The notes beneath the pieces were generated by a model that worked only from the letters and a program-made list of their open reading frames with translations, did not search any database and was not told the origin of the DNA. The translations under genes and the position numbers were made by a program. A stretch of 64,000 nt of DNA, taken from the NCBI RefSeq assembly GCF_009914755.1, contig NC_060931.1, one strand, 5' to 3'. Positions 1 to 64,000 of the stretch are shown here, one piece after another; within the stretch, counting starts at the first letter, position 1, and each line of letters begins with the position of its first letter. This DNA is from the human T2T-CHM13v2.0 reference genome, Homo sapiens.

Positions 1-99
1 TTTCTCCCCACAAAACAGTAAGTTAGAAAAAAACAAGCATTCCAGAAGTAAATTCTTTTCTGTTGCTATTATGATGAAGTTACTCCTTATACCCCTGAT

Positions 100-480
100 A
101 TCTGTTCTCTTCTACAGTAATAAAAGTTTCAGTGGAACATGTGGCTGCCCAACTAAAGACTGTTTTCCAGCCTCCCTTGCAGCTAATTGTGACCATGTCA
201 CTGGATTTGATCAACAGCATGAGTAGAAAGGATATAATTCTTGGTTGCACCCTGAAAAGGAGGATGCCCTCCCTTTTCTTCCCCATTTTATAACTGTAAT
301 ACTAACAATTTGGTGGTAGGAGCAGGGGTGGCCATCTCAAACTATGAGATAAAAGCTTCAAGTAAAGATGACAAAGCAACAAAATGGAACGATCCTAGGT
401 CCGCAACACCATGGAGGCACCATACTGTCCTGCATTGCTTACATTTGGACTGTTAAATCACAGATAAATCACTTGCGCTG
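100..480 (+). mobile_element. Old ERVL LTR (LTR33/LTR16-like)
   Basis: Motif ccagcctcccttgcagctaattgtgaccatgtcact typical of the LTR33/16 group. Confidence 0.55.
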
Positions 481-489
481 TTTGTGGTG

Positions 490-558
490 GCAGTGTTGGT
501 GTTGTTGTTGTCGTTGTTGTTTTTAGACAGGGTCTCACTCTGTCACCCAAGCTGGAGT
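490..558 (-). mobile_element. Short Alu 3' fragment with (GTT)n-type tail
   Basis: tttagacagggtctcactctgtcacccaagctggagt preceded by GTT repeats. Confidence 0.7.
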
Positions 559-1745
559 CTTGGCAAGACTTTTTTGGATAAGACTTCAAAAGCACAGTCA
601 ATCATAGCAAAAACAGACAATGGAGATTACATCAAGCTAAAAAGTTTCTGTGCAGCAAACAATCAACGTAATGAAGAGACAACCTACAGAATGGAAGAAA
701 ATATAAGGAAACTATACTTCTGACAAGAGGCTAATATCCAAAAACGCATAAGGAACTCCAACAATTCAATAGCAAAAAGACAACCCAATTAAAAAATGCC
801 CAAGAGCTTAACAATAATTTCTCAAAAGAAGACATACAAATAGCCAACAGGTATATGAAAAGAATGCGCAGTCATGAGGGAAATGCAAATCAAAACCACA
901 TGGATATCATTCCACCCCAGTTAGAATGGCCATTATCAAAAGGCAACAAGTGCTGGCAAAGGTGGAGCAAAAGGAACCCTTATATCTGTTTATGGGAATG
1001 TAAATTAATATGGCCATTACAGAAAAGAGTATGGAGGTTCCTCAAAAAGTTAAAAATAGAACTACCACATGATTCTGCAATCCTATTCTTAGGAATATAT
1101 CCAAAGGAACTGAAATCAGTATATTGAAGAGATATTTGCACTCTTATGTTTATCACAGCACTATTCACAATAGCCAAGGTATGGAATTAATCCAAGTGTC
1201 CATCAATGGATGAATGAACTTTAAGATGTGAGATACATATATATATATTATTTCACCATAAAAAAAGAATGAAATCCTGCCATCTGGTACAACATGGAAA
1301 AACCTGGAGGACATTAAGTAAAATAACCCAGGCACAGAAAGACAATATTGCACGACCACTCATATATAGAATCTAAATAGTTAAACTCATAAAAGTAGAG
1401 AGTAGAAGGGTAGTTACCAGAAGGTGGGGTAGTTAGTGGGGAGGAGAGGTTGGGGAGATGTTGCTCAAAGGATATATAATTATATTTAGGAGGAATACAT
1501 TTCAGGACATCTATTGTTCAGTAAGGTGAGTACAGTTAATGGTAAGATATTGTATTCTTGAAAAATGTAAACAGAGTGGATGTTATATGCTCTTACCACA
1601 AAAATGATAAATATGTTAGGTAATGCATTTATTAATTAGCTAGATTTAACCATTCCACAATGTACATGTACTTCAAAACATTATGTTGTATACAATAAAA
1701 CTCACAATGTTATCTGTTCACTCATAAAATAAATAAAAATAAAAA
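559..1745 (+). mobile_element. 5'-truncated L1MA (ORF2 end, 3'UTR, A-rich tail)
   Basis: ORF fragments 484-1127 contain L1 ORF2 C-terminal remnants ([18 protein letters not shown]); AATAAA and A tail at ~1727-1745. Confidence 0.9.
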
Positions 1746-2803
1746 TACTCAACCACTAATTCCCTCCCAAATCTTTAACATGTCACAGGAAAAAGATGAA
1801 TGATAATCTAAATTGGCTAATTCTGAATTACCTACTGTAACTGACATCAATGAGGGCTATATGTATGCAAGGTAAGTAAGACCAGTACTCTTGTTTTTTA
1901 TACTTTTATCAACATATATTGCACATAACATTCACCCAAACCAGTAATCTTTTTATACCTAATCAAAATAATGTAACTCAGACTAACTTTAGAATATAAG
2001 CAATTTAAAAACATGTTTTCATTCAAACTCATCTAACAACTATAATCTTAAGTTAAATTGCTTATGAGTTCACACATCTGGTACTCAAGAAACGTGTTTG
2101 GCCCAAGGTACTGATTGTTTCTGCGAGCAGTCTTAACCACTATATTCCTAAAAGAGTAAACCTGCTTGACATGTTTCATTCATTCATACCCAGCTTTAAT
2201 GTGAGCCCTTGAGTGAAACTAATTTCTCTTCAATGACGTCTTTTGCCTAGAATCAAAACACCTTTACTAACTCATTTTATATATCTCTACAAAAGATTTA
2301 ATATACTTTTCCAATGGACTATTTTACAAAGATCCCATTTATCATGTACTACCTCCATTAATATAAAAGAATAACCTTGACATATTTATCAAATCAGTAC
2401 CTTCAAGATGCAAAAGATGCATTTTCCTCAATATTAGATTTCATTAGCTCAGTCTCTCTGAAAACACTTCTAACCACAGGTTTAGCAACACAAACATCAG
2501 TCTTATAATAAATTTAAAAACGGAATGACCTCCACATCTATTCTTTTTATTGTTTCCAAAATATATATAAATAAATAAATAAATCCAAAGATTTCAGATT
2601 ATAAAATATCTGAATCCACAAATAATTTATAAAATGCTCCCATGTACATAGGAAAAAAAATAGTTACTACGTAGAAGAGAAAGGAAACGGCTCAACAGTA
2701 AATAATCAATTCCTCTTTGACCAGTTTGATAGCTTCAAAGTTATTTTAAGTGGTCTACACTTATGTTTAAGTCATATACAACTCCCAGATAATAATTCCA
2801 GGG

Positions 2804-2925
2804 TAGTGTTCCCCAAGCTTGCCTTGACTGACATGCTTAAAAATGAAGATCCCCACTCCGACTCAGACCTCCAAAATCAAACACTTCAGGTGATTCCCTT
2901 AATAGAGCAAGTCTGGAAAATACTG
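2804..2925. mobile_element. hAT-Charlie MITE remnant (MER5-like)
   Basis: Degenerate TIRs tagtgttcccca ... tggaaaatactg; internal caggtgattc. Confidence 0.4.
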
Positions 2926-3234
2926 ATATTTGGGTGTTTAAAGGTCAGCTGTTTACTCACTCCTCAAGTTTATTACCTTCTGAAAATGAAAACAGGGGAA
3001 AAGTTAGCAAAGAAATATCACCCTGAATGTCTCCTCACATTTAGTTTACCTCCTTACTAGATTAAGAAAAAGTATCTGCAGAACAAACATTGCACAGAAA
3101 ATGAACACCACTACCAGATCCTACTTTGTAACCTCTACGTGGTTCCATCAGAAAATGACTTCCAGTGGATTTTCTCTTTGCCCCACTAAGGCAGTTCAAT
3201 CATCCATCCACTCATCTACCCAGTCACTTACTAC

Positions 3235-4000
3235 CTGGCTCATTCATTCTTTCAACCAGTATTTACTAACGGTCTTCCACAAGCACTGTGTTAGGTACCA
3301 GGGAATCATAAAACAGTGAACAAGGCCAGTCCCAGTCCCTGATCTTATCAAGTTTTTACAGTCAACTATGGAGTGATAAGGGTCAATCTGAAAATCACAT
3401 AAACATACATAAGAGTTGTAATAAGTGCTATAAGAGAGATACACAGAGGTCAGGAAAGGTCTTTGAGGAAGAGGCTGAACTGAAAAATGAGGAGAACTTC
3501 TCTAGATAAAGAACTGTGGGTAGGCAAGGGTATTCCAGAGAGCAGCCATGTCACATGCCAAAGTCCCTGGGTCAGGAGTGGCCATGTTGTGATGGACAAC
3601 TGAAGGGAGGCTGGTGCAGATAAAGCACACAGGAAGTGGAAGAGCACAGTGGGACATGAATGGGAGGAGGCAATGTAAATCCCAGAGCAGTTAAGACCTC
3701 ACAGGCCCCGTAAGGATTTGCAGCAAATGAGAAGTAACTGAAATGTTCTAAAATTGAGGTGAATGATCCTATCTGCATTTTGAAATAATCATCTATCTGA
3801 AAGCCTGGATAGGACAAAAATGGATATAGGGAAACCACATTATTCTAGTGGTCCAGGGCAAGAGATGATAGTTGGAGTAGCATGATAGTGGAGATGGATT
3901 AAAATGGGCAGATTTATGTATATATTTTGGAAGTTAAACTGACAGGATCTGGAAATAGATGGACAATGGTGGGAGAAGGAAGGAGATAAGAAAGTGTCAA
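3235..4000 (-). mobile_element. L2 LINE
   Basis: Reverse L2 3' end cattcattc...caaccagtatttact followed by purine-rich L2 body. Confidence 0.75.
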
Positions 4001-5484
4001 GGGGCCGTGGTAGCCTGTCAAAGCACTGCTATTCTGTTGTTCTCTTGAATTACATGTCAAAATATTTAATACTAAAATTATGCTCATAATTCCATTCCTC
4101 AAACTTTTTTTTTGGCAAACAAGCAGATGTGCTCCCTGCCCTCAAGGAGTTACAATATACCAAGGAAGACTGCCCTTCAACAATTATTTCCAATGGATGA
4201 GCATTAAAAGGGACGATGGCCCTGAAGCATGACAGCATGAAGCAAGGCTGTCTATTCATCAGAAAATGATCAAGGAAGGCCTGCCCCACTCCACCCCCAC
4301 CCCCAAAAAATGGCATTTGAGGCAAGACCTCGGCATTTCAGGTAAAAGCAGTAACATATATGAAGGCCTAGGGGCAAAATAAAATGTAGCTGTTTAAGAA
4401 ACTAAAATAAGTTCAGTTTGGATAGAGTATATACAGAATTTATTACGTGAATTTTTAATTCAGTAAGCATTTATTTGCTATCAAGCAGCAATGCTAAGTA
4501 CAGAGGATATAAAGATGGCTAAGCATACAGTATAGTACCATTCAAAAACTCTCACTAAACAATACCTTACATTTCAACATACATTTATATGTGCACATAA
4601 AAGTATTTAAAATTGAATATTTATATTGTTTTAATTGTTTAATAACCACTCATATGTTACTTGTGTAATTATTAAAGTATACCAAAAGAGGGAAGAAAGC
4701 AGCATCAAAATGCTAGCAGTGGTTAATTCTATATGCTAGGAATGGAGACGATTACTATTTTCTTCTTTGAATTTTTGCTGGTTTCTAAAACAGAAAGATG
4801 GTATCTGCCCTAGGAAGTCACTATGATATACAGATAATACGGGGTAACACTAGTGTTAATTTCTATCCCATCACAATGAACAAACCACACTCTCACCCCA
4901 ATCTCTGCTGCTCTAAGTAGTACAAATAACACTGAGCAAGATTCTTTCCTGTTTATGCAGCAATCAATATATTTAACTGACTATAATGTTGTTTATGTAG
5001 CCAGTGCAGGCTATCTATATTTCTGGAAACTTCTGGAAAGTTCTGTCAAATATTCGCTACTTTTATTTTAAGAGGCACAGAATGGAAACATGTCTTCTCT
5101 TTGCTGTTCATCATGCCCTGCATGCATGGACCTTCACAAAACAGCTGAGGATACCTGCAGGACAGAAACGGAATGCTTCCAAATATGATGCCACAGCTAT
5201 CTTAGTTATAAGGTAGTATGCATGATTAAAATGTAAATTAAGGGGGAAACATTAATAAAAGTTGCATTAAATTCACATTTCCTGAATTGTGAGCCTCCTC
5301 TTCTTTTCCAGTAATGCTCTCCTACATTACTTCTACTCCATGTAGTCACTGGTCCCCAAAAAGGAGCATGGTAATGAGACTCAGGAGACCTGAGGTAGAT
5401 ATCTGTCTCTGTCTATAACCAGTTCCATGACTTTGAACAAGTCACTTCTGGCCTGTTTCCTCATGTGTGACAAGAAGGGGCTTA

Positions 5485-5732
5485 TTTGGGAGGCCAAGCA
5501 AGAGGGTCACTTCAGGTCAGGAGTTCGAGGCCAGCCTGAGCAACACAGCAAGACTTCCATCTCTAAAAATTTAAAAATTAGCAAGGCATGGTAGCATACA
5601 CCTGTAGTCCTATCTACTTGGGAGGCTGAGGTGGAAGGACTGCTTGAGCTAAGGAGTTTGAGACTGCAGTGAGCTATGACTGTGCCACCACACTACAGCC
5701 TAGGTGACCAAACAAGACCCTGTCTCCAAAAA
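5485..5732 (+). mobile_element. AluJ, 5'-truncated, next to a MIR fragment (~5365-5480)
   Basis: Alu dimer with J-type diagnostics (ttgagctaaggagtttgagactgcagtgagctatga); short A tail followed by G11. Confidence 0.85.
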
Positions 5733-8700
5733 GGGGGGGGGGGTAGATTTAATATCTAAGGTTCTTTCTAAGCCAGAATTCTTTATTTCTATAACTTTTT
5801 ATTGTCTTTTAACTGTTTCTTAAGAACTTTGGCAGATACTAAAACAAACACTGAGATCACTATTGACTAAGAAAAAGTGAGTTGCCTTTATGGTTTGAGA
5901 CTTTTTTAAGTATTGAAAATAAAAGAGAATTAACTTTTTTTAAACAACTGGTTAAAAGACCCAACAGTGAGGGAGCTGAAACCAGTGCCAATGATGTAAA
6001 AGAACATTTTAAATATAGATAAAGACCTGAACACCGTTGCTCTTTCACTTCTCATTTCCACAACCTGACTGCTGACCAGAGCATTGCTACCATCGCCTGC
6101 ACAACAAAGTCAGGGCAAGTGTTTTTCTGAGAGATTATAAAGGAGCATGTGGGAGATGTCTCAATCTGATATGTGCTGATCCTGCTCCAAGCCAAGGAAG
6201 CAAGAGCAATAAAAGCTACCCTGGAAACAAGGTACAAGTGGTTGCTATTTTCAGAGGCTCAAAAGAAAACGCTCAATTCAGTCCTGTTTTATCTGAATTG
6301 TGAGGGGCACCTATATTTCATAATAATAAAACACTGTTAAAAGCTTCTATCATGTAAATACTAAAGAAGCCATTCATACATGAAGAAATGAACACAACAT
6401 TTCTATGTTGTCATATCCAATAATTTTCTTAAAGTTTTATGGCATTCACATATTGGCAAAGTTAATGCACCTCCTTGTCTATGTAAATTGCCAAAGAATC
6501 ATTCAGATGATCCGGTCTTTTGTTCACACCTTAAATGTTTAAAACCACCACAGTAATAAGTACCTAGCCCCGACTTCCTCTGGGAAAATTTCATCTAAGC
6601 AATAACAATCAGGTACTAAAATCACCCCCAGCAAAAAGGGAATAATTTTTATCAGTTACCTCATTCTTCTTGTAACTATGGAAGTCACTGAGGTTCAAAA
6701 CACTGCTCCTGAGAAAATTATTGCTTAAAATTGTAAGTACACCCAGTTCATTGTTGAAGTGCTTAAACTGAGAATATTTTTTAAATAAGCTTTCAGAATC
6801 AAGTGAAACCATATTTGCCACCTGGCATACAGCACTTACAAGTGAGAGTTTCTTGGTGATGCTGACCTCAACCACATAACAACCCACACTGTAAATTTCT
6901 CTCCTTCCCGTAACAACTTGTGGCTTGATCATGCATTAATTCATCTAAAATTGTTCTTAAGCCTGCTTATATTTTAGCTTGTACAAAGTCACCAATCACT
7001 CATCCATGGCAACCAGGTGGATAAATCCACCACAAGTCATCCTAATTATAAAAACTATTTAAAAGTTGTGTGGGAGGTTTGAAGGTAAGAGGAAAATAAT
7101 AAGTTATAAAGCAGTATCTTATGTAAAATGTAACCTTTCAATCATCATAAGCCTACACAAAATCAAGATTTTATTTATAAAGAGGAAACCATCAAACTAT
7201 GAATATCAGAGAACACAAGAGTAGGGATCCAAGCAAATCTGACACACAATTCCTGAATCAGTCAGTATATGTGTACCTACCATGCACCATGGAATTGTGC
7301 TAAGAGATAAATATGTGTTATAGAACAAGGTCAGCATGGTCCTTTCTCCACGTAGAGTTTGCATTTTCATTCTTTCAACATTAAGTGCCTACTTTGTGCT
7401 AGACACTATGTTAAGACACCAGATTGACCAAGCCATACTTCCTCCCCAGAGGGACCTGTGACAAGGTCACAAGAAACAAGTATATGACCATAAATAATCC
7501 AGCTATCATCCTCCACGGATCTTTCTAGCAGCCCCTGGTACCAATAACCTGGCTCGGCAAACAGAGCCTAAGCATGTGAAAAATCAGGAGACATTTGGAT
7601 ACATGTGGTCTAATACAAGGATAAAAAAGAAAAACTGATGAATTACAACAATTTTGGTTCCACTGGAAGCAGATCCTGGCAAGTAATCTATAGAAAGCAA
7701 TTTAAAAAATTTTTTCAGGACTATCTTGCTCCTTTCACATTATAAGTAAACAATATTTTATAAACAGACACTTAGTACTCTTTAGAACATGAATACCAGT
7801 ATCAAATTCTTTATCTTTAGTCTTGTCTGACCTAGTAGTTCTCACTTGAAAATTCTCAGGAAAGACCAAAATGGCACATACACAAAAAAAGAAATAAGAA
7901 AGAAAGAGGAAAACCAGCCAAAAATAATAAAGGAGGAGAAATGTAATTATGTAAGGCATAAAGTTAGTCATTTTTTGGCAAAGATACCCAATAAAAAAGT
8001 CAACACTGATACAATGATGAAGCTAAGCCCTATAAAATTGCTTCTTTCATGGAGATAATTGTGACTTTCTGTTGGTAAACTGATAAGCATCTGGATACTA
8101 AGAGAAGAGAGGTTAAAACTGATGTATTCAATCTTAAGTCAGCAATATGTAAAAACAAATGAATTTGAAGGTCATGCTCTAGTACAACTGATGTAGAGAG
8201 AAAATACAACCAGGAAACAACTAGGATACAGAAATTCATAAAGGCTTCCTGATTTTTGGTAAGGACTCCTTCAACTTGCAAACATCATGCATTTATGCAC
8301 ACCCTTCCCTCTGATTCAGTGGAAAAGCAGGCCCCATCCTATCCAAGGTGCTCTTCAGAAGCAGCATCAGCAAAGAGGGAAAGTCAGTGAAAACCTGGTG
8401 GGCTTTGAATCCAAGACCTCAGTTCAAATCGTGATTCAACAGTGTGGAAATTACTTTATCTCAGTAAGCAAAATTTTTCATCTGTGAAACCTTGCAGGGT
8501 TTCCAGAGGTTCAAAATGTTCATATGTGTTTGTTTTCTTTTGTTTACATAAGCATTTGTGTAAAGAAAATGACTAGATCATCAAATAAAGGATATTTCTT
8601 CAGATAAAGCACTAGCTATGTCTAAGGAAGAGGACTAGTAATAACAAATCAAAAAAGGATAACAGAATTAAGGATGTCCATTACAGACAATAAACCAATA

Positions 8701-9267
8701 AAGCCCATCTTCTAGGTGATAAGACACCTAATACATAATCATTTTGTTCTGCTTTGAACCTCATGCTGTTCTAAGATTTGACCAGTTAGGGGCAATCATA
8801 TGTACTGATATTAACCAGTTAACAAGAATGTATTCAGCACTGTCTTAGGTGTCTTGAGATTTTTTTAAAAGCAAAATAAAAGGAAATATAAGACTTAGTG
8901 CCAGAATTGGACCACAGGGATAGATTATATAATATTCATTGAGGAAAGAATAAAAAGGAAGAAAACTGGAATTACAGGAAAAAAATTCATGATGAGAAAG
9001 GCTAAAAAGAAAAAAAAAGGAATTAGAATGTAGGTGGTGGGTTTAAAAATGTTCATTATAAAATTCTTAGAATGTTTCTGTATGTTTAAAATTTTTCCTC
9101 AAAACTTTGGAAATAAAAGAATAAATTACATCTGTTAAGTCACTCAGATAAAAGAAAAATATAATTAGAATGAAGATGCATACAGCCCATCTGAGATAGC
9201 AAGAATGCTGGCCAGATCAGCGAACAGGACCTATATTAAGACAAGTGAGACATAAGACTGAATATTA

Positions 9268-9673
<406 letters not shown>

Positions 9674-11719
9674 TTAACAATAATCTAGGACTCTCTAAGA
9701 ACTGGCTCAGGCCATCCTAATCCTATAAATTATCCTTATCCTGTAACTCCAAATAGACACCATTTAACAGCATTTACAACCAAGGCCTAATCTCAAATTT
9801 CAGTTATTAAAATGAAATAAATTCTGCAAAAAGTTTACCATAAAAATTAATAAGACAGTGAATAGCTTTTTACAGGAGAAAAATCCTATTAAATGATAAC
9901 CATTAGCACGGAGAAGCTTGGTAAGCTTTAAACCCTAATAACCACAAAATTTGGATTTCAACACTGTACTTTATTTTTTTCCAATTTAATAGAAAAGCAT
10001 AACTGCTATCATTAAGTAGAAGCTAAAGGCAACGTGAATTTTAAGCTAACAATGTGAGGACTTAAATATGTATATAAATGAAACAGACCAGCTACTTATC
10101 CATAACCCAAGCAAAGCAATTAGAGGATACTTTTCACCATAAGTCCATTTTTTCTTGAAGTAATAATACAGTGGGTTAGTAAAAGGATATATTACCAGCA
10201 TCAGGAATACTTACTGAATAGCTAAGAAGAAAATACTGCATTATTTGGCATTTGGGCTGTGTTCAAAATTGGCTTTAAAAAAATTAAGAAGGCCTATAAA
10301 TGGAAAAAGCACTCTTTTTAGAAAAAAAAAATCTCAAGAACCTTTCAAAAATCAAAACTTAGAAGAAGTGAGATAGGGGAAATAAGAAAAAGGTAGTAAC
10401 ACTCAGAACCTAAAAAAAGAAGGGTACAAAATATTAGAAAGTGGGCATTAGGCAATAACATGAGTAATGGAAAAGTATCACTAGAAACCATGTGACAGCC
10501 AGTTTCCAAAGCACGGTCATCCAAGTACCAAGCTTTGCTGTTCCTTATCTACTTTGCTACCTCACATTTTTTCCTACTATCTGACACTGCTTCATATTCA
10601 CTTCTCTTACACTGCAGCCCTACTTCGGTCTTATTTTAGAATGGTACAAGGGTCTTATTAGGGCTCAACAATAAGCGGAATTGAAAAACTTTTTTAAAGA
10701 ACATGGTTTCTGGGTCTCATGAAAATCCTATCCTGATCCCTACTCTTCATGCCTCAAATATATTGCTATCTATACTAGAATGCAAATGCCTTTACTAGAA
10801 TGCCATATCAACTCAAGTCATACTTACAACATGGCTTTTCCTTTGATCAGGGTTGGGAGTAAGGAGTAGGAAGGCTTCTCAAAAGAATCAGGCCACTAGA
10901 CCCCAAGGGACAAAAATGGAAAGAGAAAGTCACAAAAAAGTAGGACTGAAAAATACAATTTAACCAGCAAACTTATAGCTAGCCCAGGGACTATTACTAC
11001 TCTTTACAAAATGATAAATACAAAAAAATTAGAAACACAGGCTCCCCCATCAGGAAAGCACATTAAGGCTCCAATTAGTCTGTCAAAAATAAAATCTATT
11101 CAGACTATGGCTTGAAGATTTGGAAAGGTGCCCACAGCCCATGTATGGCAGCTGCAAGTCCATGGGGAGTTCAAACAGCAACAGTGCAGAGTCAGTACTG
11201 AAGATGCAAGCCAGAGGAAAAGATTTATGCAATTTAAGGTGAAAGCAACAGAAATAAACTCCCTTGGAATGAGTGCTTATGGTCCTTTTAGCTTATAAGT
11301 GCAAGTGTACCCACAAACATGCATGCACACTTGCTGAAATGGCAACAAAGGCCAAGTTAGCAGCATATGTTAAAAAAGAAAAAGTAAAAATAAATATATA
11401 AATAAATAGAACAGCCAAGAGGCCAGAGTATAAAGCAGCTCATCCTGAGTGGCCTGGAGATAAAAGCAGATGGAGCACAGCATTACCCAGACTCAAGTGT
11501 CTGTTGCACAAAAAGTCCAGGTATTATAACGAGCCTGTGGTATTACAGCAAATGGAACTGCGATCTCATTTAGATTATTCTCCACTCTTATATGCCTTGT
11601 TTTGATTTCTGCATACTTGCCTATAAATTGGAAGACACTGTTTTAAGATACCTGTGAAATTTCATCAACTGTGGCTAGAGTTGAAATCTTAACTTCAACC
11701 TTAAGAGAAACACTGAATC

Positions 11720-11839
11720 AGAACTACAAAGCTGACCCGCTCCTAAATTTCTGATGATCCATGGAAACTGTGTGAGATAATAAATGTGTTAAGCCACTGA
11801 TTTGGGTGGTTATTTGTTTTGCAGAAATGACTAATACAA
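11720..11839 (+). mobile_element. MLT1 (MaLR) LTR 3' fragment
   Basis: aactgtgtgagataataaatgtgttaagccact...gactaataca. Confidence 0.65.
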
Positions 11840-12900
11840 TACAAAATGCACAAAAAGACCCAAGGGCGCAAAGAAACTTGGTATTTGATAAAGTCGACAT
11901 TCATATTGGGAAGAGAAGTTGAATTAACAAGTTATGTTGAAACAATTAGCTACAATTTGGAAGGAGAATAAAATCAAAGCTAGATATTTATTAAATTCAT
12001 TATAAGAAAATAAATTCCAGATAAGCCAAACATTATATGTAATAAATAGAAATATAAAAATAACAAGAGAAAATAAAGGCAACAGTCTTTTAAGGGTAGA
12101 AAGAGGTCTTTCTGAACATTTTACAAAATCCAGAAAACATGAAAGATAAATACTGATAGATTTCACTACATAAAAATCAAAACATACCATAAATAATGTT
12201 AAAAGACAATCAGCAGGACATAAAAAATTATAATATCAGTATCTCTAAAATTACACAATTCTTATAAAGTATAAGAAAAAAGACAATAATTTTGAGAGAA
12301 AGGTATTTCACTGAAACAAAATATGGACAGTATATAAAGACATAAAAAGATGTACAAACACACTAATAATAAAATCAATATAAATAAAAACAAAGTACTA
12401 CTTTAGTCTATCAAACTGACAAATTTAATATGGTAATATGTACCAAAATGTTACATGAATATACCTTCTGATGCAGAAACACCACTCCAGGAATTTATTT
12501 TATGGATGCAAAGATATGATCAACGATATTCAACATACCATTTTTATTGCAGTGAAAAAATGAAAACAACCAAATGTTCACAAATATGTAAATAAATTAT
12601 GACATGCATACAGTAGAGTAATCTGCAATCATTAAAAAGAACAATATATCGTTATATTGCTTGAGATTCTCCTCCAAAAAAGTTGGAAAATTGCATTTTT
12701 AATATGAACCCATTTATGTGAAATTTTATACACACACAGCATCATCCTCATCGTCATCCTTATCATCATCATCATAGAAAGAGGTCAAATAATAAAGAAT
12801 ATGAACCAAAATGATGACAGTATTTATTTGCAATGAAAGGAATTTCACTTTATGCTTTATATTTTTCCATATTACTTAAATCTTCAGTAATAGGTATTTA
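11840..12900 (+). mobile_element. Ancient L1ME 3' region with a (CAT)n microsatellite at ~12740-12775
   Basis: A-rich degenerate L1 ORF2 end / 3'UTR motifs. Confidence 0.6.
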
Positions 12901-12933
12901 GTATCTTTATATACTAAAACAAAATTAATATTA

Positions 12934-13533
12934 CAGTCTTTTCTGCTACAATAGCTATTTCTTAATGTAAATTAGCTCATATATAGGAAAATGACGTCAG
13001 TCTTATGTGAAAGCTATGCTGGTTCATACACAATTTTCCCCAGTACATGAAGGTTTTGATTCAACCAAGAGCAAGTCTTCTCCCAATTAAAGTGAAAGTC
13101 TCATTTGGTGGCTTCAAGACTTTCCACTGTTAAAGGAGGCTGAGCATACCAACGAAGAAATGCAAAGATATTTTCCCCTGTGTTTAAAATAGAATAAAAT
13201 CAACAGATCAATATCCTAGAGCAGATTTTCAACTTTGATGAAATTGGTCTGTATTAGAAGTAGATGACTTTAAGGACCTACAACAAAGGAAGAAAACCAG
13301 GGTTTCAAGCTAAGACTGATGTGATGCTGGGTGCAAATGCAAGGAGGGAGTTAATAGTGCTCGTTTTTATGACAACTTCTATTTTCTCAGCTCTGTTTAC
13401 AAAATGTCACTGGTTTCAAATGATCTGTTCCTAGCCCTATTTTCTTTATAAGCCCTAAAATTTTATGGTTTAATTTTGCAGAATTAAAGATTTTTCAGGA
13501 ATGCATGTATGTCATTAATAGGAGAAATGCCTC
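12934..13533 (+). mobile_element. Internally deleted Tigger (TcMar/pogo) DNA transposon with transposase relic
   Basis: TA-flanked degenerate TIRs (cagtcttttctgcta / taggagaaatgcctc). From ~13216 translates LEQIFNFDEIGLY*K, then PGFQA...VMLGANA, matching the pogo DDE motifs QIFNxDETGL and LLGANA. Confidence 0.75.
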
Positions 13534-14039
13534 TACTATTCTGAGTAAAATGCAGTAAGGTAGAGAAATGTTCCATATCAAAAAGAAACAAAAAACAAAA
13601 AAAGGAAGCAAAAAGGAGAAATGAAGGAAGGGAGGGAAGGAAAGAAAGAGGGGGAAAAAGAGGAAGAGGAAAGAAAAAAACTGCACACTTCACTTTGTTT
13701 TAGTGAGAGTGTCTAACGAAAGATATTAAATGCAGGGCAAAACAATCTCATTAATATTCTTGATTTATACCACACATTTTGATTCTATATGAGATATATC
13801 TAAAGAAATGGTCTTTGCCCCATCGGACACTTAAAATCTAAACAAGGGAGTGAATTAAACAGTCATCAACTATGGTGGGGCAGGAAAAGGGACTAATCCA
13901 ATTAACTTTAGGACACAGTTATTTAATTATACCCAACCCAAGGGTATAGAGTCAAATACTATAGGCGGTATTTGGGCTGGGAAGTTGGGGGGTGGGGAAT
14001 GCAAACAGTGAGAGAAACAATTGTGAAACTACTTAAGAT

Positions 14040-14450
14040 ACATTGTAGGACTCAGCAAATGAGTTGGGAGAACAGTGGTGACTGTGGGAAAAGGGAGATA
14101 AAAATACACAGTGGGAATCAGGGAAGAATGCTGTGGGGCCCTGGAAGCAAAACCATATAGAAGTAGCAATGAGTATATGTAGTACTCAATTCTTAGGGTC
14201 TAATACCATTCCCTACTCCAAAGAATCAGCAATCTTCAGAGTAAAGGTTGATTCTGGGGCTGTGGTGGGGAAGGTTTAAGATGAGCCTGAAACATTTTCT
14301 TTGGCCACTAAGAAGTGCTTAGAAAAAAGATGGAAGTACATCAAAAGGAGACGGGAGCTTGCCTGGTGATCCCACTGGCTAAATATGAAAAAAATTTGAT
14401 TACTTATTAAATAAAGTCAGTAATGAGTTTAAACTACTGGAAAAACAGCT
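14040..14450 (+). mobile_element. Old L1MC/MD 3'UTR fragment
   Basis: taataccattcc...ggttgattctggggctg...aagatgagcctgaaacat motifs. Confidence 0.5.
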
Positions 14451-14599
14451 TTGAATGTGCTAATTTTCTGAATCTGAGCAATACTTTAAAATATGGGTTT
14501 TAGCTTCAAAAGGTAAATCAGGTAATTTCATTTTATTTAAGTAATACCATGAAAATAATGTTACAAACTACTAAGTTAAATACAATATGAAATATTGGT

Positions 14600-14916
14600 G
14601 GTGGGTTGTTTTTTGTTGTTTTTTGGGGTTTTTTTGAAACAAGGTCTCCCTCTGTTGCCCACGCTGGAGTGCAGTGGCATGATCACGGCTCACTGCAGCC
14701 TCAATTCCCAGGCTCAAGTGATCCTCCCACTTCTGCCTCCCAATAGCTAGGACCACAGATGCACACCACCAGGCCTGGCTAATTTTTTATATTTTTTGTA
14801 GAGATGGAGTTTCACCATGTTGCCCAGGCTGGTCACAAACTCCTGAATTCAAGTGGTCCACCAGCCTCAGCCTCCGGAAGTGCTGGGATTACAGGTGTGA
14901 GCTACTGTGCTCCGCC
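14600..14916 (-). mobile_element. AluJ
   Basis: Full reverse Alu dimer with degenerate T tail. Confidence 0.9.
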
Positions 14917-15599
14917 TAAAATATTGTTTTAAAATAAGTCCCCTTTATGATCATTCTCAGAAATTTGTTAGAAAAGAAGTTCCCTTGCACATATAAAAAA
15001 TTTTTTTCAATTTATAAATTATCCTTCTACACTAATTTCCAAAGAATAATCATTGAGATGAGTTAAAGCTTTTCACTATTCTTTGAATATTATATCAGCA
15101 TATCCAACTGTTAATTGAATTTGAGATCCACTAGTAAAGCAAAAAGCTTGTGACTTTGAAGACTATTTAAAATGTACAATGTTTTATTAATTATCATTAG
15201 TAGTACTATTATACAATGGTTGTACCCTTGTAAGTTTGTTAAGAAACAGCTGACATTGAAATTGTCTGCATCTAAAGGACATGTCAGGAAAAGCAGAGAA
15301 ATCTTACCAAAAAAAAAAATTGAATCAACATCTCTTCTTTTGGTATTTACCCCTTTCACATCAATAAACATTTACTGAATATCTGCTAAGTGCCAGGCAT
15401 CATATCAGTTTCTATACCGAAAGAGTAAAGACGTTTCTGTATAGTATCTATATAGATATTGAACATTAAGCATTGTTCTTTGGAATTATTCCAGCCTTGA
15501 GATAAGGCTAAAAGGGCCATAAAAATAAAATGAAGAAAGATGGATTTTATAAAGGATAGAGGCAATTGGGGATGTTATGGAAAGACAAACTACACAGCA

Positions 15600-16560
<961 letters not shown>

Positions 16561-16827
16561 CTTAGCTGTCCATATAAACTACATCATACTCAGAATGTGA
16601 TATAAGTTCTGGAGGCCTTGATTGAACAGCACTGCACAACCACATGCCATAAATTTTATGTGTGTGTGTGTTAGTTTGTGTGTGTGGTGTATGTACACAC
16701 AAATGACTGTCTCCATCTCTTACCTGATAGTTTTACTTCACAGCTGAAGATATTTATGAAGAAAGTGGTTTTTAAAAGAAATTATACTTATGCTGTAAGT
16801 ATAAATATACACAGAAAGAAATATGTG

Positions 16828-17148
16828 GGCTGGACACAGTGGTTCATGCCTGTAATCCCAGCACTTTGGAGGCCAAGGCAGGAGGATCACTTGAGCTCAG
16901 GAGTTTGAAACCAACCTGAGCAGCATAGGAAGACCCTGTCTCTAAAAAAAAAAAAAAAAAAAAAATTAACATAGCCAGTCATGGTGGCACATGCCTGTGC
17001 TCCCAGCTACTCAGGAGGCTGAGGTGGGAGGATCACTTGAGCCAAGGAGATCGAGACTGCAGTGAGCTCTGATCACACCACTGCACTCCAGCCTGGGTGA
17101 CAGAGCAATGAGACCCTGGCTCATTTAAAAAAAAAAAAAAAAAAAAAA
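16828..17148 (+). mobile_element. AluJ
   Basis: Alu dimer with expanded central A-run and A tail. Confidence 0.9.
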
Positions 17149-17444
17149 GGCTGGGCACAGTGGCTCACGGCTGTAATCCCAGAATTTTGGGAGGCTGAGG
17201 TGGGCAGATCACAAGGTCAGGATGTTCAAGACCAGCCTGGCCAACATGGTGAAACCCCGTCTCTACTAAAAAAACAAAAATTAGCCAGGTGTGGTGGCGC
17301 ATGCCTGTAGTCCCAGCTACTCGGGAGGCTAAAGCAGGAGAATTGCTTGAACCTGAGAGACGGAGGTTGCAGTGAGCAGATCATGCCACTGCACTCCAGC
17401 CTTGGCGACAGAACAAGACTCCATCTCACAAAAAGAAAAGAAAA
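17149..17444 (+). mobile_element. AluS inserted in the tail of the preceding Alu
   Basis: Head-to-tail Alu starting directly after the poly(A). Confidence 0.9.
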
Positions 17445-17518
17445 GGAAGGAAGGAAGGAAGGAAGGAAGGAAGGAAGGAAGGAAGGAAGGAAGGAAGGAA
17501 GGAAGGAAGGAAGGAAGG

Positions 17519-17577
<59 letters not shown>

Positions 17578-17580
17578 GAA
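17445..17580 (+). repeat. Compound microsatellite (GGAA)18-GGAG-(AAAG)14
   Basis: Counted directly: GGAA 17445-17516, AAAG 17521-17576. Confidence 0.97.
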
Positions 17581-20500
17581 CATACGTCGATTACTACATA
17601 TATATCTGTATATTGAACTTCAGGAAGTTGACTTTTCTGTATTTTTCTTCAATAAATCATAACACAACACTCTTGTCCAAAAGCAGTAAAGATGGATAAG
17701 AAGGATCAAGTAACTTTCATAATCCACCCAACTATAAGGCATTAAGAATTTTTTTCCCAATTAACAGCTGATTTTTAGGAAGTGTTTAGTTAGATTTTCT
17801 TTCAAAGCAATTATTTTTCAGTCTGTGCTTCATGGTCTCCTAATGATTCCCTGGAGTCTCAAGGGCCAGGGGGAGCAGGTGCTAAGTGAACAGAGTTCTG
17901 AACTGCCTCAATCAGAGCCACTCTGCTTTTTATCTGGTTTTTTTTTTTTCAATAATGGAATTCCAACCAAGATTTTCTTTGAAGAAGGGTTCACTACATT
18001 AAAATAAGAATAAAAGAAAAAAAGAAAAAGGTTAAAAAACACTGCCTTAAAGAATCAGCAGTGGATTGAGGTTTGCACTATATAATTCAAGCTCTAATGT
18101 ATTTCATATTTCTTGGTTAGACTAAATTCAACTGTCAGCTTTATAGGCCTTTCTTTGTGCTAAAATGAGAAATACCATTTGAATACAAAAATATCCAGGT
18201 AGAGGGAAAACAAAATGGGTTTTTGATAAGTATATTTATTCTCTGATGCAGCTATTTCTAAATTTACTTATTATTTTTAATGGCTTTATTTATGTACCAA
18301 TCTTCAAGTTAATGATTCATAACAGAACACCAAAATAATCTAATTGAACAACAGAAGCCCACTGTAAATGCCAGCTGCTGCTATGTTTCATATACTGTAA
18401 ACAAATACCCACCTCATTTTAATAGTTTCTTAGTAGAAAGATTACCTTAAAGGAAAAGATCCACCAAACTCATATTTAAATAATAATTTTAGCTATTTTC
18501 GCAATCTAGAAACAACAGGGGCTCCGGGTAACTGAAACTGGGGGTGCTCCATCATAAAACATCCAGAAGACCAGTGGGGTGAATTTGATCTGCTGGTGAA
18601 CACAATGAAGACTAATAAGCAAAAATGGGCTTCTTCCAACAGAAACCTCCTGCCAACCTGTGCACAACATTGTGCAATTGCAGAACGGCACTTCACTGGA
18701 AGTCAGGGAAACACTTGCAATCAAGTCCAGGCTCTGTAACAAGTTAAGTGAATCCAAAACCTTTACAGCTGAACACATAAAATTATTCAAAAGCTCTAAC
18801 GAGGTGAGAAGCAACCAAACTTGATTTTCATCTCTGGGAAACCCTATATTAGCACTGTAACCCACAAGGCCCTCTTCCACTTCCAAACTCCTCTGGCATT
18901 CACTAGCCACACCTTCATTTGGCACCCAAGAGTGTTAGTTACCGTTTTATAGGTAACTCCCCAACTAAGTTGTAAGCCCCTAAAGGGTATACATAGGTCA
19001 TGTCTCACTCTTTTCTATACATCCTAAAATTCTTAGAATTTTGCTAAGCATTTGCAGATGCTAAATAAATGTATCTTGACTGTTTGTTTAATTGTAGATA
19101 TGGTTTATATTACCACCCGTTTACAATGTTGATAGTTTCATATGGTTGTGTCAGACGACATTCCACTCCTTTAAATGCCAGTCAGGAGAGTAACGGAGAA
19201 AATAAGCGGCCAGATCAGGCTGTATTGACAGCCATGCAACTAATCTGATACTACCTCTCCATGCATGCGTCCCTCCCAAAGACCAAGTGCCCACTCTGTT
19301 CTAGGGCTAAGTGTTTTCTGTTCCTGCTATGCTTTGTACCAAGTCAGAAATAAGATTTGGATTCAAGTCTTAGCTATGCCAATGAGTAAGCAATTTGAAT
19401 AGATGACCTTAGCTCCAATTATCTATGATTCTATGATTCTAACTTCAGGCCTTTACCTTCCAATATCAGAATGGCCCCTCCCTCACAGTACTAAAATTAC
19501 TTATCTTCCATGATATGTCCCATTATCATCATCAATACACCCATGTTCAAAGGCCATTTCTGACTTCTGCTACAAGGTCAACATACTCATGAAATTATTT
19601 ACACTTCTAAAGATAACACTGTTAAATTTCTTGTCTGATCTTTACGTCATACCTGCGTTCATTTAATAAACACAAGTGGGTAGTTGGGTAATATGGGAAA
19701 AGACACTCATTTAGGGAAGTTTCTAACATATTCCTGCTTTCAGCAGCAAAGATAAGTTATGGCTCCATTTGCAAATAAGCACCAATAATAGTAAATAAAA
19801 CTAAATTATTTTTATACTGGTCACTAGGAAGGTTGTTTTCATCTTAAACGGCAGCTTAGTAGCCTTGAGAATAATCTGATCTCTCCCATTTTATAAGAAA
19901 CTTATTTTTATTGTCTCATCAACATCAAATGATATTAGGGAGTTTCACAATGACTGTGACAATAAATGGCTTAGAAAGAAAATTCAGTAACAATTTTGAT
20001 AGGTTTTAAGGAATATATGAGCTAGATAAAAATATATGAGCCATATAGAGATTTGATGCAATTTAAATTAATATCTACCAGTTTTGAAAAATAAAGTTTC
20101 TCAGAACCTAATGTAGCTTTCTTCTGCAAAAAAGACGAGGCATATCACCTAAAAAGACCTGTCCCTAACCAACTGTTATCCAAGTAATTAAAAAGAAAAG
20201 TGAAAATTTCACCTCTTCATACATGTTAAGCAAAACCAGCCATAATAAAATCCCTGATGAAAGGTGAGTTTTAAAAATAAAAGTGAGACGTAGGTAACAG
20301 AATCCTCCAAGAAATACTTAAAAGGTTAGTTTTCCTCAGCCAAAATCATATCAACATTTTCGTATATTTTGGATATTAACCTCAGTACAAATATTAGATT
20401 ATCAAACATAAAATATAAAAATATTTGGCTAATGGTATAGTAAGGTTTTGTTTCATTTTTAATAGAGTGATTAGCCATTCACAAAAATCAGTCAATATTA

Positions 20501-20649
20501 CTCCTCCATAAATTATGACAAAAAATATACAAACTCTGAATGAAGCATTAATTGGGAAAAGAAAAAAGCTAAATATTTTTATTGTGAAACTAATAAAATA
20601 AAAACCTCAGTCTAGTAGAGAATATACACTTTGTGTTGATTAAAATTTT

Positions 20650-20870
20650 ATATCACTATGTTAAACACAGTAATACTGAAAATTGTTATTTTAATTACCT
20701 CATTTAATCTCTACATTAACCTTATTTTTATCCCCATTTTAAAAGATATAAACCGATGCTCAGAGTGCTTAAGGAATCTTCCCAAGGTCAAAGAAACAGT
20801 AAGTAGCAGAGCTGAATCCAGATTATTTGACCCTGTAAACTAGGTATTTAAGCACTATGCTACACTGCCT
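20650..20870 (-). mobile_element. MIR
   Basis: cctcatttaatctctacattaacc...ccccattttaaaagat...cccaaggtcaaag core. Confidence 0.75.
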
Positions 20871-22373
20871 CCAGTTATTCATAACTCCCAATAAATATTC
20901 AACACTCCCAATAAAACACAGGGCACGATGAGTTATTGATTTCATAACTGCTACTGCAGCATTCAGATACTACTTATTTGGAAAAGTGTTCTGAATACAC
21001 AATTAATTCAATCCACTATGTAAAAGGTAAATGTTCAAGTCTCATTCAAATGGAGAAGGGGTAGAAAAGGAAGAAAAGTACAAAGTCTATATGGAACATC
21101 AATTAATAAAAAATATTATCAGGGTTGTCTTTAAACTTCACAATTACTGAAGGTCCTTATTATCTTGCTGTCATTTCAGCACTCTCAATTGCCTCTTAGA
21201 ATTTGAAATTTCACTGTTGAAACAAAAGAAACATAAAATATATGTGCATTCTAAAAAATTCTGCCCTTTTGCAATTTATCTTCTACATTTATTACCTGGA
21301 TCTTCTAACACTCGACTAGAAACTAAAGCAATCCAACTGTATATACAAAATGTAAAACTGGAAATGCCAGAAAATCAACATGACCTTTCAAATATAACAT
21401 TTTCCACAATCATTTACTTAATACTAGAAAAACATTTTACAGTATTTAAAGCATAATCTTTATGTGTAATACTTTCGGCAAATATAAAAGCAAATACAGA
21501 ATAAAGTCAACCACATTTTTAAACCAAAACTGCAATTAATTTTAAACTACTACTTTTTCTCCAGTAGTTCATTATCTATCTATTAAAACATTCATAACCA
21601 TATTAGTGTGCTCTCCGTTTCAAATACAAAGCTGATGTTAACCACTGTACTAGTCACCTCCTGTACCTGGTAGGGACTGCTAGTATAACAAACCCCTCCC
21701 CTGACACCAATTTCCCTATATTAGTTTGCTTGAGAACAAAAATATGTATTGGGCAAAGAAATGAGATAAGCCTTCTCTGTAAGCCAGCAAGACCACTCTT
21801 GATTAATCCCCAACGTACTGGCCTCAACAGCATGGCTTCTAACCAACCAGAATCCTCAGTCAAAAATACTTTAAACAAAGATAAAAATTAGCTAGAAGAT
21901 CATGTTACCCTAAAATTAAATTTTATTTGAGAGCAAATGTATAGCCTTTATATTTTCTGATCCAATCACATCTTTGTTAAAAGCAAAAGATATGTAAATC
22001 AACACTAATAGGATGTTAGATTTTCCAAGAGAGAATCACACTTCAGATAAACTACTACTCAAAATCTTTTTTATTCCATAATCAAATAGCAATCCTTAAG
22101 AATATACCTTTCATTCCCTTTTGACTACTTTAAGTATTTCCAAAAGAAGCTGAACAGAAAATACTTTTCTTCAGACTTTTTTCCGCACATCTCCTAGCAG
22201 GAGAGAAAAATTAGCAAAACAAATGAACTCAGAATCATTAAAAGGTGTGGACAGTGTCCATCTTATAGCTTTAATACCTAAGAATTAGGAAGAAAAAGAG
22301 ATCAAGGAAATAAAGCGACCAACATAATACCTGGCTGAAGGACAAATTCTATACTTAAAATTAAGTATGGCTC

Positions 22374-22705
22374 TAAAAAAGGATGAGTTTATGTCCTTTG
22401 TAGGGACATGGATGAAGCTGGAAATCCATCATTCTGAGCAAACTATCCCAAGGACAGAAACCAAACACCACATGTTCTCACTCATAGGTGTGAACTGAAC
22501 AATGAGAACACTTGGACACAGGATGGGGAACATCACACACCGGGGCCTGTCGTGGGGTGGGGGGATGGGGTGGGATAGCATTAGGAGATATACCTAATGT
22601 AAATGACGAGTTAATGGGTGCAGCACACCAACATGGCACATGTATACACATGTAACAAACCTGCACATTGTGTACATGTACCCTAGAACTTAAAGTATAA
22701 TAAAA
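22374..22705 (+). mobile_element. 5'-truncated L1PA (PA4-6-like) 3' end
   Basis: Canonical L1PA 3'UTR; perfect 17-bp TSD aaaattaagtatggctc (22357-22373 and 22706-22722) at a TT/AAAA endonuclease site. Confidence 0.95.
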
Positions 22706-23519
22706 AAAATTAAGTATGGCTCCTACCGACTCTATGAATTCAGTTCATATTTCTTTAATGCAAAGAGAGAAAGAGCAAAGTTACTGAATGAAGAGATAAA
22801 AGTGTAAAACATCAACAAAGCAACTAAATTAGATACCTCACCTATCACAGAGAAAATCAACAAGGCCCAATGAATTTATATGTACACATTTACCTTTGGA
22901 ATAATACGTCATCTGCTTTTTGTATTCTAGACATGTTCTATTCCATTGACTGGGAAAAATCGAAAAGGTGGCCTTTGTAGCAGAGGACAAACAGAACTCA
23001 GGCTTAGTGTAACAGAGCAGCAAAATAAGGTGAGAGAAAAGCAGCTGAGAAGGGGAGGTTTACATTCAACATGTATAAAAATAATGTATATTGGCTTTTT
23101 TTTTTTCATGAGGGAAGGAAGGTAACTGGCTACCCTAAGAATGAAGCAGAATCAGCATGGCAAGAAACAAAACAGGCAGAAAATTAAAGGATCCCTGAGA
23201 ATGGTTTATACCCCAAACAAAACAAAAGTGAGACAAAGTAGAAAAAAGACCAAAACCCAAACTAAGACAAAAACCCCAATCCTCTCTCTTACATTGAGAG
23301 AAGCAGAATAAGACAACATCAAGAACAAAATATCTGCATCCAGAAGTCAGACTCACACACACACATACTCTCAGAGCAGCAGGAGAACAAAAGGACAACA
23401 TATTTTACAATATTAAGATAAAACTAGTACAATTATATTTTTAAATATTAATTTTTTTTAAAAAAGAGAAAGAACAGGTTGGTCAGCTCTGCCCATAGAT
23501 GCTTCCAAAAAACTCCATA

Positions 23520-24900
<1,381 letters not shown>

Positions 24901-25054
24901 AATTCTCAAATTTAGGAACAAAAGTACTTCCACTATGTCTTTATTCAAACTATATTCCTTATTTTGAATGTTCTTCCCTTCCTTCAAAGGTCAATTCAAG
25001 TTGATGTCTCTGCTCTCTCCCTAATCACTCAAGATCACCTTGATTCAAAAATTA

Positions 25055-25450
25055 TTTAGTGAGAGCCTACTGCATTATATTTACAAATAAGTAAATCCAG
25101 TGAATTTTGTGATATAGTAGCACACAGCAAGGAAAATTTATAGAGGCCACTAAACATTTAAATTGTATCTGAAAAAATGAGAAGATATGATCCAAATTTT
25201 AAAAATGAAACAAAGGCCCAGGTAACGAGAACTTATTGTCTATAAATTAGTCTCATTGGGGTACAGAATGCTAATGTTGTAGTGAAAAAGAGAAAAAGCT
25301 GAAGAGGCAAGCAGAGCCAGGTAGGATAGGTCTTTTAGGCCAATTTAAGTAAGTTTTTCTTAATCTAAGGGCAACTAGAAGCCACAGAACCATTTTAAGC
25401 AGCAGAATGCTGGTCAGAGAAGAATTTTACAAAGACCACTGACTGCAATC
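25055..25450 (-). mobile_element. L2 fragments
   Basis: Reverse L2 end and aagatcact-like motifs. Confidence 0.5.
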
Positions 25451-25701
25451 TTGAGTTTAACCAGCACTTCAGTGAACAGAGTTGAAACTGATTCAAATAT
25501 CAAATATACTCTTATTTATTCAATAAGTGAATTTTAAACCACTATGGAATAGAATGCTACAGAAAGGTGAAATAAGGTACTGTGCTGCTCTACTTCCTTA
25601 ACTGAGGGCTTGGAACAATCACTGTTGCAAGTCAATTTAAACAACCAGACAATCAGACCATGTTAAAGATGAGACCTCTAATAATAAAAAATCATAGTTG
25701 A

Positions 25702-26380
<679 letters not shown>

Positions 26381-27925
26381 TGACCATTGAATTTCCCCAT
26401 GTTTAGCCTGGGTAGTGAGAAACCAGTTTCAGGGAGAGAATATTATCTATCAGGGAGAGAATATTATCTATCTTGTCACCCAATTCAATCCTCTAAAATG
26501 ACCTTCTATGTGCTTGCTACAAAAAAAAAAGTTCTTCCAAACAAATACATTCAAAAAATAAAGTTTGTTTGACTGCATGCTTCTCTAGAATGCTTTTAAA
26601 ATTTTCTTCTCCCCATTCTCAATATCATAAATCAGGTAACACCTAACAGGAATTGTCTGTACTATTTCTTATTTGCTGGTGACAATTCCTTTTTGATTCC
26701 CCATGTCTACTTTAGGGGTTAGTGGTTTAACAGTCATTCTTACATCTTTTGTCATAGGATATTCCACCGTTCTGTCTTTAGATATATGATACACTTTGAA
26801 GTTAACAGAAGAAAGTAAATTAGTATAAATACAAAAAGTTGATATTACAATATAATAAGCATGTCAATGGTACTAACAGGAGATGACAATTACACCTTTA
26901 TCTCGAAGTAATCACCATCAACCATTCTCAAACTCAGAAGTGTATAGTTTTTTTTATAATTTTAATTCATTATCATGTCACTTACCATTTTTCTCTAAGT
27001 ATTTTAAACTATAGGGACATTTTGATTGAAACTAGAATTGTATTCAATACAACACCTCCCTCAGGAATTTAACTTTACAAGCCTATTTCTATTCTCTTCC
27101 CAAGAATCTTTCCATCTAATTCTACCTTGCCCTCGTGGCTTAACCCATACAGAGACTGGTCATAAGTGCTTTAGAATCTAGCATTTTCTTCCTACAAACA
27201 GGAAATAATGTGTCTCTGACACTATCCAAAAATGTGGCAACATAATTTATGCTTTTGGAAGGAAGACTAACATCTCAAGCTGACAACTAGGTAATAAATA
27301 TGATTAAGACCCAAGCACACAATGAGAATATCCCAAAGGGTATACCTTTCAGAAGAAGACAAGGCTTAATCAGTGAGACATTTTCAGCAAAAAATACAGT
27401 CATTTTTTTCTCAGATGCTCCTAAATAACCATCTTTTTGGCAGTATTGACTTGTTAGCCCCAAATCATTATTTCCCTTCTTTACTATTAATCTTCAAAAC
27501 AAAAAAATTTAAGTCTATGATAGTAACCAAGTCTGACTCATTAACCGAACAATTCCCCACTATTCTCTGAGTTTAAATTCACATAGGATTCTTACAAACA
27601 GCTTATGAAGTCCTCAAAAATAACCTATGAAGTATGTGTTATCTCTGCTTTCCCAGAAGGAAAATGAAGTTCACAGACAAAAAGTGACTTGTTCATGTTC
27701 ACATAGGTAATAACAGAGCTAGCACCTGAATAAAGATCTTACATATCCTTTTCACTATATATCACCACTTTAACATCTGGATATTTATATTTAAAGCCTA
27801 TTTTTTAACTTTTAATATAGAAGTTTTAACTGAATGTTTAGAGTATTAGCATAATGTAGTCATATACATCAGACAGGTCTCAAAAAATCTTCTAATATGT
27901 TGTCATAATCCACATACTCAGACTA

Positions 27926-28262
<337 letters not shown>

Positions 28263-28499
28263 CATAGTGAGACTCATAAAAAGCACAAGCTAATTCATTT
28301 ATAAACTGATTCAAACTGCCCTCACATAATAACAGTGCTAAATAGTTATTAATATTTAACAAAACTAAATAATAATTATTCAGTATTTAAATCTGACACT
28401 AAAAAAAACTCTTATTCAAGCAACTATTAAACAAATAAGCTCCTGGGAAAATACCAAGATCCTTAGTAAATAATCTGCAATACCAATAAAACTAAAAAT

Positions 28500-28940
28500 A
28501 AAGGCCAAAAAGGCTACATACTGTATGATTCTAACTCTATGACATTATGGAAAAGGCAAAAACATTGGAGACAGTGAAAAGATCAGAAGTTACCAGGGGT
28601 TAGGAGAAGGGAGGGATGAATAAGCACAACCCAAGATTTTTAGGCAGTGAAAATACTCTGTATACTATAAGCATACATACATGGCATTACACATTTGTCC
28701 AAACCCACAAAATGCACTACACCAAGAATGAACCCTAATGTAAACAATGAACTTTGGGGGATAATGATGTGTCCATGTAGTTTCATCAATTGTAGCAAAC
28801 GTACCATTCTGGTGGGGGATGTTGATCATGCAGGAGAGGCTATGCATGTGTGAGGGCAGGGAGTAAATGGGATATCTCTGTACCTTCCATTCAATTTTAC
28901 TGTGAACCAAAAGACCCTAAAAAAAAGTCTATTTTAAATA
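28500..28940 (+). mobile_element. L1MC 3' end
   Basis: aaggctacatactgtatgattc...atttgtccaaacccac...aaccctaatgtaaac. Confidence 0.8.
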
Positions 28941-29798
28941 AGGCAAAATATCTGCGGCAATCTTAATCTTCTCCTATCAATTATTACTTCACAGGTCCTC
29001 TGTTAACTATTTAGTAGAAAGCATCCTTGGCTGTCAATGCTAACCTTCTGCACAGCTCTTATTTACACACACATTGCTCCTCATAACATCTGCTCTGCCC
29101 ACTGTAGCCTGCTTATCCTCTAATGGTCATCAGTATACTGAGTCCAAAGACAGGGAAGGAGTCAGGTACAAACGAGATGGAGAAGACAGGTAGTGGGGCT
29201 AAGGAAGCAAAGAACTGCTAAAGAGGGAAGTCAGCAGATAAATCTGCAGGAGAAAATCTGCAGCAACAAGGAGAAAAGAATCCTGAGTTGATACAAATTT
29301 GTTTATTGGTTTACATAATGGGAACATCATATGAAATGAAATTATCCTAAAATACAAAACATGATGACATTACAAACATTTCCCTTCTTTAAAAAAAAGT
29401 CTTTGCTGTATACAATTCCGTAACTAGAACTTGATAATCTGTTTGCAACGTGTCCCCCAGCGACAAGCAAGATGATTTTTCAAAAGTTGACTGTAAATGC
29501 TACATTTTTCAAAGGAAAGATATATAAAAGTGTGTGTGACAAAGACCTATGTCTCAGAATAACTTGGAAAAAAGTACAAATATTAAATTTTTATGATTTA
29601 TTGCCTGAAAGAAAGTTGTACACTTTTATATTCTGGGTATTCTTAATCTAAGAAGTCAAGAACATACTATGTATTACCAAACTGGGCAAGAGTTCAATGA
29701 GATTCTGAAAGTTATACCTAACGTACTATGTATTACCAAAAACATACAATATGTTTAGTAACAAATAGTATGTTAGGTATGTTAGGTATGACTGTTAG

Positions 29799-29800
<2 letters not shown>

Positions 29801-29841
<41 letters not shown>
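29801..29841 (+). repeat. (GT)20 microsatellite
   Basis: Seen directly. Confidence 0.97.
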
Positions 29842-29842
<1 letters not shown>

Positions 29843-30589
29843 TCACTTGCTTGCTTTGGTCATCGGTGAGGAAGCCAGGCTAAGCAACTAACAAAGAGTC
29901 CAAATATCTGATTCATTTATGAGAGGCTAAGGGCTCCAGTGGCAAATCAGGGACCTATAAGACAGGCTCAAAGATGGTTCTGGCAGGATCCACCACCACC
30001 ATCACTACCACCTCAGCAAAATACAACCTTCTTCATCTGAAGTTTCAGGGAAGCACAAAGGCTCGAGTTCTGCCAGCAGTCCAGCTCAGTAAACACTGAT
30101 TAAGCACCAGTGAAGTACAAAGCATTAGGTTAAAGGTGATAAAAGACACTGAATAGGAGGAAATATAGCCCCTACTACCTTAAGAATTTTCCAGTAAAAA
30201 ATATGGTAAGACTATAATCCAGGCAAGGTAGACCAAGTACTAAAAGAGAAATACAAAGAAGGCATTCAGAGGTTTCCTCAAGGAGATGCTCTAGAATGAA
30301 ACCTGAGGCTATTACTCAGATGACCAACAAGTTCATGCTATAGCCACTGCTCGTTTATAATTTTCTCCCATTCAATGTACTACTTCTACACCAGAGATGT
30401 GAGAAACTTGAAAAAGGCTATTTTGTTCTAGCTGATTATTAAAGGGGGAGAATTCTTGAATATAAAGTAAGATATAAGGTAAAGCAAGCAGGAAAGGATT
30501 TGGAGCAAGGTGTGTCATAATGCTAACATGGCACAAAGCAAAATAATTCAACTTCCATTCAGTTTTACTGGTCAAAAGGAATAGCATCA

Positions 30590-30890
30590 TTTTTGTTTTA
30601 TTTTGTTTTGTTTTGAGACAGAGTCTCACTCTGTCACCCAGCCTGGAGTGCACGGGCACAATCTCTGCCCACTGCAACTTCCACCTCCAGGGTTCAAGAG
30701 ATCCTCCTGCCTCAGCCTCCTGAGGACCTGGCATCACAGGCATGTATCATCACACCCGGCTAATTTTTGTATTTTTAGTAGAGACAGAGTTTCACCATGT
30801 TGGCCAGGCTGTTCTCAAACTCCTGACCTCAAGTGATCCACCTGCCTCGGCCTCCCAAAGTGCTGGGATTACAGGTGTGAGCCACCATCA
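30590..30890 (-). mobile_element. AluS/J
   Basis: Reverse Alu with (TTTTG)n tail. Confidence 0.9.
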
Positions 30891-31009
30891 CTTCTATAAC
30901 ACATTTATATGCTGCTTTAATGGTTTACAAAGGACTCTCACATAAATGCTTACAATGAAACTCAAAGCAATCCTATGTCAGGTAGAGACTGTTATCCTCT
31001 CAGAGAGCC

Positions 31010-31477
31010 TACCCTCACAAGACAGTCCACAATGATCCTTGCCTCATGTCCTTGTGTAATCCACTCCCATACTGAATCAGGGCTGGTCTGTAGAACCAAT
31101 TGAATACATCTGAAATGATGGTGTATGACTTCCACAGGTAAGTCATAAAGGGCACTGCAGTTTCTACTTTGGCAGCTTGAATCTCAGGAAAGTCATCTGC
31201 CATCTCATGAGAATAGTCCCACGGCAAGCCCATTGTGGAAAGGAACCAACCTGCCAACACCAACTGGCCAGCCAAATGAGTAAGCTACCTTGGAAGTGAA
31301 TCTTTTAGCTCCAGTGATGCTCCTATAAAACTTCCACTCCTGCTGATATCTGACAGCAACCTCCAGAGAACCAAGCAAGGACCCTCAAATTGCTGACCCA
31401 CAGCAACCATGAGATAACAAACAATCATTGTTGTTTTCAGCCACTAAGGTTTTCATGTTACAAAACAACAGAGAACC
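31010..31477 (+). mobile_element. MLT1E/F-type MaLR LTR inserted in a MIR (~30900-31590)
   Basis: gtgtaatccactccca...ctgacccacagcaaccatgagataac...ttttcagccactaag; MIR halves on both sides. Confidence 0.7.
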
Positions 31478-32916
31478 CAATTTTACATAGGAGGCTCAGA
31501 GAGGTTAATTTACCAATTATCATATAGGAATGAGTAGAGAAAACAGATCTGGAACCCAGTCTTTAGGCTTTAGGTTCAATTTGTCATTAAACAATACCAC
31601 TTTCTTCTCAACTAAAATAAGGTATAATACTGTAAGGATGATCATTCCTACACGATTATATGACTGATACTAGTATGTCAAGCTTCCTACAGTACAGAGA
31701 CACAGTATATGTCCCTGCATTCTTAACGAATATAATGGGAATCTCCAAAATAAGTCCATTTGTGGTGCTCCATTGTGCTCTGTGGAGTTGTTACTATTTT
31801 CTGGAAAATGGCTATTTTTAATGTGCATATCATGAAAATAAACACTTAACACATTTAGAGAATTTTAATACTAAAATATTACTGACACTGAGACTACACA
31901 CTTAAATCTTAATTACAATAAGCATCTGTGTAATTTTAAACAATTAGAATATATCAGACAGGAAATGCTCAACTGCTATTTCTTTAAGGTTCTGCATTTT
32001 GGCTTTAGGTCTTCAACCTTGTAGCATTACACAAATGTAGTAAAATATATGATCAAAATGCTCATGATGGTAAAATATTAAATCAAAATCCATAAAGTAG
32101 TTCCTATCTTACAGGACAAGGTAGCCAGCTCTTAAGCCTGTCCACTTCTGGAGAAGGTCAAGAGAACATTTTATTGTTATAATCACATCTGCATATAATG
32201 TTCCTTCACACAAATCTCCTCTTTTGAGCCATATAACTTTGCAAAACAGGTAGGCAGGACGGGTATACTACCATCCTATTTTTCAATGATGGCCTTAGAG
32301 AAGTCTCAATAACTTAACTAAGGATACGTAACTATTAAAAGGAATTCAAGAATCTAATCTACAATTTTTTAGCTCCAAATCCCAGCCTTTTCTTCTAAGC
32401 CATGTTTTAGCCCAGTGGTTCTCCACCCTGACTGCCATGAGGACACCTAAGATGCTTTGAAAATATCACTGCCTGGACCTCATCCCCCAGATACTTGATA
32501 TAATTGCACTGGTTTGTGTTAGCTGTCTAATATATAATAAACCAGTGTTGGTAAATTCACAGAAAGTTTATATCACAAGGGAGAAAATGCTGATACGTCT
32601 ATATGTAAACTGAAACATATTAACCCCCTAAGAACTCCCTCAAACACAAAAATATCTTGCAATAAAATCACACAGAACAAGAAGAAAGGGAAGATGAGAA
32701 ACCCAAGCCCCTTCTGCTGCTATCATGGGGCCATTAAGGAATATTTTATTCCCCTAATCTTACTCCCCGAACCTCACCATGCCATATCTCAAGCTATAGC
32801 TCAGGTATCACCTTTTGTGAGACCTTCAGGATCACAAAAATAATGAAGTCCATTTTTTGCATCTATCTTACCTTGAACTCTATCATAGCACATATTGTCC
32901 CTCAAAGCATTGCTTT

Positions 32917-33193
<277 letters not shown>

Positions 33194-33243
33194 GCTGCTT
33201 TATTTATATATCCATTTTTCTCACTGCCCTGAGGGGTCCTTAA

Positions 33244-33372
33244 CCCATTTATGCTGGAGGTTGCAAATTTTTTTTGTGAAAAATCAGGCCTTGGCGATGA
33301 CCTTGAGAAGTAGGATATAAATAACTCCCACTAGCTTAGCGCTCCAATAATGGAGCACTAGGCATAAATGCA
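33244..33372 (-). mobile_element. MER85 (piggyBac/PGBD3-derived MITE)
   Basis: TTAA target duplications at 33240-33243 and 33373-33376; TIR CCCATTTATGC; body matches the reverse MER85 consensus (tcaaggtcatcgccaagg, gttatttatatcctac). Confidence 0.92.
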
Positions 33373-33899
33373 TTAAGATCAGATCCCTATGTTACTCATC
33401 CTTCCTGCCATATATATCTTTGTATCCAGGGCCTTTACCATAGCAGATATTAATACGTGTTGGCTATGCTGAATGATTTTTATGTTTGTTATCATTATTT
33501 CCTCCATTCTCCTAGCAGACACTCCTGTGAAATTTTTCAACTTTTAATAAAGGAAAATGGAGTTTTTACGCACAACTGGATTAGGTTAGAGAATAATGTA
33601 TGCAAAAGGGCCAGACGTAGTGAGAGCAAGACAGCAGTGAACTGTGGGGCAGGAAAGAATAGAGTAGAAAGGACATTTAAAATTCATATCTAACAGTTGG
33701 GGTCAGATATGAATTTTGCAAGCCGGGAAGGAGTAGGCAAACAAAGCGACAACCTAATCTTCATTCACAAAAAAAAAATATGACAAGCAAGGAATCAGGC
33801 AACTGTATTTTCAACATCTCCCTTTCTATGGTGTTTCTAACTCACAGCATACAGACATGTTGTTTCTCTCTCAAAAAATAAAATCTGAAGCAGTGATAT

Positions 33900-34316
33900 G
33901 ATTTCACTATGTATTTGACTTTTTTTTAAGATTCCACATGTGAGATAATACAATATTTTTCTTTCTGCATTTGGCTTACTTCACTTAGCATAATGTCCCC
34001 TAGGTTTACCTATCTTATGGCAAAAAGCAGAATCTATTTCTTTTTTAAGGCTGAATAATATTCCATTCTATATATGTACTGCAGTTTGATTTTCTGTTGT
34101 CTTTTGTTGGACAGTTAGGTTGTTTCCATATATTCACACCCATCAAGATGGCTACTACCAAATAAAACAAGAGATAAGTGTTGGCGAGGGTGGGAGAAAA
34201 GAGAACCCTTGTATACTATTGGTACAACCATTATGGAAAAAGTAGGGAGGTTCCTAAAGAAATTAAAAATAGAACTACCATTACTTCTATTTTGTACCAA
34301 TTAGCCATCCCTCTTC

Positions 34317-34370
<54 letters not shown>

Positions 34371-34775
34371 CAAAGAAAATGAAACCGCAACCTTGTAAAG
34401 ATATCAGTCGGAATTTTTAAAAGCTCTCTAGGGGATTCTAATATGTGTGCATACAGAGACGGAGAATAAAACAGTGATCCCAGGGGAGGGGGAAGGAAAT
34501 TGAGATGTAGGTCAAAGGACACAAAGTAGCAGCCATGTATAATGAAAGAGTTTGGGAACTCATGTACAGCATCAGTACTATATAATACTGTATTGTATTC
34601 CTGACTTTTGCTAAATGAGTAGATTTTAGCTACTCTTGTCATACACACAAAAATGGATAACTATGTAAGATGATGGATGTTACTATGTCTCACTACAGTA
34701 ACCATTTTACTATTTACATGTATTCCATAACATGTTATTTTCCTTAAATATACACAATAAAATGTATTAAGTAAA
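33900..34775. mobile_element. Rearranged L1MA 3' end: minus segment ~33900-34134, plus segments 34135-34405 and ~34450-34775; (TA)n at 34325-34368
   Basis: L1 3' segments present in non-colinear order and orientation. Confidence 0.8.
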
Positions 34776-34789
34776 TACCCTGACTGAAG

Positions 34790-36190
34790 AACAATTATCT
34801 CCTAAGAGGGACCCAAGCATATCTACTCTCTATTCTCATGTCCAGCCCCCTTCAGCCTCATCTCCTATTCAGTCCTTTACCCACAGCACGATAGCTTTAC
34901 CTCCACCACTACAATGAAACCAGTGACTTCTAACAGTCATTGATGATTTAACTTTACAATCATCATCATACTTAATGGCCACTCTCCTTCAGCATCTTTA
35001 CATCTTTCTCTTTTATGGTTTCTCCTTTAAATTTTTACATTCTCTAAGACTAATTTTTAGCCCTTTTCTCTTCTCTTTCTATACAATACCTCTATGTACT
35101 TTTATCCGTATCTATGGATACTTCAGTTACTCTCCATATGGTAAGAACACACAAATCTGTTTCTCCAGCCTTTGCAATCTCTTGTGATGTTCCAGGATCC
35201 TATATCCAACTGCCTTCTAGACATCTCACACTTGCCAATGATATGCCCTGCGAGCATGTTAAACACAGGTCCAAAGTTGAACTCATTCTCTTCTCCCTCA
35301 TACCTTCTTCCTCTTCTCTTTTCCCACTCACAACCCAGAAACCTAGGAAGCATTCTAACATTCTCCCTCTCCCATATCTTTTACATTCAAACAGTCACAA
35401 AGACCAGCAAATTCTCCCTCATCTTACTTTTCCTAAACATTCTCACTTCTCTATTCCCACTACTTCCACCTTTATCTAAGCTTTCAACCTCTCTTATCCC
35501 TACTAATGTACTGTCCTTGAAAGCTTCCAGTCTTGCCATGACCCCACACCCAACCCCACTCCACCCTCAATCTACCCAGCACACTGCTTTCAGTGATCTT
35601 CCACGACACTCACAATTCTTCAGTGGCTCACTACTACACATGGTATAAGAAGTGTACCCTCAACTGGCTATCCAGTTTCATCTAGGAAGTGTACCCTGAA
35701 CTGGCTAACCAGTTTCATCTCCTTTCACTCCTGACCTTGTCCTTCACACTCTAATATAACTGACCTACATATAGTTCCCAGTACACACTATGTTCTCGTA
35801 ATGCCACACAACTACTCATGCTGTTAGCTTTACCTAGAAATGCTTTCTATTGCTTGTCAACATGCCCACTCCTACTCAGTTTTCAAGTCTCAGCTCAAAC
35901 ACAACCACTACTAAAACCCTTACCTGGTATTCCAGGCAGAGATCAAGAGCTCTTGCTAGATTTCATTTGTACTTGTACCTACCTCTGTTATAGCAAATAG
36001 CATACAGTATTTGAACTATTGGTCAAGATATCTGTAGTCCTACAGACTATAAGATCCTTGGTCAAAGATGACTTTTCATCTTTATATCCTCCTAACTAGT
36101 TCAATTCACACAGTCACTAGTTCCATGTACATTACTAGCTCAATGCAGATAGATATACTAAAAAAAGGAGGGGCGAGGTTAATGAATAAG
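34790..36190 (+). mobile_element. L2 (~1.4 kb)
   Basis: atatccaactgccttctagacatctc and caaagttgaactc L2 motifs; ends near aatgaat. Confidence 0.75.
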
Positions 36191-36744
36191 GTACGAGTCA
36201 ATGAAAGAACAAGAAAATCAACTGGACTTTGAGTATAGAAAAAAAAACACCAGATCTTAAGAACGTACAGACATCTTTAGTACAGACATCTGTTACTGTA
36301 GTACAGATATCCATTACTAAGTCCTAACCATTAAAAAAAATAGAAAAATATGGTTATTCAGGTAGTATGAAGATGACAAAGAAAAAAACTTATTATTGGA
36401 CTAAGTAGACATTAAGAAGGTAAGAGTTTCCAGCGGAACAGTTGACAAAGATCAACAGAGAAGCCAGAGAAAAAGATGGTTCTTTCTAGGAAACAAGTAA
36501 TTCATTGATCTAAATTCATGGACTGAGCAAAAGACTGCCACCTTTCTCTCAGTTCACAACCCCTCTCCTTTGTCATTATTCTGCATGACCCCTTCTGAGT
36601 CCTCACTACCAAATCCCCAATACCATGGGTAGTTCCCCTCCAATGGAGCCACAGGTCCAGGCCAGTGACTTAATCTGGATGCAAGGGCAAGGGGTAGAAG
36701 GGTATCTTTGTTCTTGTGTCTAGGACTTTGAGGAAAAATGAAAC

Positions 36745-36945
36745 AACTATTTACTGAGAATTTATTTTACGGCAGATTCTGTGCCACATTACACTCACTC
36801 ACTGAATTTCACAGTAATCATAAGTAATTATCCCATTTATAGATGAGGAATTTGTGTCCAAGGTCAACAGTTAAGCAATAACAGGCCCTGCCTGAAAACC
36901 TAAGAATGACAACCTCCAGAGCTTTTTCTATACCCCTCACTACCT
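36745..36945 (-). mobile_element. MIR
   Basis: attatcccatttatagatgagg...ccaaggtcaacag core. Confidence 0.65.
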
Positions 36946-39900
36946 CAAAATGGAGGGAGACGTGGTCCAGCCATTCTAGGTTGGCACTCAGGAGACACTT
37001 ACCTCCAAAACACTATTATATATGTTGATTAGAGTCTACAGTACCACTAATATATAGTAAGCACACAATGAGTTTAAAAAGCTTTCCTTAGTACCTTTAG
37101 GAAAGTAAGTACTAGATTTCCTGGGGTTCTGATCTGGAAATCTAAATGCTACTTATTCCTATAAGTACATTGTTAACTTTACAAACAACAGACTTGAAAA
37201 TGAACTTGTGGAATACAATGGGTTCTTAAGTAAGGCTTTTCTTTAAGAATATTTTCTTGCTTCCACAAAAAATACAAAAGCCACCAAGGATAGAATGATT
37301 TTGCCTTGTTAACTTGTAAGAACAATGACACTAGAAGAAACCTATGGGAAATGTGCTTATCTGACCAGGTGCTCATTTTCGGTGGGCTGTCATTTGAATA
37401 AAACATCATACTAAACCCTACAGACCACAGCTTATGAGAGAAATGCCACAAACTATAGCAGTACAGTTAATATGCCTATAATCTACTGACAAAACATACT
37501 CCTCAGTAAAGTGAAACCAGATGTCTGGTGTGAAATCAGATGTCTGTGAACTTGTCTTTCTCAGTTTTCAGAGCAGTATCAGATATACTAAATACACAGC
37601 TAAGCTGTATATTAAATCCACAACTTAGCAAAATCATGACAGTTTGGACATGAAGCATCAGCATTTTTATTGTAATCCTTATAAACCAAAGACATTTCCG
37701 AAATGGAAATCCTAAGTTTAAGTACTCAGCTAAATACAGTAATATGTCTTTCTCACTTTAAGAATAGTGTCAGGGCTTTTTAAACACATTATAGAAATTC
37801 TTTCCCTTCATTTTTCAAGCTGACACTCTTTATCCAAGGCTGTGGAATGATCTGATAAGGCCACATCAGGTGTCAGTCCTCGTCCCAGAAATTCTAGGAT
37901 CAGATACACCAGGTGAACCCCTGTGAAAAGCAAATCCCAGGGAGGCTTAACAGCTATAGGAAAGTTAGGCACTACATGGCTTTCCACAATCAAAAGGAAG
38001 ATCATAGGAAAGTAATGGGTGACCACATAGAAAAACAGGGAAGGAAATTTAAAAGTAAGTACTTCTATGCCAGGCACTGTTTTTTCACACATTCTTTTAT
38101 GTATACTCTTTGTTCTGTTTTGATGGATAAGAAATCAAGCAGCAGAGAAATTTTAATGGCCCAAAGTGACACAGCTAATAAAATAAGAGCCAGAAATCAA
38201 GCTCATGTCCAAAAGACTGTAAAAGTCATGCTACTTCTACATGAAGTTGTGGGGTGGAGTGAGGAGGGGTGGTAAATAGCCAAGAAGAAGGAGAAAAAGA
38301 AAGAAATTTACAATTTTATCAAATAACAGTGAAATATATATATATAAAACATGTATTATGTTCCACATGTTCCATATATAATACGCAGTTAAGATGTATA
38401 CATGTTTAACATATACTTAAGCTGCATATTTAGTATGTGTATATATGGAACAAAAAGTTGAAGAAACAAGTATCAAATTGTTAAGTGGTCATCTGAAAGT
38501 GGACTCATAGGAAACTCACTTATTGCCTTTTATACCCTCCCAGATTTAATTCTAAATAACTTTTTTTTGACTTTTTATTACTCTTATAACCAGAAAAAGA
38601 CAAAGAACTATTCTAGCTTAGATCTTTTAAATGAGGCTAAATGCACAGAAACCCATGCAAGTTAAAAATGGTCTACTTTCGAATTTATTTTTCTAAGTAC
38701 ATCATCCTTTACACTCTCCATGATTCCTAATATTAGGTCCTTCTTATGGAACAACTACAAAAGTTATCCTCATCTAATTATTATACTCGTACACTGGAAA
38801 ATGACTATAACATTATTCATTATAGGAAACAAATCATCAAGGTCAGCCATCCTTGTAAGTTTATTACTGAAAGTACTAGAAAGGCGGAATAATAATTCTG
38901 TTCTCCCACAACACTGTATAGACCTGCAAACCACTATGATCAGTAGTACAGGGAAAGTCTTGTAAATTAACATGTAACTATTGAGAAAATCCACAAAACT
39001 GGTGAAAGGCCTACCCCAAAACAGCCATCTCCAATACAATCTCATCATTCTCACCATCCTACTTTTATCAAAGTGCTGATAAAAGTGCGTAGCACATGGT
39101 AAGAGAGAATTAGCTATTGAATCAATGAAGGAACCCATTATCAATAAACAATCACTTCCTGTTTTCCATAAATTATGTGGTCACCTATCACTTGAGCACA
39201 AACAAATAGGCACGTTCAGGACACAGGCAGCCAGTATCAGAATAGGCAGCCTATCACAGAGGGCAATTCTACTTTTCCTGTGTAAGAATCCAAGAATGCA
39301 GTTTTACTACATTCCTGCTTGTAGCTAATCTGAATTTCAACTAATTTAAAACGGTTATTTATATGTGACATATAGGATGCATAATGAGCTCCCAACCTTG
39401 TGAGAGGAGCTGTGTTTCATTTCACCATACAGGGGAGAGGGAAGCAGTGTATTAAAGAAGTGATAGAAAAGTCCCACAGAAGAACCAATGAAATAGACCA
39501 CACTGAAAATCACAGTAAGCCTCAGAGAACTTCAGTGTCCTTTTTGGCAACTTTTCAAAAGTGAATGGAATGCTTGCCAGGAGGTACCAAGAGTGAAAGC
39601 CCAGAGAAAAAGGCCCAGCCTGGTCATCTCTCTCCCCTCAAAACATCTTCTTCTGTAAGCTTGAGAGATCCCAAAGAACTTCAACACTTGTAATCTTGTT
39701 ACTAACTTTATGCTTTGGGGTCCTAAAGGATTTTTTCAGGAGTACCCTTTTAAAATGTAAACATCCCTAGGGGGGTTACTGTTCATTATCAAACAGGACC
39801 TGGATTCTTTAGTGCTATGGTCTCAGGGATTAGTCAAAGCTGGCTAATAAGATAGGGGCCGGAGACAGACAACTAGAGAGGACCAATGTTCCAAGGTAAA

Positions 39901-40175
39901 AACAGGTAAAGGGGAAGTGCAGTTTTCTGTCGGGTCAAGGGGCTAAAAGGGATCCACATGCCCAAGCTGTTAAACTCTATAGACTGTGTGAGGCTGAAAA
40001 CAGTCCGGGGCCTGGAGCCTGTGACTTTGAAGGTGGGTCCTCCAGTTCCCGATGAAAAGGTAGAATCTGGGCCCAAGTTCCCCACGAGCAGTTCTGGACA
40101 TCTAGCCCTTCTCTCTCTCGCTCGCTCTCAGGATAAAGTCCTAGGTCCTTCCACCCCTGACCATTCCTTACTTAC

Positions 40176-40620
40176 CCTTTCTCCCGCTCTTCCTCGGTGA
40201 GAAGGGGTAAGTGGTTATTTTGTGCCCTCGCCCAATTTGGCCAAAACCCTAAAAGTAAAAAACGACAGACAGACACGTGCTTTAAAATCATGTTGTTCAA
40301 GCCTGACGCTCTCCCACCACCTGCCCAACACTTCCAGGCAGAAGGCAGCGCGCCCCCACAGCGCTCCCTCACGGCCAGAGCCGGGGGCCGGACTAGGCCC
40401 CTTTGTGAGGACTGGGAGAGGGCGCGTTGTTGGGGCGCCGGCTCGGCGGGGAGGAGCGGGCCAGCTCCGGGCCAGGTGTGCCGCCTGTGGCGCCGGTTTC
40501 TCAACCTAGTTAGCCAGTGGCACCAAGAAGAGGACTAGGCTGGGGTGGCCGCCGCACGCGCCTCAGATAAACACGCGCACGCACACATGCTCGCGATCAC
40601 GCAGGACTCGCGGCCGCGCA
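40176..40620 (-). other. IMMP2L: Non-coding first exon (5'UTR) of a minus-strand gene, most likely IMMP2L (inner mitochondrial membrane peptidase subunit 2); 5' boundary approximate
   Basis: Lies in a CpG island and ends at a consensus donor GAGAAAGG|GTAAGT (intron starts at 40175). The exon end ...CACCGAGGAAGAGCGGGAGAAAGG matches my recollection of the IMMP2L mRNA just before GT-ATG-GCA-CAG (MAQSQGW). No coding exon in the 40 kb downstream fits a ~40 kb intron 1. Gene identity is from memory only. Confidence 0.72.
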
Positions 40621-40960
40621 CCCCTCCGCCTCCCGGCAACGCCCGCCCCGCCGGGGCCGGGGCCGACTCCCAGGGAAGGGTCCCCAGCCCAAGAGACCAC
40701 CAAGGGTCGGCGGCTACGCGCCCGCCGACCCCTGCCAGCCTCACAGCCCCCCACCCGCCGCCGGACGCCTGGCGCCCGCCCTCCGCACCCGCTGCGCAGC
40801 TCAGCCCGGGGGAAGTCCCCGCGCAGACCCCGCCCTCCGCCGGCGGCAAGCTCCGCCCCGCTGCCCCGTCGCGCGCTGGCCGCCCGAAGCTCCGCCCCCG
40901 GCGGAAAACTGGTCTCTGGACCGCCCGCCCAGGTCGGGCTCAAAATGCGGCGTGGATCTG
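40300..40960 (-). promoter_or_regulatory. CpG-island promoter
   Basis: Very high GC and CpG density. GC boxes (AAGCTCCGCCCC at ~40848 and ~40887, several CCGCCC), NRF1-like GCGCACGCAC at ~40575, TCGCGA core at 40591-40596, kB-type GGGGAAGTCCCC at 40809-40820. Confidence 0.9.
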
Positions 40961-41340
40961 AAAGGATCAAACACAACACTAATTCAGCAAGCTATTATTG
41001 AGCACTTGCCCTAAGCTCAGCAACGTACTAATGGGGGAGACTACAATAAAGAGCCGAAAAGTCTATGAAACTGTGTCTTCAGCTCTTCCTCTTGTTTTAG
41101 AAGCCAGGAAACAGAGAACCCTCACAGTTACTTAAGTACAGGGCAGTAGTGGCAAAGCACCTCACTAGCGATCTCTGGGCAACTCTTCATTTCATTTTTT
41201 CCTACTCATGAGCACTCAGGAAAACTATTCAGTTTTGCTGCCTCCAGGTAAAACAAAGTGAGTAACACAGGACAGGCGGTTTACTTGAGAGAAACGGGAA
41301 TTTCATACTGAAGCTTTTGCCCTCAAATGGTACAAACTCT

Positions 41341-41646
<306 letters not shown>

Positions 41647-41877
41647 CTACAAAGAAACCTTCTTATCCATGTTATTAATTATCCTAATTCAATGTGGTTT
41701 AAAATGTTGATGAAAGTACCCAAATCATGGTGCTCCAACAAGCTGGATGCCAACCAGGTACTCGTAAGTACTTGCAATTACAGGTGCGATATTTTCATTC
41801 CATATCATCCCAAGATGCCCTTCCTTCACGTGAAGCAGCCAGAAAGATCAACTACCAGATTCCGCATGATTGAGGAA

Positions 41878-42273
41878 TTGATAAATAGAAAGGGAAGACC
41901 GAAACCGGCCAAATTTTCCCTTCGAAGTGAAACTTGAGAAACTTGCGTGCATTTTACCTGAGTTCCTTTCTCAGCAGATAAACTGTCAGACCTCCCAGAT
42001 AGTGTCAAGGAAATGCAACTTTCCAGAACACTACATCTGGACAATGAGGTGCATCTGCTGCCTGTTCACAAACTCCTCTTCCTTACCCCTCCATAATTCC
42101 CTGCTATAGAAAGCCCTAACTTTAGTCTCCCTAAGACATGTTTGAGACTGGTCTCCCTGCCAGCATCACCTGCATTAAAGCCTGTCTTCCCTGGCAATAC
42201 TCGTTGTCTCAGGGACTGGTTTTCTTTGCTAGGAGCAACCCAACCTAGGCTGAAGCCCAGGCATTTAGCAGCA
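41878..42273 (+). mobile_element. ERV1 solo LTR (MER39/MER34-like)
   Basis: ttacctgagttcctttctcag, attaaagcctgtcttccctggcaatactcgttgtctcag. Confidence 0.65.
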
Positions 42274-42921
42274 GTGGCACCTAGAAATACTGAACAGACA
42301 TAAAATACTTTTTTTCTCCTTTTCTTACTCCTCCAGTTGTATCTTCATTATTTCTGTCTCTATTCTCCCTCTAGATACTGCCAAACTACTCTGTGCACTT
42401 TCAGATCACTTAATACTAATGTAAATAACAGACATTCTGGCACTCTTGGTTCAAAATTTATTCTAAAGGTTTAAGAATCTACTCAGGGTCTTAAATAGCC
42501 TGATAACTAAAATTCCAAGAGTTTCCTAAAGAGAGCAAAATTGCTCTCCTGTGAAGGGGATATGTCCCAGTTTTTCTTACTTGTCACTGAAATAATTACT
42601 GCAAAGTAAGCTCTTTTCTGCCAGTGCTTAAGGACTTAATTTCAAGAGCACTTAGGTGACAGGACCACCCTCATCAAATAGCAGTCAAGAACTATTTGGT
42701 ACCATGACCCCAAATTGAATGGAGCTCCTGGTCACTAGGAACTGACAGTCTGGGATGGAATGTAGGTGAATAAACAACAAAGACAGGTGTTTATGGCCTT
42801 TATTGTATTGGGAAGTCAATAAACATACAAAAAGAGTTGCTAGGTCTGGCCTGATTTTATCACTAAGATTCATCAAGTGTACTTAAAAAGAAGCTAATAT
42901 CTGGAAAGGGCAGAACTATGG

Positions 42922-43360
42922 TATATTAGTCAGGGTTTCCTAGAGGGACAGAACTAATAGGATAGACATATAAATATAAAGAGGAGTTTATTAAGTATTA
43001 ACTTACATGATGACAAAGTCCCACAATAGGCTGTCTGCAAGCTTGAGGAGCAAGAGAGCCAGTCCGAGTCTCAAAATTGAAGAACTTTGAATCCGATGTT
43101 TGAGGGCAGTAAGCGTCCAGCACAGGAGAAAGCTGTAGGCTGAGAGACTAGGCCAGTCTCTCCTTTTCATGTTTTTCTGCCTGCTTTATATTCACTGGCA
43201 GCTTATTAGATGGTGCCCACCCAATTAAAGGTGGGTCTGCCTTTCCCAGCCCACTGACTCAAATGTTAATCTCCTTGGCAACACCCTCATAGACACACCC
43301 AGGATCAATACTTTCTATCCTTCAATACATTCAAGCTGACACTCAGTATTAACCATCACA
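42922..43360 (-). mobile_element. MLT2A1-type (HERV-L) solo LTR
   Basis: Matches reverse MLT2A consensus end to end (…cactcagtattaaccatcaca); perfect 5-bp TSD tatgg (42917-42921 and 43361-43365); inserted in L1MC (~42900-43730). Confidence 0.9.
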
Positions 43361-44075
43361 TATGGAGACAGTAAAAAGATCAGTGATTGCCAGAGGTCAC
43401 AGAGGAGGGGGATATGAAGCACAGATTTTTAGGGCAGTGAAACTATTCTGTATGATATGATAATGGTGATGCATGTCATTATACATTTGTCCAAACCCAT
43501 AAAATATACAACCCAAAGAGGGAGCCTTAATATAAAATCTCAACTTTGGGTGATAATGATGTCAATGTAAGTTCATCAATTGTAACAAATATACTGCTCT
43601 GGTACAGGATATTCATAGTCAGGGAGGCTGTGCAGATGTGGGGTACAGGAATATATAGGAACCCTATACTTCCTGCTCAATTTTGCTCTGAACCTGAAAC
43701 TGATCTTTGGGAGAAAAAAGTTTATGAGAAAAAGAAGCAGCAGTTAGAGCATCCTATTTTATTCTAATTTATCAATTAAATTCTAAGCTGAATATTTGGC
43801 TTTATGTATCTAGTTCAAATATATTTGCCTTGTCTCCTTATATATTAAAGCAGACCTCTATTTGTTGTTAATACCATCAGGGGAAAATGAATCATAAAGT
43901 CCTAACTAAGGTACAAATTTAAACTATAGTTAGGCATCAAATCTAATGGTCAAAGAGATATTTAAACAAAGTTAAAATAATTAAGTTTACAGATTCCACA
44001 AATATAGATATTAAAATATATTCCTATCTATACATACTTACCATTGGTAAGCAAATAATAGAAGGTATCATAGAG

Positions 44076-44540
44076 TAGCAGTTCTCAAACTACTTTTTGA
44101 TCTCAAGTTCTCTTTACATTCTTAAAAATGATTGAGAACTTTAAAGAGCTGTTGTTTATGTAGGTTATATATGTCCATATTTACTGTATTAAAATTTAAG
44201 ATAGAAAAATGTTAGACATGTGTTTGCTTAATTTAAACCCATTACATGTTACTGTAAAAGTTATTTTTATAAATAATGACTACTTTTTTTCCAAAAAATT
44301 AAGAGAAAAGTGGCATTTTTAACATTTTATAAATCTCTTATTATCTGGCTTAAGGAGAGCACTGGATTCTCATATTCTGCCTCTGCATTCAGGCTGTTGT
44401 GATATGTTGTTATACCTAAGATATGAAGAAAATTAACTGTCATACGAATTCATAGTTGAAAAAGAGAGGACCTTACAAAGCTCCGGGAAGGGTTTCAGTA
44501 ACCCCTAGGTGTTCTCAAACCTCACTTGGAGAATTACTGC
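44076..44540 (-). mobile_element. Charlie1a/b-type hAT transposon
   Basis: TIR-like ends agcagttctcaaa ... ggagaattactg; aaagagctgttgtttatgtaggttatat motif. Confidence 0.75.
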
Positions 44541-45079
44541 CAAATGGCCTTTTGCATTTCATTTGTTTGAATGTCATATATTTCCACACAGGCTTCTGTT
44601 AACACCTGAAATTATAGCCCTTTACTTATTTCAAGCTAAAACTCATATTTGTCAGCTCATATCAAACCATGACATTTCAATAAAGTTTTTAAAAGCTTTT
44701 ACTATAGCAACTCTGATGAAATTGATATTATTATTTGAATTGATATGAAAACACTTGAGATTTCATTTATATCCTTCATCTCAAACGTTTTGGAAAATTT
44801 TGAATATAAATTGTACCATCTGGAAAAAATGTAAGATTGGTATATAGTTATTAATCCAATTTTAGGTATGCTTATAACAAGGTATATCCCCTTTTATAAA
44901 AATAATTTAAAAGCGAGCTTAAAACAAAAACAAAACAAGCAATTACAGTTTTATTTATGAACTAAATACTTGATTCTAAACTTACTACCTTGGAATAAAA
45001 TTTTAAATATATAACCTTTCATTTTTATTACAAATAAAAATAATGTAAATCATCCAGTTTGGGGTTTTTTAATACAATT

Positions 45080-46730
<1,651 letters not shown>

Positions 46731-47342
46731 GACGGCCGTAGCTCAGATTTTCTAGAAAACAGTGCCTGAGACAAGCTCACATGTTAAAATTTTCTTGGGG
46801 GTTGCAGTACTAGAAAAGCAATAATGAAGGAAAAGGGAGAACAGAGGCAGGGACAGAGGGAGGAAGATCCATGGTGGTATGTTTCCAAGCTGATTATAGC
46901 ATCCCAGTACATGCAGTTGGTTGCTTAGTCACACAGGACATCTCAAGAAGGCTGTGTGAAACCACTGGGTAACAATCCTCCCTCAGGAGGGGAAAGGTTA
47001 AGGCACTTTTTTTAACTGGATCCTTCCTGCCTTCTGTCTCTCATTCATCAATGTTTGTTCCATAAAGCAGGGCAAGCATGTGGGGGAAAAAAGGTTGGGG
47101 GCAGGGAAGTGAAAATGGGTTTTATGAAGTGACTGAGATTTGTTTAATCTCACAATGTAGAATTTAAACAAATCAGTGACTTTTGGGTTTAGTGAAGACT
47201 TACCTATAATTTTAGCCTTTTTGAACTAGAATAATCATTCTGCTTGACTTTCTTATTACATCAGTAAATAATTTATTCAGGTCAAAGCCATTATTTTTGA
47301 TTAACAGAAATCACAGTCACATAAATGGCTACAGAAACTAAA

Positions 47343-47851
47343 TATAGGAGAAGGGTTCTACCACAGTGACCTGAACATTTGCATGCGCCCTTGCACATCT
47401 CCACAAAGGCCACATCAGCAAGACTTGACTGCAGCTGATCTAAGTCATGGTGGAATTCTGTTGATTCTCCTACAACATGAGATCATGAGAGGCTTGTTAA
47501 GAGCTGACCCAAGGCCATTTCTCATTCACCTCCCAGTTTCTCATTGCCTCCTGTGTTTTGAGGAGGTATGACACTTTCTGCCTCATTCTCCCTAGAATAC
47601 AGCCTCAGGCTGTAAAACTGCTTAGCTGAAGCATGACATTGGTTCCTCAGGAACAGGGTGCCCTATCATCCAGGTTGTGGTCATCTGGCCTCCTTTGTAT
47701 CAGTGTCACCCTGTGCAAGGGATACCAGAGCTGGCATCTTTGGCTACTCTTGCTTTTGCTGTCCAAGTAAGTAATAAACTGTCTGAATCTAAAAATGGCA
47801 ACTCATTGTTTTCTTACTAGCTGAATCTATCACCCTTGCCTTACCTTGACA
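47343..47851 (+). mobile_element. ERVL solo LTR (MER74/MER73-like)
   Basis: Starts tataggagaag, has gtaagtaataaactgtctgaatctaaa, ends ttgaca. Confidence 0.55.
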
Positions 47852-50269
47852 AATTCTAGGCAAGAAATTTTTACTTTCCTTAATGCTAAAGAGGTCCTTT
47901 ACTCTTTCCTCTTTGTATTTTGCTCAGCCTACAAAGTTAGTAGCCAGTAAACAAACTGATATGAAAATATGAAAGACTTAGATTCACATTTTTAGAAAGA
48001 GTAACTGTTCTCTAAGTATTTTAGGATAATTTTTGGCCAACAGTTAAAGGAGCCTTCCTTCTCCTGGCCTTGCCTTCAAATTAATTAATAGGCTATTCTT
48101 ACAAGGCAGGTCAAGATTCAGTCCTCTTAAAAAATAAAGACCAATCAGAAGGATTTTCAACAAAGTCCCTTTATTTTCTACTCACACTTAAACACTATAG
48201 TTGGTAGGGTTCAAAAAGTCTGGGAAAGAGGGAGACGAAGCAAGATGGTGAAATACAAAGCTCCACGAATCGTTCCCACTAACCCACACCAAGTTAACAA
48301 CTATCTACATGGAAAAAAACACCTTCATAAGAACAAGAAATCAGGTGAGCACTCATAGTACCTTGCTTTAACTTCATAGTGCTGAAAGAGGCAACAAAGA
48401 GAGAAAAAATAGTACTGAATTGCCAATGCCACCCCCTATTCCTCCCCGACCCCAGGAGCAGCATGGTGTGGAGAGTGTCCTTGGGTGCTGGGGGAGTGAG
48501 AACACAGCAATTGTGCGGCGTTGAACTCGGTGCTGTCTTGTTAGAGCAGAAAGGAAACCCCAAACTCAGCTGGTGTCCACCCACAGAGAGAACATTTAAA
48601 CTAGCCCTAGCCAGAGGGGGACTTGAGTGCCTGCAAACCTCGCCACCCAGGGCTACAGCTGTCTGTCTCCAAGTAAACTTGAAAGGCAGTCTAGGCCATA
48701 AGGACTACAACTCTTAGGCATATCCTAGTGCTGAAGTAGGCCCAGGACAGTGGACTGGTGGGGCATGTGACATACTGAGACACTGGATAGGTAGTCAAGG
48801 AAGTGCTGGCCTCACCCCTCTCCTAACCTCAGGCTGCACAGTTTGCAGCTCCAAAAGAGACACCTTCTTCCACTTGAAGAGAAGAGAGGGAAGAACAAGG
48901 AGAACTTTGTCCTGCATCTACGGTACAAGCTCAGCCACAACAGGATGGGGCACCAGATAGACTTGCAAGGCTGCAAGGCCCCTGTTCCAGGCCCTAGTTA
49001 CCAGAGAACATTTCTAGACACACCCTGGACCAGAAGAGAATGGCTTCAGGTAACAGCCCAGCCACAGTGGGTAGAAAATCAAGCAAGCTCTCGAGGTCCC
49101 TGATTCTAGGATTTTACTCTTGAACAGCATTTCCGGACCTGTCCTGGGCCAGAGGGGTGTCCACTACCCTGAAGGGTGAGTCCCAGGCCAGGCAGCATTC
49201 ATGACAAGCTGACTTAAGAGCTGTTGGGCATTAAGGGAACATCAGTGGTAGTCTGGCAGTACTCTTCATGGCCCGGGATGGCAGTGGCTATAGGGTAAGG
49301 CTCCTCTGCCTTTGGAAAGGGGAGGGAAGAGTGGGAAGGACAGCATCTTGTGGTTTGTTTAACAGCTCAGCCACAATACAATAGAACACCAGGTAGACTT
49401 CTAAGGTTTTTCACTCTAGTCTCTGACTCCTAGACAATGGCACTTCTGTACCCACTGGTGGGCTGGGGGACCTTCCCTCCCTGAAGGGAAGGACACAGGC
49501 CTGGCTGGCTTTGCCATCTGGTGATAGTAGAGCCCCAGGGTCTTCAGCAAACATAGGCAGTAGCCAGGGGGTGGTTATAGGAGGCCTTGGACAAGTACCA
49601 GTGCTCTGCTGGCTTCAGGTCTAACCCGGCACGGTCTTAGTGGTGGTGGCCACAGGGGTGTTTGTGTTACTCCATCCCTAGCTTTAGGTGGCTTGGAACA
49701 AAGACAGAGGCTGTTTGGGAGAAAGTAAGAAGAAAGGAACAAGAGTCTCTGCCTTGTAATCTAGAGAATTCTCCCAGATTTTGTCCAAGGCCATCAAAGC
49801 AGTACTCTGTGAGTCTGCAAGAATCATAGCATTACTGGGTTTGGGGTGCTCCCTGAAGTACATCACAACACTCACGTCCTTGTAGATCACAACACCCAAG
49901 TCCTTTCAAATATCTGGAAAGCCTTCCCAAAGATGGCTATAAATAAGCCCAGACAGTGAAGACTATAGTAAATATCCACTCTTCAATGCCCAGACACCAA
50001 AGATCATCTACTAGGATCAACACTATTCAGGAAAACATGACTTCATCAAATGAACTGAATAATGCACCAGGGATCAATCCTAGAGAAACAGAGATAGGTT
50101 GAAGAAACTCAAAAACATTCAAGATAACACAGAGAAGGAATTCAGAATAATATCAGATAAATTTAAGAAAAAGATTGAAATAACTAAGAAGAATCAAGCA
50201 GAAATTCTGGAACTAAAAAATGCAATTGGCAGACTAAAGAATCCATCAGAGTACTTTAATAGCAGAATT

Positions 50270-51340
50270 TATCGGGGAATTTGCCCTGATATTCACGTAG
50301 GTTCTTTTCTATTTTTCCGAAGTGTCAGCCAGTTTGAGAAATAAAGGGACAGAGTACAAAAGAGAGAAATTGTAAAGCTGGGCATCCGGGGGAGACATCA
50401 CATGTCGGTAGGTTCTGTGATGCCCCACAAGCCACAAAAACCAGCAAGTATTTTTTAAGGATTTTCAAAAGGGGAGGGAGTGTGCGAATAGGTATGGGTG
50501 ACAGACATCAAGTACTTAACAGGGTAATAGAATGTCCCAAGGCAAGTGGAGGCAGGGCGAGAGCACAGGACCACAGGACCGAGGTGAAATTAAAATTGCT
50601 AATGAAGTTTCAGGCACCATTGTCATTGATAGCATCTTATCAGGAGACAGGGTTTTGAGATCAACCGGTCTGACCAAAATTTATTAGGTGGGAATTTCAT
50701 CTTCCTAATAAGCCTGGGAGCGCTATGGGAGACTGGAGCTTATTTCATCTCTGCAGTTTCGACCATAAGAGACAGGCACACCTTGCGGGGGCTGTTTATA
50801 AGCCTAAACCTCCAGGCGTGTATTCTCTTTCTCAGGGATGTTCCATGCTGAGAAAAAGAATTCAGCGATATTTCTCCCATTTGCTTTTGAAAGAAGAGAA
50901 ATATGGCTCTGTTCTGCCCGGCTCACCAGCGGTCAGAATTTAAGGTTATCTCTCTTTTTTCCTAAACATTGCTGTTATCTTGTTCTTTTTTCAAGGTGCC
51001 CAGATTTCATATTGCTCAAACACACATGCTCTACAATTTGTGCAGTTAATGCAATTATTACATGGTCCTGAGGTGACATACGTCCTCCTCAGCTGACAGG
51101 ATCAGGAGATTAAAGTAAAGACAGGCATAGGAAATCACAAGGGTATTGATTGGGGAAGTGATAAGTGTCCATGAAATCTTTGCAATTTATTTTTAGAGAT
51201 TGCAGTAAAGACAGGCATAAGAAATTATAAAAGTATTAATTTGGGGAACTAATAAATGTCCATAAAATCTTCACAATCCACATTCTTCTGCCATGGCTTC
51301 AGCCGGTCCCTCCTTTTGGGGTCCCTGACTTCCCGCAACA
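50270..51340 (-). mobile_element. MER11 (HERV-K11/HML-8) solo LTR
   Basis: Reverse start tgttgcgggaagtcagggacccc; perfect 6-bp TSD agaatt (50264-50269 and 51341-51346), the length typical of ERVK. Confidence 0.93.
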
Positions 51341-51693
51341 AGAATTGATCAAGCAGAAGAAAGATTTAGGGAGCTTGAAGACAGGCTATTTGAAAATACA
51401 GCCAAAGGAGACCAAAGAAAAAAGAAAAACCAATGAAACATGCCTACAGGATCTAGAAAATAGCTTCAAAAGGGCAACTCTAAGAGTTGTTGTTCTTAAA
51501 GAGGAGGTAGAGAAGGGAATACAGGTAGAAAGCTTATTCAAAGGGACAATAACAGAGCCCAAACCTAGATAAAGATAACAACATCCATGTACAAGAAGGT
51601 AATAGAACACTAAGCAGATTTAACCCAAAGAAGACTACCTCAAGGAATTTAATAATCAAACTCCCAAAGGTCAAGGATAAAGAACAAATCCTA

Positions 51694-52021
<328 letters not shown>

Positions 52022-53623
52022 AAGCAAGAGAAAAGAAACAAATAACATACGACGGAGCTCCAATACATCTGGCAGCAGACTTTTCAATGGAAACCTTGCA
52101 GGCCAGGAGAGAGTGGCATGACATATTTAGAGTGCTGAAGGAAAAAAACTTTAAACCTAGAATAATATATTCAGTGAAAATATCCTTCAAACATGAAGGA
52201 GAAATAAAGACTTTTCTACACAAAGAAAAGCTGAGGGATTTCAGCAATACCAGCCCTGTCCTACAAGACAAGATGAAATGCTAAAGAGACTATTTCAATC
52301 AGAAAGGAAAGAACATTAATGAACAATAAATAATCACCTGAATATACAAAACTCACTGGTAACAATAAGTACAGACACAAAAAAAATTTTGTAAAACTGT
52401 AACTGTGGTATATGAACTACTCTTACCCTAAGTAGTTGAAGACTAAACAATGAACCAATCAAAAATAATAACTATAACAACTTTTCAAGACATAGTAAGT
52501 ACAATAAGATATAAATAGAAACAGCAAAAAGTTAATAAGTGGGGAAACAATGTTAAGTCATAGAGCTTTCATTAGTTTTCTTTTTGTTTGTTTATGCAAA
52601 TAGTATTAAGTTGTTATCAGGTTAAACATAATGGGTTATAAAATAGTATTAGCAAGCCTCATAGTAACCTCAAGCCAAAAAGCATACAATGGATACACAA
52701 AAGATAAACAGCAAGAAATCATATCACCAGAGAAAATCACCTTCACCAGAATACAAATAACACAAGGGCAGGAGTAAGTCTTTACTTATCAAAATTAACA
52801 TTGTATGTAATAGACTAAACTTTCCAATAGAAAAACATAGAGTGGCCGAATGGATGAAAAAACAAGACGCATTGATCTGTTGCCTACAATAAACACAACT
52901 CAGCTACAAAGACACACATAGCCTAAAAATAAAGAGATGGAAAAAGATATTCTGTGACAATGAAAACCAAGAAAGAACAGGAGTTGCTGTACTCATATCA
53001 GGCAAAGGATATTTCAAGACAAAACCTAGAAGAAACAAAGGTCAGTATATAATGATAAAGGGGTCAATTCAGCAAGAGGACATAACAGTTTTAAATATAT
53101 ATGCACCCAACAGTGGAGCACCCAGATTCATAAAGGAAATATTATTACCACTAAAGAGAGAGATAGACCCCAAGGCAATAATAGCTGGAGACTTTTACAC
53201 CCCACTTTCAGCAGAAAGACAGATCTTCCAGATAAAAATCAACAAAGAAACATCAGATTAATAGACATTTACAGACCATTCCATCCACGAGCTGCAGATA
53301 CACATTCATTTCCTCAGCACACGGATCATTCTCAAAGATAGATCCTATGTTAGGTCATAAAACAAATATTAAAACATTCAAAAAATTGAAATAATATCAA
53401 GCATCTTCTCTGACCACAATGGAATAAAACTAGAAATCAATAAGAAGAATTTTGAAAACTATACAAATACATGGAAATTAGACCATGTGCTCCTGAATGA
53501 TGAGCAGGTCAATGAAGAAATTAAGAAGAAAATTGAAAAGTTTCTTGAAACAAATGATAAAGGAAATATGACATACCAAAACCCATGGGACACAGCAAAA
53601 GCAGTACTAAGAGGGAAGTTTAT

Positions 53624-53712
53624 TTATGTTGGTGCAAATGTAATTGTGGTTTTTGCCATTAAAAGTAATTAAAAGTAATGGCAAAACCACAATTATGTTT
53701 GCACCAACCTAA
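53624..53712. mobile_element. MADE1 (Hsmar1 MITE; source family of miR-548)
   Basis: Hsmar1 TIRs tta(t)gttggtgcaaa...tttgcaccaacctaa with TA duplication; palindromic. Confidence 0.93.
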
Positions 53713-56029
53713 TAACTATAAGTGCCTAAATCATAAAACAGGAAAACTTCAAATAAGCAATCTAAGGATGCCTCTTAAAGAACTGGAAAAGCAAAAGCAA
53801 GCCAAATCCAAAATTAGGAGAAGAAAATTAGTAGAAGAAAAGAAATAATAAAGATCAGAGTAGAGATAAATAAAATTGAAATGAAAAAAATACAAAAGAC
53901 CAATGAAATAAAAAGTAGGTTTTTTGAAAAGATTAACAAAATCGACAAACCTTTAACCAAACTAAGAAAAAAAGAGAAAGAAATCCAAATAAATAAAATC
54001 AGAAATGAAAAAAGAGACATTAAAACTGATACTACAGAAATTCAAAGGCCCATTAGTGGCTACTATGAGCAACCAGATGCCAATGAATTGGAAAATATAG
54101 ACAAAATGAACAAATTGCCAGATACATACAACCTACCAAGACTGAACCAGGCAGCAATCCAAAACCTGAACAGACCAATAACAAGTAACAAGATTGAAGC
54201 CATAATAAAAAGTCTCCCAGTAAAGAAAAGACTGAGACGTGATGGCTACACTACTGAATTCTATCAAACTTTTAAATAAGAACTAATGCCAATCCTACTC
54301 AAACTATTCTATAAAATAGAAGAGGAGAGAAGACTTCCAACCTCATTCTACAAGGCCAATATTACCCTGATACCAAAAGTAGACAAAGACACATTTAAAT
54401 AAATAAATAAATAAATAAGTAAGTATAAGCCAATATCTGATGAATATCGATGAAAAAATTCTCAATAAATTCCACGACCAAGTGGAATTTATTCCAGGGT
54501 TGCAAGGATGGTTCAACATGTGCAAATCAGCCAGTGTGATGCATCATATCAACAGAATGAAGGAAAAAAACCACATGATCATTTCAATTCATGTTGAGAA
54601 AGCATCTGATAACATTCAAAATCCCTTTATGATAAAAACCCTCAAACAACTGGGGATAGAAGGAACATGTCTCATCATAATAATAGCTATATATGACAGA
54701 CCCACAGCAAGCATCAAAATGAATAAGGAAAAACTGAAAGCCTCTCCTCTAAGGTCTGGAACATGACAAAGGTACCCTCTGTCAACAGTGTTATTCAAGT
54801 TATACTGGAAGTCCTAGATAGACCAATCAAACTAGAGAAAGATGTAAAGGACATTCAAATAGGAAAGGAGGAAGTCAAATTATCCTTGTTTACAGATGAT
54901 ATTATATTTGGAAAAACCTAAAGACTCCACAAGAAAACTATTAGAAATGATCAACAAATTCAGTGAAGTTTCAGGATATAAAATCAACATACAAAAATCA
55001 GTAGCATTTCTATATGCCAACAGTGAACAATGTGAAAAACAAATTTAAAAAGTAATCCCATTTACAATAACCACACATAAAATTAAATACCTGGGAATTA
55101 ATTTAACCAAAGAAGTGAAAAATCTCTATAATGAAAATGATAAAACACCAATTGAAGAAATTGAAGAGGACACCAAAAAAATGAAGAAATATTCCATATG
55201 CATGGATTTGAAGAATCAATATTGTTAAAAGGCCCATACTACCCAAAGAATTACAGATTCAATGCAATCCCTGTCAAAATATCAATGGCATTCTTCGCAG
55301 AAATAGAAAAAACAATCCTAAAATTTATATGGAACCACAAAATACCCAGGTTAGCCAAAGCTCTCCTGAGCAAAAGGAACAAAATTGGAGGAATCACATT
55401 ACCTGACTTCAAATTATGCTACAGAGCTATAGTAACCAAAACAGCATGGTACTGGCATAAAAACAGACACAGAGACCAATGGAACAAAATAGAGAACCTA
55501 GAAAAAAATCCACACATCTACAGTGAACTCGTTTTTGACAAAGGTGCCAAGAACATACACTGAGGAAAAGACAGTCTCTTCAATAAATAGCACTGGGAAA
55601 ACTGGATATTTAAATACAGAAGAATGAAATTTGACCCCTATCTCTCACCGTATACAAAAATCAAACTGAAATGGATTAAAGACTTAAATTGAAGACCTCA
55701 AACTACGAAACTACTGCAAGAAGACAGTGGGGAAAATCTTCAGGACATTGGGTTGTGTAAAAATTTCTTGAGCCATACTCCACAAGAACAGGCAGCCAAA
55801 GCAAACATGGGCAAAAGGGATCACATCAAGTTAAAAAGCTCCTGCACATCAAAGGAAATCAGCAGAGTGAAGAGACAACCCACAGAATGGGAATAAATAT
55901 TTGTGAACTCCCCATTTGACAAGGGATTAGTACCCAGAATATAGAAGGACCTCAAACAACTCTATAGGAGAAAAAAAAATCTAATAATTCAATCAAAATA
56001 TGGACCAAAGATGTGAATAGACATTTTTC

Positions 56030-56842
56030 TTTATTTTTTATTTTTTTACTTTTTTTTAAAATTATACTTCAAGTTCTAGGGTACATGTGCACAATGTGCA
56101 GGTTTGTTACATATGTATACATGTGCCATGTTGGTGTGCTGCACCCATTAACTCATCATTTACATTAGGTATATCTCTTAATGCTAACCCTCCCGACTCC
56201 CCCCACACCACGACAGGCCCCAGTGTGTGATGTTCCCCTTCCTATGTCCAAGTGTTCTCATTGTTCAATTCCCACCTATGAGTGAGAACAAGCGGTGTTT
56301 GGTTTTCTGTCCTTGCGATAGTTTGCTCAGAATGATAGATTCCAGCTTCATTCATGTCCCTACAAAGGACATGAAGTCATCATTTTTTATGGCTGCATAG
56401 TATTCCATGGTGTATATGTGCCACATTTTCTTAATCCAGTCTATCATTGATGGACATTTGGGTTGGTTCCAAGTCTTTGCTATTGTGAATAGTGCCACAA
56501 TAAACATACGTGTGCATGTGTCTTTGTAGCAGTATGATTTATAATCCTTTGGGTATATACCCAGTAATGGGATGGCTGGGTCAAATGGTATTTCTAGTTC
56601 TAGATCCTTGAAGAATCGCCACACTGTCTTCCACAATGATTGAACTGGTTTACAGTCCCATCAACAGTGTAAAAGTGTTCCTATTTCTCCACATCCTCTC
56701 CAGCACCTGTTGTTTCCTGACTTTTTAATGATTGCCATTCTAACTGGTGTGAGATGGTATATCATTGTGGTTTTGATTTGCATTTCTCTGATGGCCAGTG
56801 ATGATGAGCATTTTTTCATGTGTCTGTTGGCTGCATAAATGT
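56030..56842 (-). mobile_element. 5'-truncated L1PA (PA4/5-like), antisense inside the host L1
   Basis: Reverse L1PA 3'UTR and ORF2 end (ORF 56352-56636 WRFFKDLELEIPFDPAIPLLGIYPKD); duplicated flank atgtgaatagacatttttc (56011-56029 and 56839-56857). Confidence 0.95.
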
Positions 56843-57577
56843 GAATAGACATTTTTCAAAAGAAGACATACAAATAGCAAACAGGCATATGAAAAGGTGC
56901 TCAACATAATTAATCATCAGAGAAATGGAAATCAAAACTACAATGAGATATAATATCATCCCAGTCATAATAGCTTACGTCCAAAAGACAGGCAATAAGA
57001 AATGCTGGTGAGGATATGGAGAAATAGGAATCCTTATACACTGTTTCTAGGAATGTAAATTAGTACAACCACTGTGGAGAACAATTTGGAAGTTCCTCAA
57101 AAAACTAAAACTTGAGCTACTGTGTGATTCAGCAATCCCACTGCTGGGTATATACCAAAAAGAAAGAAAAGCAATACATCAAAGAGATCTCTGCACTCCT
57201 ATGTTGGTTGCAGTACTGTTTACAATAGCTAAGATTTGGAAGCAACTTAAGTGTTCATCAGCAAGTAATGGATAAAGAAAATGTGGTACATATAAACAAT
57301 GGAATACTATTCAGTCATAAAAAAGAATGGAATCCAGTCATTTGCAACAATATGGATGGAAGTGGAGATCATTTGTGAAGTGAAATAAGCTAGGCACTGA
57401 AAGACAAACATCACATGTTCTCACTTATTTGTAGAATCTAAAAATCAAAATAATTGATCTCATGGAGATAGGGAGTAGAAGGATGGTTACCAGAGGCTGG
57501 GAAGTGTAGTGGGAGGGTTGGGGGAGGTGGGGATGGTTAATGGGTACCAAAAACATTAGTTAGAAAGAATGAATAAG

Positions 57578-57875
57578 GCTGGGTGTAGTGGCTCACACCT
57601 ATAATCCCAGCACTTTTGGAGGCCAAGGCGGGCAGATCACTTGAGGCCAGGAGTTCAAGAGCAGCCTGGCCATCATGGCAAAACCCTGTCTCTACTAAAA
57701 ATACAAAAATTAGCCAGGGTGGTGGTGCACAGCTGTAATCCCAGGTACTCAGGAGGCTGAGGCATGAGAATCACTTGAACCCAGGAGGTGGAGGTTGCAG
57801 TGAACTGAGATTGCATCACTCACTGTATTCCAGCCTGGTGACAGAGGGAGACTCTGTCTCAAAAAAAAATAAAAG
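57578..57875 (+). mobile_element. AluS in the L1 3'UTR
   Basis: Full Alu; flank gaataag repeated. Confidence 0.9.
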
Positions 57876-57892
57876 AAAAAGAAAAAGAGAAA

Positions 57893-57942
57893 GTACCCTA
57901 AAACTTAAAATATAATAATAATAAAATAAAAAATAAAAATAA
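57893..57942 (+). mobile_element. Extremely 5'-truncated young L1PA 3' terminus in the Alu tail
   Basis: gtaccctaaaacttaaaatataataa plus A tail; TSD aaaaagaaaaagagaaa (57876-57892 and 57943-57959). Confidence 0.8.
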
Positions 57943-59245
57943 AAAAAGAAAAAGAGAAAAGAAAAAGAATAAGACCTACTATTTGATAGCACAACAGAGT
58001 GACTCTTAAGTCAATAATAACAAACAATTGTATATTTTAAAGTAACTTAAAAAGTATAATTAGATTGTAGCTCAAAGGATAACTACTTGATGGGATGGAT
58101 ACAAAAAGTTTATAGGAATAAATAAAGCAAATTTTGAACTAACAAAAAAAGATAGGAAAAGCTAGAATAAAAAAGAGAAGCATCAAAGATCAAGCTCCAT
58201 AGACATGCCCTACTCAGATTTTCACAGGTAGGTGATCTGCCTCTGTCTTTTATATACAAGATGATTGATAATGATGTTAACCAATTACAACTTTGCCTTT
58301 CTTATTTGGTACACTGAGAGGCAGGGTTCCTCTCTTCTTTTATAAGCTTATAATAAAGTAGAAAACAGAAAAATAAGTGAGGGCAAAACATAAAAGCTAG
58401 TGAATATCTCATCTTTTTCATTTCTTTATCACAACATATGTAGATTATCTCTTGGTAATGGAAATACATAAGCCTTGCTAAATGACTATCCTAGTAATAG
58501 TTGACCAAATCCTTAGATCCATGAATGAAGGAAGCAGTTATGTAGGAGACCCGGGCCTGCCTCACATTTTGTCCAGGGATTTCCTGGTACTCTACAGTGG
58601 GGGTAAAAAAACGGGGGGGACTGGTTTTGATTGACTTTTTATTGATAATCCTGAGATATCTGAAAGAATTCCTTAAATTATCTAATGAATTAGCCAGATA
58701 ACAATTACAAACCAGCAATTTATAGTAACTAGTAATGGGAGAAACAATTCAAAATAAAACCACACATGGTAAAAATTTGTTGAAATAAAAACCAACCCAA
58801 GATTCATATCTTCATATCTTGTTAATAACTATAAAAACCAAAAACACTGAGAGAGTAGATTTAGCTGGAATAATAAACACAAAATAATGAAGCAATGGCT
58901 AAGCCTGCACATGATCAAAATATATTATTGACTACAGTTAACAAATTCTATTTTCATTCATCTGAGAATGTCTTTATTTCCCACTGATTTCTGAAGCAAT
59001 ATATTTTCATCAGATAGAATTGACAGTTCTTTTCTTTCAGTACTTGAAAATGTTTTGTTATTAATACTTCCTTTTCGCCTCCAGATGAGAAATCTGCTCT
59101 CACTCAAATTGGTGTACCCCTCTATAAGTTATGTGCTGTTTCCCTCTGGATGCTTTCAGTACTTTATTTGTCTTTACTATTCAAAAGTTTAATTGAAATG
59201 TCTTGGCATGGATTTCTCCTATTTGGGGTTCACTCCATCTCCTAT

Positions 59246-60834
59246 TGTGTCCGGAATTGGTGAGTTCTTGGTCTTACTGACTTAAAGAATGAAGCCGCGG
59301 ACCCTCGCAGTGAGTGTTACAGCTCTTAAGGTGGCGCGTCTGGAGTTTGTTCCTTCTGATGTTCGGATGTGTTCGGAGTTTCTTCCTTCTGGTGGGTTCA
59401 TAGTCTCGCTGGCTCAGAAGTGAAGCTGCAGACCTTCGCGGTGAGTGTTACAGCTCTTAAGGCGGCGCATCTGGAGTTGTTCCTTCCTCCCGGTGGGCTC
59501 CTGGTCTCGCTGGCTTCAGGAGAGAAGCTGCAGACCTTCGCGGTGAGTGTTACAGCTCATAAAAGCAGTGTGGACCCAAAGAGTGAGCAGTAGCAAGATT
59601 TATTGCAAAAAGCGAAAGAACAAAGTTTCCACAGTGTGGAAGGGGACCTGAGCGGGTTGCCACTGCTGGCTTGGGCAGCCTGCTTTTATTCTCTTATCTG
59701 GCCCCACCCACATTCTGCTGATTGGTAGAGCCGAGTGGTCTGTTTTGACAGGGCACTGATTGGTGCGTTTACAATCCCTGAGCTAGATACAAAGGTTCTC
59801 CACGTCCCCATCAGATTAGTTAGATACAGAGTATCCACACAAAAGTTCTCCAAGGCCCCACCAGAGCAGCTAGATACAGAGTGTCAATTGGTGCACTCAC
59901 AAACCCTGAGCTAGACACAGAGTGCTGATTGGTGTGTTTACAAACCTTGAGCTAGATACAGAATGCCAATTGATGTATTTACAATCCCTGAGCTAGACAT
60001 AAAGGTTCTCCAAGGCCCCACCAGAGCAGCTAGATACGGAGTGTCGATTGGTGCACTCACAAACCCTGAGCTAGACACAGGGTGCTGATTGGTGTGTTTA
60101 CAAACCTTGAGCTAGATACAGAATGCCGATTGGTGTATTTACAATCCCTGAGCTAGACATAAAGGTTCTCCAAGGTCCCACCAGACTCAGGAGCCCAGCT
60201 GGCTTCACCCAGTGGATCTCCCACCAGGGATGCAGGTGGAGCTGCCAGCCAGTCCCGCGCCATGCGCTTGCACTCTTCGGCCCTTGGGTGGTCGATGGGA
60301 CTGTGTGCTGGGGAGCAGGAGGTGGCGCTCATCGGGGAGGCTGGGGCTGCACAGGAGCCCACGGAGGCAGGGGAAGGCTCAGGCATGGCGTGCTGCAGTC
60401 CCGAGGCCTGCCCCGCGGGAAGGCAGCTAAGGCCCGGCGAGAAATCGAGCGCAGCGCCGGTGGGCTGGCACTGCTGGGGGACCCAGTACACCCTCCGCAG
60501 CCGCTGGCCCGGGTGCTAAGTCCCTCATTGCCCCGGGCCGGCAGGGCCGGCCGGCTGCTCCGAGTGCGGGACCCGCCAAGCCCACGCCCACCCGAAACTC
60601 CAGCTGGCCCGCAAGTGCCACATGCAGCCCCGGTTCCCGCTCGTGCCTCTCCCTCCACACCTCCCTGCAAGCTGAGGGAGTGGGCTCCGGCCTTGGCTAG
60701 CCCAGAAAGGGGCTCCCACAGTGCAGCGGTGGGCTGAAGGGCTCCTCAAGTGCCGCCAAAGTGGGAGCCCAGGCAGAGGAGGCGCCCAGAGCGAGCAAGG
60801 GCTGTGAGGACTGCCAGCAGGCTGTCACCTCTCA
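59246..60834 (-). mobile_element. LTR12C (ERV9) solo LTR
   Basis: Reverse strand runs tgagaggtgacagc...aattccggacaca; GC-rich U3; CCAAT/GATA repeat block 59750-60190 with 160-bp period; near-perfect 4-bp TSD ctat/ttat. Confidence 0.95.
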
Positions 60835-61044
60835 TTATATCTATAGGTTTATATCTTTTGCCAAATTTAGGACATATTAACAAATTATTTCTTCAAATAC
60901 CTTTTCAGTCTCACTCTTTCTCCTGTACTTCTGAAACTCCAATAATGCAAATGCTAGCTCTTTTGTTATTGTCCCACAGGTTCCTCAGTCTGTTCAATTT
61001 TTTGTTCTAGTCTATTTTCTCTATTGTTCAGGTTGGGTAAATTG

Positions 61045-61182
61045 TTATTATCATTATTATTATTGTAGAGACAGGGTCTCTGTGTGTTGCTCATGCTGGT
61101 ATAAAACTTCTGGGCTCAAGGGATTCTCCTGCCTGAGCCTCCCAAAGTGCTGGGATTACAGACATAAGCCACCACACCCAGT
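61045..61182 (-). mobile_element. FLAM_C / Alu monomer
   Basis: Single left monomer; TSD tcaggttgg(g/a)taaatt. Confidence 0.85.
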
Positions 61183-61754
61183 CAGGTTGGATAAATTCTA
61201 TTGATGTGTCCTGAAGTTCATCAATTCTATCTTTAGTCATCTTGACTCTACTATTGAACCCATCCAGCAAATTTTTTATTTCATTGCTTTATGTTTTAGT
61301 TCTATAATTTCTATTTGGTTCTTTTTTAACTTATTTATTTGCTGAGATATTTTATTTTTTATTTGTGTCAAGAGAATTTGTAATTGCTGGTTAAAACATT
61401 TTTATAATAACTACTTTAAAATCCATATTAGATCGTTCCAACATCTGATTCATCTTGATTTTAGCATCTGTTGATTTTCTTTTCTCATTCAAATTGTGAT
61501 CTTCCTGGTTCTTGGTATGAGGAATGATGTTCAATTATATTCTGGATATTTTGGATATTATAGTATAAGACTCTGGATTCTATTTAATCTTTTTTAATCA
61601 GGTAGGCCTCCTGTTGGGGTGTAGCAAGAAGGCAGGTGATTTTGTATGTTTGGTCTCCCAGTGGGCCCACCAACACCTTCCAGACAAACATGCAGTACTT
61701 ATTCATCCTGTCCAGATGTCTATGGGGGGGCGGGGTGGGGGGCGGCGGGGAGGG

Positions 61755-62480
<726 letters not shown>

Positions 62481-64000
62481 GTGAGTTGGAAGTTCAGCTA
62501 CCCCTTGCCCTGTTGACACCTTCCCAGTCAAAGTGAGATATTCGCTCACACCTCTAAGTTCAGGTGCCACTAGAAAGGTGGAAGCAGATGATTGATTCAC
62601 ACCATTTTATTACAGCAGGATTGGGGTAGAAATTAGGTTCTCAACTCTCTGCTGGGCCTCCCTGATGCCAGAGGAGGAGAGGGAGACAAGCAAAGTGCCA
62701 ACTATCCCTGCCTCTACCGCTTTGTTCTGTCTCATTGATGCCAGGTGGAAGTGAAGACTCAGCAACCCACTGGGCCCTGCCTACATGGAGGTGTGGGGGT
62801 AAGTGGAGTACTGACCAGACTTGAGTCACACGACCCAGTTCAGTTGTTGATGCTGGATGGGAGTGGAGTCTCAGCTTCCTATTGGTTACCACTGACACTA
62901 GACTGAAGCATAACTGTGATGAGCCCTGCATCCCACCGTCTCTTTGAGTCTCACTGTGGGTGCAAGCTCAGCTCATTGCTGCACCCTGCCAACACAAGGT
63001 GAGGGATAGAAAACCAGATCCCTGCTCAGCCAGGCAAAGCCACCCTGAGTGGGATCACAGTGCTGCTGCCTGCCTCCAGTGAGTGGAGTAAAAAATCAGC
63101 CTCCTGTCCTATTCTACTCAAACTTTGAGAAAGGGAGGGTGCAGTTGTTACACTGGTATTTGCCCTGAGTAGGGCAGGTATCGCCAAAAAGTTCTGGCTA
63201 CGGGGAACGAACAGGCTCATCTTGGGGCTTTTTGTGTATGTTTGTTAGTGGCTCCAAGTTGAAAGCTTCTGCAGGACCCTGTCTGGAATATATGAGAGGC
63301 AATAAGGAAATCCAGGGAACTCAGTGCCATGTCATTCCTTGGGTCCCCAGGTTCCTAAGTAGTTCACCTTCTTCTTTTCAGTGTTAGAGTCTTCCTGTGC
63401 TTGTTTGTTGAGTTATGGCCAGGGTTTTTTTAGTTGTAAGAAAGAGGGTCTGGGAGGAATGAGGCTACTTCCATTTGCCCAGAACCAGAAGTCCTCCTTA
63501 TAAACACTTTAATAGAAGAAATGCAAAGAAGATAGGGATTTTTATGGAATATTCCAACATAAAATCAGCAACTGATCTAAAACCTGAATTATCAAAAGGA
63601 ATATCAATTTCTAAAACCAGGGCAAGCTGACAAAATAAAGCTGAGCTATATAAAGGTATGTGTGCTGTAATACTCAACTTCAAGATGCTTTTGGATGAGC
63701 TCAATTCAACTAACATCAAAACAAAAGGAAATAAATTTTTCTACATTCGGAATATTTGTCACAAAACAAAGACCAACACTATCAGATAGGGCAATTCATG
63801 TTTTGTGTGTTTTAAATTTTTATTTTAAGAATAACTTTTAAATATTTGTAACAGCTTTCAATTTTTTAATTGATTTTATTTGGTGTTAGTGATACTTTTT
63901 TAGTTTTTTCTATCATCAGGTATAGATCATTTTTACATGTTATTAAAATACATAATCTCATCAAATGCAGTTAATATTGTATTTTTATTTTTATAGAAAA

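What the first reader, a model, noticed from the sequence alone, without database searches (positions are those of the whole stretch)
40170..40212. Exon-1 5' splice site locked in a hairpin by an exon-encoded U1 snRNA mimic
Seen: 40170-40183 (acttaccctttctc) and 40199-40212 (gagaaggggtaagt) are inverted repeats with 13 of 14 pairs, extended by an inner CCG/CGG. The minus-strand RNA reads ACUUACCCCUUCUC-A-CCG-AGGAAGAG-CGG-GAGAAAGG|GUAAGU. The 5' arm ACUUACC is the same heptamer U1 snRNA uses (AUACUUACCUG) and it pairs with the entire donor, while the loop displays a purine-rich SR-protein-type motif (GGAAGA). Established: stems over donors regulate MAPT exon 10 and SMN2 exon 7, and U1 binding at the first donor suppresses premature polyadenylation in long introns. 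Inference: this is a structural switch gating U1 loading at the start of a very long-intron gene. If exon 2 begins GU-AUG as I recall, most of the stem survives splicing and covers the start codon, coupling splicing and translation control.
Basis: partly seen in the sequence, partly recalled or inferred. Interest (0 to 1): 0.85.

Follow-up and report, generated by a model that had tools for sequence, protein, structure and literature searches.

The report
Hairpin burying the IMMP2L exon-1 donor
A short, unusually stable RNA hairpin really does fold over the first splice donor of the human IMMP2L gene and survives next to the start codon after splicing, but this is a known kind of element and nothing yet shows it is a regulated switch or has been kept by selection.

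Summary
40170-40183 and 40199-40212 are a 13/14 inverted repeat. On the gene (minus) strand it folds into a -22.4 kcal/mol (43 nt) to -24.0 kcal/mol (53 nt) hairpin (z -4.8, 0 of 200 shuffles). The hairpin pairs donor positions -2 to +6 of the annotated IMMP2L exon-1 donor. Stem probability is 0.96-0.98 in contexts up to 742 nt. Freeing the donor costs 11.2 kcal/mol, against 3.0-4.7 for four other donors of the gene and -11.6 for the U1 duplex. I found exon 2 just below the window. "U1 mimic" is a tautology for any stem on a consensus donor. No donor-open conformer exists at equilibrium. The stem is weaker than the roughly -30 kcal/mol usually needed to inhibit translation. uORFs read through it. 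The stem is more stable on the opposite strand. Conservation could not be tested. Best reading: a constitutive brake on U1 access, a new member of the MAPT / HIV-1 SD class. Its origin may be neutral.

The parts
40199..40212 (-). 5' arm of the hairpin (exonic, ACUUACCCCUUCUC in the RNA); complement of the donor region
   Evidence: I7; pair probabilities 0.74-1.0 in contexts up to 742 nt.
40184..40198 (-). Apical part: bulged A, inner 3-bp CCG/CGG helix and 8-nt purine-rich loop AGGAAGAG
   Evidence: MFE folds. Resemblance of the loop motif to purine-rich exonic enhancers is recalled, not tested.
40170..40183 (-). 3' arm: last 8 nt of exon 1 (40183-40176) plus intron +1 to +6 GUAAGU (40175-40170); this is the donor. 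Position -3 (40178) is the C.A mismatch.
   Evidence: exon end 40176 from the hub annotation; U1 duplex 9 bp, -11.6 kcal/mol.
40176..40248 (-). 73-nt alternative internal 5'UTR exon (also the 3' end of the long exon 1, 40176-40817) that contains the exonic 37 nt of the hairpin
   Evidence: Hub annotation; acceptor tract ending AG before 40248 seen.
40319..40335 (-). Upstream exonic, donor-like segment predicted to hold the 5' arm before the 3' arm is transcribed (long-exon context only)
   Evidence: partners at P 0.12-0.44 in the 942-nt context; positions 1-4 and 6-8 of the 5' arm have unpaired probability 0.01-0.14 before the 3' arm exists.
39906..39918 (-). Intronic partial complement of the donor (+258 to +270) that pairs the donor in the only competing conformer
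40289..40291 (-). Upstream AUG of a 55-codon out-of-frame uORF (long exon-1 isoform) that reads through the hairpin and ends 50 nt past the main AUG

Best explanation
The element is a real local stem-loop in the IMMP2L 5'UTR exon. Its 3' arm is the exon-1 5' splice site (positions -2 to +6) and its 5' arm is an exonic complement 15 nt upstream.

Most likely mechanism: the small hairpin (8-nt loop) zips up as soon as the donor leaves the polymerase. It then acts as a constitutive brake on U1 snRNP access, not as a two-state switch. The brake is offset by the donor's near-consensus match to U1, and possibly by proteins on the purine-rich loop or by helicases, so the donor is still used.

After splicing, a shortened stem (about -20 kcal/mol) remains, ending at the AUG. 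It should have at most a mild effect on scanning ribosomes.

Shown: the sequence, the predicted stability and robustness, the persistence after splicing, and the comparison with other donors.

Inferred: that it forms in cells, that it slows splicing, and every statement about selection. The palindrome may have arisen neutrally, by chance or by a replication template switch.
For: - Inverted repeat and annotated donor coincide (hub table).
- Hairpin is -22.4 to -24.0 kcal/mol, z -4.83, 0 of 200 shuffles.
- Stem probability is 0.96-0.98 in six contexts from 51 to 742 nt.
- Donor opening cost is 11.2 kcal/mol. The gene's other donors cost 4.51, 4.69, 3.38 and 3.01. The median of 157 GTAAGT sites is 3.38.
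- Opening cost roughly equals the U1 duplex energy of -11.6, which is the strongest of the five donors compared.
- Only 2 of 2000 flank shuffles reach this cost.
- The locus is unique in the genome, so it is not a repeat family (1 match, itself).
- Literature, passages only: much weaker stems over donors already restrict splicing. The HIV-1 SD hairpin is -7.1 kcal/mol, and stabilising it lowers splicing (PMC4974535). MAPT exon 10 inclusion tracks the 5'ss unfolding energy (PMC9236610). In MLV, higher U1 complementarity or an RS domain tethered to the loop tip partly relieves structural attenuation (PMC2794156). That fits a strong donor plus a purine-rich loop as compensation.
- Both annotated exons that adjoin the hairpin end at 40176 (hub table), so the brake is not absolute.
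Against: - There is no experimental or evolutionary evidence. No vertebrate genomes are held, so conservation and covariation were not tested.
- All folding is equilibrium prediction on naked RNA. U1 snRNP travels with Pol II near the RNA exit (abstract listing of 10.1101/2020.10.19.344200) and could capture the donor first.
- In the long-exon context, the 5' arm is predicted to be already paired upstream when the donor emerges.
- The only imperfect pair is C.A on the gene strand and G.U on the opposite strand, where the hairpin is more stable (-27.8 kcal/mol, z -6.11). That is not what selection on the sense RNA would predict.
- An unrelated GTAAGT site (44041) reaches the same opening cost.
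- With 300 nt of intron included, the stem probability drops to 0.52.
- MLV data suggest that strong U1 complementarity can override structure.
Confidence: 0.5

Rival explanations
1. Neutral palindrome with no measurable consequence. The inverted repeat arose by chance or by a single replication template-switch event that copied the donor region in reverse complement. In cells the donor is captured co-transcriptionally by U1, or the stem is opened by helicases and hnRNPs, so splicing and translation are unaffected.
For: - Template switching can create near-perfect hairpins in one event (PMC8794818, passages).
- The palindrome is better on the non-gene strand (vs 4).
- About one such 13/14 arm at a real donor is expected genome-wide by chance (my estimate).
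- 2 of 2000 shuffles and 1 independent site of 156 other GTAAGT sites reach the same burial.
- The donor is used by both annotated exons that adjoin the hairpin (hub table).
- The heptamer arrangement is not enriched genome-wide (262 vs control 942).
Against: - The stem is far more stable than stems with proven effects, such as the HIV-1 SD hairpin at -7.1 kcal/mol.
- The loop is short and the fold is robust to context, so complete lack of effect would be somewhat surprising.
- The palindrome extends beyond the 14-nt arms by inner and outer pairs.
Confidence: 0.33
2. This is a regulated structural switch that gates U1 loading at the first donor and so controls premature polyadenylation in intron 1. 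The surviving stem then masks the AUG, coupling splicing and translation control.
For: - Exon 2 begins GT-ATG, and the stem persists with the A of the AUG paired (P unpaired 0.13).
- Five poly(A) hexamers at +1311 to +2019 precede the first other strong U1-type site at +3174.
- A transient alternative partner for the 5' arm exists at 40319-40335, inside the stretch that alternative isoforms splice out.
- The loop is purine-rich, and an RS domain at a loop tip can relieve attenuation in MLV.
Against: - No donor-open conformer at equilibrium, and no known trigger.
- The mRNA stem is -19.7 kcal/mol and at least 66 nt from the 5' end. That is weaker than the roughly -30 kcal/mol generally needed, and a -30 hairpin involving the AUG did not inhibit in COS cells (PMC5784139, passages).
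- uORFs in two of three isoforms translate through the stem.
- Intron 1 is 40.4 kb, not very long.
- No conservation data.
Confidence: 0.1
3. The functional strand is the plus strand, or the DNA itself. This would be a hairpin, or a donor-like GGG|GTAAGT at 40207, in an unannotated antisense transcript, or a palindromic protein-binding site at the edge of the CpG-island promoter.
For: - The plus-strand hairpin is more stable (-27.8 kcal/mol, z -6.11).
- Its mirror GTAAGT has the highest opening cost of the 157 sites (20.06).
- The mismatch becomes G.U on that strand.
Against: - No plus-strand gene is annotated here (hub table).
- Rfam finds nothing at the hairpin on either strand.
- 14-bp arms with a 15-nt spacer are not typical of a transcription-factor site (general knowledge).
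Confidence: 0.05

Closest known systems
MAPT (tau) exon 10 5' splice-site stem-loop
   Same: The 5' splice site lies inside a local stem. Unfolding energy of the -3..+6 segment predicts usage (PMC9236610, passages; review PMC7404189).
   Different: - MAPT regulates an alternative coding exon, with disease mutations and in-cell probing behind it. The IMMP2L donor is the only annotated donor for its exon, is non-coding, and has no experimental data.
- The MAPT partner strand is intronic and downstream (recalled). Here it is exonic and upstream.
HIV-1 major splice donor (SD) hairpin in the 5' leader
   Same: The first donor of the transcript sits in the untranslated leader, embedded in a hairpin whose stability sets splicing efficiency (PMC4974535, passages).
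   Different: - The viral hairpin is semi-stable (-7.1 kcal/mol) and supported by phylogeny and forced evolution.
- The IMMP2L stem is about three times more stable and untested.
Murine leukemia virus leader stem-loop attenuating the 5' splice site
   Same: Structure restricts U1 snRNP access. The effect interacts with U1 complementarity and can be relieved by an SR-type domain at the loop tip (PMC2794156, passages). This parallels a strong donor plus a purine-rich loop.
   Different: - The MLV structure lies upstream of the donor and is much larger (-61 kcal/mol).
- Its attenuation needs limited U1 complementarity, whereas the IMMP2L donor forms 9 bp with U1.
SMN2 exon 7 terminal stem-loop and PDCD1 exon 3 stem-loop
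   Same: Exon-end stem-loops at or next to the 5' splice site reduce U1 recruitment. In PDCD1 they present a loop motif to a splicing factor (review PMC7404189, passages).
   Different: Both control inclusion of an alternative cassette exon and have been validated by mutagenesis. Neither leaves a stem at a start codon.
Template-switch-generated hairpins
   Same: A near-perfect reverse-complement copy a few nucleotides from its source, able to form a hairpin in RNA (PMC8794818, passages).
   Different: That is a statement about origin, not function. The diagnostic lineage-specific mutation cluster could not be looked for here.

Membership tests
5' splice-site-sequestering stem-loop (MAPT exon 10 / HIV-1 SD type) | A used 5' splice site lies within the paired part of a local stem | tested here: met
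   Exon end 40176 (hub annotation). Positions -2..+6 are paired with P unpaired <= 0.06 for -2..+5 and 0.11-0.24 for +6, in contexts up to 742 nt.
5' splice-site-sequestering stem-loop (MAPT exon 10 / HIV-1 SD type) | Stability beyond what composition gives | tested here: met
   z -4.83 with 0 of 200 shuffles; 2 of 2000 flank shuffles reach the opening cost; rank 3 of 157 GTAAGT sites.
5' splice-site-sequestering stem-loop (MAPT exon 10 / HIV-1 SD type) | Structure forms in cells (chemical probing) | not testable with these tools
   No probing data are accessible. The search for IMMP2L + splice site + hairpin found 1 paper, an unrelated review.
5' splice-site-sequestering stem-loop (MAPT exon 10 / HIV-1 SD type) | Disrupting and compensatory mutations change and restore splicing | not testable with these tools
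   This is a bench experiment.
5' splice-site-sequestering stem-loop (MAPT exon 10 / HIV-1 SD type) | Conservation or covariation of the arms | not testable with these tools
   The own genome has no relatives held (text). The other collections are prokaryotic, viral or plasmid.
Two-state RNA switch | Two mutually exclusive conformers of similar energy, one exposing the regulated site | tested here: not met
   The hairpin has P 0.96-0.98 up to 742 nt. The competitor at 942 nt keeps the donor paired to 39906-39918. The only alternative is a transient pre-3'-arm pairing of the 5' arm.
Two-state RNA switch | A trigger (ligand, protein, temperature) that shifts the balance | not testable with these tools
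   None is known. The loop motif's resemblance to SR-protein sites is recalled only.
Translation-inhibiting 5'UTR hairpin | Stability at or below about -30 kcal/mol, or a cap-proximal position | tested here: not met
   The mRNA stem is -19.7 kcal/mol and starts 66, 270 or 606 nt from the annotated 5' end. The threshold is from PMC5784139 passages.
Translation-inhibiting 5'UTR hairpin | Start codon embedded in the duplex | tested here: inconclusive
   The A of the AUG is paired in the stem (P unpaired 0.13), the U is unpaired (about 1.0), and the G is paired elsewhere.
Described RNA families (Rfam 15, including miRNA precursors) | Match to a covariance model | tested here: not met
   E-value scan of 39500-41200 on both strands gave 3 weak hits, none overlapping 40170-40212.
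Template-switch-derived inverted repeat | Reverse-complement copy adjacent to its source | tested here: met
   13/14 arms 15 nt apart. This is necessary but not sufficient.
Template-switch-derived inverted repeat | Appears as a lineage-specific mutation cluster relative to outgroups | not testable with these tools
   No primate or other mammalian sequences are available.

The most novel reading that the evidence does not exclude
The hairpin is a conserved, dual-use element. On the nascent RNA it sets how fast U1 engages the first donor. That would decide between three outcomes: productive splicing, retention of the 5'UTR intron 40249-40584 (whose sequence supplies a decoy partner for the 5' arm), and early termination at the poly(A) hexamers 1.3-2 kb into intron 1. 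On the mature mRNA the same stem, now ending at the AUG, would work with the isoform-specific uORFs to set IMMP2L protein output. One stem would thus link 5'UTR isoform choice, transcript completion and translation.
Probability: 0.1. Interest if true: 0.65.

Novelty: new member of a known kind. Interest (0 to 1): 0.35.

Why it matters
IMMP2L is a roughly 900-kb gene at a fragile, deletion-prone locus that has been linked to neurodevelopmental disorders. That link is general knowledge; the one paper found is a Tourette syndrome review.

If the stem really limits U1 access at the first donor, it would be one of the most stable natural donor-sequestering hairpins in a human cellular gene. It would also give a simple handle, an antisense oligonucleotide to the 5' arm, for raising or lowering output of a dosage-sensitive gene. 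It would be a clean cellular counterpart to the retroviral leader hairpins.

If it is neutral, it is a useful calibration case. It would show that a -22 kcal/mol stem directly over a consensus donor can be tolerated in vivo.

Tried and rejected
- **Rfam scan** of 39500-41200 gave nothing at the hairpin.
- **Processed pseudogenes preserving the exon 1-exon 2 junction:** exon 1's last 245 nt match only themselves in the genome. The Peptidase_S26 matches elsewhere are IMMP1L-type pseudogenes, judging by their translations compared with my recollection of IMMP1L.
- **Finding exon 2:**
  - The signal-peptidase serine-box motif as one piece found nothing plausible in 240 kb, because the next intron splits the box.
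  - A strict exon-finder over the first 40 kb missed exon 2. Its donor starts GTGAAA, which does not fit my GT[AG]AG filter.
  - Pfam on the 45-residue exon-2 peptide gave only a weak, irrelevant DUF2798 hit. The identification of exon 2 therefore rests on the splice signals and open frame, on the hub table (gene continues below the window; no coding sequence inside it), and on my recollection of the protein's N-terminus.
- **Intronic near-copy of the 3' arm (40103-40113, I15) as a switch partner:** rejected, because the hairpin keeps P 0.98 when that segment is present (300+100 and 642+100 contexts).
- **Literature:** my first search was too loose and returned nothing on IMMP2L.
- **Not attempted:** scans of the viral, bacterial, plasmid or phage collections for orthologues, since they cannot hold a mammalian 5'UTR other than as contamination.
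- **Supplementary tables** of genome-wide pre-mRNA structure studies, which might list this locus, were not opened.

Full report
**What is there.** The repeat finder reports the same arms: 40170-40183 and 40199-40212, 14 nt, 93% complementary, 15 nt apart (pair I7). The hub annotation puts the end of IMMP2L exon 1 at 40176. That is also the end of a 73-nt alternative exon, 40176-40248. So the 3' arm consists of the last 8 exon bases plus intron positions +1 to +6 (GTAAGT). An acceptor-like tract ending in AG precedes 40248.

**Stability and robustness.**
- The 43-nt hairpin folds at -22.4 kcal/mol.
- With 5 flanking bases on each side it is -24.0 kcal/mol, z -4.83, and 0 of 200 dinucleotide shuffles fold as well.
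The same hairpin is present in both the MFE and the centroid.
- The mean probability of the 13 arm pairs is 0.96-0.98 in six contexts from 51 to 742 nt. It is 0.52 when 300 nt of intron are added.
- In that larger context the competitor pairs the 5' arm with exon 40319-40335 and pairs the donor with intron 39906-39918. The donor therefore stays paired.
- Position -3 (A, 40178) is the single C.A mismatch and is unpaired.

**How much the donor is buried.** Forcing -3..+6 single-stranded costs 11.2 kcal/mol in a 60+20-nt context.
- The same measure is 4.51, 4.69, 3.38 and 3.01 kcal/mol for the donors at 40585, 40789, 10828 and exon 2.
- The U1 5' end forms 9 bp with this donor (-11.6 kcal/mol, against -14.0 for a full consensus). 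That is the strongest of the five donors compared.
- The RNA-only balance between hairpin and U1 is therefore about even.

**Chance.**
- Among 157 GTAAGT sites on both strands of 304 kb, this donor ranks third (median 3.38, 99th percentile 11.43). First is its own mirror image on the plus strand. Second is an unrelated site at 44041, at 11.72 kcal/mol.
- With the donor core fixed and the flanks shuffled, 2 of 2000 shuffles reach the real value.
- The window has 6 inverted repeats of this quality, against a mean of 0.55 in 20 shuffles. One of the 6 is a TA microsatellite and one is a long palindrome.
- The 245 nt at the end of exon 1 are unique in the genome.
- My own estimate assumes equal base frequencies and roughly 2x10^5 donors. 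It gives about one 13/14 upstream arm at a real donor genome-wide by chance. A 0.1% rate of equal burial would give a few hundred donors.
- The stem is therefore unusual for this donor, but it is not beyond what a genome-wide scan should turn up.

**"U1 mimic".** Any strand that pairs with GGUAAGU must read ACUUACC, so the identity with U1 adds nothing. The genome holds 262 loci with that heptamer 3-33 nt upstream of GGTAAGT. The tool's control pattern gives 942. I suspect, but did not check, that satellite DNA inflates the control.

**Exon 2 and the mature mRNA.**
- The genome is held, so I fetched 240 kb below the window.
- Exon 2 lies at L006 9759-9623, with its first base at window position -241. 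A polypyrimidine tract and AG are followed by GT, ATG and an open frame of 45 codons. The frame ends at a GT donor that splits the catalytic serine box.
- Its identity rests on these signals, on the hub table, and on my recollection of the protein's N-terminus. Pfam on the 45-residue peptide was uninformative.
- Weak Peptidase_S26 matches further down C7 mark the distal coding exons.
- Intron 1 is 40,416 nt.
- I folded exon 1 joined to exon 2 inside a script. Ten of the 13 arm pairs and the 3 inner pairs keep P >= 0.85 in all four contexts tested. The minimal mRNA hairpin is -19.7 kcal/mol. The A of the AUG is paired at the foot of the stem, the U is free, and the G pairs elsewhere.

**Translation.**
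- A secondary source (PMC5784139, passages) states that inhibition is generally seen for hairpins below about -30 kcal/mol, and more so near the cap. It reports that a -30 hairpin involving the AUG in mid-5'UTR did not inhibit in COS cells. It also reports strong inhibition in reticulocyte lysate when the AUG was embedded in a -30 hairpin.
- Here the stem is -19.7 kcal/mol and begins 66, 270 or 606 nt from the annotated 5' end.
- The long exon-1 isoform has a uAUG at 40291 (55 codons). The 40585-donor isoform has one at 40588 (42 codons). Both are out of frame, run through the hairpin and stop 50 nt past the main AUG. Only the isoform with the 29-nt first exon is free of uAUGs.
- uORFs and isoform choice are therefore likely to matter more for translation than the stem does.

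**Switch or brake.**
- At equilibrium I find no conformer that frees the donor.
- Before the 3' arm is transcribed, and only when the whole long exon is present, the ACUUACCC part of the 5' arm is predicted to pair with a donor-like segment at 40319-40335 (unpaired probability 0.01-0.14 for 7 of its 8 bases; the A at 40208 stays unpaired). With only the last 300 nt or the 73-nt exon upstream, it is largely free.
- That segment lies within the stretch 40249-40584 that alternative isoforms splice out. A kinetic link to 5'UTR isoform choice is conceivable, but it is speculative.

**Strand asymmetry.** The one imperfect pair is C.A on the gene strand and G.U on the other strand. There the hairpin is -27.8 kcal/mol, z -6.11, and a donor-like GTAAGT sits at 40207. 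No plus-strand gene is annotated. This single position weighs slightly against selection on the sense RNA. It fits a DNA-level origin such as template switching, which can create near-perfect hairpins in one event (PMC8794818, passages).

**Premature polyadenylation.** Intron 1 carries 75 AATAAA/ATTAAA hexamers on the gene strand, the first five at +1311 to +2019. There are 17 internal GT sites with a U1 duplex of -9 kcal/mol or better, the first at +3174.

**Comparison with known systems** (passages only in each paper).
- Review PMC7404189 lists the MAPT exon 10 stem embedding the 5'ss, the SMN2 exon 7 stem-loop that inhibits U1 recruitment, and a PDCD1 exon 3 stem-loop whose loop binds MATR3.
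- PMC9236610 shows that 5'ss unfolding energy predicts MAPT exon 10 inclusion.
- PMC4974535 reports that the HIV-1 SD hairpin (-7.1 kcal/mol) partly suppresses splicing and that stabilising it lowers splicing.
- PMC2794156 shows, for MLV, that structure restricts U1 access, that stronger U1 complementarity relieves this 2.5-fold against 8-fold for opening the stem, and that an RS domain tethered to the loop tip also relieves it.
- The IMMP2L element has the architecture of this class and is more stable than the HIV-1 example. It pairs a strong donor with a purine-rich loop, which are the two features that counteract attenuation in MLV.
- A search for IMMP2L with 'splice site' and 'hairpin' found 1 paper, an unrelated review. 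I therefore found no prior description in the searchable library. Supplements of genome-wide structure studies were not examined.

**Verdict.** The element is a new member of a known kind. It is most likely a static brake on U1 access whose selective value is unknown (confidence 0.5). The main rival is a neutral palindrome without measurable effect (0.33). The decisive missing piece is a mammalian alignment of the 5' arm.

Noticed in passing
window 40289-40291 and 40586-40588 (minus strand): Upstream AUGs open out-of-frame uORFs (55 and 42 codons) that read through the hairpin and end 50 nt past the main IMMP2L AUG. They occur in the long exon-1 isoform and the 40585-donor isoform. The isoform with the 29-nt first exon has none.
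   Followed up: partly
window 40165-40217 (plus strand): The same palindrome is more stable on the plus strand (-27.8 kcal/mol, z -6.11). It carries a donor-like GGG|GTAAGT at 40207, which has the highest opening cost (20.06) of 157 GTAAGT sites. No plus-strand gene is annotated.
   Followed up: partly
window 40319-40335 (minus strand): A donor-like segment (…GGGCAG|GU…) is predicted to hold the 5' arm before the 3' arm is transcribed, but only in the long-exon context. It lies inside the stretch that alternative isoforms splice out.
   Followed up: partly
window 39906-39918 and 40103-40113 (minus strand): Two intronic look-alikes: a partial complement of the donor at +258 to +270, and a near-copy of the 3' arm at +62 to +73 (I15, 34, 35). 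Neither displaces the hairpin in contexts up to 742 nt.
   Followed up: yes
window 40350-40438: A GC-rich inverted repeat (21-nt arms, 86% complementary) gives a weak mir-922-like Rfam hit on the plus strand, at 26.6 bits against a gathering score of 95 (I1, 5). It is probably just CpG-island composition.
   Followed up: no
window about 53630-53710: A long, near-perfect palindrome that looks to me like a MADE1 / mir-548-type miniature transposon. That identity is recalled, not tested. It is one of the 6 inverted-repeat loci of the census.
   Followed up: no
window about 29710-29790, 33660-33740, 50800-50880; 34338: Three further short inverted repeats of the same quality, plus a TA microsatellite, picked up by the census.
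   Followed up: no
window 44041 (minus strand): An unannotated ATG|GTAAGTAT site has a donor opening cost of 11.72 kcal/mol, slightly above the IMMP2L donor.
   Followed up: no
L001 1474-1845 (+), L003 1227-1707 (+), L002 1438-1629 (-): IMMP1L-type processed pseudogene copies on C11 (63.62 Mb), C12 (112.99 Mb) and C17 (70.58 Mb). One has a 123-residue open frame. The assignment to IMMP1L is by recollection.
   Followed up: no
L006 9623-9759 (minus strand; window -241 to -377): IMMP2L exon 2. Its donor splits the catalytic serine box between two exons, and it has weak U1 complementarity (-8.6 kcal/mol).
   Followed up: partly
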